DNA of 64,000 nucleotides from Gemmatimonadales bacterium (lineage in GTDB: Bacteria > Gemmatimonadota > Gemmatimonadetes > Gemmatimonadales > GWC2-71-9): NCBI GenBank assembly GCA_041613315.1, contig JBFJHJ010000003.1:1-64000 (forward strand), written 5' to 3'. The notes under the pieces were generated by a model. That model was not told the DNA's origin and ran no database searches. It saw only the letters and a list, made by a program, of their open reading frames with translations. Positions 1 to 64,000 of the stretch are shown piece after piece (the stretch's first letter is position 1; every line of letters begins with the position of its first letter). The position numbers and the translations under genes were made by a program.

Positions 1-594
1 CGTCCCGGTGGTCCCTTTGCATCCCCGGAATGGGAGGCGGTCGACCAGGCCGCGGACGGCTTGGGCGTCCAAAAGGAAGTCATGGAGCCAGAGGGTGGCG
101 CGCTTGCCCACCGTCGTCAGCTGTGCGGGCTGGAAGTGCGTGTACGCCACCGTGGGTTCCGCGCGGTGGCGGAGCGCGAAGCTGCGCAGTCCGCGGATCA
201 CCGCGGTCAACCGGCCGAGGAGGAGCCGAAGCCCTTCGCGCATCACCACCAGGTCCGCGTTATCGCTGACGTAGGCGCTCGTGGCGCCCAGATGGAGAAA
301 GGCCCGGGCCGCCGGCGCCTGGTCACCCAGATGGTGAATGTGGGCCATGACGTCGTGCCGCACGCGTTGCTCGTAGCGACGCACCGCATCGAGGTCGGCA
401 TCATCGAGGTGGGCGCCGAGCTGGGCGATCGCCTCCTCGGGAATGGCGACGCCGAGGCGTCGCTGCTCGTCCGCCAGGGCGAGCCACAACCGGCGCCACA
501 CGCCGGCGCGATGCTCGGCGCTCCAGAGCCGCTGCATGGCCGGCGAGGCGTAGCGAACGCCGAGGGGCGACTCGTACCGGCTGGGTGTCGTCAT
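1..594 (-). CDS. purB: Adenylosuccinate lyase (5' part; runs off the window start)
   Basis: Absent from the ORF track. Manual translation from ATG 594 gives MTTPSRYESPLGVRYASPAM...RHDVMAHIHH...FLHLGATSAYVSDNADL, which contains the ADSL motifs RHDVMAH and HxGATS. ATGA overlap with the degP stop. Confidence 0.92.
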   Translation of the reverse strand, partial: MTTPSRYESPLGVRYASPAMQRLWSAEHRAGVWRRLWLALADEQRRLGVAIPEEAIAQLGAHLDDADLDAVRRYEQRVRHDVMAHIHHLGDQAPAARAFLHLGATSAYVSDNADLVVMREGLRLLLGRLTAVIRGLRSFALRHRAEPTVAYTHFQPAQLTTVGKRATLWLHDFLLDAQAVRGLVDRLPFRGCKGTTGT

Positions 595-2042
595 CGCCGG
601 ACGTAGAAGTCGGTGTACCCGAGCCCGCCACCACGCTCGAAATACAACCGGACCGGGGCCTGCCCGCTGGCCGCACCGAGCGCCCGGCGGGCGTCCTCCG
701 CGGTGGCGATGGCCTCGCGGTTGATCTGCAGAATGACGTCGCCCTGTCGCAGGCCGGTGGCGCGCACGGCATCGCCGACCTCGTAGATCAGCGCTCCGCG
801 CACGCTCTGGATCCCCCGCTCCTGGCGGATCGCCGGGGTGACGGTCACGAGCCGCATGTTTCCGAGGACTGCCACCTTTTCCGCGCGGCTGGTCGGGAGC
901 TCCTGCACGCTGAGCCGCACGCGCCGGGTTTCGCCGCCGCGCTGGAGCACGACGTCCAGCGCATCGCCTGGGCCGATGTCCAGCTTCACCGCCTCCCAGT
1001 CCAGGAAGGTCCGGAGGCGCTGACTCCCCGCCGAGACGAGGACGTCACCGGTGCGGATACCGGCACGCGCCGCCGGGCCGTCAGGTGCCACCTCGGCCAC
1101 CTCGAGCCCACCCGTCCGCTTCCAATCGCGGAGGCGTTCGGTGCCGGCCACATCGAGTCCCACCCACGCCCGTCGCACCGCACCGTGGCGCCGCAGCTCA
1201 TCAGCCACGCGCAGGGCCCGCTCGATCGGGATGGCGAACCCGATGCCCACCGAGCCGCCGCCTTGGGAAAAGATGAAGCTGTTGACGCCCACGACCTCGC
1301 CCAGAGCGTTGACCAGCGGGCCGCCGCTGTTGCCGGGGTTGATCGCGGCATCGGTCTGAATCATGCGCACGTAGACGCCGCCCTGGTTGCCGGTGGGCAG
1401 GATGTTACGGCCGACGGCGCTGACGACGCCGGCCGAGACCGACGGCTCCGCATTGCCGAGGAGGTACCCATAGGGGTTGCCGATCGCCACCACCCATTCG
1501 CCGATCATGAGATCGGCGCTCGTGCCGATGGGTGCGACCGGAAGCTGCCGGCCCGCAATCTGGAGGATGGCGATGTCCGTGAGGGGATCTTCGCCGAGCA
1601 GTGTGGCATCGTGGTCGGTTCCATCCCGTGTCGTCACGACGATCTGCTCCGCGCCCGCCGTCACGTGCTGGTTCGTGATGACGACGCCGTCGGAGGACAC
1701 CACGAACCCGGATCCCATGCCCTGCACGAGCCGCTCGGACCCGCGCGGCAGGAGGAAGAAATCCCACACGCTCTCGGACCCGCGGCGTTCCCGCCGCACC
1801 ACGTTCACGCTGACGACGGCGGGCGCCGCCCGGGCCGCCGCCTCGACGATCGCCGAATGCCGCCGGTCGTCGAGCGTCTCCGCCAACCGCGCCCGTTCTG
1901 CCGCCGCCGGCACGCGGTCCTGTGGCACCGGAAGGGCTGCCACGGTATCCGGGGGTTGTGCGGCGCGGGCCTGGGACGACGCGTCCCGGCCGCAACCCGG
2001 CGGCGTAATGACCACCACCAGGAAGAGGAGAGCGTGCCTCAA
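591..2042 (-). CDS. DegP/HtrA-family trypsin-like serine protease with two PDZ domains
   Basis: C-terminal half of the 990-aa ORF. Catalytic motifs TNQHV, DIAIL and QTDAAINPGNSGGPL. TTG start at 2042 overlaps the transaldolase stop (TTGA) and gives a signal peptide (MRHALLFLVVVITPPGC). Confidence 0.92.
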   Translation of the reverse strand: MRHALLFLVVVITPPGCGRDASSQARAAQPPDTVAALPVPQDRVPAAAERARLAETLDDRRHSAIVEAAARAAPAVVSVNVVRRERRGSESVWDFFLLPRGSERLVQGMGSGFVVSSDGVVITNQHVTAGAEQIVVTTRDGTDHDATLLGEDPLTDIAILQIAGRQLPVAPIGTSADLMIGEWVVAIGNPYGYLLGNAEPSVSAGVVSAVGRNILPTGNQGGVYVRMIQTDAAINPGNSGGPLVNALGEVVGVNSFIFSQGGGSVGIGFAIPIERALRVADELRRHGAVRRAWVGLDVAGTERLRDWKRTGGLEVAEVAPDGPAARAGIRTGDVLVSAGSQRLRTFLDWEAVKLDIGPGDALDVVLQRGGETRRVRLSVQELPTSRAEKVAVLGNMRLVTVTPAIRQERGIQSVRGALIYEVGDAVRATGLRQGDVILQINREAIATAEDARRALGAASGQAPVRLYFERGGGLGYTDFYVRR

Positions 2043-2707
2043 GCGTTGACCTTCGTGCGGTCGGTGAGCGCCCGCCAATCGCTCAGGAACTGCTCGAGCC
2101 CGCGGTCGGTGAGGGGGTGAACGAGCAGCTTCTTGAGCACCGCCGTCGGCATCGTCGCGACCTCGGCACCCGCCAGGGCGGCCTCCACCACGTGCCGCGG
2201 ATGGCGGATCGACGCCACGAGGATCTGCGTTTCGAACGGGTAGTTGTCGAAGATGGCCCGTGTCTCGCGCACCACATCCATCCCCTCGTGCCCGATGTCG
2301 TCGAGCCGCCCGATGAACGGAGACACGTATGCGGCACCGGCCTTGGCGGCGATCAGGCACTGCGCGGGGGTGAAGCACAACGTGACATTGGTCCGGATGC
2401 CGTCGGCCGCGAGCCGCCGGACCGCGACCATCCCGGCCTCGAGCATCGGGATCTTCACGACGATGTTGTCCGCCAGCTGTGCCAGCGCGCAGCCCTCGCG
2501 ATACATCCCGTCGACGTCCACGGCGACGACCTCGGCGCTTACCGGTCCGTCGACCAGGGAGCAGATCTCTTTCAACACGTCCGTCGGATCCACGTCGCCG
2601 GCGTGGCGTGAGAGCAGCGTGGGATTCGTCGTGATGCCGTCGATCAGGCCGGCCTGGGCGGCCCAGCGGATGTCGCGGAGGTCGGCCGTGTCGAGAAAGA
2701 ATTTCAT
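2039..2707 (-). CDS. Transaldolase / fructose-6-phosphate aldolase family
   Basis: MKFFLDTA, GITTNPTL, VVKIP, NVTLCF, YVSPFIGRLDD motifs. Confidence 0.93.
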   Translation of the reverse strand: MKFFLDTADLRDIRWAAQAGLIDGITTNPTLLSRHAGDVDPTDVLKEICSLVDGPVSAEVVAVDVDGMYREGCALAQLADNIVVKIPMLEAGMVAVRRLAADGIRTNVTLCFTPAQCLIAAKAGAAYVSPFIGRLDDIGHEGMDVVRETRAIFDNYPFETQILVASIRHPRHVVEAALAGAEVATMPTAVLKKLLVHPLTDRGLEQFLSDWRALTDRTKVNA

Positions 2708-3480
2708 CGCTCGTAGCCCTCGTCGAGTTGGGGGTAGCGCGCACCCACGAAATAGAGGCCCTGAGGCGGCGCCGGGGGGCTCGCGTCTTGGTTGCGCCCG
2801 CTCCGGAACAGCACGGCAATGTCGTCCGGTGGCCGGCGGTCGCGACCGACGTCCACCATCGTCCCGACCAGAAACCGGACCATCCGGTGCAAGAACCGGT
2901 CGGCCTCAATAGTGAAAATAAAACCTTCTCCTCCGGGGCGCGCCTCCCATTCGGACACGGTGACGCGGCACCGATAGTGCGCTTTCCGCTGCCCCGCAGC
3001 GGAGAACGCCCGGAAATCGTGCTCGCCGAGATACAGCCGTGCGGTCTCGTGGAGCGCCGCCGCGTCGAGCGCGGTCCCGAGGGCCCATTCGTAAGGATGG
3101 CGAAACGGGGAATGCGCCGCCGGGTCGCACCCGACGACGTACCGATAGCGCCGGGCGGTTGCGTGCCGCCGCGCGTTGAACCCCGGCGGGGCATGCCCGA
3201 GGCGCGACACCCACAGGTCCGGCGGACGCAGAGCGCGGAGCGCCCGGAGCAGCGCGCGCGGCTCCCAGGTGGCCGGTGCACGAAAGCTGACCACCTGCCC
3301 GAGCGCATGGACGCCCGCGTCGGTGCGACCGGCGGCGTGGGTGACCACCCGTCGGCCCATGAGGCGCTCCAGGACGGCCTCGAGCTCCCCCTGGACGGTT
3401 CGATGCCTTGGTTGGGTTTGCCAGCCCGCGAAATCGCGGCCGCAGTAGTGGAGGACGAGGAAGAAGGAGGCCTCCGGCAT
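2704..3480 (-). CDS. truA: tRNA pseudouridine(38-40) synthase
   Basis: FAGWQTQ, AGRTDAGVHA, GEHDFRAF, FLHRMVR motifs. ATG 3480 chosen because a promoter lies directly upstream. Confidence 0.95.
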   Translation of the reverse strand: MPEASFFLVLHYCGRDFAGWQTQPRHRTVQGELEAVLERLMGRRVVTHAAGRTDAGVHALGQVVSFRAPATWEPRALLRALRALRPPDLWVSRLGHAPPGFNARRHATARRYRYVVGCDPAAHSPFRHPYEWALGTALDAAALHETARLYLGEHDFRAFSAAGQRKAHYRCRVTVSEWEARPGGEGFIFTIEADRFLHRMVRFLVGTMVDVGRDRRPPDDIAVLFRSGRNQDASPPAPPQGLYFVGARYPQLDEGYER

Positions 3481-3488
3481 GCGCGGCA

Positions 3489-3517
3489 AAGATAGAGCTG
3501 GTCTCGCCTAGCGGCAA
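3489..3517 (-). promoter_or_regulatory. Sigma70-type promoter for truA (near-leaderless)
   Basis: Minus strand TTGCCG-N17-TATCTT, 8 nt before ATG 3480. Confidence 0.55.
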
Positions 3518-3580
3518 GCGCACCAACGACTTGGCCAATTGACAAATCTCGGGCCCCGGCCAAAGCTACGAGCCGCCCCG

Positions 3581-4636
3581 ATGACGTCGCCCACCGCCTC
3601 TCCGCCCGTGCGCCGTGCGCTCGAATCCCTCGCCCGAGGGGAGCGTCCCGGCGAACGCCTGACGGCCGAGGCCTTCGGCCAGGTCATGTGCGGCGAAGCC
3701 GAGCCTGCGGAGGTGGCCGGCCTCCTGATGGGACTGCGAATCCTGGGCGAGGGCGCCGACGAGTTGACTGGCGCCGTGCGGGCGCTCAGGGAGGCTATGG
3801 TCCGGGTGGAGGTGCCCGACCGTTCACGCCTGGTGGATACCTGTGGGACGGGCGGCGGCGCCGTCCCGACGTTCAATATCTCGACGGCAGCAGCGATCGT
3901 GGCAGCGGCCGCCGGCGCTACCGTCGCGAAACACGGCAACCGGTCGTACACATCGAAGTGCGGGTCGGCCGACGTGTTCGAAGCCATGGGCGTCGCGATC
4001 ACCGTCGACGCCGCCCGTGCCGCGCGACTGCTGGCCGGCCCGCGCCTGGTCTTCCTCTTCGCACCGGCCTTCCACCCGGCGATGCGCCACGTCGCCCCGG
4101 TGCGCCGTGCCCTCGGCGTCCCGACGATCATGAACGTCATCGGACCGCTCGCGAACCCGGCCGGCGTCTCCCGCCAGCTCCTGGGCGTCGCCGACCCGGA
4201 ACTGGCGCCGGCCATGGCGGAGGTGCTGGTGCGCCTCGGCGCCGAGCATGGTTTGATCGTCCACGGAGTCGCGGGATTGGACGAAATCGCGCCCGCCGGT
4301 CCCACGCGGGCGTGGGAGGTGCGCCACGGGACGGTGCGAGCTTTCGCGATCGACCCTGGCAGCTACAGCCTGGCACAGGGGGACCTGAGCGCGCTGGCCG
4401 GTGGCTCACCCGCCGAGAACGGGCGGCGAATCGAGCGGCTGCTCGAAGCGCCGGCGAGGGACCCGGTCGGCCGCGCCGCCGTGGGGCTGAATGCGGGCGC
4501 CGCGCTGTACGTGGCCGGGGTGGCGGGGACGATCGATGAGGGAGTTGAGCGCGCCATCGCAACGCTCGAAGACGGCGCGGCGGCGCGCGTGCTCGCCGCG
4601 CTCCGCGAGGAGGCGCCGGTCAGTACCTCCGAATGA
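3581..4636 (+). CDS. trpD: Anthranilate phosphoribosyltransferase
   Basis: DTCGTGG, FNIST, KHGNRS, GSAD, FAPAFHPAM, GLDEI motifs. Confidence 0.96.
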   Translation: MTSPTASPPVRRALESLARGERPGERLTAEAFGQVMCGEAEPAEVAGLLMGLRILGEGADELTGAVRALREAMVRVEVPDRSRLVDTCGTGGGAVPTFNISTAAAIVAAAAGATVAKHGNRSYTSKCGSADVFEAMGVAITVDAARAARLLAGPRLVFLFAPAFHPAMRHVAPVRRALGVPTIMNVIGPLANPAGVSRQLLGVADPELAPAMAEVLVRLGAEHGLIVHGVAGLDEIAPAGPTRAWEVRHGTVRAFAIDPGSYSLAQGDLSALAGGSPAENGRRIERLLEAPARDPVGRAAVGLNAGAALYVAGVAGTIDEGVERAIATLEDGAAARVLAALREEAPVSTSE

Positions 4637-5228
4637 CGCCCACAACGACTCCCTGGATCATCAGGTTGTCCTCGTGGACGCGAATCGGGCTCACCGCCTC
4701 GTTGGACGGCTGGAGCCGAACCCAGCCGTCGGCTTCGCGGTAGACCCGCTTGACGGTCGCCGATGTCCCGTCCACCAGTGCGATGACCATCGCGCCGTTG
4801 TCGGCAGTCTCGCGACCGTGCACGACCACCAGGTCCCCATCGGCAATGTGCTCGTCGATCATGGACTCGCCCGCGACCCGGAGCACGTAGCAGTTGCCGC
4901 GGCGGGGGAGGAGGTCGTTCGGAACGGCGATCGTCTCCGGCGTCGGGACCGCCTCGATCGGCTGCCCCGCGGCCACCTGGCCAAGCAGGGGGAGTTCGGT
5001 CGCGCCGGCCTGGCCCGGCGCGGGCACCACCACGATGGACCGGCTCTCGTTGTGCCCGCGGCGGATGTAGCCCTTGCGCTCGAGGTTCGTGAGGTGCTCG
5101 TGGACCGTCGCCAGCGAGCGGAACGTGAAATGCTCGGCGATCTCCTCGAATGACGGGGCGTAACCTTGCGTTTGGATATAGCTTTGCAGGTAGTCGAGCA
5201 CCTGCTTCTGACGGCGGGTGAGGGGCAT
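4620..5228 (-). CDS. lexA: SOS transcriptional repressor LexA
   Basis: MPLTRRQKQVLDY...PSFEEIAEHF winged helix; VAAG cleavage site; GESM catalytic Ser; TVKR catalytic Lys. Confidence 0.96.
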   Translation of the reverse strand: MPLTRRQKQVLDYLQSYIQTQGYAPSFEEIAEHFTFRSLATVHEHLTNLERKGYIRRGHNESRSIVVVPAPGQAGATELPLLGQVAAGQPIEAVPTPETIAVPNDLLPRRGNCYVLRVAGESMIDEHIADGDLVVVHGRETADNGAMVIALVDGTSATVKRVYREADGWVRLQPSNEAVSPIRVHEDNLMIQGVVVGVIRRY

Positions 5229-5253
5229 GAGAGGGCTCCGGGTAAAACCGAGA

Positions 5254-5301
5254 CCGAACGAAGTCCGAAGCGAATATACCCGAACACACACCGAAGCGCA
5301 A
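5254..5301 (-). promoter_or_regulatory. lexA promoter overlapped by two direct-repeat operators (candidate SOS boxes)
   Basis: Minus strand TTGCGC(5301-5296)-N17-TATATT(5278-5273). Plus strand CCGAAC-N5-CCGAAG at 5254-5270 and 5280-5296. Confidence 0.7.
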
Positions 5302-5306
5302 CGCCC

Positions 5307-6107
5307 GTGGGTGGAATCGCGACCCTGACCGACATCTTGGACGTGGCTCGTCGCCGGGCCGCGGCCCTTCGGGGCCACCGCCGCGAGCTCGAAGCGGCCG
5401 CGGCGGCGGCCCCGCTGCCCCCCCCGTGGTCGGCGGCGTTGAGCGGCCACAACGTGGCGGTGATTGCGGAGGTCAAGCGGCGCTCACCGTCGGCGGGCCG
5501 GATCGCGTCGGCCCTCGATCCGGGGGCGCTCGCCCGGGCCTACGCGGCGGGTGGCGCGGCGGCCGTGTCGGTCCTCACCGAAGAGCCGCACTTCGGGGGG
5601 TCATTGGCGGACTTGGAGGAAGTACGCCGCGCGGTGAGCATCCCGGTCTTGCGCAAGGACTTCCTCCTCGCACCGGAGCAGGTCTACGAGTCCCGGGCCC
5701 GGGGTGCGAGTGCGGTGTTGCTCATCGTGCGAGCCCTGGATCGGGACCAGTTCCTCGAGCTCGCGGCGCTCGCCGCGGCGCTGGGGCTGGGCTGCCTCGT
5801 GGAGGTGCACACGAGCGAGGAGCTGGAGACGGCGCTCGAAGCGCGACCCGAGTGCGTCGGTGTCAACAGTCGTGATCTTGATACCTATGCGGTCGATGTG
5901 GAGGGGGCGCTCCACCTGCTGAGCGGTATTCCGCGCGAGATCGTCGCAATAGCGGAGAGCGGGCTGCTCCACCGGGCCGACGTGGAGCGAGCGGCGGCCC
6001 ACGGGGCCGACGCGGTGTTGGTGGGGACGGCGCTATCGGGCGCGCCGGACCCGGAGGCTGCCGTGCGGGCGTTGGGCGGGATCTCGCGCCAGGGACGCTC
6101 GCGTTGA
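5307..6107 (+). CDS. trpC: Indole-3-glycerol-phosphate synthase
   Basis: [44 protein letters not shown] motifs. GTG start at 5307 is approximate. Confidence 0.95.
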
Positions 6108-7324
6108 ACGAGTCCACGGCGGTGCGCCGCACGGCTCCGGCACCGAGTGCCCCGGGCCGGTTCGGACCGTACGGGGGACGCTATGTTCCCGAGACACTGA
6201 TTGCGGCGCTGGACGAGCTGGTGCGCGTGTGGGACGACGCCTGTCGCGATGACGTGTTCCGCCGCGAGCTCGACGGGCTCCTCGCCACGTATGTTGGGCG
6301 CCCCACGCCGCTGTCGGACGCGCCGCGGCTGTCCGAGACGGTCGGTTGCCGCGTGTTGCTCAAGCGCGAGGACCTGGCGCACACCGGTGCCCACAAGATC
6401 AACAACACGTTGGGACAGGTGCTGCTGGCACGGCGCATGGGGAAGCGACGCATCATCGCCGAGACCGGCGCCGGGCAGCACGGTGTGGCCACGGCAACGG
6501 CGTGCGCCCGATTCGGGCTCGACTGCGTCGTGTACATGGGCGAAGAGGACATGGCGCGCCAGCGGCTCAACGTGTTCCGCATGGAGGTCCTGGGGGCCAC
6601 CGTGGTGCCGGTGACGTCGGGGACGCGGACGCTCAAGGACGCGACGACCGAGGCGCTGCGCGATTGGGTCACGAACGTCACGACGACACATTACATCGTG
6701 GGTTCCGTGGTCGGTCCCGACCCGTTCCCGCGGCTGGTGCGCGATCTTCAGAGCGTGATCGGGCGTGAGACGCGGATGCAAGTGCTGGAACGGCTGGGCC
6801 GGCTGCCTACCACGGTCGTCGCGTGCGTCGGGGGCGGCTCCAATGCGATCGGGATGTACTACGGTTTTCTGGACGACGCGAGCGTGGAGCTCGTGGGCGT
6901 GGAGGCCGCCGGCGCCGGGATCGCGACCGGCAAGCATGCGGCGTCGTTGGCGGTGGGGCAGCCCGGGGTGTTGCACGGCGCGTTGAGCTATCTGCTGCAG
7001 GACGCCGACGGGCAGGTGCATCCGGCGCACTCCATCTCGGCGGGACTCGACTATCCGGGCGTCGGCCCGGAGCACGCGTACTTGCGCGACACCGGCCGGG
7101 TGTCGTATTACAGCGTGACCGACCGACAGGCACTCGACGCCTTCTTCACGCTCGGTCGGGTGGAGGGCATCCTGCCGGCACTCGAAAGCGCGCATGCGGT
7201 GGCCTGGGTGCTCGACCAGCGAAGCCGCTGGAGCGCGGCGGACGTTGTCGTGCTGAACGTGAGCGGCCGGGGCGATAAGGACGTCGCGCACGTCGCGGCG
7301 GCGACCGGAGCAACCGGCGCGTGA
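6104..7324 (+). CDS. trpB: Tryptophan synthase beta chain
   Basis: [20 protein letters not shown] (PLP Lys), [28 protein letters not shown]. Confidence 0.98.
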
Positions 7325-9009
7325 CAGAGTCGACGACCCAGGATCAAGAGCAGGTACTCGGGGTCGCGGCCGTCGAGGCCCTCATGCAGGTGCTGGGGAA
7401 GGGCCTGCGCGCCGTCCAGCTGTACCTGCCGAACAATCCCGTCTATCAGAAAGCCCTCGAGAACATCCGGCTCGCCTTCGAGGCCGTGTGGGAGTACTGC
7501 GACGAGCTCGAGCTCGTCGTGACCGAGACGGAGTTCCATTGGGAGGGCGTCCCGGTGCTCGCGCAGTCGAATAAATCGGAGTCGCTCGCGTGGGTGTTGT
7601 ACAAGGACGGCGTGCGGTTCCTCGCGCTGCGCCGCGGCGTCGAGGAGCACGAGATCGTCCAGTTCCTGAAGGCGATTCAGAAAGCTCGCACGCTGCCCGC
7701 CGACGCTGAGGACGACCTGCTCACGCTCCTCTGGGAGCAGCAGTTCGAGCTCATCCGGCACGATTTCATCGAGCTGGCGATGGACGAGGCAGCGCCGCTC
7801 TCCGAAGCCGCGGAGCAGGCACCGCCGCCCAGCCCGGCGGTCGTGCGGCAGGCTGTGGAGGAGGAAGCGGAAGAGCAGCAGGCGGCTGGCGTCGTGAGTA
7901 TAGAGGAGTTCGACGCGACGCCGTACTTCCTAGACGAATCCGAAATCAACTATCTGAAGAACGAGATCGAGCGGGAATACCAGCAAGATCTGCGCGGCAA
8001 CATTCTCGCGATGCTGTTCGATCTGTTGGAGCTACAGACCTACAGCACCGTCCGCGCGGAGTTGATCGACATTCTTCAGAATTTCATTCCCTATCTGCTG
8101 GCGGTGGGGGACTTTCACGCTGTCGCCTCCGTCCTGCACGAGCTCCGCATCGTGCTGCAGCGTGGCCGGGAGTTCCTGCCCGAGCATCGCCGCATCCTGG
8201 AGGATCTGCCGGGACGGCTGTCGCAGCCGGACCCCCTGTCCCAGCTCCTCCAGTCGCTCGACGAGGCGGTGGCGCACCCGTCGGAAACGGACCTCGTGGA
8301 GCTGTTCCGGGAGCTGCGACCGGAGGCCATGGAGACGGTGCTGGCGTGGCTGCCCCGGCTGACGACGGAGCGCGTGAAGAACCTGCTCGAGCAGGCGGCG
8401 CAGCGGCTGGCGCAGGCGAATCCCGAGCGGATTGCGAAAGCGCTCGAGACCGAAGACGAGAACGTGCTGCTCGAGACGATCCGGCTCGCCGGCCGCCTAA
8501 AGCTGCCGCCCGTCGTGCCGTCGCTCGGGGAGCTCGTGCGGCGCCGGGGGCCGGAGATCCGTCGAGCCGCCGTTGAAGCGCTCGCCGCCATCGGGAGCCC
8601 GCTCGCGATGAAGGAGCTCGAGATGGCGCTGGACGACAAGGATCGCGACGTGCGGATCTCGGCCGCGCGGACGCTGGGGGCCCGTGGGAATCGCAATGCG
8701 CTGGGGAAGATCGAGGCGGCGGTGCTGGGCAAGGCACTGCGGAGCGCCGACCTCAGCGAAAAGACCACGTTCTTCGAGGCCTATGGCCTGCTCGTCGGCC
8801 CTCCGGGCATCGAACACTTGACCGCCATGCTGGAGACGAAGGGGTTCCTGCGGCGGAAAGAGGACCCACAGGTGCGCGCCTGCTCCGCCATGGCGCTCGG
8901 CAAGATCGGGACCCCGGACGCCAAGGCCGCCCTCAAGGCCGCGCTGTCGGGCGAGAAGGATCCCCTGGTGCGTAACGCGATCAACAAGGCGATGCGGGAG
9001 ATCACCTGA
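7321..9009 (+). CDS. HEAT-repeat protein with an uncharacterised N-terminal domain
   Basis: C-terminal HEAT/PBS-like repeats ([47 protein letters not shown]). GTGA overlap with trpB. Confidence 0.85.
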
Positions 9010-9011
9010 CG

Positions 9012-10490
9012 ATGGCCGACCCGCATCTCCCCGCCGACCAGCGCGCGTCCATCGCGGACTCCCTCCAGGGGTCGGAGGGGCTCCTGCGCCACGGGGGTCG
9101 TGACTTCCTGCTGCAGCTCTACGCCGCGCTCCGGGCGCTCAAGCTCTACCCCGTCGAGAACGACCAGGTGCAGCGTACGCTGGCGGAGCTCACGCAGTCC
9201 GCCACCCACCTGCTCGGCGTGGAGGAGGAGCTGGAGGTGCGGATGGCCGGGGAGTTCATCTTCGTCAACTCCACGCGGCTCCGGCTCGACCTCGACAACT
9301 TCGCCACGTTCAGCCACGTCTTGACGACGCTCCGGCAGGCCGGCGTGGGGGTGCTCCGTATCGATCAGCCGGTCGACCAGCGCCAGTGGCAGATGGTCGT
9401 ATCCCTGCTCCTGGCCTTCGCCGGCCGCGAGCCGGATCCCAACAAGACCCACGAGCTGCAGCAGCGGCTCCGAGAAGCCGCCGTCCACCAGGTGACGGTC
9501 GAGCCGCCGGCCGAGGCGGAGGATCTGGAGGACGAAGAGAAAGCGCGCGAGGTCGCGAAGCGCACCTACGAGCGCTCGGTCGCCGTCACCAAGGAAGTGG
9601 TGAACAGTGTGCGCATGGGGCGGAGCGCCAACGTCAAGAAAGTGAAGCGCGCCGTCCAGAGCATCGTGGACCAGGTGCTCAAGAACGAAGTGTCGCTGGT
9701 CGGCCTGACGACCATTCGGGACTACGATGAGTACACGTTCACCCACTCGGTGAATGTGTGCATCTTCAGCATCTCGATCGGCAAGCGGCTCGGGCTCACG
9801 AAGCTCCAGTTGTACGACCTGGGACTGGCGGCGCTGTTCCACGACGTGGGCAAGAGTCGCGTGCCGCTGGAGATCCTGAACAAGGAGGGTGCGCTCACCG
9901 ACGAAGAGTGGCGCGTCATGCAGGCCCACCCCTGGCTCGGCGTGCTGACGCTCTTCAGCCTGCGGGGTTACGGCGAGATCCCGTACCGTCCCATGATCGC
10001 CGCGTACGAGCATCACATGAAGATCGATCTGACCGGCTACCCGCGGACCCTGCGTCCGCGCCAGCTCTCGGTCTTCTCGAAAATCGTCGCCGTCGCCGAT
10101 GCCTTCGATGCGGCGACCAGCCGGCGCGCCTACCAGACGGTGCCGCTCCAGCCGGACCAGGTGCTCAAGGAGATGTGGGAGAATCCGCGCCGCGGGTTCG
10201 ACCCCGCGCTCGTCAAGGCCCTCATCAATCTCCTGGGCATCTACCCGGTCGGGACCTGCGTGGTGCTGGACAGCTTCGAGTTGGGGATCGTGCACTCCGC
10301 CAATCCCGACCCCACGCAACTCCATCGGCCCGTGGTGCGGGTCGTCAGCACGCCCGAAGGCGCGATCCAGACGCCTGGGCACGTCGTGGACCTGTCGGAG
10401 ACGAAACCGGACGGCTCGTTCAAGCGGTCCATTATCAAGGTGACGGATCCGGCCAAGTACGGGATCAATCCCGGCGACTATTTTGTCTGA
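9012..10490 (+). CDS. HD-GYP domain protein (putative cyclic di-nucleotide phosphodiesterase)
   Basis: YTFTHSVNV, LFHDVGK, HPWLG, EHH..DLTGYP, VADAFDA and R.Y motifs, followed by the C-terminal GIYPVGT extension. Confidence 0.9.
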   Translation: MADPHLPADQRASIADSLQGSEGLLRHGGRDFLLQLYAALRALKLYPVENDQVQRTLAELTQSATHLLGVEEELEVRMAGEFIFVNSTRLRLDLDNFATFSHVLTTLRQAGVGVLRIDQPVDQRQWQMVVSLLLAFAGREPDPNKTHELQQRLREAAVHQVTVEPPAEAEDLEDEEKAREVAKRTYERSVAVTKEVVNSVRMGRSANVKKVKRAVQSIVDQVLKNEVSLVGLTTIRDYDEYTFTHSVNVCIFSISIGKRLGLTKLQLYDLGLAALFHDVGKSRVPLEILNKEGALTDEEWRVMQAHPWLGVLTLFSLRGYGEIPYRPMIAAYEHHMKIDLTGYPRTLRPRQLSVFSKIVAVADAFDAATSRRAYQTVPLQPDQVLKEMWENPRRGFDPALVKALINLLGIYPVGTCVVLDSFELGIVHSANPDPTQLHRPVVRVVSTPEGAIQTPGHVVDLSETKPDGSFKRSIIKVTDPAKYGINPGDYFV

Positions 10491-11286
10491 CGCCGTGCTC
10501 CGCGCGCACTGGGCGGCCCTGAGAGCCGACCGGCGCGTCGCGCTCATTCCCTATCTGACCGCCGGCTACCCCACCCGCGACGCCAGTCTCGAGGCGCTGG
10601 GGATGATGGAGGCGGCGGGGGCGGACCTCGTCGAGGTGGGGATCCCGTTCAGCGACCCGCTGGCGGACGGCCCCGTGATTCAGCACGCGAGTCAGGTGGC
10701 GCTCAACGGGGGCATGACGGTGGCCGGTACGCTGGCGCTGATTCGCGAGGCGTCCGTCGGGATTCCCGTAATTGCGTTCGGCTACTTGAACCCGCTCCTT
10801 CGCTACGGAGTCGAGCGCTTCCTGGACGACGCGGCCGCCGCCGGCGTGGCGGGCCTGCTGATTACCGATCTGCCGGGCCAGGAGGACCGCGCCCTGGCCG
10901 CGGCGGTCCGCGCGAGCCCGCTCGCGCTGATCACGCTCGTCGCGCCGACGACGACGGAGGACCGGGCGCGCGAGGTGCTGCGGGACGCCGAAGGGTTTGT
11001 GTACCTCATCTCCCGCTTAGGCGTGACCGGTGCCCAGACGACGCTCGACGAGCGCGTCACCGCCGCCGTGGCGCGGATCCGGCGAGCGACCACGCTGCCG
11101 GTGGCGGTGGGATTCGGGATCGCCGGCGGCGCGCAGGCCGCGGCGGCCGCGCGGATCGCCGACGGCGTGGTCGTGGGCAGCGCGCTCCTGCGGCGCCTGG
11201 ACGCCGGTCTCGCCGCGGCCCGAGCGCTGTTGCACGAGCTTCGCGTGGCGCTCGACGCGAGCGCTGCGGCGGTGGCGGGGAGTTAG
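10483..11286 (+). CDS. trpA: Tryptophan synthase alpha chain
   Basis: YLTAGYP, EVGIPFSDPLADGPVIQ, GVTG, VGFGI, DGVVVGSA. Confidence 0.96.
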   Translation: MSDAVLRAHWAALRADRRVALIPYLTAGYPTRDASLEALGMMEAAGADLVEVGIPFSDPLADGPVIQHASQVALNGGMTVAGTLALIREASVGIPVIAFGYLNPLLRYGVERFLDDAAAAGVAGLLITDLPGQEDRALAAAVRASPLALITLVAPTTTEDRAREVLRDAEGFVYLISRLGVTGAQTTLDERVTAAVARIRRATTLPVAVGFGIAGGAQAAAAARIADGVVVGSALLRRLDAGLAAARALLHELRVALDASAAAVAGS

Positions 11287-11287
11287 C

Positions 11288-13381
11288 GTGCCGCTGCGCC
11301 GGCGCACCGTCGCGACCGGATTCTCCGTCGGCCTGCGGTACGCCGGCACCGCGCTCCTCGCGACGCTGCTCTTCTGGGACAAGTCGTGGGTGCTGGTGTG
11401 GCAGGAGGCGATCGTGCTCACGGCGGCGACCGTGGCGTTCCGCATCTTCCAGCTCGCCCTCGGGAAGTACTCGTACGTCTCGCAAGTGGGGATCGTGACC
11501 CTGGCGGGGGCCCTCCTCGTTGGCCCGACTCCCACGGCGCTGGCCCTCGGGGTCGGGACGTTCATCGCCGATTGGGGGATCCAGCGGAAGGACGCCCGGG
11601 CCGCCTGGATCAACGCCACGCGGGAGATCGTCAGTCTCGCCGTGGCGTTTGGTTTCTACGCGGGAGCGCTGCGCGCGGCGGGGACCCGAACGCCCCTCAG
11701 CTTCGACGCGGCGCCTGCCCTGATGATCTTCGCAATCGGCTACCTCGTCGTGTCGCGAACCCTGTTCTACTATTCCCTGGCCGTGCGTCAGAAGCTCATG
11801 GCGGACGAGCAGCTCTTCATCCTCCGCTATGAAGTCGTGGGAGCGGGGCTCACGCTCGCCGGCGCGGCGATCACGGTGTCCACCGTGGTGTCGCTCCCGC
11901 CCCTCGCGTGGCCGTTCATCGCGGTGCCGGCGGGGTTCGGCGCGTTCGCTATCCACCGGATCCTCGAAGAGGCGATCCAGGCCGAGGAGTTGAACAAGAT
12001 CCACGGCATGGAGGTCGCGGTGTCCAGCACCGCGGGTCTGGATGACGTGCTTGCCGACATCGAGCGGCTCGCACACCGGATCCTCGACTGGAACGACTTC
12101 CGCGTGTATCGCCGCACGGACGGCTTCGAGTTGTTCTATCGGGGACGGATCGGCGTGTTCGACGCCGCCGGTGCCGCCGCCCTGGATGAGCTGCGCGGCG
12201 AGGCGTACGCGTGGCGCACGCCCGTGGTGGTGGACGACGCGGAGCGGGATCCCCGCACGGTGCACATGCCTCGCAATGTCGCCAGCGTCGTGATCCAACC
12301 GCTCACGTTCGGCGGTGATTTCATCGGCACGCTCGAAGTGGAGCATCACAAACGGCGCGAGTACGGCCGGCGGCAGCTGGCGCTCATCGAGACGTGTGCC
12401 CGACGCGTCGCCACCGCGATGCACATCGATGACCTGCGCCGGCCCCTGGTGGATACCGTGGAGCGCATCGCCCTGCAGGTGCAGGACCTCCGGAAGCTCG
12501 CCGAGGCACTCCAGGAAGCCGCGACGGCGATGGCGGCGTCGACCGAGGCCATCGGCGGCGGACTGGCGCAGCAGGGATCCGAGATCGCTCAAGGGCTGCA
12601 GGTGACGTCCGAGCTCACGGAGGCGACCCGGCGCGTCGTGGGGGAGAGCGGCGAAGCGGTCAGTGCCAGCGGCCTCGCGAGCGACACGGCCGAGCGCCAC
12701 CGCCGCACGATCGCCGATGCCATGGAGCGGCTGGTCGCGTTCAAGGGGTTCGTGGCGGAGAGCTCGGCGAAAGTGCGGGAGTTGGGAAGTGCGAGCCGCC
12801 GCATCTTCCGCTTCCTGAATTCGATCCGGGAGATCGCCGACCTGACCAACCTGCTGGCACTCAACGCGGCGATCGAAGCAGCCCGTGCCGGAGCGCAGGG
12901 CAAGGGGTTCGGGGAAGTCGCGCGGGAGGTGCGGAGCCTCGCCGAGCAAAGCGCCCGAGCCACCGCGGAGGCGGGGCAGCTCGTGGAGGACATGCAAGCG
13001 CGGCTCAAGGAAGTGATCGAGCACATGCGACGCGGCCAGGTGGTCGTGGGCGGCGTTGAGGAGATGAGCAGCGAGGGACTCGACGCGCTGGAGTCGATCG
13101 CGGGCGCCACCCGGCGGGCCAAGGAGCACGCCCGGCGCATCGCCGAGACGGCCGAGGCGCAAAGCACGACGTTCAGCCGCCTGCGAGATCGGATCAGCGG
13201 CGTCGCCGACATCTCGACGCTCAACCGTCGCGACGCCAACGCCGTGCACGAGTGGGCGCAGCAGGTGACACAAGGCATCGAACGGATCGGTCACGCGACC
13301 CGCGAGCTGGACGCCATCGCGGTCATGCTCGCCGACATCACGCGCCGGTTCACGACGCGGGTGTCCGACAACGGCTTTTGA
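11288..13381 (+). CDS. Methyl-accepting chemotaxis-like protein: multi-TM N-terminus, GAF domain, MA signalling domain
   Basis: About 7-8 hydrophobic segments; GAF-like VVVDDAERDPR...SVVIQPLTFGGDFIGTLEV; signalling hairpin IADLTNLLALNAAIEAARAGAQGKGFGEVAREVRSLAEQS. Confidence 0.88.
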   Translation: MPLRRRTVATGFSVGLRYAGTALLATLLFWDKSWVLVWQEAIVLTAATVAFRIFQLALGKYSYVSQVGIVTLAGALLVGPTPTALALGVGTFIADWGIQRKDARAAWINATREIVSLAVAFGFYAGALRAAGTRTPLSFDAAPALMIFAIGYLVVSRTLFYYSLAVRQKLMADEQLFILRYEVVGAGLTLAGAAITVSTVVSLPPLAWPFIAVPAGFGAFAIHRILEEAIQAEELNKIHGMEVAVSSTAGLDDVLADIERLAHRILDWNDFRVYRRTDGFELFYRGRIGVFDAAGAAALDELRGEAYAWRTPVVVDDAERDPRTVHMPRNVASVVIQPLTFGGDFIGTLEVEHHKRREYGRRQLALIETCARRVATAMHIDDLRRPLVDTVERIALQVQDLRKLAEALQEAATAMAASTEAIGGGLAQQGSEIAQGLQVTSELTEATRRVVGESGEAVSASGLASDTAERHRRTIADAMERLVAFKGFVAESSAKVRELGSASRRIFRFLNSIREIADLTNLLALNAAIEAARAGAQGKGFGEVAREVRSLAEQSARATAEAGQLVEDMQARLKEVIEHMRRGQVVVGGVEEMSSEGLDALESIAGATRRAKEHARRIAETAEAQSTTFSRLRDRISGVADISTLNRRDANAVHEWAQQVTQGIERIGHATRELDAIAVMLADITRRFTTRVSDNGF

Positions 13382-13407
13382 CACGGAGGCCGGCCCCGCG
13401 GTACCAT
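13378..13407 (+). promoter_or_regulatory. Sigma70-type promoter for folB (leaderless)
   Basis: TTGACA-N18-TACCAT, 6 nt before GTG 13414. Confidence 0.65.
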
Positions 13408-13413
13408 ACGCGC

Positions 13414-13791
13414 GTGGGGTCCAACGATTGTATCAGCCTCAAGGGCATGCGGTTCCACACGTGCGTCGGCCTCCTGCCGCACGAGACGCTCGTGCCCCAG
13501 CCGCTCGAACTCGACCTGACGATCTGGCGATCGTTGAAGAGCGTGGGGGAGACCGACTCGCCCCGAGAAATGCTGGACTACCGCGATCTCTACACGCTCG
13601 TCGCGGAGACGGTCGGGGCGAGTCACCATCGCCTCCTCGAGGCGTTGTGCGAGAAGATTGCCGGGCGCGCGCTCGAGCTCGGCGAGGTCGAGCGCGTGCG
13701 CGTCGCCGCCCGCAAGCCGCACGCGCCGCTCAGCGGACCGGTGGACTACGTCGAAGTGGTGCTGGAGCGGGTCCGTGACGCGCAACCCTGA
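13414..13791 (+). CDS. folB: Dihydroneopterin aldolase
   Basis: ISLKGMRFHTCVGLLPHE, LDYRDLY, LLEALCEKIA, RKPHAP; adjacent to folK. Confidence 0.9.
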   Translation: MGSNDCISLKGMRFHTCVGLLPHETLVPQPLELDLTIWRSLKSVGETDSPREMLDYRDLYTLVAETVGASHHRLLEALCEKIAGRALELGEVERVRVAARKPHAPLSGPVDYVEVVLERVRDAQP

Positions 13792-14194
13792 GTGGGCCTT
13801 CGTCGCCCTCGGCTCGAACGTCGGTGACCGAACGGCGCACCTGACCTATGCCCGGGAGCGCCTGGCCGCGCTGCCGGACACCACCCTGATCGCCACCAGC
13901 GTGGTCGAGGAGACCGCGTCGCTGGGACCAGAGCAGCCGCCGTACCTGAACCAGATGGTCCTCCTTCACACGCGACTCACGCCGCACGAGCTGCTGCGGC
14001 AGTGCCTGGCCATCGAGCGCGAGCGGGGGCGTGTGCGCCGCGAGCGATGGGCGCCGCGCACCCTCGATCTGGACATCGTGCGCTATGGCCGCGCCGTTGT
14101 CGCCACCCCCGAGCTGACCGTGCCGCATCCCGAGCTCGCCCACCGACCGTTCTGGCAGCGCGAACTCGCGGAACTCGAGCCTCATGTCGGATAA
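13775..14194 (+). CDS. folK: HPPK (2-amino-4-hydroxy-6-hydroxymethyldihydropteridine diphosphokinase)
   Basis: VALGSNVG, YLNQ, IE..GRVRRERWAPRTLDLDI, LTVPHP. Confidence 0.94.
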   Translation: MTRNPEWAFVALGSNVGDRTAHLTYARERLAALPDTTLIATSVVEETASLGPEQPPYLNQMVLLHTRLTPHELLRQCLAIERERGRVRRERWAPRTLDLDIVRYGRAVVATPELTVPHPELAHRPFWQRELAELEPHVG

Positions 14195-14999
14195 GCCGCG
14201 CCGGATCACGACCCACGAGCTCGCCCGCATGAAACGGGACGGCGAGAAGATCGTCATGCTCACGGCGTACGACGCGCTGTTCGCAGCGCTGGTGGATCAG
14301 GCCGGCGTCGACATCGTGTTGGTGGGGGACTCGGTGAATACGGTGTTGTGCGGCCAGGAGACGACGCTCAGTGCCACACTGGACCAGATGATCTACCACG
14401 GACGCATCGTCCGGCTGGGCGCCCGCCGGGCGCAGGTCGTGGTCGACATGCCGTTCATGAGCTATCAGGTCTCGATCGAAACCGCGAAGCACAACGTGGG
14501 ACGGGTGCTCAAGGAGACGGATGCGCACGCAGTCAAGCTCGAGGGCGGCGCCCCTGTCGTCCCCACGGTGCGCGCGCTCAGCGAGATGGGCGTGGCCGTG
14601 ATGGGCCACCTGGGCTTTACGCCGCAGTCGGTGCACGCCCTTGGAGGGCATCGCATCCAAGGGCGCGACGCCGCGGCCGCGGATCGGTTGGTCGCCGATG
14701 CGCAGGCGCTCGAGGAGGCCGGTGCCTACAGTCTGGTCCTGGAGCTCGTCCCGTCGGCGGTGGCCCGGCGGGTCACCGAGGCGGTTGGGATCCCCACGAT
14801 CGGCATCGGGTCGGGCCCCGCGTGCGACGGTCAGGTTCTCGTGCTCCACGACATGCTGGGCCTCAACGTTGGATTCGCCCCGAAATTCCTCAAGCCGTAC
14901 GCGGCGCTGGCGGAGGCCGTCGAGACAGCCGTGCGGACGTTCGGCCGGGAGGTGCGCGACGGCACGTACCCGGACGACGCGCACAGCTACGACGCGTGA
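14184..14999 (+). CDS. panB: 3-methyl-2-oxobutanoate hydroxymethyltransferase
   Basis: MLTAYD, LVGDS, DMPFMSY, VKLEGG, GHLGFTPQS, DGQVLV. Confidence 0.97.
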   Translation: MSDKPRRITTHELARMKRDGEKIVMLTAYDALFAALVDQAGVDIVLVGDSVNTVLCGQETTLSATLDQMIYHGRIVRLGARRAQVVVDMPFMSYQVSIETAKHNVGRVLKETDAHAVKLEGGAPVVPTVRALSEMGVAVMGHLGFTPQSVHALGGHRIQGRDAAAADRLVADAQALEEAGAYSLVLELVPSAVARRVTEAVGIPTIGIGSGPACDGQVLVLHDMLGLNVGFAPKFLKPYAALAEAVETAVRTFGREVRDGTYPDDAHSYDA

Positions 15000-15886
15000 T
15001 CACGCTGGCCAAGCCGGCCGAGATGCGCGCGTGGTCCCGGCGCCAGCGTGCCGGGCGCCATCGTATCGGCCTCGTCCCCACGATGGGGTTTCTCCACGAG
15101 GGACACCTGCGCCTCGTCGACCGTGCCCGGGAGCGCACCGAGGAGGTGGTGGTCAGCATCTTCGTCAATCCCCTCCAGTTCGGGCCCGGGGAGGACTTCG
15201 CGAGCTACCCTCGGGATCCGGCGCGCGACCACGCCGCCCTCGAGGCGCGAGGGACGGCGTGCTTGTTTGCTCCCGACCTGTCAACGATGTATGGCGGCAC
15301 GTCGCCGATCCGCGTCGAGCCCGGCGCGCTGGCGGACCACCTGTGCGGTCCGCACCGCCCTGGGCACTTCGCGGGTGTGCTGACCGTGGTGGCGAAGCTG
15401 CTCCACATCGTCGAGCCGGACGTCGCGATCTTCGGACGCAAGGACGCGCAGCAGGCGATTCTCATCCGGCGCATGGTGACCGAGCTCGATTTCCCGACGG
15501 AGATCGACGTCGCCCCCACGGTGCGCGAGGCCGACGGTCTCGCGCTCAGTTCCCGGAACACGTACCTCACGCCCGAGGAGCGCCGCATCGCCCCGGTCTT
15601 GGCCCGCGGGCTGGAGGCGGCCCATGCCGCGTTCCGTGGGGGGACCCGTGACGCCGCCGGGCTGCTCGACGTCGCCCGGCGCACCATCACCGCCGAACCG
15701 GCCGTCGAGCTGGAGTACGTGGAGGCGGTGGATCCTCACGATCTGCAGACGATCACGCACGCCACACCGGAGACCATTGTGGCCGTGGCCGCACGCCTGG
15801 GGCGGGCGCGGCTGATCGACAACATCGTCGTGGGCGAAGGAACGGCGGGGGATCCGCGCGTCCACTCGGCGACGGCGTCCGGATGA
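14996..15886 (+). CDS. panC: Pantoate--beta-alanine ligase
   Basis: VPTMGFLHEGH, SIFVNPLQF, RPGHFAGV, FGRKDAQQ, DGLALSSRN, RLIDN. GTGA overlap with panB. Confidence 0.97.
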   Translation: MITLAKPAEMRAWSRRQRAGRHRIGLVPTMGFLHEGHLRLVDRARERTEEVVVSIFVNPLQFGPGEDFASYPRDPARDHAALEARGTACLFAPDLSTMYGGTSPIRVEPGALADHLCGPHRPGHFAGVLTVVAKLLHIVEPDVAIFGRKDAQQAILIRRMVTELDFPTEIDVAPTVREADGLALSSRNTYLTPEERRIAPVLARGLEAAHAAFRGGTRDAAGLLDVARRTITAEPAVELEYVEAVDPHDLQTITHATPETIVAVAARLGRARLIDNIVVGEGTAGDPRVHSATASG

Positions 15887-16434
15887 GGCGCCCCGCCGTG
15901 CGCCTGCCCCCGTGGGCGCACCTCAGCGCGGCACGACGCCAACACGTCGAGCGGGTGGCGGTGCTCGTGGGACAGTGGGCGGACGTCCTGGGCGTGCCGG
16001 CGACGGAACGAGACCGGTGGCTCCGCGCCGTGGCGCTGCACGATGCGCTCAAGGATGCGCCGGCGCCGCTGCTGCACGAGCTCGCCCCCGACGCGTGGGG
16101 CGTGGATGCGCTCCGTCACGGTCCGGCCGCGGCGGTTCGGGCCGCGCGCGAGGGCGAGACCGACCGCGGGGTGCTGGACGCCGTCCGATACCATTCCGTG
16201 GGCTTCGGGGCGTGGGACGCGGCCGGGCGCATGCTCTATCTCGGCGACTACCTGGAGCCCGGCCGGGCATTCGCCCGCGACGAACGGTCGGCGCTCGCCG
16301 CGCGCGTGCCGGAGGATCCCGCGGGCGCGCTGCGCGAGGTCGCACGGCGCCGGATCGGGGCGGTCCTCGACGCCGGGCTGCCGCTGCTCCCGGAGACGGT
16401 CGACTTCTGGAATGCCCTGACGTGCGGAGACTGA
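15883..16434 (+). CDS. HD-domain hydrolase, YqeK-like
   Basis: RRQHVERV, LHDALK, HGPAAA, AVRYHSVG, LYLGDYLEPGR match the YqeK motif order. Confidence 0.75.
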   Translation: MRRPAVRLPPWAHLSAARRQHVERVAVLVGQWADVLGVPATERDRWLRAVALHDALKDAPAPLLHELAPDAWGVDALRHGPAAAVRAAREGETDRGVLDAVRYHSVGFGAWDAAGRMLYLGDYLEPGRAFARDERSALAARVPEDPAGALREVARRRIGAVLDAGLPLLPETVDFWNALTCGD

Positions 16435-16826
16435 GCGCGGGAATCGGGGTGGTGACCCTCGCGGTGGGGGTGGGGGCCTGGCTGTGGTGGCGGGACGGTG
16501 GCGAGCGACCGCATCCCGTCCCGGGCGAGAGGGACCGCGTCACGGTCGAAGTGCTGAACGCCACCGGCGTGGACGGGTTGGCGCGCGAGATGAGCCGGCG
16601 GCTGCGACACCAGGGGGTCGACGTGGTGTACTTCGGCACCGCCCGCATGGAGACCCTGACGGTCACCAGGATCGTGGTCCGGCGCGGGGATTCCAGCGGG
16701 GCGTATCGGGTGCGGGACGCCCTTGGGGCCGGTACGATCGTCGCCGACTACGACCCCCGGCTGTTACTCGACGTGAGCGTTCTCCTCGGCCGCGACCTGG
16801 CGACGGCGCTCGACCGCAACCCGTAG
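16422..16826 (+). CDS. Membrane-anchored LytR C-terminal (LytR_C) domain protein
   Basis: N-terminal TM helix, then VTVEVLNATGVDGLA...DVSVLLGRD. Confidence 0.8.
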   Translation: MRRLSAGIGVVTLAVGVGAWLWWRDGGERPHPVPGERDRVTVEVLNATGVDGLAREMSRRLRHQGVDVVYFGTARMETLTVTRIVVRRGDSSGAYRVRDALGAGTIVADYDPRLLLDVSVLLGRDLATALDRNP

Positions 16827-17825
16827 CTGCCCGCACGCCGCCTCGATATCGAGGCCGCGGCTCCGGCGAACGGTTGCCGCGACACCCAAGTCCCGCAGGC
16901 GGCGAGCGAAGTGCCGCATCTGGTCGGGCGGGGAGGGGGCGAGATCGGGCGCGCCCCCAGGGTGGAGGGGGAGGAGGTTCACGAAGGCGCCGAGCGGGCG
17001 CGCGAGCGCCGCAAGTGCCGTGGCGTCGCCCTCGGCGTCGTTCACGCCGCGGATCATCACGTACTCGAACGTGACGCGCCGTGGGAAGCGGCGCAGGACC
17101 TCGAGCACCTGCGGCAGCGCGTACTTGCGCTCGACCGGCATGAGCGCCCGCCTTTGGCCGCTCGTCGGAGCATGGAGCGACAGCGCGACACGGAATTGCT
17201 CGGGGCGATCCGCCAGCGCCGTGAGCGCCGGCACGATCCCCACGGTACTCACCGTGATATGCCGCGCCCCGATGCCGAAGCCCGTCGGCGCATTGAGGAT
17301 CGTGAGCGCCTGATCCACCGCCGCCCAGTTGTGGAGCGGCTCCCCCATGCCCATGAACACGATGTTGGTCGCCCGAGCGAGCGTGTCGTCGAGCGCGACT
17401 TCTCGGACCTGAGCCGCGATCTCCCACGGCGCCAGGTGCCGGAGAAAGCCCATCCGTCCCGTCGCACAGAACACACATCCGTAGGCGCAGCCGGCCTGTG
17501 ACGAGATGCACAGCGTGCGCCGCTTGCGCTCGGGAATGAGCACGGACTCCACGAGGCCGTCCCGGCCGAAATCCCACAGGAACTTGACCGTGCCGTCGGT
17601 CGAGACCTGCCGGGCTTCGAGCGACGGTCGCGGCAGCGGGAAGGCGTCGTCCAACGCCACCCGGAGCGCGAGCGGGAGCTCGGTCGCGTCGACCCACGCG
17701 CGCACGGGGCGCTGCCAGAGCCGAGGCAGGATCTGGCGCGCCCGGTACGGCGGCGCGCCCTGTGCAGCGACCCACTCAGCGATGGCGCGCGCGGCAGCCG
17801 GGGGCGTCAAGTCGAGGAGGTTCAC
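16764..17825 (-). CDS. rlmN: 23S rRNA m2A2503 / tRNA radical-SAM methyltransferase
   Basis: CISSQAGCAYGCVFCATG, MGMGEPLHN, SLHA, DIEAACGQL. Confidence 0.96.
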   Translation of the reverse strand: MNLLDLTPPAAARAIAEWVAAQGAPPYRARQILPRLWQRPVRAWVDATELPLALRVALDDAFPLPRPSLEARQVSTDGTVKFLWDFGRDGLVESVLIPERKRRTLCISSQAGCAYGCVFCATGRMGFLRHLAPWEIAAQVREVALDDTLARATNIVFMGMGEPLHNWAAVDQALTILNAPTGFGIGARHITVSTVGIVPALTALADRPEQFRVALSLHAPTSGQRRALMPVERKYALPQVLEVLRRFPRRVTFEYVMIRGVNDAEGDATALAALARPLGAFVNLLPLHPGGAPDLAPSPPDQMRHFARRLRDLGVAATVRRSRGLDIEAACGQLRVAVERRRQVAAEENAHVE

Positions 17826-18718
17826 GGCAGAACGGCGACGTCGAGTCCGATCCGATACGTCGCGCCCACGTCGTTCACGCCGCTGCTTCGGGCGACGCCC
17901 ACGGTGTAGCGTCCCAGCTCGAGGGCGACGCCCAGGGCCGGCCGCACCGCCCGGCTCCCATAGGCGGCCTCGGAAATGAGCACGGCGTCGACGCGGAGCC
18001 GCTCGCCGACAACGGCGCCGGCGCCGATCGCGTGGTCCAGATCGCGCGTCGGCCGATAGGTCACGCCGTAGCGGGCCAGCACCCGGAGCCGGGCGCCGGC
18101 CAACGATCCGGCCGTCACCAGTGCGTATTCGGCGCCCGCGTAGTAGTCGGTGGTCGGGTCCGTGGACAGGTCGATCGGCACGAAATGGGTCGCCGCGGCC
18201 ACGCGGAGGCGCTCGGTCGGCGCGATCCGTACACCGATATCGACGGTCACCCCCGACTCAGTGAGCGCGTCGAAGCGGGCATCATGCACCCGGACGAGCG
18301 CCGCGACGCGCACCCGGTGCGACCCGACCCCCACGCCGAGGCCCGCGAGTTGTTCGTACACGGGGATCGTGCCGAACTCGCTATTGGGCGAGGTGGTCGT
18401 TCGCACGAGATCCCGGACGTCCATCCGTGCGAGCACAATCCCGGTCTGCAGCCAGGGCCGCGGCGCATACCGCGCCCCCACGAGGAACCCCGACAAGCCG
18501 AGGACGTCGCTCGTGTGCACGACTTCCGCCCCCACGACGAGACCCGCCAGCCCCGGCTCAGCCGCCGGGTTCCAAAACACGGCGCGCGGTCCGCGCTCCA
18601 GCGCCGGCGGACCGGCGAGGGACGTCGCCGCAACGCGCCAGAGGTCGGCCGCCGCCGGCGCCTGGGCGTGGGCGGTGGCGGGCCACGAGAGCAGGACGAG
18701 GGCAATAATACGGCGCAC
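17822..18718 (-). CDS. Secreted/outer-membrane hypothetical protein (beta-barrel-like)
   Basis: Signal peptide (MRRIIALVLLSWPATAHA), then a WNPAA motif and alternating amphipathic beta-strand-like segments. Confidence 0.6.
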   Translation of the reverse strand: MRRIIALVLLSWPATAHAQAPAAADLWRVAATSLAGPPALERGPRAVFWNPAAEPGLAGLVVGAEVVHTSDVLGLSGFLVGARYAPRPWLQTGIVLARMDVRDLVRTTTSPNSEFGTIPVYEQLAGLGVGVGSHRVRVAALVRVHDARFDALTESGVTVDIGVRIAPTERLRVAAATHFVPIDLSTDPTTDYYAGAEYALVTAGSLAGARLRVLARYGVTYRPTRDLDHAIGAGAVVGERLRVDAVLISEAAYGSRAVRPALGVALELGRYTVGVARSSGVNDVGATYRIGLDVAVLP

Positions 18719-18724
18719 CCCCGA

Positions 18725-18754
18725 AGGTTGAGCGAACCCCGGCAAGTGTGTCAA
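18725..18754 (-). promoter_or_regulatory. Sigma70-type promoter (leaderless) for the 18718 gene
   Basis: Minus strand TTGACA-N18-CAACCT, 6 nt before GTG 18718. Confidence 0.5.
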
Positions 18755-18782
18755 GCCGTCGCCGCACCCCACGAGGCGGTGC

Positions 18783-18811
18783 TTGCTGGCCCCCAAGGGG
18801 GCCATTATGTT
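18783..18811 (+). promoter_or_regulatory. Sigma70-type promoter for the ptsN-aspS-phoH operon
   Basis: TTGCTG-N17-TATGTT. Confidence 0.55.
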
Positions 18812-18844
18812 CAATTACGACGTGGACTTGGGTGATTCCTGGCC

Positions 18845-19300
18845 TTGCTGGTTTCCGACCTGCTGTCGACGACCCGGATCAAGCTTCCCATCGAAGCACG
18901 CGACAAACCGACAGTTCTGAGAGAGCTTGCGGCACTACTCGCCGAACCGAACGGGAGTGAACTGGACACCATCGTGCAGGCCGTCGAGGAGCGCGAAGCG
19001 GTGCTCTCGACCGGCATTGGCCACGGCGTTGCCATCCCCCATGGCAAGCCGGCCACGCTGCGGGAGCTCCGGCTCGCGGCCGGGGCCAGCCCGGAGCCCA
19101 TCCCGTTCGACGCCGTCGACGGCCAACCCGTGCGGCTGTTCTTTCTGCTGGTCGGCCCGGAGAGCGCCGCGGCCGACCAGGTCAAAGCGCTGAGCCGCAT
19201 CTCCCGCCTCACGCGACACGCCCCGTTCCGCGACCGGCTGCTGGCGGCACGGACGCCGGAGGAGTTCTACCGGCTCCTGTGCGACGCCGAGGGCAAGTAA
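18845..19300 (+). CDS. PTS EIIA (PtsN/Fru-type) domain protein
   Basis: EREAVLSTGIGHGVAIPHGK, FDAVDGQPVRLFFLL, LSRISRL. Confidence 0.92.
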   Translation: MLVSDLLSTTRIKLPIEARDKPTVLRELAALLAEPNGSELDTIVQAVEEREAVLSTGIGHGVAIPHGKPATLRELRLAAGASPEPIPFDAVDGQPVRLFFLLVGPESAAADQVKALSRISRLTRHAPFRDRLLAARTPEEFYRLLCDAEGK

Positions 19301-19328
19301 GCTGACCGGAGCCGGTGGTGCCACAACG

Positions 19329-21085
19329 CTGCGCACGCACCGCTGCGGCGCGCTGCGTGCGTCCGACGTCGGGACCCGAGTGCGGGTGGGTGGGTGGATC
19401 CACCGCCGCCGCGATCTGGGCGGGCTGATCTTTGTGGATCTGCGCGACCGCGAGGGGCTCGTGCAGGTGGCGTTCGGCCCGGACTGGACCCCGCCGGCGG
19501 TGCTCGCGCGGGCCGGGGACCTGACGGCCGAGGCCGTGCTCCTGGTCGAGGGAATCGTGACGGCGCGGCCGGAGGAGGCGCGGAACCCGGATATGGGCAC
19601 CGGTGACCTCGAGGTGCGGGCGGACGCGCTGGAGGTGGTGGGGCCCGTGGCGGACCCGCAGCTCCCCATCCCCGTGTGGCGCACGAAGGGCGAAGAGCTG
19701 CCTGCGGAAGAGCGCCGCCTGCTCCACCGGCATCTCGACCTCCGCCGCCCCGAGCTGCAGCGCAACTTCGTGTTGCGCCACGCGCTGCTCCAACGGGCGC
19801 GCGCCGAGTTATCGGCGCTCGGGTTCTACGAGCTCGAGACCCCGATGCTCACGAAGCCCACCCCGGAGGGGGCCCGCGACTTCTTGGTGCCGTCTCGCCT
19901 TCACCGGGGACAGTTCTACGCGTTGCCGCAGTCGCCCCAGATCTACAAGCAGATCTTCATGGTCGCGGGATTCGACCGGTACTTCCAGGTGGCGCGGTGC
20001 TTTCGGGACGAGGACCTCCGGGCGGACCGCCAGCCGGAGTTTACGCAAATCGATCTCGAGGCGTCGTTCGTCACCGCCCCGGACGTGTACGGCGTGCTGG
20101 AGCGGCTGTTCAGCGGGCTGTGGGAGGAGGCCGGTCACCGGCTCGCGACACCGTTCCGGCGGCTTCGCTATCACGAGGCCATGGAGCGGTATGGGACCGA
20201 CAAGCCGGATCTGCGCTACGGCTTCCCACTGCAGGACCTTGGTGATCGGCTGGCGGGGCGAGGATTTCGTGCCTTCGATGACGCGGTGGGCGATGGGGGC
20301 CGCGTTCGGGGCATCCAGGTGCCGGGCGGGGCGGCGCTCACGCGAAAGGACGTCGACGCACTGGCGGCGCTGGCGAAGCAGGGGGGAGCCGGCGGCCTGG
20401 CGACCCTGAAGCGTCAGGGAGCGGCCCTCAGCGGACCGCTGGCGAGGCTCGAGGGCATGACGCCCCAGCTCGCGGGGCTCGCCGACGGCGACCTATTGGT
20501 CGCGACCGCCGGATCGGAGGCCGTGACCTCCGCCGCCTTGGACCGGGTCCGGCGCGGCGTGATCGAGCGCCTCCGTCCCGAGCCGACCGAGGCGCATGCC
20601 TTCGTGTGGGTGGAGGACTTCCCGCTGTTCGAGCGCGACCCGGACAGCGGCGCCTGGGTCTTCGCCCACCACCCGTTCACGGCGCCCCATCCGGACGACG
20701 CGGATCGCCTCCGGGCCGGGGCGTACGAGGGCGTTCGCGCGCTGCACTATGACCTCGTCTATAACGGGCACGAATTGGGGAGTGGCTCCATCCGTATCAC
20801 CGATCCGGAGCTTCAGCGGCGCGTCCTGGAACTGCTGGGAATCTCCCGCGCCGAGGCGGAGCGGCGCTTCGGATTCCTGCTCCGGGCGCTGGGAGCCGGG
20901 GCGCCCCCCCACGGCGGTTTCGCGGTCGGCTTCGACCGCGTCGTGATGCTGCTCGCCGGCGCCACCAGCTTGCGGGACGTGATTGCGTTTCCCAAGACGA
21001 CCGCGGCGCGCGCGTTGTTCGAGGAGGCGCCGACACCGCTGGAGGAGCGGGAGCTTCGCGAGCTTTCGCTCAAGGTGAGCGACAC

Positions 21086-21089
<4 letters not shown>
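19329..21089 (+). CDS. aspS: Aspartate--tRNA ligase (start codon probably non-canonical CTG)
   Basis: RTHRCG...GWIHRRRDLGGLIFVDLRD, PEGARDF, LPQSPQ, FRDEDLRADRQPEFTQ, GAPPHGG. The conserved N-terminus lies upstream of the first GTG (19380). Confidence 0.95.
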
Positions 21090-22035
<946 letters not shown>

Positions 22036-22039
<4 letters not shown>

Positions 22040-24243
22040 ACCGCCGTTCCTATCCCAACCTCTCGCTCGAGCTGGCGCCCAGCGCCTGGGCCGAGCGGGC
22101 GCGGGTGCACGCGGTCCGGTGGGGCCTCCTCGTGGCCCTGGCCGCGGGGGCGTACGCGTTGTTCCCGGTGGCGGGGAGCTTCGACGCACCGGTGCTCGAA
22201 GTGGGTCAGGTGTCCTCGCAGGAGATCCTCGCGCCGTTCGAATTCGTCGTGCGGAAGTCCTCGGCCGAGCTGGAGCGGGAGTCGCAGGCGCTCGCGGCCA
22301 CCGTCCTGCCGGTCTATGAGTATCGGCCGACCATGCTGGATTCGGTGATCGCCCAAACGGACGCGCTGTTTGCCGCGCTGGCGGCCGCGACGGGACCGGA
22401 CGGACGCCTGGCGGCGGCACAACGATTCGGGATCCGCCTTACTCCAGAAGAAGCCGTGTACCTCGGCGGCGCGCGACGCCTCGAGGGGTTCCGAACATCG
22501 GCCCGGGTGCTGTTTCGCCGCCAGCTGCCTCGGGGGGTGCCGGCGGCGAACACCGTGGACGCGGAGCAAACGCGTGACATCTTGGTGCGGCGGCCTGCCG
22601 GCGAGCGGGTGGCGCGGCGCGACACGGTGTTCACGTTTTCGCGGTTCCTCGAGAGCCGGCTCACGGCCCACCCCGATCCCAACTCGTCGGTGGGCGACCA
22701 GGCATATCTCAAGATCCTCTCCGGGCTGTTTCGGCCCTCGCTCGTCCCGAACCGGACGGAGACCGAGCAGGCCCGCGCCGAGTTGCGGGCCAGCGTGGAC
22801 TCGGTCAAGGACCGGGTTCGGGCGCAAGAGCGCATCATCGACGCCAACGAAGTCGTCACGCCCGACGTGCGCGACCGGCTGCTCGGACTCAAGGAAGAAT
22901 TGGTGCGGCGGGGCGGGAGCCGCCACGGCAGTCTGGCCGGGCTCGTCGGACAGATTCTGACCAACGCGCTGGTGCTGTCCGTGTTCTGGATCTTGCTGAT
23001 GCTCTATCGGCGGCAGACCTACGACGACCTCCGGCACATGGCGCTCCTGTCGCTGCTGTTCGGGCTCGTGATCGTCGGTGCTCGCATCAACTGGCAGTTC
23101 ATCGCCGGCGGGCCGGAGCTGATCCCGATTCCGTTTGCCGCGATGCTCATCACGGTGCTGTTCAGCGGACGCGTGGCGATGGTCGCGGCCATCGTTCTCG
23201 CGCTCCTGATTGGCTCGCAGGCCGCCTTCGGCGGCGTCGACGCCATGTTTGTCGCCATGGTGGGCGGTGTCTCGGCCGCCGTGAGCGTGCGGGAGATCCG
23301 CCGGCGCAACCAGTTCCTGGCGTCGTTCCTGCTCGTGACGCTTGGCTTTCTCATCGCGGCGGTGACGCTCGGACTCCGGCTCGACTCGTCACTTCCCGAC
23401 ATCGGCCGATCGGTGCTCCTCGGTGGCACCAACGCGTTCATCTCCGCGGCGGCGGCGCTCACGATGCTGCCGCTGCTCGAAGCGTTCGGCGGCATCACGA
23501 CCGACCTGACGCTGCTGGAGTTGTCCGATCCCAATCGGCCGCTGCTGCGGCGGCTTGCGACTGAGGCGCCCGGCACCTATGCACACAGTATCGCGATGGC
23601 GAACCTGTGCGAATCGGCGTGCAACGCCGTGGGCGTCAATGGCCTGCTGGCTCGGGTGGGGTGCTACTATCACGACGTCGGCAAGCTCAAGAAGCCGCAG
23701 TTCTTCGTCGAAAACCAGCTGCCCGGCGCGAATCCGCACGACAAGCTGAAGCCGGACGTCTCGGCCAGCATCATCCGCAATCATGTGCGTGAGGGCATCG
23801 CGCTCGCGGAGGAGCACAAGCTGCCGGAGGCGGTGACCGCGTTCATTCCCGAGCATCACGGCACCATGGAGATCACGTATTTTCTCGAGCGGGCGCGCTC
23901 GCGCGACGGTGAGGGCGAGGTGGACCCCGAACTGTTCCGATACCCGGGGCCGCGGCCACGATCGGTCGAGACGGCGGTGGCCATGCTAGCGGACGGCGTG
24001 GAAGCGGCGCTTCGCGTCCTGGTGGAACCGACGCCCCAGAAACTGAGCGACGCGATTGATCACATCGTGCGGCAGCGTATCGAGGCGGGGCAACTCGACC
24101 AGACGCCGCTGACCTTCGCACAGCTCTCGCGCATCAGGGACGAGTTCATGCGCGTGCTCGCCAGCGCCCATCACAATCGGATCGACTACCCGGCTTCCAG
24201 TGGCGGCATCGGCGCGGAGTGGGAAGCGACGTCCCGCACGTGA
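22036..24243 (+). CDS. 7TM-HD (HDIG) phosphohydrolase, PgpH-like
   Basis: Large extracytoplasmic domain, 7 TM helices, then APGTYAHS, YHDVGK, FFVENQ, EHHGT, FRYPGPRP, MLADGVEAA. Confidence 0.92.
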
Positions 24244-24667
24244 CGTCGCCGTCACGATCCCGGCGGAAGTCGGGGCCGTACCGGCGGCCGTGGTGCGGCG
24301 CGCCGTGCGCACGGTGTTGGACGGCGAGGGCGCAGGCGCCGCGACGGTGAGCGTGACCTTTCTGTCCCCGGCACGGATGCGTGCACTCAACCGCCGCGCC
24401 CTCGGGCGGGACCGGGCGACCGACGTGATCGCTTTCGGCCTCCCGCACCCCGGGCGGCTCGTGGGGGACGTGTACGTGTGTCCCCAGGTCGCACGGCGCG
24501 CAGCCCGAGCGGCGGACGTGCCCGTGCGCGAAGAGCTGGTGCGGCTCGTCGTGCATGGCACGCTGCACGTCATGGGGCACGACCATCCCACCGGGTCGGG
24601 CCGCACGCGCTCGGCGATGTGGCGCCGGCAGGAAACCTACGTGCGGGCCGCCTTGAGCCGTCCGTGA
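24200..24667 (+). CDS. ybeY: rRNA maturation endoribonuclease YbeY
   Basis: LNRRALGRDRATDVIAF, GDVYVC, HGTLHVMGHDH metal-binding motif. Start uncertain. Confidence 0.9.
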   Translation: MAASARSGKRRPARDVAVTIPAEVGAVPAAVVRRAVRTVLDGEGAGAATVSVTFLSPARMRALNRRALGRDRATDVIAFGLPHPGRLVGDVYVCPQVARRAARAADVPVREELVRLVVHGTLHVMGHDHPTGSGRTRSAMWRRQETYVRAALSRP

Positions 24668-25866
24668 TCGGCCCGCTGGGCGTGACGGTCGTGGCAGCGG
24701 CTCTCGCCTCCGGGGCCGCTCTGTGGGCGGGCCTCTTGGTCCTCGTGGACGAGGCCCCAAGCACCGGGCGCGACTCGGCGCCGGGCGGCGGGGCGCACGT
24801 CCCCGTGCATCATGCGGTGCAGGGCGGTCGGCTCGCGCTCCTTCTGCTCGGCGGGATCGCGGCCTCCGTGGCCACCGGGTGGTGGGCTCGCCCGGCGCTC
24901 CAAGCCGCCGCGAGCGGCGTCGTGGCACTCGCCTTCCTGTACCTGATCGCGGAGGGGCTGCCGCGGGCGGTGGGGATGCTGGCGCCAGGGTTGGCCGACG
25001 CCGTAGCGCCGGCCGGGCGCCGTACCCTCGCCGCCTTCGTGCCCCTGCTGGTGCTGCTGCGGCCGGTGGAGCACGGGCTCGCGCTGCTGCTCCCGCCGGC
25101 GCCGCCCGTTGCCCGGTCGCGGCGCCGCGGCGAGCGCGACCTCTTGGTGGGGGTCATTTCCCTCCGGGATGCCACGATCGCCGAGGTCATGACGCCGCGT
25201 CTGGACGTCGAAGCGATCGAAGCCGGCGCGAGCTGGCCGGAGGTCGTGGACCAGGTCGGACGGAGCGAGCACGCCCGCCTGCCGGTGTACAACGAGGACC
25301 TCGATGACCTCGTGGGCATCCTGTATGCGAAGGATGTGACGCCGGCCGTCGCGGGCGTGGCCGAGCCGCCCGAACAGTGGCAGCAACTCGTCCGGCCGGC
25401 GCAGTTCGTGCCCGAGTCAAAGACGCTCGCGGCGCAATTGCACGACTTCCAGCGGGGGCCGGCCCATCTGGCGATCGTCGTGGACGAGTTCGGCGGCACG
25501 TCGGGGGTGGTGACGCTCGAGGATATTCTGGAGGAGGTCGTGGGAGAGATCCACGGCGAGTACGACGCCGACGAGGCACCGCCGATCGAGCGCGAGGGCC
25601 CTGACCGGTTCTGGGTCGACGGGGCCGTGAGCGTCGACACGCTCGCCGACCTGCTGGAGACGCCCATTCGCGAGGAGGATGTGAGCACGGTGGGCGGCCT
25701 CGTCTACTCCGAGTTGGGGCGTGTCCCACGGCCGGGCGAGGAGCTGCGGATCGGCGACTTCCGGGTCGTGGTCGAGCAGGTGGTCCGCCGACGGGTGCGG
25801 CGCGTGTACTTCGAGCGCCTCGACGACGCCTCCACTGTCCCGGCCGCAACGGAGCCGCAGGAATGA
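24664..25866 (+). CDS. HlyC/CorC (CNNM-CBS-CorC) family protein
   Basis: TM region; EVMTPR, HARLPVY, VDEFGGTSGVVTLEDILEEVVGEI; CorC domain. Confidence 0.9.
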   Translation: MIGPLGVTVVAAALASGAALWAGLLVLVDEAPSTGRDSAPGGGAHVPVHHAVQGGRLALLLLGGIAASVATGWWARPALQAAASGVVALAFLYLIAEGLPRAVGMLAPGLADAVAPAGRRTLAAFVPLLVLLRPVEHGLALLLPPAPPVARSRRRGERDLLVGVISLRDATIAEVMTPRLDVEAIEAGASWPEVVDQVGRSEHARLPVYNEDLDDLVGILYAKDVTPAVAGVAEPPEQWQQLVRPAQFVPESKTLAAQLHDFQRGPAHLAIVVDEFGGTSGVVTLEDILEEVVGEIHGEYDADEAPPIEREGPDRFWVDGAVSVDTLADLLETPIREEDVSTVGGLVYSELGRVPRPGEELRIGDFRVVVEQVVRRRVRRVYFERLDDASTVPAATEPQE

Positions 25867-27056
25867 GCGCGTGGGTGGTGCTGGGCCTCGGGCTCGGGCT
25901 GGTGACCACAGGGATGACGGCGGCCGTGGCGGCCGCTGCGGTGCGCCGGATCGACCTCTATCGATGGGTGGTGCACGCGCGTCCCGGCGCCGCGGCGGCG
26001 AGCGCACTGCTGGGAGCGCCGGGACGGCTGCCGCGAGCCGCGAGCGGACTCGTGGCCGCCGGGGCGCTCGCGGTGGGACTTGGACTGGCACCGGCCCTCG
26101 CGCGACTTCCGCTGGGGTTCTCGGCGGGACTGACGTTTCTCCTCGCCGTCCCGCTCATCGTGATCCTCGGGTACGCCGTACCGTTTGCCGTGGGGCGCCG
26201 CTGGCCCGAGCCGATCGTCCGGCGCACCGCGCGCTGGCTCGACCGGGCCGCGTGGCTGCTGGCGCCGCTGGCGCCCGGGCGGACGGACACGCGCACGCGG
26301 GCGCCGCTCGCCACCCTCGTCCAGGGCCCCGACGCCGAAGCCTACCTCGATACCGACGAGCTCACGGTGCTGGCCGGCGTGCAGGCGTTCACGGAGCGGC
26401 CCGTGCGCGAAGTGATGACACCCCGCACCGAGATCATCGCGGTGCGGGAGGGAGCGCCACTGGAGGAAGTGGCACGGACGGTCTCCGAATCGGGCTACTC
26501 CCGCCTGCCGGTCTATCGAGACTCGCTCGACAACATCATCGGGATGCTCTATGCGTTCGATCTCCTCAAGATCGCGCCCGGCGCGGAGTTGCCGCTGCGC
26601 CCCGTGGTGATGACGCCGACCTCCAAGACCTGCGCCGACCTCCTGTTCGAGCTGCAACGGGAGCGGCGCCAGCTCGCCGTGGTGCTCGATGAGTACGGCG
26701 GCACGGCCGGAATCGCGACATTTGAAGATCTCCTCGAGGAGCTGGTCGGCGAGATCTTCGACGAATACGATGCGCCGCTCACGGGCGAGGGAGGGGCGGA
26801 GGATCTGGCCGAGGTATCGGGCGCCACGCCGGCGGCCGACATCGCCGCCCGGTTCGACATCACGCTCCCCGGGCAGGCAGAGACGGTGGGCGGTTTGCTG
26901 GCCCGAGCGGCGGGTCGAATTCCGCGGGCCGGCGACCGCTACCGCCTGGCGGGGCTCGAGTTCGACGTCCTCGCGGCAAGCCCCACGCGCGTCCAGCGCG
27001 TGTTGATCCGGCGCGGGCCCGTGCCCGTGGTCCACCTCCAGGAACGCGCGCCGTGA
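25863..27056 (+). CDS. HlyC/CorC (CNNM-CBS-CorC) family protein, second paralog
   Basis: EVMTPRTE, GYSRLPVY, LDEYGGTAGIATFEDLLEELVGEIFDEYD. Confidence 0.9.
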   Translation: MSAWVVLGLGLGLVTTGMTAAVAAAAVRRIDLYRWVVHARPGAAAASALLGAPGRLPRAASGLVAAGALAVGLGLAPALARLPLGFSAGLTFLLAVPLIVILGYAVPFAVGRRWPEPIVRRTARWLDRAAWLLAPLAPGRTDTRTRAPLATLVQGPDAEAYLDTDELTVLAGVQAFTERPVREVMTPRTEIIAVREGAPLEEVARTVSESGYSRLPVYRDSLDNIIGMLYAFDLLKIAPGAELPLRPVVMTPTSKTCADLLFELQRERRQLAVVLDEYGGTAGIATFEDLLEELVGEIFDEYDAPLTGEGGAEDLAEVSGATPAADIAARFDITLPGQAETVGGLLARAAGRIPRAGDRYRLAGLEFDVLAASPTRVQRVLIRRGPVPVVHLQERAP

Positions 27057-27709
27057 GGCTCTTCGCTCGGCGGCTGCGGCGCTACTTCCTCGTCGGGCTG
27101 ATCGTGATCGCCCCGGTCGGGCTCACGGTCTTCGTGCTCCGCTGGCTGTTCTTCACGATCGACGCGATCCTGGGTGAGCCGCTGGCCGCCCTCGGTGTCC
27201 GAATCCCCGGCGTCGGATTCGTCCTGCTGGTGCTGCTCGTTCTCCTCGTGGGATGGGTGGTGCACCGGGCGGCGGGCCGGCAGCTCCTCCACTGGTGGAA
27301 TCAGGCGCTGGCGCGGTTCCCGCTCACGGGTCGTATCTACAGTGCGGTCAGCCAGATCGTGCAGTCCGTCGTCGGCGAGCAGCGGCGGCTGTTCCGCCGC
27401 ACGGTGCTGATTCCGTATCCGACCGAGGGCATCTGGGCCCTGGCGTTCGTGACAAACGAGGAGTCGCCCGTCATGTCCCGCATCGTCGGCGAGCCCTGCG
27501 TCAACGTCTTCGTGCCCACGACGCCGAACCCGACGTCCGGCTTCATGCTCGTCGTGCCGCGTCGCAAGACGCTGGTCGTGGATGTCAGCGTCGAGGAGGC
27601 GATGAAGCTCATCATCTCCGCCGGCGCGGTGAGCCCCACGGGCGACACGCCGACCGTGCGGCGTCGCGGCCTGGATCTCGATTCGCTGCTGCGGGACACG
27701 CAAGGGTGA
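27053..27709 (+). CDS. DUF502 membrane protein
   Basis: RRYFLVGL..P, IYSAVSQI, VFVPTTPNPTSGF, EAMKLIISAG. Confidence 0.9.
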   Translation: MRLFARRLRRYFLVGLIVIAPVGLTVFVLRWLFFTIDAILGEPLAALGVRIPGVGFVLLVLLVLLVGWVVHRAAGRQLLHWWNQALARFPLTGRIYSAVSQIVQSVVGEQRRLFRRTVLIPYPTEGIWALAFVTNEESPVMSRIVGEPCVNVFVPTTPNPTSGFMLVVPRRKTLVVDVSVEEAMKLIISAGAVSPTGDTPTVRRRGLDLDSLLRDTQG

Positions 27710-29052
27710 GCGACGTCGAACCCACGCTGCACCGCCTGCGCGAGCTCGCCGAGCGCGGCGACGTGACGCAGTTCCTGGCCGTGGCGCGCCACGTCCATCC
27801 GTCCGACCTCTCCGACGTTCTGGCGGAGCTCGAGGAGCCCGTCCGGCTGCGGCTCGTGCAGAGCCTGCCCGCCGCGGTCGTCTCCGAGGCCCTGGCGGAG
27901 ATGGAAGAGGAGGAACATCCCGCGGAGCTCCTCGCCGCCCTGCAGCCTCAGCAGGCAGCCGACATCGTCGATGAGCTGGTCGACGACGACGCCGTCGATC
28001 TGATCGCCGACCTCTCGCCCGAGTCGGCGGCGGAAATCCTCGCCACGGTCTCGGACCGCGCCGACCTCGAGCGGCTACTGGGGTACGACGAGGAAACGGC
28101 TGGCGGCCGCATGACGAGCGGCGTCGTGGCGGTATCGCAGCACGCCACGGCGAACGAGGCGATCGAGGAGATCCGTCGGCAGGGGGAGGAGATCGAGAAC
28201 TTCTACCAGATCTACTGCGTGGACGACCGCCGGCACCTGCACGGCATCCTCCCGCTGCAGCGGCTCGTGGTGGCGAAGCCGCACACCACGGTGCGGGAGA
28301 TCATGGAGCCGCCTCCCGTGACGGTGCCGCCGGAGATGGACCAGGAGGAGGTCGCGCGCCTCATGGCCCGCTACAACGTCCCGGCGGTGCCCGTGGTGGA
28401 CGCAGCGGGGAAACTGCTCGGGCGCGTGACGTTCGACGACATCATTGACGTTGTCGAGGCGGAGCGCACCGAGGACCTGCTCAAGTTCGGCGGTGTGCCC
28501 GGCGGCGAGTCGCTGGCGGGCGAGTGGCATCAAGCCGTGCGGAGCCGGCTCCCATGGCTCTACGTCAACCTGTTCACCGCCTTCCTCGCCGGCGCCGTCG
28601 TGTACCTGTTCCAGGACACGATCAGCCGCGTCGTGATTCTCGCGGTGTGGATGCCGATCATCGCGGGGATGGGCGGGAATGCCGGGACGCAGGCGCTGGC
28701 GGTGACGGTCAGGCGGATCGCGCTCGAGCCGGTGCCGACGGGCGGGAGCGTCCGGCTGGTGGCCAAGGAGATCGTCGTCGGCCTGATCAACGGGCTGGCC
28801 TGTGGGGTGGCCGTCGCGCTGGTGTCCGCCCTGCTGGGACAGGGGATCGTCTTGGGTGCCGTAGTGCTCCTCGCGATGTGGGGCAACCTGGTAGTGGCCG
28901 CCAGCGCGGGGGCGGCCATCCCGCTGGTGCTTCAGCGGGTGGGCGTCGATCCGGCGGTGGCGAGCTCGATCTTCGTGACCACCTTTACCGACGTCTGCGG
29001 ATTTCTCTTGCTGTTGGGACTGGGCGCCGCGCTGCTGCTGCCCGGCGGGTGA
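27706..29052 (+). CDS. mgtE: Magnesium transporter MgtE
   Basis: Acidic N-domain, ETAGGRMT, CBS pair, RLPWL, GMGGNAGTQ, DPAVASSIFVTTFTDV. Confidence 0.95.
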   Translation: MSDVEPTLHRLRELAERGDVTQFLAVARHVHPSDLSDVLAELEEPVRLRLVQSLPAAVVSEALAEMEEEEHPAELLAALQPQQAADIVDELVDDDAVDLIADLSPESAAEILATVSDRADLERLLGYDEETAGGRMTSGVVAVSQHATANEAIEEIRRQGEEIENFYQIYCVDDRRHLHGILPLQRLVVAKPHTTVREIMEPPPVTVPPEMDQEEVARLMARYNVPAVPVVDAAGKLLGRVTFDDIIDVVEAERTEDLLKFGGVPGGESLAGEWHQAVRSRLPWLYVNLFTAFLAGAVVYLFQDTISRVVILAVWMPIIAGMGGNAGTQALAVTVRRIALEPVPTGGSVRLVAKEIVVGLINGLACGVAVALVSALLGQGIVLGAVVLLAMWGNLVVAASAGAAIPLVLQRVGVDPAVASSIFVTTFTDVCGFLLLLGLGAALLLPGG

Positions 29053-29095
29053 GCCCGGGTTGCGGCGTCCCCCGAGCCCCGGCGAAGTTACGACC

Positions 29096-30107
29096 ATGAG
29101 CGGTCGCGGCCTGGTCGACGGTCTCAAGGCCCGCAGCATCCCCGCGCTGGCGCGCGCGATCTCGCTCGTTGAGAACGGCCGCGACGGCTACGAGACGCTC
29201 CTTTCCGAGATCCATCCGCTCGTTGGACGCGCGCACCGCATCGGGGTCACGGGCCCCCCGGGGGCCGGAAAATCGACACTGATCGAACGCATGGTGCGCA
29301 CCTACCGGGGGCGAGGGGTCACGGTCGCCGTGGTGGCGGTCGATCCCACGAGCCCGTTCACCGGCGGCGCCCTGCTCGGCGACCGGGTCCGGATGGAATC
29401 CCACACGCTCGACCCGGGCGTGTTCATCCGGTCGATGGCGTCGCGAGGTGCGCCGGGCGGCCTGGCGACGACCACCCGTGAGGTGTGTGACGTCCTCGAC
29501 GCCTTCGGGTTCGAGCGCGTCATCGTGGAGACCGTGGGCGTCGGGCAGTCGGAGCTCGCCATCGCGGGTAGCGCCGATACGACGGTCCTGGTTCTCGTGC
29601 CGGAATCGGGCGACGGGATCCAAATGTTGAAGGCGGGGGTCATGGAGATTGCGGACATCTACGTGGTCAACAAAGCCGACCGGCCGGGTGCGGATCGGTT
29701 GGCGCAGGAGATCGAGGTGATGTTGGGCCTCCGTCGGGGACAGGCGTATCGGCACGCGGCGCCGCACCGCGCGCTCGAGGGTACGGTGGAGTCCGGCGAT
29801 GGCGGCTGGACGCCGCCGGTGCTCACCACGGTGGCGGTTCAGGACGTGGGTGTCGACACGCTGCTGGAGGGCATCGCGCAGCACTATGCGCACCTCGAGA
29901 CGAGCGGACGGCTGACCGCGCTTCGGCGCGAGCGGTTGGCGCGCCATACGCGAGACGTGGTGCACCGCGCGCTGAGCGCGATCGTGTGGCAGGATAGTGA
30001 CGGCGAGGCGATGCTTGTCGCCGGCCTCGACGACGTGGTCCGTGGGCGCCTGAGCCCGTACCGGCTCGCGCGAGACATCGTTGCAGGACTTCGACCGAGG
30101 GCTTCCG

Positions 30108-30115
<8 letters not shown>
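29096..30115 (+). CDS. meaB: MeaB/ArgK G-protein chaperone of B12 mutases
   Basis: [38 protein letters not shown]. Confidence 0.95.
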
Positions 30116-31748
<1,633 letters not shown>

Positions 31749-31815
31749 GCGCCGGGCCGGCGCAGCCCGCGGGACTCCCGCGGCGGCGCCCGACAACGCG
31801 ACGAGTCTGGAACCG

Positions 31816-32973
31816 ATGGTCGAGTGGCTCACGCAGTTCGGCACCACCGAGCACTGGGTGGTGTCCTGCTATTTGAAGCTCGAACCGCGGGACCGATCCC
31901 GCGGGAAGTATCTGATCAAGCTGAAGAACCGGATCCGGGACCGGCTCGACTGGCTGGAACACCGCGGCGTGGCGCGCGCAGAACGGGAGCGCGTGGCGCG
32001 GGATCTCCAGCGGGTACGGGAACACCTCGAGGATTCGGGGAATCTGCCGGTGGGGCAGGGGATCGCCATCTTCGCGTGCGAGGCAATGGGGCTGTTCCAC
32101 TCGGTGCCGCTCCCCCGGGTGTTTCGCTCGCGACTAGACGTGGACCATTCGCCGCTGGTGCGCGAGCTGGCCGCGCTCGCGGACGAGTTTGGCCTCCTGC
32201 TCTGCGCGGTGTACGACCGCACGAGCGCCCGCTTCTTCAGGGTGAGCGCCTTCGGGATCGAGGAGCTCGCCGGGCTGGTTGCGGTCGAGCACACGCGCGC
32301 CGGACGCTTCCATGGTCCGCGGTCGGTGTCGGGCCCCGGCCCGAGCCTCGCCAGCCCGGGCGAGCACAACTACCATCAACGGATCCGCGAGGAGAAACAC
32401 CGCCACTACGCGCAGATCGCCCAGCGCCTGTTCGACCTGGCCGCGCGCAACGGCGTCCGCGGGATCGTGCTCGCCGGCCCCGGGACCGACGCGCCAGCGG
32501 TCGAGCCACACCTCCATCCGTATCTCTCGAAGAACCTGCTGGGCACGGTACGACTCAACCCCAAGTCGGTGACGCCCACGGCGGTGATGGGCGCGGTGCT
32601 GGCGGTGCGGCAAGCGACCGAGCGCGCCTGGGAGGCGGAACATGTCGCCGCGCTCGAGGAGACCCGTGGGGTGGGGTGGGCGGTCAACGGCATCGAGCCT
32701 ACGCTCCGGGCACTGGCCCGGGGGCAGGTCCGCACGCTGCTGGTGAACCCAACGGCGGACCAGCGGGGATACCGGTGCGGCGCCGGCGGCCGGCTCACCA
32801 TCACGGCCGACGGGTGCGGTGGCGAAGGGAAGGCAGAGCCGGTCCCGGACCTCATCGACGAGGCGATCGAGGACGCCCTGCGCCAGGGCGGCCACGTGGA
32901 CGTGGTGGAGGATGAGACGCTCCGCCATCGGGTGGACGGGCTGGCCGCGCTGCTCCGGTTCAAACAGCCCTAA
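31816..32973 (+). CDS. Bacterial archaeo-eukaryotic release factor (baeRF / eRF1-pelota-like) protein
   Basis: VVSCYL, GIAIFA, DRTSARFF, IVLAGP, AVNGIEPTLRALARGQVRTLLV, DGLAALLRF (eRF1 C-terminal-like). Alternative GTG start at 31720. Confidence 0.75.
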   Translation: MVEWLTQFGTTEHWVVSCYLKLEPRDRSRGKYLIKLKNRIRDRLDWLEHRGVARAERERVARDLQRVREHLEDSGNLPVGQGIAIFACEAMGLFHSVPLPRVFRSRLDVDHSPLVRELAALADEFGLLLCAVYDRTSARFFRVSAFGIEELAGLVAVEHTRAGRFHGPRSVSGPGPSLASPGEHNYHQRIREEKHRHYAQIAQRLFDLAARNGVRGIVLAGPGTDAPAVEPHLHPYLSKNLLGTVRLNPKSVTPTAVMGAVLAVRQATERAWEAEHVAALEETRGVGWAVNGIEPTLRALARGQVRTLLVNPTADQRGYRCGAGGRLTITADGCGGEGKAEPVPDLIDEAIEDALRQGGHVDVVEDETLRHRVDGLAALLRFKQP

Positions 32974-32990
32974 ACGGGTGTCGCGCCTGC

Positions 32991-33019
32991 TTGTTTCGGC
33001 CTTCGGTCGCGGCTAGCTT
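32991..33019 (+). promoter_or_regulatory. Sigma70-type promoter (near-leaderless) for the B12-binding subunit gene
   Basis: TTGTTT-N17-TAGCTT, 9 nt before ATG 33029. Confidence 0.5.
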
Positions 33020-33028
33020 GCGCGCACG

Positions 33029-33469
33029 ATGACCCAAGCCACGCCCAAGGCTTCGTCACACAAACGAACGCGTCCGGTGCGGGTGCTCATTGGCAAGCCG
33101 GGGCTCGATGGGCATGACCGCGGTGCCAAAGTCGTCGCCGCGGCGCTCCGCGACGCGGGTATGGAGGTGATCTACACCGGCTTGCACCAGACCCCGGAGA
33201 TGATCGCGACCGCGGCGGTCCAGGAAGACGTGGAGGTCGTCGGCCTGTCCATCCTGTCGGGTGCGCACCTGACGCTGTTGCCAAGGGTGAGACGGTTGTT
33301 GGACGACGCCGGCCGCGACGACATCTTGCTCGTCGCCGGCGGGATCATCCCCCGCGAGGATATCGGGACCCTCGAGACCCAGGGCGTGGCGAAACTGTTC
33401 GGTCCCGGGACTCCCACCAGCGACATCGTCGACTTCATCGGCTCGTGGGCAGAGCGCCGCCCCGAGTGA
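33029..33469 (+). CDS. Cobalamin-binding small subunit of acyl-CoA mutase (IcmB-like)
   Basis: [10 protein letters not shown] (DxHxxG), [19 protein letters not shown]. Confidence 0.95.
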
Positions 33470-35076
33470 CCGGCCGCAGCACCGTGTCGCCGCCCGGCCG
33501 CCTCCGCGAACTCACGGAGGCGTATCGCGCGCTTGCGGAGCGGCTCGAACAGGGCGGTGGGGCCGAGAAGGTCGGGCGCCAGCATGAACAAGGGAAACTG
33601 ACCGCCCGGGAGCGGGTGGTCCGGCTGCGCGACCCCGATACCCCCTGGTTGGAGATCGGGCTGCTCGTCGCCTATGACCAGTACGACGGCCAGGCCCCGG
33701 GCGCCGGCGTCGCGACCGGTGTCGCCGTCGTCGCCGGTCGAGCGGTCGTGATCGTTGCGAACGATGCCACGGTCAAGGCGGGATCCTGGTGGCCCGAGAC
33801 GATCAAGAAGATCCTGCGGGCACAGGAGATCGCGATGCGCCAGCGGATCCCGATCATCTATCTCGTGGATTCCGCGGGTGTGAACCTGCCGTACCAGGGG
33901 GGCGTGTTTCCGGGTCAGTACGGCGCCGCCCGCATCTTTTACTACAACTCGATCATGCGCCGCTACTTGCGGGTGCCGCAGATCGCCGCCGTCATGGGCC
34001 CGTGCGTGGCCGGCGGCGCTTACCTGCCCGCGCTGTCGGATGTGATTTTCATGGTGGAGGGCACGTCCTTCATGGGGTTGGGGGGAGCCAATCTCGTCCA
34101 GGGCGCCACAGGCCAGACGGTCGACGCCGAGGTTCTGGGGGGCGCCGTGACCCATACGGCGACGAGCGCCGTCGCACACTACCGCGCCCGGGATGACGCC
34201 GACTGCTTGGATCGCCTTCGCGAGTACGTGGCGCGCCTGCCGGTCGCGCGGCTGCCCGATCCGACCGGTAGTGCCCCGCCGGCCCGGCCACCCGCCGAAC
34301 TCTATGATCTCCTTCCCACCAATCACCGCATGGCGTACGACGTGCGCGAGGTGCTCGCGTGCCTGTTGGACGAGGGGACGTGGGATGAGTTCCAGCCGGA
34401 TGTGGCCGGGGAGATGCTGTGCGGGCACGCGGCGATCGAAGGGCAGAACGTCGCGATCATCGCCAACCAACGCGGGCTGATCCGGGGTCCGACGGTGGAG
34501 CCGCCGCGCATCGGCGGCATCGTGTACACCGAGAGCGCGGAGAAGGTCGCGTACTTCATCGAGACCGCGAATCGGGAAGGCATCCCACTCCTCTTCGTCC
34601 AGGACGTGAGCGGCTTCATGGTGGGCCCGGAGGCCGAGCACTCGGGCATCATCCGCGCGGGCGCCCGGTTCGTCGAGGCCATGGCAACGGCGGTCGTGCC
34701 CAAGCTGGTGCTGACCGTGAATCACGCGTCGGGGGCGGGCTACTACGCCATGGCGGGCCAGGGGTTCGATCCTGATTTCATCTTCTCGTGGCCCACGGGG
34801 CGCATGGGCGTGATGGAGGGCGAAGCGGCCGTCCGCGCCGTCTTCGGTGGCCGCGCCGACGAAGCGGAGGTGACCGAGGCGGTCGAGCGGATGCGCGCCG
34901 ACTACGAGCATCAGCTCGACGCCAGATTCGCGGCCGCGCGGGGGTTCGTGGATGCCCTGGTCGCCCCCGAGGACACCCGTGACGTCCTGGCGTTCGCGCT
35001 TCGCGTGACCCGGCACTATTCTGGCCCGCACATCGGCCCCTTCGTGCTGCCACCTCTCGACTACCTTCCCGAGTGA
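33466..35076 (+). CDS. Acyl-CoA carboxylase carboxyltransferase subunit (MccB/LiuB-like)
   Basis: [55 protein letters not shown]. Confidence 0.92.
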
Positions 35077-37934
35077 TGCCGTTCACCCTACGCCGTTGCG
35101 CGGCGGCCGCCGTTCCCGTCCTCGTGGCGGCCTGCGCTGCCGGGTCCGCGCCTCAACGCCCGCCGCGCCCGGCCGCGACGGCGCCGGCCGCGACGCGGGC
35201 CCGCGACCAGAGCGCCGAGACGTCCCGCCAGCCGGCCCTGCCACCGCAACTCGCGATGCTCGCGGGGCTCATGCCGCTCCGGACCATCGGGGCCGATACG
35301 TTCCGGCTGCACTATCCCGACGCCGACGGGCGGGGCGTCCTCATCGGCATCCTGGACAGCGGGGTGGACCCCGGCGTGCCTGGTCTCCGGACGACGACCA
35401 CGGGTCAGCCGAAGCTGCTCGACGTTCGGGACTTCTCCGGGGAGGGCCGCATCCCGCTGATGCCCGTGGAGCCCGACCTCGACGGCACGGTGAGCGTGGG
35501 GGACCGCGTCCTCAGCGGCTTTGGGCGCGTCGCCGGCATGGCGAGCCCGCCGTACTACGCCGGCATCTTCCGCGAGGTGGTGCTGGGCAGCCTGCCGGCC
35601 GCCGACGTGGACGGCAACGGCCGCTTCACCGACGAGTTTCCAGTGCTCGTGGCCAAAGGGGCGAGCGGCTGGTTCGTCATGACCGATACCGACGGTGACG
35701 GCTCCCTGGACGGCGAACGCCCGGTGCACGATTTCGGCGTGGCGGGTGAGACGTTCACGTACCGCGCCGGCCGGAGCACCGAGGCCGGTCCGATGACGAT
35801 CGCGGTGAATCTCGCCGAGCGCGGGGAGCGGCCCGCCCGACCGGTGCTCGACTTCGTCTTCGATAACTCCGGGCACGGCACGCACGTCGCCGGGATCGCG
35901 GCCGGCCGCGGCATGTTCGGTGTGGAGGGCTTCGACGGCGTGGCGCCGGGCGCGCAAATCCTGGCGCTCAAGATCGCCAACAACGCGCGCGGGGGCATCT
36001 CGGTCACGGGCAGCATGCTCCGGGCCATGAACTATGCGGCAGCCTTCGCCCAGCGGCGGGGGTTGCCCCTGGTGCTCAACTTGAGCTTCGGCATCGGCAA
36101 CGAGCGAGAGGGCGCGGCGGCGATCGACTCGGTGATCGACGTGTTCGCCCTCAAGCACCCCGGCATCCTGTTCGTCATCAGTGCCGGCAACGACGGGCCG
36201 GGGATCTCCACGCTCGGGTTCCCGGGCTCGGCCGCGTACGCGGTGTCGGTGTGCGCCGTCTTTCCCGGCGTGTTCGTTCGGCCGCCCGAGCCCGGGGTCC
36301 CTGCCGCGCCCGACGTGATGGGGTGGTGGAGCGCTCGTGGGGGCGAGCTCGCCAAGCCGGACCTCTGTGCCCCCGGGGTGGCATTCTCCAACGTGCCGGC
36401 GTGGCACACGGGGGAAGAAATCTCTGGCGGCACCAGCATGGCAGCCCCACAAATCTCCGGTGCCGCCGCGGCGTTACAGTCAGCGATGCGGCAGCGCGGT
36501 CGGGCCGTCCGGGCGATCGACCTGAAGCAGGCGCTCATGGCGACGGCCACCCCGGTCCCGAATGCGACGGTGCTCGACGCTGGCGCGGGGATCCCCAACC
36601 TCACGGCGGCGTTCCAGTGGCTGCTCGCGGCGCACCAGTCCGGCCTCTACGCCGTGCGTGCGGTAACGGGAGAGGGCCGCGCGACCACGGCCGCGTACCG
36701 GCGTGGCGGCCTGGCGTCGCCCGCGGATACGGTGCAACGCTTTGTGGTGACGTCGGTCGACGGACAGCCGGCCGCGCGTCTGCTGGTCCGGCCCGACGCT
36801 CCGTGGGTGCGGGCGCCATCGGTGATCGAGCCGGGCGGTGCGCCGGTGACGCTGACCCTCACGTACGACGCCGCGGCGCTGCGCGACCCGGGTCTGTACG
36901 TCGCGACGGCGTGGGCGTGGCCTGCGACGGACACGACCGCCGGGCCGTCGTTCGGTTTGACCAACACGGTGATCGTCCCGCAGAGCCTCGACGCGCCATA
37001 CACGGTCCGGCGGCGGCTCCGGGCGGGGGAGATCGCCCGCTACTTCCTCGCGGTGCCCCCGGGCGTCGGTGGGTTGGTCGTGAGCGTCGAGGTGGCGGCG
37101 ATCTCGCCGCCGGTCTCGCTGTATCTCTTCGAGCCGAGCGGGCGACCGTACCGGGGCACAAACAGCGTGTCCGTCGGCGGGAACGATTCGACCGGGGCGG
37201 CACTCGTAGTCTCGGCGGCCGACGTGCGGCCCGGGGTCTACGAAGCCGTCGTCGTCGCCCCGCCGGGGGAGCCGGCCAGCTTCACCGTGCGTGCGGTGTT
37301 GCCCCCGGTCAGCGTCGACGCGATCGCCGCAGGGCCGACGGCAGTCCTTCGCAATGTGAGCGCGGCCCGCCTGCGCACGACGGTGCGCATGGATCTGATG
37401 GGTGCGGTGTCGGCCCGAACCGTCGGCGCCGTCGGCGCGGAGCCGTTCAAGCTGTGGACTACGCCCCCGGCGTGGGCTGGGACGGTGGCGGTCGAGGTCG
37501 CCCTACCTGCGACGATGTGGGATCAACTCACCGACTTCGGCGTCACCGCCTTCGATGGCGCCGGTCGGCGAGTCAAAGACGCGCCGCTGAACTACGCCCT
37601 CGGCCGCATGCAGGTCGAGTTGGATTCCACCGACGCCACCACGCCCCTCCTCCTGGAGTTGCTGCCCGCGTTCACCCATCTCGCGCCCCCGGCCTCGTGG
37701 AGCGCCGAGCTGCGCATCGAGTACCTGCGGCGCGAACCGCACCCCCTTACCGTCGTCGGAGGCGGCCTCGGGATGCGCATCGAGTTGGCGCCGGGCGCGA
37801 CGGAACGGGTTCGCTTCGAGGCGGTGCCGGATTCCGGCCTGGCGCCGGGGCTCGTACCCCTCTACGAGGTCCGCGCGGCGACCGACCCTTCCACGTGGTC
37901 CGTACGGCAGGGCACGGCCGGCGCCACCCCCTGA
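35076..37934 (+). CDS. S8 subtilase lipoprotein, tripeptidyl-peptidase II-like
   Basis: Lipobox VAAC; catalytic triad ILDSG / [10 protein letters not shown] / GTSMAAP; SAGNDGP; segment [30 protein letters not shown]. Confidence 0.88.
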
Positions 37935-37950
37935 CCCCGCGCCGCACCGC

Positions 37951-39324
37951 ATGACGTCGCCGACCACGGTCCGCATCGCGTCCGGACAGGGATTCTGGGG
38001 CGACTGGCTCGAGGCCCCGGTGCGGCAGGTCGAGGGTGGGCCGATCGACTACCTGATGATGGACTATCTGGCCGAGGTCACGATGTCCATCATGCAGAAA
38101 CAGCGCGCGCGCGATTCCGCCCTCGGGTACGCCAAGGACTTCGTTCCGCTGATGCAGCGGCTGCTTCCCCGACTGGTCGAGCGCGGGATTCGCGTGACCG
38201 CGAACGCGGGGGGGGTGAACCCTGGCGCGTGCGCCCGGGCCGTGGTGGACACCGCCCGGGATCTCGGACTGGCAGGGCGGGTGCGCGTGGGCGTCGTGGG
38301 AGGGGACGACATCCTCGATCGACTCGACGAGCTGCTCGCGCGCGGGCACCGCTTGGAAAACATGGATACCGGCGCGTCGCTCGAGGCCGTACGCGAGCAC
38401 GTGCAGAGTGCCAACGCCTATCTCGGTGCGGGGCCCGTCCTCGCCGCTCTCCAGCAGGATGCCCTGATCGTGGTCACGGGCCGCGTGACGGACACCGGGC
38501 TCACCCTGGCCCCGATGCTCCACGCGTTCGGGTGGGCGGCGGACGACTGGGACCGCCTCGCGGCCGGGACCGTCGCGGGCCACATCATCGAGTGCGGCGC
38601 GCAGTGCACGGGTGGCAACTGCCTCTTGGACTGGGAGCGGATCGAGGGGATGGCCGACCCGGGGTACCCGATCATCGAAGCGTGTCCGGACGGCAGCTTC
38701 GTCGTGACCAAGCATCCCGACACCGGTGGCATCGTGAGCGTGCCCAGCGTGACCGAGCAGCTGGTGTACGAGATGGGCGATCCCCGCAACTACATCACGC
38801 CCGACTGCATCGCGGACTTCACGACCATCCGCCTGGAACAGGCCGGGCCGAATCGCGTACGGGTCAGCGGCGTGCGCGGTCGGCCCGCAACCGAGTTCCT
38901 CAAAGTCTCGATCTCCTATCACCACGGCTACAAGGCCGTGGGCACGCTCGTGTATGCCTGGCCCGACGCGTACGCCAAGGCGCAGAAGGCGGATCGCATC
39001 TTGCGCGAACGGCTGGACCGTCTGGGGCTACGGTTCGAGAAGACGTTGACCGAGTTTGTCGGTGTGAACGCGACGCACGGCCCCCTCGCTGGCGCGCCGT
39101 CGGCGGATCTGCCCGAAGTCCAGTTGCGCGTGGGAGTGCGCGCGCGCGAGCGGCCGCCGGTGGAGCGCTTCACGCGCGAGATTGCCCCGTTGATTCTGAA
39201 CGGCCCGCCGAGTGTCACGGGGTTCGCCGGCGGACGCCCGAAGGTCGAGGAGATCGTCGCCTACTGGCCGGCGCTGGTCCCCAAGAGCGAAATTCGGCCG
39301 ACCGTGGAGATGCTGGACGCATGA
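37951..39324 (+). CDS. AtuA/DUF1446 family protein
   Basis: [57 protein letters not shown]. Confidence 0.9.
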
Positions 39325-39704
39325 GCCTCAAAGGTCCCCGGAAGCAGGCCGGCCGCGGCTCGGCGAGGCCCCGGCGAGTGCAGCTCGTCCACCTCGCGCA
39401 CGCCCGCAGCGGCGACAAGGGTGATACGGCCAATGTGGGCCTGATCGCGCGCAAGCCCGAGTACTATCCGCTCTTGAAGCGCGCAGTGACGGCCGCCCGG
39501 GTGGCGCGCCATTTCCGGGGTATGATCACCGGGCCGGTCGAGCGCTACGAGCTGCCCAACCTGCACGCCCTCAATTTCCTGCTCCATGGGGCCCTGGGGG
39601 GCGGCGGGACCCTCTCACTCCAGACGGACGCCCAGGGCAAGGTGTTCTCGACGGCGCTGCTGCGCATGGACGTGACGGTGCCGGGACGCATGCGTGTCGG
39701 CTGA
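39321..39704 (+). CDS. AtuA-associated small protein (stand-alone AtuA C-terminal domain)
   Basis: [44 protein letters not shown] overlap with the AtuA gene. Confidence 0.88.
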
Positions 39705-40458
39705 GCGGATCGCCACCGCGCTCGCGGACGGCGTGCTGGACGTGACGCTCGACCGTCCGGACAAGCGGAACGCCATCGACGCGCCGATGGTCCACCAACT
39801 CCTCGCAGTCCTCGAGCGCGCGGACCTCGACCAGGACGTGCGCGTGGTCGCCGTGCGTGGCGCCGGCAAGGACTTCTGCGCCGGGGCCGACCTCGCCGAG
39901 TTGCTCGCGTCGGTGGAGCGGTCGCCGGCCGAGAACGAGGCGAGCGCCCGCGAGCTGGGCGAAGTGTTCGTCCGGATGCGGCGGCTGCCCAAGCCGGTGG
40001 TGGCCGTGGTGCATGGCCGAGCGTTGGCGGGGGGCTGCGGTCTCGCGACGGCCTGCGATCTGGTGATCGCGCACGAGGCAGCGGAGTTCGGCTACCCGGA
40101 GGTTAGGCGTGGCTTCGTCCCGGCCATGGTCATGGCGCTGCTGCGTCGCGCCGTAGGCGAAAAGGTGGCGTTCGACCTCGTGGCGACCGGGCGACTGCTG
40201 AGCGCCCAGGAGGCGCTCGCGCTCGGCCTCGTGTCCCGGGTGCTCTCCGATCGCGCCTTCGTCGGTGAGAGTCAAGAAATCCTGGGCGCGCTTGCCGGCT
40301 CGAGCGCGACCGCCCTGGGCCTGATCAAACGGCAGCTGTATGAGCTCGACGGCCGAAACTTCGAAGCGGGCATCGACTTGGGCGCCAGCGTCAACGCCGT
40401 CGCGCGCGCCACGCCGGATTTCAAAGCGGCGGTCGCCGCTTTTCTGCGGAAGCCGTAG
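39694..40458 (+). CDS. Enoyl-CoA hydratase/isomerase (methylglutaconyl-CoA hydratase-like)
   Basis: RPDKRNA, FCAGADL, AGGCGLATACD, FGYPEVRRGFVPA. Confidence 0.9.
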   Translation: MSAERIATALADGVLDVTLDRPDKRNAIDAPMVHQLLAVLERADLDQDVRVVAVRGAGKDFCAGADLAELLASVERSPAENEASARELGEVFVRMRRLPKPVVAVVHGRALAGGCGLATACDLVIAHEAAEFGYPEVRRGFVPAMVMALLRRAVGEKVAFDLVATGRLLSAQEALALGLVSRVLSDRAFVGESQEILGALAGSSATALGLIKRQLYELDGRNFEAGIDLGASVNAVARATPDFKAAVAAFLRKP

Positions 40459-40474
40459 GTGGATCGGCGAGCCG

Positions 40475-41065
40475 GTGCCCACCACCACGCTCACCACCGA
40501 CCGACTGCTGATCCGACCACCGCGGCTGGACGACGCCGAGGCGATCTTCGAGCGTTACGCGCAGGACCCCGAGGTCACGCGCTACCTGATCTGGCGACCG
40601 CATCGCTCGCTCGACGAAACGCGGACATTCCTGGGCGGGTACATCGCGCAGGGCGAGGACGAGCACCAGTACTCGTGGGTGATCGTGCGACGCGCGGACG
40701 AGCTGCTGCTGGGGACGATCACGCTCCGGGTCTATCCGCCGACGACCGAGGTGGGCTACACGGTGGCCAAGCCGGACTGGGGCCGCGGGTACGGCACGGA
40801 AGCGCTGCGGGCGGTCGTGCACTTCGGCCTCGCCCTCCCGGACGTCTTTCGCATCCAAGCTACCTGTCACGTCGATAACCACGCGTCTGCCCGGATCATG
40901 GACAAGGTTGGGATGGAGCGCGAAGGCACGCTGCGCCGTTACCTCTACTTCCCGACGATCGGCCCGGAAGCGCAGGACGTGCACATGTATGCCAGGGTCC
41001 AGGATGCGGTGGGGCAGGGGGGACCGGGGCGACGGGGCCCGCAGCGTGGGGACCGGGAGGTCTAG
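40475..41065 (+). CDS. GNAT N-acetyltransferase (RimJ/RimL-like)
   Basis: TDRLLIRP, EVGY, WGRGYGTEAL, NHASARIMDKVGM. Confidence 0.88.
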   Translation: MPTTTLTTDRLLIRPPRLDDAEAIFERYAQDPEVTRYLIWRPHRSLDETRTFLGGYIAQGEDEHQYSWVIVRRADELLLGTITLRVYPPTTEVGYTVAKPDWGRGYGTEALRAVVHFGLALPDVFRIQATCHVDNHASARIMDKVGMEREGTLRRYLYFPTIGPEAQDVHMYARVQDAVGQGGPGRRGPQRGDREV

Positions 41066-41066
41066 C

Positions 41067-42008
41067 GTGCGGATCGGCCGGCCGGGCCTGCGGCTCGCCT
41101 ATGCACTGGCGGGGGCGACGCTCGCCGCGTGCGCTACCCGCTCGGTGCCACGTGAAGCCGCACGGGACTTCTCCCATGGCACCCACGTCGTCCTCCTCGG
41201 GACCGGCACTCCCAATGCCGAGCCCGATCGGTCCGGCCCCGCCGTCGCCGTGGTCGTCAATGGCCGGGCGTATCTGGTGGACGCCGGGCCCGGCGTGGTC
41301 CGCCGGGCCGTGGCCGCGGCCCGCCTGGGCGTCGCGGCACTCGAGCCGCCGAACCTGGACCTCGTCTTCCTCACCCACCTCCATACCGACCACACCGTGG
41401 GCCTGCCCGATCTCATCTTCACGCCGTGGGTCCTGGAACGGACCGTGCCGCTTCGGGTGTACGGCCCGCCGGGCGTGCGCGCGATGACCGAACACCTCCT
41501 GGCCGCCTACGGGGAGGATGTCCGGATCCGGGTGGACGGGCTCGAGCCCGCCAACCCGACCGGCCACGGCGTGGAGGCGCACGAGATCCGCCCTGGCGTC
41601 GTGTACCGCGACGCGCAGGTCCGGGTGATCGCGTTCCCGGTGCACCACGGTTCCTGGGAGCACGCGTTCGGCTACCGGTTCGAGACCCCGGGACGGACGG
41701 TGGTCATCTCCGGTGACGCGGCGCCGAGCGAGAGCGTGGTGCAGTACTGCGACGGCTGCGACGTGCTCGTGCACGAGGTATATGCCCAGGCCGGCTTCGC
41801 GCGCCGGGCCCCCGAATGGCGGCGGTACCACGCCGACGCCCATACGTCCGCGCCTGCGCTGGCCGACCTGGCTCGGCGGGCTCGGCCGGGACTCCTCGTG
41901 CTGTACCACCAGCTCTACTGGGGAGCCACGCCCGAGGATCTTCTGGCCGAGATCCGGGAGCGCTGGGAGGGACAGGTCGTCTCCGGAGCCGATCTTCAGA
42001 TATACTGA
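41067..42008 (+). CDS. MBL-fold hydrolase (RNase Z/arylsulfatase-like) with lipoprotein signal
   Basis: LAAC lipobox; LGTGTP, VDAGPG, THLHTDH, SGD, VHE, HT, LYH motifs. Confidence 0.85.
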   Translation: MRIGRPGLRLAYALAGATLAACATRSVPREAARDFSHGTHVVLLGTGTPNAEPDRSGPAVAVVVNGRAYLVDAGPGVVRRAVAAARLGVAALEPPNLDLVFLTHLHTDHTVGLPDLIFTPWVLERTVPLRVYGPPGVRAMTEHLLAAYGEDVRIRVDGLEPANPTGHGVEAHEIRPGVVYRDAQVRVIAFPVHHGSWEHAFGYRFETPGRTVVISGDAAPSESVVQYCDGCDVLVHEVYAQAGFARRAPEWRRYHADAHTSAPALADLARRARPGLLVLYHQLYWGATPEDLLAEIRERWEGQVVSGADLQIY

Positions 42009-42125
42009 GGCCGACCCTCGCGCCGCCGCACGGGACGGCGCGCGGGTTTCGGGTCCGCTCCGCGTACCGACGCCTACTCGGGGCTGCCGCCCAGCGAGCA
42101 ACTTGCGGGCATCGCTTGCCCCCGA

Positions 42126-43376
42126 ATGGTCGTGTGGGAACCGCCCTCGAACCTCCCCGCGCCCCCCACGATCGAGGGGGCTCAGCACCTCCTCAGATCG
42201 GTGTGGGGGCTGAACCACCTCCGCAACCACCAGCGCCGGGCCATCGCCGCGGTTCTCAGTGGACGCGACACCCTCGCCGTGCTTCCGACGGGGGGAGGGA
42301 AATCCCTCTGCTATCAGCTCCCGGCCCTCCTCCGTCCCGGCCTCACCGTCGTGGTGTCGCCCCTGATCTCACTGATGCAGGACCAGGTGGCGGGACTGCG
42401 GGGGCGCGGCATCTCGGCAGCGTACTTGGGGAGTGGTCAGCGACCCCAAGTGCAAGCGGCAGTATGGAATACGATATCAACTGACCGGTTGACAATACTC
42501 TACGTCGCCCCCGAGCGCCTCCGCCAGCTCGTCGAGCGGCGCGTCACGGTGACCCTGCTCGCCGTCGATGAGGCGCATTGCATCAGTGAGTGGGGGCATG
42601 ATTTCCGGCCGCACTTTCGCGCCATCGGTCGCCGCCGGCGTGCCCTCGGCCACCCGCCCACGATCGCCGTGACGGCAACCGCGACGCCCGAAACGAGAGC
42701 AGATATCGTCCGTGTGCTGGAGCTCACGCGCCCCGTCACCATCGTACGGAGCTTCGACCGCCCAAACCTCTTCCTCGGCGCCCAGCGCTCCGGCGGGGAG
42801 GCACACCGTATTCGGACGCTCGCGACGCTGCTGCGCTCCTGCGGCGGTACTGCGATCGCGTACGTTCCGACCCGAAATCGAGCGGACGGGCTGGCTGCGA
42901 TCCTGCGACAATGGGGCTTCGACGCGGCACCCTATCACGCCGGCCTTCCCACAGGGGCGCGCCGGGCACTCCTCGCGAGATTTCTGAGCGGACGCATCAC
43001 GGTCATGGCGGCGACGAGCGCGTTCGGGATGGGGATCGACAAACCGGATGTGCGCCTCGTGGCTCACCTGGGGGTGCCGCAGAGGCCCGAGGCGTACTAC
43101 CAACAGGCCGGTAGAGCGGGCCGGGACGGCCTTGCCGCCCGATGTGTCCTGCTCTGGCTGCCCCGGGACCTGGAGCTGGGCGCCCGCTTGGCGCTGGGCC
43201 CGCGGGGCCGCGGCCCGAGGAAGACCCTCCAGGCAGCCCGAGCGGGCCTCGAGACGATGCGTCGCTACGCGACGACCGCCCGATGCCGCCGGCGGGTCCT
43301 GCTCGCGTACCTCGGCGAGCGACCGGATCGGTGCGCCGGCTGCGATCGCTGCTGCGGCTGGCCCCCATTGGTGTGA
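42126..43376 (+). CDS. recQ: Short RecQ-family DNA helicase
   Basis: PTGGGKSLCYQLP, SPLISLMQDQV, DEAHCISEWGHDFRP, AFGMGIDKPDVR, QAGRAGRDG, Zn site CRR..C..CDRC. Confidence 0.92.
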   Translation: MVVWEPPSNLPAPPTIEGAQHLLRSVWGLNHLRNHQRRAIAAVLSGRDTLAVLPTGGGKSLCYQLPALLRPGLTVVVSPLISLMQDQVAGLRGRGISAAYLGSGQRPQVQAAVWNTISTDRLTILYVAPERLRQLVERRVTVTLLAVDEAHCISEWGHDFRPHFRAIGRRRRALGHPPTIAVTATATPETRADIVRVLELTRPVTIVRSFDRPNLFLGAQRSGGEAHRIRTLATLLRSCGGTAIAYVPTRNRADGLAAILRQWGFDAAPYHAGLPTGARRALLARFLSGRITVMAATSAFGMGIDKPDVRLVAHLGVPQRPEAYYQQAGRAGRDGLAARCVLLWLPRDLELGARLALGPRGRGPRKTLQAARAGLETMRRYATTARCRRRVLLAYLGERPDRCAGCDRCCGWPPLV

Positions 43377-43510
43377 CACAGGCCCGTCGCCCGGCTCGTC
43401 GCAGCGGCTCTTGGGACTGCTCGACCGCGGCGACAGGATCGCGGCCATCGTCGGGGCAGCCCATTTTGAGTTTGGGCGTGGTGTGGTGCCACCAAGATGT
43501 GTCAGCCACC

Positions 43511-43640
43511 TGTCCCATTTTGCGAACAAATGTGCCGGTTTCGGGTCGGAGGACAGGCCGGCCGTTTTGTCATGGTTGGTGTGATGTGCTGGTTTTACAA
43601 TGACTTACGTGAGATGGAACTTCCTGGCACGGAACTTCCT
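43511..43640 (+). promoter_or_regulatory. Putative sigma54 promoter with IHF-like site and upstream activator-like palindrome
   Basis: TGGCACG-N4-TTCC (43625-43639; consensus TTGC, one mismatch); TTACAATGACTTA (43595-43607); TGT-N12-ACA (43511-43528). Locally AT-rich. Confidence 0.5.
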
Positions 43641-43650
43641 TATACGGTTG

Positions 43651-43770
43651 GCAAACAAGAAAAGTCTGCGGCGTTACTGAGCACCTTGCCGCCCGGCAAG
43701 TTCAAACTCGTCTGGAGGGGACGAGCGGGATCCCGCAAATGCCCGAGCTCAGTAGCGCCGCAGCTTTTTT
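43651..43770 (+). ncRNA. Candidate structured small RNA (unknown family)
   Basis: 17-bp closing helix (43666-43682 with 43747-43763) enclosing hairpins CTTGCC/GGCAAG, CTCGTC/GACGAG (loop TGGAGGG) and a CGGG/CCCG arm; followed by a T6 tract. Confidence 0.6.
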
Positions 43771-43934
43771 GTCGCCATGCTGCAGCTCAGGGTCAATATT
43801 GGGGTCGACCGCGGAATCGGCAAGTCTGACCCGTTGCCACCACCTCCCCATCGATCCTGTCGTTTGCGGAACCGAGAGCCCACGCCTGATACTTAGGCGA
43901 TGACACCTCAGCGTCTCGCTCCTCTGAACGTTCC

Positions 43935-45338
43935 GTGAGCGCCCCTCAGGCGATTCCAGCCTTTCCGCAGCAGCTCGAGTGGGTGAACGTCAGCCGCCCG
44001 CTCACGATCGACGATCTCAAGGGCCGCATTGCCGTCCTCGACTTCTGGACGTACGGCTGAATCAATTGCCAGCACATGCTGCCGCAGTTGCGGCGGCTCG
44101 AGGAGGCGATCGGCGACGATGTCGTGGTGGTGGGTGTGCACGCCGGCAAGTTCATCGCCGAACGGGAGACGTCGCGGATCCGTCACGCCACGCGACGTCT
44201 CGGCGTCCGACACCCCGTGGTCAATGACCGGCAGTTCCGGATCTGGCGGGCCTACGGCGTGCAGGCGTGGCCCACGCTCGTGTTCGTGGCGCCCGACGGA
44301 AGCTACCTCGGATCGCACGCGGGCGAGGTTCCGGCGTCGGCGCTGATTCAGGCGGTGAGCGACGTGCGCGACGGCGTGCGGGACCAGCTCACCCGACCGC
44401 CGCTGCCGCTCGATCCTGAGCCGGCGGCCGGCGACGGGCTCCGCTATCCCGCGAAGATCGCGGCGCACGGTGGCCGGCTCTACGTGGCGGATACCGGCAA
44501 TGGTCGAGTTCTCGAGTGCGAGCCGTCTTCCGCGACGCTCGCGGTCCGCCGCGTGATCGGCGACGGGGTCTTCGAGGCGCCCCATGGGATGGCCATCGTC
44601 GCGGACCGGCTGTACGTGTCCGACCCGCCGGCACACCGTATCTTCGCCGCCGAGTTGGCCGACGGGTCCGCGGCACCCGCGGTGTCGGCCGTGGCGGGCA
44701 CGGGAGAGCAGGCTCGCGGCTGCCCGTCCGGCGCCGTCGCGGCCGCCAAGACCCCCCTCAGCTCGCCGTGGGACGTGGCCTCGCACGATCACACGCTCTA
44801 TATCGCGATGGCAGGAACCCACCAGGTGTGGGCCCTGGACCTCCGCACCGGAACGCTCGGACGGCACGCGGGGAGCGGAGCGGAGAGCATCGATGACGGG
44901 CCGCCGGCCGCGGCGACCTTTGCGCAGCCCTCGGGTCTCGCGGTGCACCAGGGATGGCTCTACGTCGCCGATGCCGAGTCCAGCGCCGTCCGCCGGGCCG
45001 GCCTCGCGGCCGACGGGACCGTCGAGACCCTCGTCGGGACGGGCCTGTTCGATTTCGGGGACCGGGACGGCACCGGAAACGTGGTCCGACTCCAACACGT
45101 GCTCGGTCTGGGCGTGTGGCGGAACGGGCTGGTGCTCGCCGACGCATACAACGACGCGCTCAAACTGCTCGACCCCACGCGCCGCAGCGTCCGGGCGCTG
45201 ACGCGCGGCCTCCATGAGCCCGGTGGCCTCGCCGTGGTGGGGGACGTCGCGTACGTGGCGGATACGAACGCCCATCGTGTGGTGGCGGTGGACCTCCAGG
45301 GAGGCGAGATGCGCGAGCTCACCCTGAACGCGTCATGA
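43935..45338 (+). CDS. Thioredoxin-like + NHL-repeat protein (NHLRC2/SOQ1-like), probable selenoprotein (Sec42)
   Basis: From GTG 43935: ...EWVNVSRPLTIDDLKGRIAVLDFWTYG[TGA 44058-44060]INCQHMLPQL...VGVHAGKF...WPTLV, followed by NHL repeats (LYVADTGNGRV, FAQPSGLA, YVADTNAHRV). Confidence 0.85.
44078..44097 (+). promoter_or_regulatory. Putative bacterial SECIS hairpin
   Basis: GCTGCCGC-AGTT-GCGGCGGC stem-loop starting 17 nt after the in-frame TGA, with a G in the apical loop. Confidence 0.6.
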
Positions 45339-45404
45339 TGGCGCGCTTCCCCGAGGGACCCCGCCCCCCTACCTTCCACACATGACCTCTTCGAGGGGGA
45401 CGCC

Positions 45405-46757
45405 GTGACGCCGCTGCGGAACGTGCTCAAGCGTCGGTGGCCTCTCGGTCTCGCTGCGCTGTGCGTGGCCACCGTACCCACCGGCCTCTACGCCCAGGCG
45501 GTCGTCTACCGGATTCCGGTGACCGGAACGATCGAGCTCGGCCTCGCCCCGTATATCGAGCGCGCGTTGCGGGACGCCGGCGCGTCGGGGGCGCGCGTCG
45601 CGATTCTCGATGTCAACACCCTGGGTGGGCGCGTGGATGCCGCCCTGCACATCGTGGACGCGATCGGGCGCACCGAGATCCCGGTGTACGCTTTCGTGGA
45701 CCCGCGGGCGATTTCCGCAGGGGCTTTGATCTCCATGGCGACCGATTCCGTGTTCATGACGCCGGACGCCCAGATCGGCGCCTCCACGGTCGTCACCGCG
45801 GAAGGCGTCAAGGTCTCGGAGAAGGCGCAGAGCGTGATGCGCGCACAGTTCCGGGCCCTCGCCGAGCGCCGCGGACTCGACCCGCGAATCGGCGAGGCGA
45901 TGGTGGACGAAGACATCGCCATCGAGGGCGTGATCGAAGCTGGGAAGCTGCTTACCCTCACGGCGGATGAGGCGGTGCGCGTGGGTTACGCCGTGCGCGT
46001 GGAGAGCTTCGACGACCTCTTGGAGCAGCTCGGGCTGGGCGGCGCCGAGGTCGTCTCTCCCACCCTCAACTGGGCGGAACAGCTCGTGCGGTTCCTGTCG
46101 CACCCGCTGGTTTCGCCGTTGCTCCTGTCCCTGGGTGTGCTGGGACTGATGATCGAGATCAAGACGCCGTCCTTCGGGTTCGCCGGGGCCGTGGGGCTCA
46201 TTTCGCTGGCGGCGTTTTTCGGGAGCCACCTGATCATTGGGCTCGCGGGGTTGGAAGAGGTGATCTTGCTGGGGGTCGGGCTGGTGGCGCTCGGGATCGA
46301 GGTCTTCGTCGTGCCCGGCTTCGGCGTGGCGGGCGTCGTCGCGATCCTGTGCATCGGCACGGCGACGTTCCTGGCGTTGATCGGCAGCCTCCCCACGTGG
46401 GGGGATATCGCGCGGGCCAGCGGCATCCTGTTCGTGAGCGCGGTGATCGTCACCGGGGTGATCTACTTTTTCGTGCGCCACCTCCCGATCAGCGAGCGGT
46501 GGCGCGGCGTGCTGCTTCGGGCGGCGACGGACCGGACGATGGGCTACGTCGCCGGAGCGACGCGCGACGACCTCGTGGGGACGGAGGGCGTCGCCGTCAC
46601 CGACCTCCGGCCCTCCGGTACCGTTCGGATCGGCGACGAGCGCCTCGACGTGGTTTCGGACGTGGGCTTTATCGCAAAGGGGGCCCGCGTGCGCATCATT
46701 CGGTCTGAGGCGTATCGCCATGTCGTTGAGCCGATTGAGGACGCCGTCCAGGCCTGA
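45405..46757 (+). CDS. NfeD-family membrane-bound serine protease (YqeZ-like)
   Basis: Signal peptide, NTLGG, AISAGALI, KLLTLT, TM bundle, C-terminal OB fold (TDLRPSG). Confidence 0.92.
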   Translation: MTPLRNVLKRRWPLGLAALCVATVPTGLYAQAVVYRIPVTGTIELGLAPYIERALRDAGASGARVAILDVNTLGGRVDAALHIVDAIGRTEIPVYAFVDPRAISAGALISMATDSVFMTPDAQIGASTVVTAEGVKVSEKAQSVMRAQFRALAERRGLDPRIGEAMVDEDIAIEGVIEAGKLLTLTADEAVRVGYAVRVESFDDLLEQLGLGGAEVVSPTLNWAEQLVRFLSHPLVSPLLLSLGVLGLMIEIKTPSFGFAGAVGLISLAAFFGSHLIIGLAGLEEVILLGVGLVALGIEVFVVPGFGVAGVVAILCIGTATFLALIGSLPTWGDIARASGILFVSAVIVTGVIYFFVRHLPISERWRGVLLRAATDRTMGYVAGATRDDLVGTEGVAVTDLRPSGTVRIGDERLDVVSDVGFIAKGARVRIIRSEAYRHVVEPIEDAVQA

Positions 46758-46802
46758 GGGTCGGACGGTTGGACCACGGACTTCTAGCGTGCGGAGAGAC
46801 GG

Positions 46803-47792
46803 ATGACGGAGATCGAGCAGTTGGGCGGTTGGGTCATGATCGTGCTGTTCCTCGTCGCGGTCGTCGGCCTGAGCATGCTCTTCACGTTCATCCCGGTTCG
46901 GCTGTGGATCGAGGCGGTGTTTTCCGGCGTGCGCATCGGCATCGGCTCGCTCATCGGGATGCGACTGCGGAAGGTGGCCCCGGCCCAGATCGTGCGGCCG
47001 CTCATCGCGGCGACCAAGGCCGGCCTCAGACTGGGAACCAACGATCTGGAGGCGCACTACCTGGCGGGCGGCAGCGTCGACCGCGTGGTGCGGGCTTTGA
47101 TCTCAGCCGACAAGGCCGGCATCGAGCTGACGTTCCAAAAGGCCGCGGCGATCGACCTGGCCGGGCGCGACGTGCACGAAGCGGTGCAGGTATCCGTCAA
47201 CCCGAAGGTGATCCAGACGCCCAAGGTCGCGGCGATGGCCAAGGACGGCATCCAGCTCATCGCGCTCGCCCGTGTCACGGTGCGCGCCAATATCAATCGG
47301 CTCGTGGGCGGGGCCGGCGAGGAGACGATTCTGGCCCGCGTCGGCGAGGGCATCGTTTCCACGATCGGCTCGTCTGAATCGCACAAGAAGGTCCTCGAGA
47401 ATCCGGACAACATCTCGAAGACGGTGCTGGCCAAGGGCCTCGATAGCGGGACCGCGTTCGAGATCCTCTCCATCGACATCGCGGACGTGGACGTGGGCAA
47501 GAACATCGGGGCGGAGCTGCAGACCGATCAGGCGGAAGCGGACAAGCGGATCGCCCAGGCCAAGGCCGAAGAGCGACGCGCCATGGCGGTGGCGCAAGAG
47601 CAGGAGATGAAGGCGCGGACGCAGGAAATGCGGGCGCGCGTCGTGGAGGCCGAGGCCCAGGTGTCACTCGCGATGGCCGAGGCGTTCCGGCAAGGCAACC
47701 TCGGCGTCATGGACTACGTCCGGTACCGGAACGTCGAGAGCGATACCGAGATGCGCCGTAGCATCGCCAAGGGCGGCGACTCGCCCATCTAG
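46803..47792 (+). CDS. floA: Flotillin-like protein FloA (YqfA)
   Basis: [62 protein letters not shown]. Confidence 0.95.
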
Positions 47793-47803
47793 GAGAATAG
47801 CTT

Positions 47804-48295
47804 GTGGACTTCGGCGACCTCTTCCAATTCGTCATCTTCCTGCTGCTGGCGCTGGCCTGGCTGTTCGCCGGGACGAGAAAGCGCCAGCAACGTCCGACGC
47901 GCCCGTCCCCACAGCGGCGGCCGCGCGCGCCACGGCAACCGATGCCGCCGGAGGAGCTCACCGGGGCACCGCTACCCACGCCACCGCTGGAGCGGCACGA
48001 TTGGCTCGATCTCCTGCGCGAGCAGCTAGAGACGGCCGCCGGCGGTGGCCTCCCGCCGCCGGAGCCTGAGACGGCCCTGGACGCCGTGCCCTTGGCGCCG
48101 GAGGCCCAGTCGCTTGAAACGCTCGAGCCCGCCGGAGAGGCCAGCCATCGCCGGTTCCACGAGCGCTACGTGGAGCAGGCGCCCGCACCCGCCCCGCGGC
48201 CAAGAGCCGACGTCTTCCCTGCGCTCACCCCGCGGACGGCGCGCCAGGCGATCGTGTGGCGCGAAATACTCGGACCACCAAAGGGCCTGGAGTAG
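47804..48295 (+). CDS. Hypothetical membrane-anchored Pro-rich protein (YqfB position)
   Basis: N-terminal TM helix, low-complexity middle, C-terminal ARQAIVWREILGPPKG; third gene of the nfeD-floA unit. Confidence 0.7.
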   Translation: MDFGDLFQFVIFLLLALAWLFAGTRKRQQRPTRPSPQRRPRAPRQPMPPEELTGAPLPTPPLERHDWLDLLREQLETAAGGGLPPPEPETALDAVPLAPEAQSLETLEPAGEASHRRFHERYVEQAPAPAPRPRADVFPALTPRTARQAIVWREILGPPKGLE

Positions 48296-48313
48296 AGGCT
48301 AGATTCCTCCGGC

Positions 48314-49561
48314 ATGAGCGACCTGCCGTACCTCGCCGACGAGCACCACCAAGTCCGCGAGATCGTCCGAGAATTTGCCGAGCGTGAGATCCGGCCGGTC
48401 GCCCGCCAGCATGATCTCGACGGCGCGTTCCCCTGGGCCAACGTGAAGAAGATGGCCGCGCTGGGGTTCATGGGCGCCCCCTGGTCGCCCGAGCTGGGCG
48501 GCGCCGGCATGGACTACCTGTCCTCCATCTTGGTGATCGAAGAGCTGGCCAAGGTGGACGCGAGCCACGCGCTTACCGTCTCTGCCCACACGACGCTCGG
48601 GACCTCGCCGATCGTGAGCTTCGGCACGCGTGAGCAGCAGCAGCGCTACGTCCCGCTGCTGGCGTCAGGCCGTGTGCTGGGCGGCTTCGGGCTGACCGAG
48701 CCCGGCGCCGGATCCGACGCCGGCGGCACGAAGACCGTGGCCGTGGACAAGGGCGATCACTACGTGATCACCGGCTCCAAGATCTTCATCACGCACGCCG
48801 GCGTCGGCGAGATCTTCGTGATCACCGCGCGGACCGACCCCCGCTCGGCAAGACGCAATCATGGGATCACATCGTTCGTCGTCACGAAGGACACGGTGGA
48901 TGTCGCGACGTGCGAGCAACTCGGGATCGGCCACGCGCCCGAGCTTCCCAAGATCGCGGGCGTGCGGGCGGGCAAGCGGGAGGACAAGCTGGGGTGGCGG
49001 GCGTCGGACACCCGCGAGCTCTACCTGGAGGAGGCGGTGGTTCCGAAGGAGAACGTCTTGGGGGAGACCGGGCAGGGGTTCGTCAACTTCCTCAAGACGC
49101 TCGATGCGGGGCGGATCGGTCTCGCAGCGCTCTCGCTGGGCCTCGCCGAAGGAGCGCTGAGCGAGTGCCTCAGGTACACGGCGGACCGCAAGCAGTTCGG
49201 CCGCGCCGTCGCCTCGTTTCAGGGCGTCCATTTCGCGCTCGCCACCATGGCCACCGAGATCGAGGCCGCGCGGCACCTCGTCTACCATGCGGCTTGGCTG
49301 AAGCAGCGGGGGCAGGCGCATAAGACGCACGCGGCCATGGCCAAGCTCTTCGCGTCCGAGGTCGCAATGCGCGCGACCACGAAGGCGGTCCAGCTCCACG
49401 GGGGGTATGGCTACACCACCGAGTATCCGGTGGAGCGCATGATGCGGGACGCCAAGGTCGGCGAGATCGGTGAGGGGACGAGCGAGATTCAGCGCATCGT
49501 CATCGCGCGCGCGCTGCTGGGGGACCTGGTCAACGTGACGGGAAACGGAGAAGCGCAGTAA
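48314..49561 (+). CDS. Acyl-CoA dehydrogenase
   Basis: [48 protein letters not shown]. Confidence 0.95.
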
Positions 49562-49579
49562 GCGGCCCGGCGCGGGACA

Positions 49580-49608
49580 TTGACGTAAGCCACTTTCCTG
49601 CATATAGT
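49580..49608 (+). promoter_or_regulatory. Sigma70 promoter for the RNase E/G gene
   Basis: TTGACG-N17-TATAGT, about 275 nt upstream of the TTG start. Confidence 0.75.
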
Positions 49609-49884
49609 TACCAATGATGCATTGGATCCCGCGTGTGCCATACCGGATCCGGGGCTGTTTTCCGCCCCCGGTCGCGCCGGGCGGAACCTGTACCGGGCCC
49701 GGCGGCGCGGGGATTCCTACCGACTATCCGTTTCCGACTGCGGACGGGCCCAATGCGGCCTCCGGATCCGGAGCCGGGAACCTCCTTGGCCTTTCGGCAT
49801 TGCTCCACGTCATGAAACCCGGTGCGCCGCACGGGGCGGGTCACCGCCCGCCGGCCGGCGCCGCCCGGGGCGGAGTTACGAATC

Positions 49885-51417
49885 TTGAAACGGGAAATCC
49901 TCATCAACGGCAACCCGCGCGAGACGCGGGTCGCAATCCTCGAAGATGATCGCCTCGTCGAACTGCTTGTGGATCGCCCCGGCGTCCGGCGCTCGGTGGG
50001 AAACATCTATCTGGGCAAGGTGGAGGCGGTCTTGCCGGGCATGCAGGCCGCTTTCGTCGACATTGGGGCCGAAAAGAGCGCCTTCCTACACGCCTCGGAC
50101 CTGATCGAACCCGAGGACGACGACCTCGAGGCCGACAACGGCAAGGGCGGCCGCGCCAACCGCCGCCTTCCCATCATCCAAGAACACCTCAAGCGGGGCC
50201 AGACGCTCCTCGTGCAGGTGACGAAGGAGTCCATCAGCACGAAAGGCCCCCGCGTCACGGCCCAGATCTCGATCGCGGGCCGCTTCCTGGTCTACATGCC
50301 CTTCGCCTCCAAGATCGGTGTGAGTCGCAAGATCGACGCGCGTGAGGAGCGCGCGCGCTTGCGGGAGATGGTGGGGAAGCTCATGCCCAAGGATGCGGGC
50401 GGGCTCATCATCCGGACGGTCGCGGAGGACCTCACCGAAGCCCATGTCAAGCGGGAGCTCAAGGCGCTGCTGGCGCTGTGGAAGAAGATCAACCGCAAGG
50501 CCCACTTCGTTCGCCTTAAGGCCCCGGCCCTCGTCCAGCGCGAAGCCTCGCTCACGAGTGGCACGATCCGCGACCTCTTCAGCGACAAGGTCGACCGGCT
50601 CATCGTCGACGAGAAGCGGTTCTTCAACGAGATCCGCCGCTACGTCAAGGAGGTCGACCCGGAGCTGCTCGAGCGCGTGCAGTTCTACCGCGAGGCGACG
50701 CCCCTGTTCGACAAGTTCGACATCGAGCCGGAGATCCGAACGCTGTTTGACCGGCGGGTCGAACTTCCGACGGGCGGCTACCTCATCATCGAGCCCACCG
50801 AGGCCCTCGTCTCGATTGACGTCAACACGGGGCGCTACACCGGAAAGAAGGATCCCGAGAAGACGATTCTCCGGACCAACCTCGAAGCGGCGCGGGAGAT
50901 CGCCCGACAGCTCCGGCTCCGGGACGTCGGTGGGATCATCGTGATCGATTTCATCGACATGGAGTCGCAAGGCAACCGCGACCGGGTGTTGCAGGAACTC
51001 AGGACCCACTTGAGCCATGACCGGGCCCGCACCCGCGCCTTCCAGGTCTCGGAGTTGGGCATCGTCGAGATGACCCGGCAGCGAGTCCGCCCCTCGCTGC
51101 TGGATTCAATGGCGACCGCCTGCCCGTCGTGCGGCGGAAGCGCCCGGGTCCTCCGGCCCGAGGTGGTGGCGCGCCGGCTGGAGCGCGCGCTGCGACGGGC
51201 GGCGCATGAGCGGAAAGAGCGGCGGATCACGGTTCGGCTCCATCCTGAAGTGGGGCTCTACCTGATGGAGAAAGAGCCTAAGTTCCTCCAGGACATCGCG
51301 CGCGAGACGGGGCTGCAATTGGAGCTACGAGACGACCCGATCACGCGGGTCGACGAGTTCCGGCTGGTTGCGCAACCGGCGGGCCGGGACGTGACGGAAC
51401 ACTACGCAGTGGCGTGA
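49885..51417 (+). CDS. RNase E/G family endoribonuclease (Rng-length)
   Basis: ETRVAI, GNIYLGKV..VLPGMQAAFVDIG, QVTKE, IDVNTG, TNLEAA, GGIIVIDFIDM, EMTRQR, CPSC. TTG start at 49885. Confidence 0.95.
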   Translation: MKREILINGNPRETRVAILEDDRLVELLVDRPGVRRSVGNIYLGKVEAVLPGMQAAFVDIGAEKSAFLHASDLIEPEDDDLEADNGKGGRANRRLPIIQEHLKRGQTLLVQVTKESISTKGPRVTAQISIAGRFLVYMPFASKIGVSRKIDAREERARLREMVGKLMPKDAGGLIIRTVAEDLTEAHVKRELKALLALWKKINRKAHFVRLKAPALVQREASLTSGTIRDLFSDKVDRLIVDEKRFFNEIRRYVKEVDPELLERVQFYREATPLFDKFDIEPEIRTLFDRRVELPTGGYLIIEPTEALVSIDVNTGRYTGKKDPEKTILRTNLEAAREIARQLRLRDVGGIIVIDFIDMESQGNRDRVLQELRTHLSHDRARTRAFQVSELGIVEMTRQRVRPSLLDSMATACPSCGGSARVLRPEVVARRLERALRRAAHERKERRITVRLHPEVGLYLMEKEPKFLQDIARETGLQLELRDDPITRVDEFRLVAQPAGRDVTEHYAVA

Positions 51418-51479
51418 TGACCCGCGGCGCGACGTCCGGTGTCAGGTACCCGGACGCCGCGACCCGGCCCGATGGACCC

Positions 51480-51508
51480 TTGACCCAACTCCGCGCGCTG
51501 AGTACAGT
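51480..51508 (+). promoter_or_regulatory. Sigma70 promoter for rplU-rpmA (near-leaderless)
   Basis: TTGACC-N17-TACAGT, 9 nt before ATG 51518. Confidence 0.7.
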
Positions 51509-51517
51509 TACCGGCCT

Positions 51518-51835
51518 ATGAGCTACGCTATTTTCCGCGCCCAGGGGCGGCAGTTCCGCGCCGAGAAGGGCATGACACTCCAGGTGCCCCATCTCGACGC
51601 CGAGCCAGGGACGAAGGTCTCGTTCGACGACGTGCTGTTGTCCAGCGACGGGAAGAAGGTGCACTCCGGCCAGCCGATCGTGAAAGGCGCCAAGGTGACG
51701 GCGGAAGTGCTCCGACACGGCAAAGACGAGAAGGTGGTGGTCTTCAAGTTCAAGCGGCGGAAGAACTACCGTCGGCGCACCGGCCACCGCCAGCAGTTCA
51801 CCGAGATCAAGATCACCGATCTGAAGCTGGGATAG
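51518..51835 (+). CDS. rplU: 50S ribosomal protein L21
   Basis: [13 protein letters not shown]...[18 protein letters not shown]. Confidence 0.97.
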
Positions 51836-51840
51836 GCAGA

Positions 51841-52098
51841 ATGGCGCACAAGAAGGGTGTCGGCTCCAGCCGCAACGGGCGGGATTCCAATCCGAAGTTC
51901 CTCGGCGTCAAGCGGTTCGGCGGTGAGGCCGTGCGCGCGGGCAATATCCTGGTCCGCCAACGCGGCACCCGGTTCCACCCGGGCCGCAACGTGCGCCGAG
52001 CGAGCGACGACACGCTCTTCGCGCTCGCAGACGGTGTCGTCAAGTTCGAGCATCACGACAAGCGGCGCCTTCGGGTGAGTGTATATCCGGCGGCGTGA
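51841..52098 (+). CDS. rpmA: 50S ribosomal protein L27
   Basis: [16 protein letters not shown]...[10 protein letters not shown]. Confidence 0.98.
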
Positions 52099-52117
52099 GG
52101 GCGGCGAGGTCGCGGGC

Positions 52118-52163
52118 GGAAGCGACAACGGCGGGCGCATCGGCGGCCGCCGTTCGCGTTTCC
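52118..52163. terminator. GC-rich hairpin between convergent genes
   Basis: AACGGCGG (52127-52134) pairs with CCGCCGTT (52147-52154), with an imperfect outer extension; weak U tract. Confidence 0.35.
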
Positions 52164-52183
52164 CCCCTTGTGTGTCGGGGCGG

Positions 52184-52660
52184 TCACGCTTCGGGGCCGG
52201 CCGCCAGGGCCCCGCGGCGCCGCACCTCCCGTAGCGCGCGGAGCTCACGCTTCGCCAGCTGGGCGCGCCGGCCGAAGAAAGCGAACGGGATCAGGGATGT
52301 GACGCCGACCCCCGCGCTCAACACCACCTTGCTCAGGGCTGCCGGCTCGGGTCCCAGCACCATCCAGAGCACCACGATCTCCGCCGCGATCACCACGGCG
52401 CCGAACGCGTCGCGCAAGTGCGCCATGTCCTTCCGATATACGTTGAGGCGGCGTTCGGCCTCCGTCTCCACCGCCCCGGCGGCAAGCAGTTCGCCCTCAC
52501 CGGAGTAGATCGCGCCGCAACGCCCGCAGATGCGTAGCTGGCCGGTGAAGAGGCTCTTGAACCCCTCCCACCAGTAGCGCGTCCACCGCAGCCGCTTGAC
52601 CGGATGGCGCAGGACCTCCAGCGCATGCCCACAGCGCTCACACTGTTCCACGCCGACCAT
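52184..52660 (-). CDS. Hypothetical membrane protein with two CxxC motifs
   Basis: CERCG...CGRCG at the N-terminus, two C-terminal TM helices. Confidence 0.65.
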   Translation of the reverse strand: MVGVEQCERCGHALEVLRHPVKRLRWTRYWWEGFKSLFTGQLRICGRCGAIYSGEGELLAAGAVETEAERRLNVYRKDMAHLRDAFGAVVIAAEIVVLWMVLGPEPAALSKVVLSAGVGVTSLIPFAFFGRRAQLAKRELRALREVRRRGALAAGPEA

Positions 52661-52700
52661 CGCTGTGCCCTACGCGTGAAGGCGATCCGAAGTTACGGGC

Positions 52701-53546
52701 TCAGCAGATCTGTGCCCGGAAGAGCTCGAACAATCGGCGCGTCACCGGGCCCGGGCAACCGGCGCCGACGGGTGCCCCGTCGAGCGTGACGATCGGCATG
52801 ACCTCGACCGTGGTCCCGGCCAGGAAGAGCTCATCGGCCCCGCGTAGCTCGTGGAGCAGAATGGGTTGCTCGAGCGCGGGAATCCCGTTGGCGCGGCAGA
52901 GGTCGAGCACCACGCCTCGCGTGATGCTGGGCAAGATGTAATTCGACTTGGGGGCCGTCCGGACCGTTCCGTCGAACACGCCGAAGAAGCTGGTGGCCGT
53001 GCCTTCGAGCGCCACGCCGTCGCGCACGAGGATCGCCTCGGTGGCTCCAGCGTCGACCGCCTGCTGGTGTGCCAGAACATTCGGGAGCAGCGCCACCGAC
53101 TTGATGTCGCATCGTGTCCAGCGCAGGTCCGGCGCCGTGATGACGGCGACGCCCTGCGCCGCGTCGCCACGCGGCCGAAGCGGCAGGGGGGTGGCGTACA
53201 CCGTCGGGGGCACCGGGGGGTCGGGGAAGGCGTGACGCCGCGGGGCGGCACCACGGGTGACTTGAAGGTAGACCATTGCGTCGCCTGCGAGCGCGTTCCG
53301 GCGCAGGAGCTCCGGGCACACGTCGCTCAGCGCCGCCGTCGTGACGCCGTCGATCCGAAGCGCCCGCAGCCCGTCCGCGAGGCGGGCCAGATGCGCCTCC
53401 AGGCCGAACAGGCGTCCCCCGTAGCTGCGCACGACCTCGTACGCGCCGTCGGCGAACAGGAAGCCGCGGTCGTCCGGCGAGATCCGAACGTCGGCCTTGG
53501 GGAGGAAGATCCCGTTGAAGTACACGGTGTCGGCGTGGGCGGTCAC
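52701..53546 (-). CDS. Class IV aminotransferase (D-amino-acid aminotransferase-like)
   Basis: ISPDDRGFLFADGAYEV, YLQVTRG, RCDIKSVALL, ILPSITR, ADELFLAGT. GTGA coupling at 53546. Confidence 0.92.
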   Translation of the reverse strand: MTAHADTVYFNGIFLPKADVRISPDDRGFLFADGAYEVVRSYGGRLFGLEAHLARLADGLRALRIDGVTTAALSDVCPELLRRNALAGDAMVYLQVTRGAAPRRHAFPDPPVPPTVYATPLPLRPRGDAAQGVAVITAPDLRWTRCDIKSVALLPNVLAHQQAVDAGATEAILVRDGVALEGTATSFFGVFDGTVRTAPKSNYILPSITRGVVLDLCRANGIPALEQPILLHELRGADELFLAGTTVEVMPIVTLDGAPVGAGCPGPVTRRLFELFRAQIC

Positions 53547-54214
53547 ATCCAGTTCCGTCGGCCCTGCGTGAAGGGGGTGCGGTGCGGATCGTGCGTCCGA
53601 ACGAACTCCCGGTACCGGTCGCGCAGTCGAATATAACGCGCCTGATCGGTCCGGAGCGGGCGATGGGGCAGGGCGATCAGGTGCCGCTCCACCTTCCAGA
53701 CGTTGCGCGGCGAGAAGCGCCAGTCGTAGGGGTCCAGCTCCCGGAGATCCGCCAGGGCAAACGCGACGATCCGCCCCGTGCGGTCGACGTACGGGTCGTA
53801 ATAGCTCCGCGCCAGCGCTTCCACCGAGCGAAACACGGGCCGCCGCCCCCACAACCCCTCATCCCGCGACCCCCCGACCGCTCCCCACCCCCCGCGGCGC
53901 CGAAACGCGAACACCACGTGATCAAGGAGATCGCGGGACTCGAGATCGAGGAGGAGCGGCGGGTAACCGTGGAATTCGAGGATCGTGGCGGCAGCCAGTG
54001 CCGCCTCGAGGCAATGGGCGCTCCGGTGCCGGACGACGCCCCGAAACGAGCGCAGCGTCGGGCGCGGGCGCTCCCAGTTGTAGCGCAGCGAGCGAATCCA
54101 CCGCTGGACGGCTTCGGGCGTCCCGTTGGCGCGGATGACGCGACGCTCCCTCGCCATGAGCGCCGGTCGGGCGCGGCGCCCGCGGGGCCGCGCCGGCTCA
54201 ACGCGAGCCGGCAA
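53543..54214 (-). CDS. Conserved hypothetical protein, possible transglutaminase-like fold
   Basis: TPEAVQRWIRSLRYN, AHCLEAAL, DHVVFAF, WGAVG, LARSYYDPY. Confidence 0.7.
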   Translation of the reverse strand: MPARVEPARPRGRRARPALMARERRVIRANGTPEAVQRWIRSLRYNWERPRPTLRSFRGVVRHRSAHCLEAALAAATILEFHGYPPLLLDLESRDLLDHVVFAFRRRGGWGAVGGSRDEGLWGRRPVFRSVEALARSYYDPYVDRTGRIVAFALADLRELDPYDWRFSPRNVWKVERHLIALPHRPLRTDQARYIRLRDRYREFVRTHDPHRTPFTQGRRNWM

Positions 54215-54578
54215 CCACTCCCCACACGAACGCCGCCCACCCTCCGAGGAAGCACAGACCGCCGATCGGCGTCACGGCGCCGAGCCAGCGGGCGCCCGTG
54301 AGCGCCAACAGGTAGAGGCTTCCCGAGAAGACGAGGGTCCCCGCCGCGAAGAGCCAGCCCGCCCACAGGAGCGCGGGCGCACCCCACCGGGCGGTGGCGA
54401 ACGCCACGGCCAACAACCCCAGCGCGTGGTACATCTGATATCGCACGCCGGTTTCGAAGACCACGAGCAGGTCGGGGTCGAGCCGCGCCCGAAGCGCGTG
54501 CGCACCGAACGCGCCGGCCCCTACCGCCACGAAGGCCGAGGCGGCCCCGAGCACGGCGAAGAGGCGATCCGGACTCAC
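54198..54578 (-). CDS. DUF423/YgdD membrane protein
   Basis: GAFGAHAL, TGVRYQMYH, FSGSLY, GAVTPIGG. Confidence 0.92.
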   Translation of the reverse strand: MSPDRLFAVLGAASAFVAVGAGAFGAHALRARLDPDLLVVFETGVRYQMYHALGLLAVAFATARWGAPALLWAGWLFAAGTLVFSGSLYLLALTGARWLGAVTPIGGLCFLGGWAAFVWGVVAGSR

Positions 54579-54802
54579 GCGACGTCGTCGCCCAGCACGC
54601 CGGCGTCCCGCAGCACCTCCCGAGCCCTGCTCACCTGGTCGGGATGCACCAGCAGATCGGCCCCCGGAGGGATGGGGCCGAGGAGCATCCCCTCGGACGA
54701 TCGGATCACAAATGGAATGCCGTGGTTCGTCAGGTGCTGCGCCGCGAGCTCCGCATCGAGGTGCCGGCGAAAATTGGCGATGACCACCGGTTGTCCCGCC
54801 AT
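54575..54802 (-). CDS. DUF2007-like small protein
   Basis: AELAAQHLTNHGIP...LLVHPDQVSRAREVL. Confidence 0.7.
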   Translation of the reverse strand: MAGQPVVIANFRRHLDAELAAQHLTNHGIPFVIRSSEGMLLGPIPPGADLLVHPDQVSRAREVLRDAGVLGDDVA

Positions 54803-54820
54803 CAGATCTCCGCGGCCGTG

Positions 54821-56305
54821 TCAGCCAGCCCAGATCCACACCACGATCGTAATAATAGCCACCGCGGCGACGTTGAGTCCGATCCCGGCCCGCGCCATCT
54901 GGCCCGGGGTAATGGCGCCGCTGCCGAACACGATGGCGTTGGGCGGCGTGGCCACCGGGAGCATGAATGCCATCGAGGCGGCGAGGGCGGCGGCCGCCAT
55001 GAGCGGCAGCGGTGCCAGGCCCAGGCCTTGGGCCACCCCCACCACTAGCGGCATCCCGAGCGCCGTCGTGGCCGCGTTGCTGGTGAGCTCGGTGAGGGCC
55101 ACGAACAGCGCGGTCGTCGCCAGCACCACCACGATGAACGGCGTGCCCTGCAGAGCCGCGAGCCGCTCGCCAAGCCACGCCGTGAGCCCACTCGACTCGA
55201 ACACCGCCGCGAGGGACAGACCGCCGCCGAACAGGAGCAGGATGCCCCAGGGGACCTTGCGTGCCGACTCCCAGTCGAGGGCCACGCGGTGCCGGGCACC
55301 GGAGAGGGGAACCACGAACAACACCAGTGCGGCGGCGATCGCGATGGCCGGGTCGGAGATACCGGGTAAGAGATCACTGAGGCCCGGGACGCGCAGGCTG
55401 CCGATCTCCCTGGGCGCGCGGAAGATCCACGCGAACGCCGTCAGGCCGAAGACCGCCAGCACGAATCGCTCGGCGCCCGCCAGCCGTCCCAGGCGTCCCT
55501 CCTCCCGCGCGATCACCGTGGCGAGCCCGGGAACCGCGCCTCGGACGCGATACAACCGCACGAGCCACAGCCAGCAGATGGCGAGCATCGGGAAGCTCAC
55601 CGAGGCGCCGATGCCGATCCATCCGGCGAAGCTGACCTCGACGCCGGCGAGTTCGCGCGCCGCCGCTGCGAAGATGGCGTTGGGCGGCGTGCCGATGAGG
55701 GTCGTGACGCCGCCGATGGACGCGCCGTAGGCGATACCGAGCATCAGCGCGGTGGAAAAGCCCGTGCCCGCGGCGCGTGGCTCACCAGGAGCGCCGGACG
55801 CGCGATCCGGTCCCTCGGACGGCCCGCCCGATCGCCCGACCGCCTGTCCGCCCATCACGGCTGCGGCGATGGGCAACATCATGATCGCCGTGGCCGTGTT
55901 CGAGATCCACATGCTGGCGAACGCGGTGGCGAGCATGAACGCCAAGACGACCCTGGGCGCGTCCGTCCCGACGGCGCGGACGGCCGCCAGCGCGAATCGC
56001 TTGTGCAGATTCCACCGCTCGAGCGTGGCCGCGAGGAAGAACCCTCCGAGAAACAGGAAGATGATGGGGTCGGCGTACGGCGCGGCGACCTGATCGATGT
56101 TGGCGACCCCGACGAGCGGCAGCAGCACGATGGGGAGGAGCGCCGTCGCTTCGAGCGGCACGACGGCAGAGAGCCACCAGACCGCCATCCAGCCCGCGAC
56201 GCCCGCGACGCGCCACGCCGGCTCGACCATCGTGCCGGGCGGCGGCAGCAGGAGCGTGGCCGCCAGGATGGCGGGTCCGGCCGCGAGGGCCACGCGGCGC
56301 GTCAT
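54821..56305 (-). CDS. DASS/SLC13 family anion:sodium symporter
   Basis: SMWISNTAT, IGTPPN, LFGGGLSL, TELTSNAAT, MLPVATPPNAIV. Confidence 0.93.
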   Translation of the reverse strand: MTRRVALAAGPAILAATLLLPPPGTMVEPAWRVAGVAGWMAVWWLSAVVPLEATALLPIVLLPLVGVANIDQVAAPYADPIIFLFLGGFFLAATLERWNLHKRFALAAVRAVGTDAPRVVLAFMLATAFASMWISNTATAIMMLPIAAAVMGGQAVGRSGGPSEGPDRASGAPGEPRAAGTGFSTALMLGIAYGASIGGVTTLIGTPPNAIFAAAARELAGVEVSFAGWIGIGASVSFPMLAICWLWLVRLYRVRGAVPGLATVIAREEGRLGRLAGAERFVLAVFGLTAFAWIFRAPREIGSLRVPGLSDLLPGISDPAIAIAAALVLFVVPLSGARHRVALDWESARKVPWGILLLFGGGLSLAAVFESSGLTAWLGERLAALQGTPFIVVVLATTALFVALTELTSNAATTALGMPLVVGVAQGLGLAPLPLMAAAALAASMAFMLPVATPPNAIVFGSGAITPGQMARAGIGLNVAAVAIITIVVWIWAG

Positions 56306-57168
56306 CGTTGCGGAATGAGCTCGAGGGGCGTGTGCCGGGTGATGCGCGCTTTCAACTCGTCGGGCAGGGGCAACGCAAGGAACTGATCGAGGTTGCCTCG
56401 GAGGTCCCGCACCCCCGGGCTGGGCCAATCCGTGCCCCACACGACGCGCTCACCGATCTCCTCCAGACGCGGGAAGTACTCCAAGAGCTTGGCGGGAGGG
56501 ATCCCCGAGAGCTCGAGGTAGACGTTGCGATGGCGCCGCAGCACGAAGAACGCCTCGTCCATCCATAACGGCCGGCCGCCGTGCGCCATGATGATCGTGA
56601 GCGCAGGGAAGTCGATCGCGACGTCGTCCAGCTCCATCGGCCGGCCGTACTTGCAGCGCGCCCCGGGGAAGATGCTCGTGCCGGTATGGATCGTGACCGG
56701 CATCCCCCGCTCCTCGCAGCGGCGATAGATCCGGCCCAGCGCGTCGAGCCCCATCGTGTACGCATTCGCGGGATAGAGCTGGTGCGGCGGGTGGATCTTC
56801 AGGATACGCGTCCCCATCGCGAGCAGCTCCTCCACCTCGGCTTCGGGGTCCGTGGTGAAGCGGGGATGCACGCCGCCGTAGGGAATGAGCCGTTCAGGCG
56901 CCGCGCTCGCATACTCCGCGGCGAACCGGTTCGTCTCCATGGTGAAGCCCATGAGGTCCGGGCTGGGGTAATTCACCAGCCCGACGCGCCAGATTCCGGC
57001 GGCGTCCAGCGTGTCGAGGAGCGCCCGGGGGTCGTCCATGATCGCCATGAGCCGCTGCCAATGGTCCTCGTGGTCGCGACGCATCACGGCCGCCACGGCC
57101 GGCTTGAGCTGCCGCCAGGGCTGAATATGGACGTGGAGATCCGTGACGCCCGGCATCGGGGGCGTCAT
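56302..57168 (-). CDS. Amidohydrolase_2 family metal-dependent hydrolase
   Basis: DLHVH, KIHP, IHTG, AHGGRP, WGTDWP. Confidence 0.88.
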   Translation of the reverse strand: MTPPMPGVTDLHVHIQPWRQLKPAVAAVMRRDHEDHWQRLMAIMDDPRALLDTLDAAGIWRVGLVNYPSPDLMGFTMETNRFAAEYASAAPERLIPYGGVHPRFTTDPEAEVEELLAMGTRILKIHPPHQLYPANAYTMGLDALGRIYRRCEERGMPVTIHTGTSIFPGARCKYGRPMELDDVAIDFPALTIIMAHGGRPLWMDEAFFVLRRHRNVYLELSGIPPAKLLEYFPRLEEIGERVVWGTDWPSPGVRDLRGNLDQFLALPLPDELKARITRHTPLELIPQR

Positions 57169-57187
57169 GGGTATGCGGCGAAACGGC

Positions 57188-57970
57188 TCATCGGCCCTGG
57201 AAGTCGGCGGCGCGTTTCTCGAGGAAGGCCCGCACCCCTTCGACCTTGTCCTCCGACGAGAACGCGATCCCGAAGAGCGTCTGCTCGAGGCGCACGCCTT
57301 CGTCGAGCGGCATGCGGACGCTTGCTCGCACGGCCTCTTTGATGAGCTGGAGGGCCACCGGGCTCTTCTGCGCAATCGTGCCGGCCAGCGCGCGGGCCCG
57401 CTCCATCAGCTGCTCAGGGGGTAGGACCTCGTCCACCAGCCCCACGCGGAGCGCTTCCGCGGCGGAGATCATCTCGCCGCTGTACAGCAGCTTGAACGCG
57501 TTTCCCAGCCCGACGAGACGGGGCAGCCGCTGCGTCCCGCCACCACCGGGCAGGATCCCGAGGTTGATCTCCGGCTGGCCGAGCTTGGCTTTCTCGGACG
57601 CGATGCGGATGTCGCACGCCATGGCTAGCTCGCAGCCGCCGCCCAAGCAGAAGCCGTTGATCGCCGCGATGATCGGCTTTGGGAATTGGTCGGCCGCGTC
57701 GAACAGGCCGAACGTCTTCATGACGCGGAACTGCTCCATAGGACTGCGGCCCTCGAACTCCGCGATGTCCGCACCAGCGATGAACGCCTTCTCGCCCGCC
57801 CCCGTGACGATCACCACGCGGACCTCGGCGTTCTGTTTGAGCTCGTTCAAGGCGCCCACGAACTGGCAGCGCACCGGCCCATTCAAGGCGTTCAGCTTCG
57901 CGGGGCGATTGATCGTGACGGTTGCGACGCGCCCCGCAATATCGGTCAGGACGACTTGGTCTTCGGCCAT
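57188..57970 (-). CDS. Enoyl-CoA hydratase (crotonase/PaaF-like)
   Basis: NRPAKLNAL, FIAGADI, GGGCELAMACD, GQPEINLGILPGGGGTQRL. Confidence 0.93.
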   Translation of the reverse strand: MAEDQVVLTDIAGRVATVTINRPAKLNALNGPVRCQFVGALNELKQNAEVRVVIVTGAGEKAFIAGADIAEFEGRSPMEQFRVMKTFGLFDAADQFPKPIIAAINGFCLGGGCELAMACDIRIASEKAKLGQPEINLGILPGGGGTQRLPRLVGLGNAFKLLYSGEMISAAEALRVGLVDEVLPPEQLMERARALAGTIAQKSPVALQLIKEAVRASVRMPLDEGVRLEQTLFGIAFSSEDKVEGVRAFLEKRAADFQGR

Positions 57971-58830
57971 TGATAGAATCCCTTCCCGGTTTTTTGCCCG
58001 AGCTCGCCTGCCGACACCTTGCGGCGCAGGATGCCCGGCGGCGCGTAGTGAGGCTCTCCCAACTCGCGATACAAGTATTCCGCGATCGCCAGGCGGACGT
58101 CCAGCCCGACGAGGTCGCTCACGCGGAGGGGGCCCATCGGATGCCCGTATCCCAGCTCCAGGGCTGTGTCGATGTCGTCCGGCGACGCCACGCCCTGCTC
58201 GACCATGCGCATCGCCTCGAGGCCCAACACGACGCCCAGCCGAGACGAAGCGAAGCCGGGCGTGTCCTGGACGGTGATGGGGTGCTTCCCCATCGCGACC
58301 GCGGCGTCGCGTGCGCGCCGCACCACCGCCGAGTCGGTGCCTTCGGGCACCACGAGCTCGACGAGCTTCATGATGTGCACGGGATTGAAGAAGTGCATCC
58401 CCAGGACGCGCGCGGGGTGGCGGGTCGCACCGGCGATCCTGGTGACCGAGAGCGACGAGGTGTTAGTGGCCAGGATCGTGTCGGCTCCCACGAGGCGGTC
58501 CAGCCGAGCGAAGAGGTCGCGCTTGACCGCCTCGTCCTCAACCACGGCCTCGATGACCAGGTCGGCGTCGCGCACGGCGGCCTCGAGCGTGTCGGCGAGA
58601 CGGATGCGCCGCAGCGCCTGGTCGGCCGCCTCCTGCGTGAGCTTCCCGCGCTCGACGCCGCCGTGGAGGTTAGCCTGAATCCGCTCCAGCGCCGGCGCCA
58701 GCGCCTCGGGGCGGGCGTCGGTGAGAGCCGTCTCGTTGCCGGCCAGCGCCGCGATCTGAGCGATGCCGTGCCCCATGGTGCCGGCTCCCACCACGCCGAC
58801 TCGGGGGCCGCTCCGCTCGGCGACCGTCAT
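57946..58830 (-). CDS. 3-hydroxyacyl-CoA dehydrogenase (Hbd/PaaH-like)
   Basis: GAGTMGHGIA, IEAVVE, TNTSSL, GMHFFNP, HPMGPL, GQKTGKGFY. Confidence 0.94.
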   Translation of the reverse strand: MTVAERSGPRVGVVGAGTMGHGIAQIAALAGNETALTDARPEALAPALERIQANLHGGVERGKLTQEAADQALRRIRLADTLEAAVRDADLVIEAVVEDEAVKRDLFARLDRLVGADTILATNTSSLSVTRIAGATRHPARVLGMHFFNPVHIMKLVELVVPEGTDSAVVRRARDAAVAMGKHPITVQDTPGFASSRLGVVLGLEAMRMVEQGVASPDDIDTALELGYGHPMGPLRVSDLVGLDVRLAIAEYLYRELGEPHYAPPGILRRKVSAGELGQKTGKGFYQWPKTKSS

Positions 58831-59498
58831 CGCAGCGCCTTGCGGACCACGTCCGGACGGTTGGTGCAGATGCCGTCCGCCCCGAGGGCGCTGAGCTCGC
58901 GCATCCGGTCGGGGTCGTCCACGGTCCACGCGTACACCTTGAGGTCGTGCGCGTGCGCGCCCTCCACCAGGGCGCGATCGACGAACCGATCCTCCTGCCA
59001 CAGCTCCGCCGCGCCGACGTCCGCGAGGGGCGCGAACGGCCGCACGGGGTACGAGCACGACAACACCCCGCACCGGAGTGTCGGCCGTGCGGCCTTGACG
59101 CGCGCGACGATGCGATGGTCGAAGGCATGGACATGGACCCGGGACGGGGCGGGGGCGCCGTCGATGATCTCGAACAGCCGGGAATCGAACGCGGGTGGGA
59201 GGCCCTTCACCTCGACGAACACCAGGAGGTCCCGCCCGACGGCATCGAGCGCCTCCCGCAGCGTGGGCACGGGCTCACCATTTGCCAATCGCCGGGACCG
59301 CACGGTGTCGTACGAGGCCGCGGCGATGTCGAGGTCGCCCACCCGCGGATCGTGATGGACCATGGGAACGCCATCGGCGGTCGTGTGGATGTCCAACTCG
59401 ACGCCGTCCGCGTGCATGGCGCGCGCCGCCCGGAAAGCGGCCAGCGTGTTTTCGAGCTCGTACGCCGACGCCCCCCGGTGCGCGATGACGAGGGTCAA
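58827..59498 (-). CDS. Glycerophosphodiester phosphodiesterase family protein
   Basis: IAHRGAS..ENT, VELDIH, HHD, EVK, WTVDD, DGICTN. Confidence 0.92.
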   Translation of the reverse strand: MTLVIAHRGASAYELENTLAAFRAARAMHADGVELDIHTTADGVPMVHHDPRVGDLDIAAASYDTVRSRRLANGEPVPTLREALDAVGRDLLVFVEVKGLPPAFDSRLFEIIDGAPAPSRVHVHAFDHRIVARVKAARPTLRCGVLSCSYPVRPFAPLADVGAAELWQEDRFVDRALVEGAHAHDLKVYAWTVDDPDRMRELSALGADGICTNRPDVVRKALR

Positions 59499-60607
59499 TT
59501 ACTCGTCGGCTCGCGGAGCTCGATCCAGTCCGGCTCCTTCGTCACGTCGTGCAGCAACGCGAAGTCAGCCGCGGTCGGCGTCACCGACTTCACGTACTCC
59601 GCGTACCGCTCGGCGCTCAGCTCGTTGCCGTCCACGTCATAATGCTGGTGCGCCCACTGGCCGATCCGCCGATTGAACTTGAGGTCTGGCAGCCGCAGCC
59701 AGCGCTCGCGCTCGGGAATGTACTTGTTCAGGCGGTCGACCAGACGCTGGCATTCCTGGCGGTACATCTCGCGCGCGAGTTCGTTGAGCCGGCCTTTGTC
59801 GGCGTCGTGGGGGTTCTCCCGTTCGTCGAAACGGCCCTTGAGTCCCCACACGTACGCCCAGTGGGCCGACGACGACCCGTCCGTCCCGAACAGGTCGAAC
59901 GCCGTCGGCACCCACTTGTTGAAGAACCGCTGCATCACCTCCGGCGGCACGCGTCCCGCCTTGATGATGCGGAGCAGCCCATTGTTGCCCGTGCCCAGGT
60001 GATAGCTCTCCTCCTTGAGCATCGGTCCCATGGACCGCGCGAGCGGAGCGAACGCCGAGGTCGAGAGCATCTTCAGTTGGAACTTGCCGTCCCGGTCAAT
60101 GAACTGGGTGTAGGTGAAGAAGTCGAGCCAGTTGTCGACGATCTCGTTGAAGCTGCCCAGCAACCGTTCGCCCTCCTCGGCCCGCCGCTCCAAGAGCTTC
60201 TGCGCCTCCCGACGGCCCTCATCCCCGAAATGCTCGCACAGGAGGAAGGACATCTGCCACCCGTGGCGCATCTCCTCACACATGACGCGCATGATCGACT
60301 GCATGTCGTACGCGCTGGGCGGGCTCTGCAGGAGATTCCGTTGCTGCTCAACCGAGGCGAACTCCGTATCGCCCTGGTAGATGATCAGGTTCTGGAGGGC
60401 GTCCCGGATGCGTTGGTCGGGGATATGCATGATCGTCGGCCACTTACGCTGACCCTTGTAGTGACCGAACTCGATCGTCTCCGCCTCCGGCTCGCCGAAC
60501 TTGACGTCGAACCCAAACTGGCGGACCTCGGACCGATCCAGGCCGATCGAGTCCTGCCAGTGGTGGAAATAGTCGATCCAGTCGTCCCAGTTGGCGATCT
60601 TCCGCAT
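59495..60607 (-). CDS. BoxB/PaaA-like di-iron aryl-CoA epoxidase subunit
   Basis: QGDTEFASVEQQR, EEMRHGWQM, RLLGSFN, FIDRDGKFQL, FAPLARS, KEESYH: two ExxH di-iron motifs in BoxB-like context. Confidence 0.85.
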   Translation of the reverse strand: MRKIANWDDWIDYFHHWQDSIGLDRSEVRQFGFDVKFGEPEAETIEFGHYKGQRKWPTIMHIPDQRIRDALQNLIIYQGDTEFASVEQQRNLLQSPPSAYDMQSIMRVMCEEMRHGWQMSFLLCEHFGDEGRREAQKLLERRAEEGERLLGSFNEIVDNWLDFFTYTQFIDRDGKFQLKMLSTSAFAPLARSMGPMLKEESYHLGTGNNGLLRIIKAGRVPPEVMQRFFNKWVPTAFDLFGTDGSSSAHWAYVWGLKGRFDERENPHDADKGRLNELAREMYRQECQRLVDRLNKYIPERERWLRLPDLKFNRRIGQWAHQHYDVDGNELSAERYAEYVKSVTPTAADFALLHDVTKEPDWIELREPTSN

Positions 60608-60619
60608 CTCGACCCCCGT

Positions 60620-61414
60620 TTACCGTCCGCTGAAGGATGGTGCACGCTTTTCCAGGAACGCGGCGAGACCCTCCTGCGCGTCCGCACTGGCGAAGCACAG
60701 AAGCTGGTGCTCCAGCTCGACATCCAGCATCTGTGCCAGATTCCGCGCGTCACTCACGTAGATGGCGCGTTTCGCCGCCGCAAGTGCCAGCGGCGGCTTG
60801 GCCGCGAGCGCACCGGCGAGTTTCGCCGTTTCTTCCGCGAGTCGCTCGTGCGGCACGACGCGGTTGAAGAGGCCCAGCCGCAGGGCCTCGGCGGCGTCGA
60901 TCATCTCCCCGCTGAAGACGAGCTCCAGCGCTTTGGCCGGCCCCACGAGCCGGGGCAGGAAGTACATCCCCCCCCAGTCCGGATGCAGCCCGATCCGGTT
61001 GAAGGTCTGGCCGATGGACGCCCGGTCGGACGCGATGCGGAGATCGCACGCCAACGCGAGGTTGGCCCCGCCGCCGGCCGCGGGCCCGTTGACGGCGGCG
61101 ATCACGGGCTTTGGCGTGTCGCGGATCGCCGTGACCACGGTGCGGCCCACCTCCACCAGGGCGCGGAACCCCTCGACGTCACCCGCCGCGAGCAATTCCT
61201 TCATGTAACCGATGTCGGCGCCGGCGCAGAACGCGCGCCCCGCACCGGTGATCACCAGCACGCGCACCCGCCCGTCCCCCGCCATGACGCGGACGGCGTC
61301 GGCGATCGCTTCCCGCATCGTGCCCGCAAACGCGTTGAGCTTCTCGGGCCGGTTGAGCGTGACGGTGCCGACACCCGCCTCGACCGCGAGCTGCACGTAG
61401 GCCGGCGGGGTCAC
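60620..61414 (-). CDS. Enoyl-CoA hydratase/isomerase (PaaG-like)
   Basis: LNRPEKLNA, FCAGAD, AAGGGANLALACD, FNRIGLHPDWGG. Confidence 0.88.
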   Translation of the reverse strand: MTPPAYVQLAVEAGVGTVTLNRPEKLNAFAGTMREAIADAVRVMAGDGRVRVLVITGAGRAFCAGADIGYMKELLAAGDVEGFRALVEVGRTVVTAIRDTPKPVIAAVNGPAAGGGANLALACDLRIASDRASIGQTFNRIGLHPDWGGMYFLPRLVGPAKALELVFSGEMIDAAEALRLGLFNRVVPHERLAEETAKLAGALAAKPPLALAAAKRAIYVSDARNLAQMLDVELEHQLLCFASADAQEGLAAFLEKRAPSFSGR

Positions 61415-62607
61415 GTGCGCTCCACCAGCATGGCGATGCCTTGCCCGACGCCGATGCACATCGTGACGAGCCCGTAGCGTCCGCCGGTGCGCCGCAGCGC
61501 GTGGACCATCGTGGTCAGGAGCTTGGCGCCGGTGCACCCTAACGGGTGCCCCAGCGCGATGCCGCCGCCGTAGACGTTGACCCGCTCCGGGTCGAGGTCG
61601 AGCTCGCGCGTGCACGCGATCGCTTGCGCCGCGAATGCCTCGTTCAACTCGACCAGGTCCAGGTCGTTGACACTGAGCCCCGCGCGGTCCAGGACCTTTC
61701 GGGTCGCGGGGATGGGGCCGAGCCCCATGCAGGACGGGTCCACCCCGGCGACGGCCGTTGCCACGACGCGCGCCAGCGGCTGCAGGCCGCCCATGCCGCG
61801 TGGCGTGGCGCCCACCACGAGTAGCGCCGCGGCGCCGTCGTTGAGGCCGCTCGAGTTGCCGGCCGTGACGGAACCCGTCGCCACGAAGGCGGGCTTGAGC
61901 TTGCTGAGCTTGAGCGGCGTGACGTCCGGACGCGGGTGCTCGTCCACGCACACCTGGACCTCGCGGCCGTCCGGCAGACGCACGGAGACCGGGGCGATCT
62001 CGTTCTGGAAGATCTCCTGGTCCATGGCGACCTTCGCGCGCTGCTGGCTCGTGTAGGCGAAGGCGTCCTGGTCCTCGCGGGTGATCCCGTAGCGCTTCGC
62101 GACGATCTCCGCGGTCGCTCCCAGCGAGACGGTCCACTCCTTGCGCATTCTCGGGTTCACGAACCGCCACCCTACGGTGGTGTCCGCCACGTCGGGGGGC
62201 CGCCGATCCCACGGGGCGCCCCGCTTCAGCATCACGTACGGCGCGCGGGTCATGCTCTCCACGCCGCCCGCCACGAACGCGTCACCCTCGGTGGCCTTGA
62301 TGGCCTGCGCGGCGCTGGCGACGGCCTGGAGACCGGAGCCGCACAGGCGATTCACGGTCTGCCCCGGCACCTCGATCGGAAAGCCCGCGAGGAGGGCGGC
62401 CATCCGCGCGATGTTCCTGTTGTCCTCGCCGGCCTGATTCGCGCACCCGAGGATTACGTCGTCGAGCCCGGCCGGATCGAACCCCACCCGTTCGACCACC
62501 GCCCGCACCGCCGCGGCCGCCAGGTCGTCGGGTCGCACCTCGGCGAGGGCGCCACCGTGGCGGCCCACCGGCGTGCGCACCGCCGAGCAGATGAACGCGT
62601 CCCTCAC
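61411..62607 (-). CDS. Thiolase (PcaF/PaaJ-type 3-oxoadipyl-CoA thiolase-like)
   Basis: RPDDL, GCANQAGEDNRN, NRLCGSG, NEAFAAQ, GHPLG, TMCIGVGQG. Confidence 0.93.
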   Translation of the reverse strand: MRDAFICSAVRTPVGRHGGALAEVRPDDLAAAAVRAVVERVGFDPAGLDDVILGCANQAGEDNRNIARMAALLAGFPIEVPGQTVNRLCGSGLQAVASAAQAIKATEGDAFVAGGVESMTRAPYVMLKRGAPWDRRPPDVADTTVGWRFVNPRMRKEWTVSLGATAEIVAKRYGITREDQDAFAYTSQQRAKVAMDQEIFQNEIAPVSVRLPDGREVQVCVDEHPRPDVTPLKLSKLKPAFVATGSVTAGNSSGLNDGAAALLVVGATPRGMGGLQPLARVVATAVAGVDPSCMGLGPIPATRKVLDRAGLSVNDLDLVELNEAFAAQAIACTRELDLDPERVNVYGGGIALGHPLGCTGAKLLTTMVHALRRTGGRYGLVTMCIGVGQGIAMLVERT

Positions 62608-62623
62608 GGCCCGCCCGCGTCCG

Positions 62624-64000
62624 TCATCGGAGCCCCATCCAGACGGTCTTGGTCTCCGTGTAGCCATCCAACGCTTCGCGCCCCAGGTCGCGACCGAAGC
62701 CGCTCGCCTTGTAGCCGCCGAACGGTGCCGCGGGGTCGTACAGGTTGTAGGTGTTGACCCACACGGTGCCGGCCCGAATCGCCCGCGCCACGGTGAACGC
62801 CTTGCGGATGTCTTGGGTCCAGATGCCCGCGGCGAGGCCGTACATGGTCTGGTTGGCGAGGTGGATGCCTTCGTTCAGGTCCTCGAAGCTGATCACGGAG
62901 AGGACCGGGCCGAAGATCTCCTCGTCGACAATCGACATACCGGGTCGCGCGCCGTCGAACACGGTCGCCTCGATGAAAAACCCCTTGCCGTTGAGCTTCA
63001 CCGCGTTGCCACCGGCGACCAGCGTCGCCTCCTTCTTGCCTGCGGCGATGTACGACAGCACGGTCTCCTGCTGGCGCTTCGACACGATGGCGCCCAACCG
63101 GGTGTTCCGGTCGAAGGGATCCCCCGGCGTGAGCTTCTTGGCTCGTGCCGCGAGCTCCTCCACCACCTGGTCGTGCACGGCGTGCTCTACCAGCAGCCGC
63201 GAGCCCGCCGCGCACACCTCGCCCTTCCCGTAGAAGATCCCGTTCTGCGCGCCGCGCACGGCGGCCTTGAGGTCGGCGTCGGCGAAGATGATGTTGGGAC
63301 TCTTGCCCCCCAGCTCGAGCGTCACGCGCTTGAGCGAGTCGGCGGCCTGCCGCATGATCTCCTTGCCCACCGCCGTCGAGCCGGTGAAGGCGATCTTCTG
63401 GACCCCCGGGTGCGTGACCAGGGCGGCCCCCGCCGTCGTACCCCCGCCCGTGACGACGTTGAACGCGCCCGCCGGGAACCCGGCCTCCTGCATGATCTCC
63501 GCCATCGCCAGAGCCGTGAGCGGCGTTTCGGAGGCGGGCTTGAGCACGACGGGGCAGCCCACGGCGAGGGCCGGGGCGAACTTCCAGCTCGCGAGATTCA
63601 GCGGGAAGTTCCACGGGACGATCGCCGCGACGACGCCGACCGGCTCGCGCAGCGTGTAGACGAAGTCGGGCCCGTCCACCGGGAGCACGTGGCCGGGGAG
63701 CTTGTCGGCCCAGCCGCCGTAGTACTTGAGCGTCTCGACCGTCATCGCGACGTCGATCTTCGACTCGAACAACGGCTTCCCGTTCTGACGCGTCTCGAGC
63801 GCCGCCACGTCGTCGGCGCGCTGGGCCAGTAGCTCCGCCGCCCGGAGCAACATCGCCCCGCGTCGACGGCCCGCGAGCGAGCGCCACGCGTCGCTCTCGA
63901 AGCAGGTCGTGGCCGCCTGAACCGCGGCGTCCACGTCGGCGTCGCCGCCGGCGGGCACCGTGGCGATCACCTCTTCGGTGGCGGGGTTCACGACGTCCAG
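62624..64000 (-). CDS. Aldehyde dehydrogenase (5' end outside the window)
   Basis: PWNFP, KPASETP, FTGST, LELGGKSP, GEVC, EEIFGPV, PFGGYKASG. Confidence 0.95.
   Translation of the reverse strand: MDVVNPATEEVIATVPAGGDADVDAAVQAATTCFESDAWRSLAGRRRGAMLLRAAELLAQRADDVAALETRQNGKPLFESKIDVAMTVETLKYYGGWADKLPGHVLPVDGPDFVYTLREPVGVVAAIVPWNFPLNLASWKFAPALAVGCPVVLKPASETPLTALAMAEIMQEAGFPAGAFNVVTGGGTTAGAALVTHPGVQKIAFTGSTAVGKEIMRQAADSLKRVTLELGGKSPNIIFADADLKAAVRGAQNGIFYGKGEVCAAGSRLLVEHAVHDQVVEELAARAKKLTPGDPFDRNTRLGAIVSKRQQETVLSYIAAGKKEATLVAGGNAVKLNGKGFFIEATVFDGARPGMSIVDEEIFGPVLSVISFEDLNEGIHLANQTMYGLAAGIWTQDIRKAFTVARAIRAGTVWVNTYNLYDPAAPFGGYKASGFGRDLGREALDGYTETKTVWMGLR

Follow-up and report, generated by a model that had tools for sequence, protein, structure and literature searches.

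A predicted selenocysteine-containing member of the NHLRC2/SOQ1 family, with a thioredoxin-like domain and an NHL propeller, in a Gemmatimonadales genome

Does the TGA within a thioredoxin-NHL reading frame of a Gemmatimonadales bacterium end the gene or encode selenocysteine (Sec), and if it encodes Sec, what would the resulting enzyme do? The locus lies in a window of 64,000 nucleotides (assembly GCA_041613315.1, contig JBFJHJ010000003.1, positions 1 to 64,000), the whole stretch of DNA that was analysed. The favoured explanation, with a probability of roughly 0.85, is that the locus is a single gene for a selenoenzyme that belongs to the NHLRC2/SOQ1 family and works in the cytoplasm.

A first-pass annotation, made from the sequence alone, had claimed that the frame runs back through one TGA to a GTG codon and encodes 467 amino acids (aa). 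The frame, which holds a single interruption on the forward strand, confirms this. The TGA is codon 42 and is surrounded by the residues ...LKGRIAVLDFWTYG-U-INCQHMLP (DFWTYG-U-INCQHMLP). The GTG is the probable start, as homolog alignments begin at residues 1-10. The apparent stop codon almost certainly encodes Sec at the active site of the predicted protein:

43935-45338, forward strand: full gene, GTG start, stop TGA at 45336-45338; predicted 467-aa selenoprotein of the NHLRC2/SOQ1 type (Trx-like domain plus NHL beta-propeller)
44058-44060, forward strand: in-frame TGA for the predicted selenocysteine U42, which opens the UxxC motif (U42-I-N-C45)
44067-44069, forward strand: Cys45, predicted resolving cysteine from homolog alignment (SOQ1 C434, NHLRC2 C93)

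The annotation had also equated the TGA with the first Cys of the CxxC motif. That position holds, but in NHLRC2's and SOQ1's CCINC motif it is the second Cys, and the first is Gly here: G41, U42 and C45 align with C89, C90 and C93 of NHLRC2 and with C430, C431 and C434 of SOQ1. The CC(I/V)NC motif is thus G-U-INC in this protein, with the position of the redox pair kept, and GCINC or GCVNC occurs in 34 of 116 motif-bearing library proteins. A sequencing error, named by the annotation as counter-evidence, finds no support in four runs of marine metagenomes, taken from two studies, whose assembled contigs (rather than the raw reads) show no other letter at the TGA; three of the four runs are possibly the source of this very DNA.

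Downstream of the TGA lies the hairpin that the annotation had placed where bacterial SECIS elements are found:

44078-44097, forward strand: bacterial SECIS hairpin, 8-bp stem 44078-44085/44090-44097, loop AGUU 44086-44089 (folding and homolog conservation)

Its loop lies 25 nt past the UGA and has G at position 2, its energy is -15.3 kcal/mol, and it is found in both the MFE and the centroid structures. In segments of 50-53 nt its z value is -2.7 to -3.0 (1-3 of 200 shuffles equally stable); in segments of 73-103 nt it is weaker, -1.6 and -1.2. The SECIS model used was our own script of published constraints, not bSECISearch, and demands a perfect stem. The constraints (PMC13188914, Fig. 2 legend) are a loop of 3-9 nt, a stem of 4-16 bp, a distance of 16-37 nt from the UGA, G in the first two loop positions and an energy of <= -7.5 kcal/mol. 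The hairpin satisfies all of them. Alone it is modest evidence, because 7487 of the 52849 TGA triplets (14%) of this 70%-GC genome satisfy the model as well; conservation is what counts. The model is satisfied by 53 of the 60 TGA copies of the gene, the other seven failing the perfect-stem version, and by 1 of 35 Cys copies; in a Chloroflexota sample, the figures are 25 of 26 and 0 of 4. The claimed hairpin is thus conserved in TGA copies.

The constraint extends to single codons and base pairs, counted over 124 non-redundant loci (85 TGA, 39 Cys) whose kinship inflates the numbers. The Leu at codon +10 after the TGA is written TTG in 73 of 74 TGA copies and in 3 of 39 Cys copies, and the TTG share among the other Leu codons of the same TGA genes is 241/3256. 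Of the 85 TGA copies, 77 keep stem pair 21:34, written as C-G, U-A, U-G or G-C, and 82 keep pair 23:32, which 5 of 39 Cys copies have. The hairpin is gone in six Cys copies nested among Sec copies (L028, L046, L057, L114, L118 and L130). The first three of these (genomes G046, G357 and G307) are probable Sec-to-Cys reversions, in which selB is still present and the hairpin has decayed. Two further SECIS variants were observed: one, mostly from Actinomycetota, encodes PRV for PQL and has a 6-nt loop (L096, L105, L110-L112, L116, L117, L131, L132, L045), and the other encodes PAL (L158, L162, L166, L168, L170). Over 43300-45500, no Rfam match and no sigma-70 promoter were found.

The annotation had proposed a test of whether the active-site column alternates between TGA and TGY. 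Protein searches seeded with this gene gave 99 loci, reduced to 95 by removing two duplicates and two distant motif-less loci. These loci are mutually related, not independent; 60 of the 95 have TGA and 35 have TGC or TGT in the column, and the Cys45 codon is TGC or TGT in all 95. In the 124 non-redundant loci the column is TGA in 85 and Cys in 39, never TAA or TAG. A Chloroflexota sample gave a homolog in 80 of 401 genomes, the best 30 of the 80 loci comprising 26 TGA and 4 Cys copies. The column does alternate, and the TGA, far from being unique to one strain, as the annotation had allowed, is common to several phyla with its hairpin conserved; it occurs in Gemmatimonadota, Chloroflexota, Actinomycetota, Rokubacteria and one record titled Eubacteriales. 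A metagenome DNA scan, from which 80 of 120 loci were analysed, demanded TGA plus the hairpin core, so that its 80/80 TGA count is circular and was used for architecture only.

The distribution is patchy, since none of 166 sampled genomes of the window's own family matched at E 1e-60 and the sequences nearest to this gene belong to another family than the host's. Two quick trees, with motif and SECIS codons masked and deep branches weak, need six Sec/Cys changes (tree 1, 89 rows) and seven (tree 2, 106 rows, leaving out 19 Gemmatimonadota rows, two long-branch rows and frames <370 aa). A single origin of Sec is accordingly not established. That several phyla have one and the same hairpin core at an equal offset suggests shared descent of the Sec form, with reversions and transfer. 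In six loci (L109, L124, L131, L132, L056 and L095) the frame stops early or enters unrelated sequence, which probably reflects assembly frameshifts.

The machinery for Sec insertion, the absence of which the annotation had named as decisive against a selenoprotein, is present. In this genome (2.63 Mb, 83% complete), selA, selB, selC and selD were all found: the profile matches for selA (E 2e-132), selB (E 3e-98) and selD (E 4e-111) are over cut-off, and a tRNA-Sec with anticodon TCA is the sole TCA-anticodon tRNA found. The selD gene has its own in-frame TGA, and beyond it and the gene under study one SelW-like and two AhpD-like genes are likely selenoprotein genes (contigs C2, C16, C18 and C28 of the genome):

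C2:62857-63789, forward strand: SelD, likely selenoprotein
C18:35888-36118, forward strand: SelW-like likely selenoprotein, over NCBIfam cut-off
C28:39997-40587, forward strand: AhpD/peroxidase-related CxxU likely selenoprotein
C16:21846-22397, reverse strand: AhpD/peroxidase-related CxxU likely selenoprotein

A hand tally over 71 other homolog-bearing genomes (71 of 96 loci, the 25 left out all being TGA copies) found selB over cut-off in 32 of 36 TGA genomes versus 16 of 35 Cys genomes. It includes the unpublished genomes G090, G442 and G471, all TGA rows, without which the first figure is 29 of 33. Two of the four TGA genomes that lack selB, G078 and G448, do have selA together with tRNA-Sec. 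The other two, G437 (2.1 Mb) and G449 (1.3 Mb), are small assemblies in which neither selA nor selB was found; for tRNA-Sec, the former has marginal matches only and the latter none.

What kind of protein would carry this Sec? The annotation had called it a thioredoxin-NHL fusion of the NHLRC2/SOQ1 type, and Pfam domains (Thioredoxin_8, AhpC-TSA, NHL), PDB matches and the predicted structure agree. Two domains are recognised:

43935-44390, forward strand: thioredoxin-like (TlpA/Trx8-type) domain, residues ~1-152 (Pfam Thioredoxin_8 over cut-off at residues 30-123; AF2 secondary structure)
44445-45329, forward strand: six-bladed NHL beta-propeller, residues ~171-465 (Pfam NHL; match to 6g7w at residues 171-455)

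The best PDB sequence matches over residues 6-462 are NHLRC2 (6gc1, E 7.9e-73) and SOQ1 (7djj, E 8.9e-73). For the AF2 model, Sec was replaced by Cys and a 95-row alignment served as input; the model reaches pLDDT 96.8 and pTM 0.94, and Foldseek gives it TM 0.92 to 6gc1 and 7djk; a single-sequence AF2 model with pLDDT 37 was set aside. No NCBIfam model (June 2026) is over cut-off for this protein or four homologs.

Human NHLRC2 (6GC1) shares with the window protein the Trx-like domain and six-bladed propeller (~35% identity), the CxxC in the inter-domain cleft and the lack of a signal peptide. The window protein differs in having G-U-INC for C-C-INC, with Sec predicted from UGA plus SECIS, and in lacking the C-terminal beta domain of NHLRC2 (C689/C696). 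With the lumenal region of Arabidopsis SOQ1 (7DJJ/7DJK) it shares the two-domain core, U42/C45 in place of C431/C434, and the interface residues. A hand mapping on the PDB alignment equates SOQ1 Y429/R478/E859 with Y40/R88/E428, and in alignment A2, R88, E428 and Cys45 are nearly invariant and W112-P113, with the cis-Pro, is invariant. The HAD domain, the transmembrane helix and the nDsbD-like C-terminal domain (CTD) of SOQ1, with its proposed methionine-sulfoxide reductase (Msr) pair C1006/C1012, are all missing, and the window protein is probably cytoplasmic, whereas the SOQ1 region is lumenal.

The literature on these relatives bears on function. According to PMC6107167, the NHLRC2 motif lies in the cleft between the domains, the protein has no insulin-reductase activity, bacterial orthologs without a CTD and without a conserved operon are already noted, and the family is argued not to do thiol-disulfide exchange. 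A later SOQ1 study (bioRxiv 2021.03.16.435614) reports that C431S or C434S abolishes function and that Y429, R478 and E859 form the domain interface. More recent work (10.1101/2024.11.01.621559) describes electron transfer from the Trx domain of SOQ1 to its nDsbD-like CTD, credits Msr activity to the CTD Cys pair and finds SOQ1, like NHLRC2, inactive in the insulin reduction assay, a result that counts against the reading favoured here. The chemistry of the family is less obscure than the annotation's remark on its substrate implied, given the relay and Msr activity reported for SOQ1, but this copy has no CTD.

In the mechanism proposed here, SelB bound to Sec-tRNA(Sec) would, very probably and on comparative evidence, recognise the hairpin 25 nt downstream and insert Sec at UGA 44058. 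With a confidence scarcely lower, the model predicts that the protein folds like NHLRC2, its Trx-like domain packed on the six-bladed propeller and UxxC facing the inter-domain cleft. Judging from the CxxC position and from SOQ1 C431/C434, it is likely that U42 would be the attacking nucleophile and C45 would resolve the selenenyl-sulfide, which the thioredoxin or low-molecular-weight thiol system of the cell would re-reduce. The propeller may select the substrate. It is slightly favoured that the enzyme would reduce a disulfide in another protein, bound in the cleft between Trx domain and propeller, in oxidative-stress repair or redox control.

A separate protein is put forward as electron acceptor because no CTD is present in cis and none was found in trans. 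The protein ends after the propeller, without the nDsbD-like CTD and its Cys pair, and a CTD profile built from Cys homologs gave no match in a six-frame search of this 83%-complete genome, the missing part of which may still contain such a gene. The same profile is strong in 18 of 35 Cys genomes (13 of which supplied it) and in none of 37 TGA genomes, with one weak match (E 8e-5), and no stand-alone CTD gene was found in the 37 Sec genomes searched. No CTD-length tail follows any of 56 complete TGA frames, and the search for a CTD match was likewise negative in the 26 TGA genes of Chloroflexota and in the 48 complete ones from the metagenomes.

This near exclusion could also be read in another, rather unlikely way: Sec is inserted, and the enzyme, having no CTD, would itself reduce methionine sulfoxide or peroxide, with a more reactive selenol in its cleft standing in for the SOQ1 CTD cysteine pair. 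Oxidised LCNP is restored by the lumenal domains of SOQ1, according to 10.1101/2024.11.01.621559, which suits this reading, but the same source assigns the Msr activity to the CTD, and the fold is that of a TlpA/ResA-type disulfide reductase. CTD loss moreover appears independent of Sec, because many Cys forms also lack the domain (17 of 33 complete frames are short). Finally, protein P0055, annotated from an ATG directly after the TGA and showing a CTD-profile match, led to three Anaerolineae-class genomes (L304 in G1042, L305 in G983, L306 in G1154) that encode both Sec and an intact CTD Cys pair: the motif is C-U-MNC, selB is present, the hairpin is the same, and a tail of CTD length has the Cys pair at its end. 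The notion that Sec forms never carry the CTD is thus false.

The preferred reading, a cytoplasmic reductase with a separate partner, also draws on localization. In a crude hydropathy test, the N-terminal hydrophobic segment is absent in 83 of 85 TGA copies and present in 11 of 17 long Cys forms; the Sec forms thus appear to stay in the cytoplasm and mostly to lack the CTD, and many of the long Cys forms appear to be exported. As it has neither CTD nor signal peptide, the window protein probably works in the cytoplasm as a reductase of a separate partner. The neighbourhood indicates no partner, as no flanking ORF of the window matched the flank of another locus (flanks of 1.5-3 kb only); the gene sits between a RecQ-type helicase and nfeD-floA:

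40908-42008, forward strand: metallo-beta-lactamase-fold protein, upstream
42126-43376, forward strand: short RecQ-type helicase, 416 aa
45405-48295, forward strand: nfeD1b-floA operon plus a 163-aa downstream gene without Pfam match, beginning 66 bp after the selenoprotein gene

The metagenome loci L184, L190, L192, L193, L235, L251 and, partially, L196 encode another thioredoxin-like protein, which stands alone. It has ~170 aa, an N-terminal signal-like segment and E/DFWTxG-U-INC, with TGA and the same hairpin core and without a propeller. It is apparently an exported DipZ/ResA-like selenoprotein and may correspond to the published 'Redoxin family' entry; L184 has no NCBIfam model over cut-off.

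Far less probable is a pseudogene or split gene, in which the TGA is a true stop and only a 420-aa product without the redox motif is made from ATG 44076. Gene callers do record that form, as the annotation had foreseen: in the table-11 ORF list the gene begins at ATG 44076, the public protein collection includes the truncated 420-aa product, among the 150 best library representatives 12 start immediately past the motif, and the names given to truncated versions in databases include 'hypothetical protein' and 'sugar lactone lactonase YvrE'. Such records are outweighed by a TGA that recurs at this codon in 85 of 124 loci, spread over several phyla, by a GC3 of 0.85 upstream of the TGA against 0.86 for the whole gene, by the synonymous constraint that forms the hairpin and by the Sec machinery. 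Least probable of all, with no finding in its favour, is a changed code or leaky read-through that would turn the TGA into another residue (Trp, Gly or Cys), or a sequencing error. The gene's own end is a TGA, at the place where the homologs stop too; TGA closes more of the Sec copies than any other stop codon (44 of 85); the only TCA-anticodon tRNA found is tRNA-Sec; Cys is the sole alternative in the column among close homologs; and the TGA is kept in the contigs of four runs. A true stop and a changed code are, even taken together, very unlikely.

The selenium form of the NHLRC2/SOQ1 family seems to be undescribed in print, although the UGA recoding mechanism itself is familiar from textbooks. 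An NHL-repeat entry may occur in older Zhang/Gladyshev selenoprotein lists. Literature searches found no paper describing a Sec form of the family, which BSepDB entries or bioRxiv supplements may nevertheless include. The available part of a 2026 review (PMC13188914) has no NHL, NHLRC2 or SOQ1 entry among its 119 prokaryotic selenoprotein families, where generic thioredoxin-like entries could hide this one, and the nine new deep-Sep families, so far as the source extends, do not include it. Neither NHL nor UINC was found in the supplements of PMC2398784 and PMC5029168, in 12 of 17 supplementary files of PMC9402790 or in part of the PMC13326102 file; the 20 'nhl' matches in the PMC2398784 sequence file are letter strings in the passages displayed, and those in the corresponding portion of PMC13326102 belong to a genome list. 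Table 1 of the review, in its accessible part, lists Trx-fold UxxC families, namely a Prx-like thiol:disulfide oxidoreductase (PF00578) and the Redoxin family (PF08534), as well as a UGC-containing TlpA and a thiol-disulfide isomerase-like family (cd02966). The window protein shares with them Sec first in CxxC, an in-frame bacterial SECIS and Cys-containing homologs; compared by description in that part of the table, none is listed with an NHL propeller or xUINC, and the 'Redoxin family' may overlap.

The finding adds a family to the bacterial selenoproteome. Sec almost always marks a catalytic redox residue, and its position here therefore points independently to NHLRC2 C90 and SOQ1 C431 as the nucleophile. 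Human NHLRC2 is essential and disease-linked. It is a doubtful but wider proposal that there is a widespread unpublished Sec branch of NHLRC2/SOQ1 with two forms, one with the CTD as a natural Sec relay and one without it that would act directly on oxidised proteins, for example on methionine sulfoxide. If true, the direct-acting CTD-less branch would make the chemistry of NHLRC2, the FINCA-disease protein, approachable through a soluble bacterial relative. The natural Sec/Cys pairs and the pairs with and without the CTD make the SOQ1 relay model testable.
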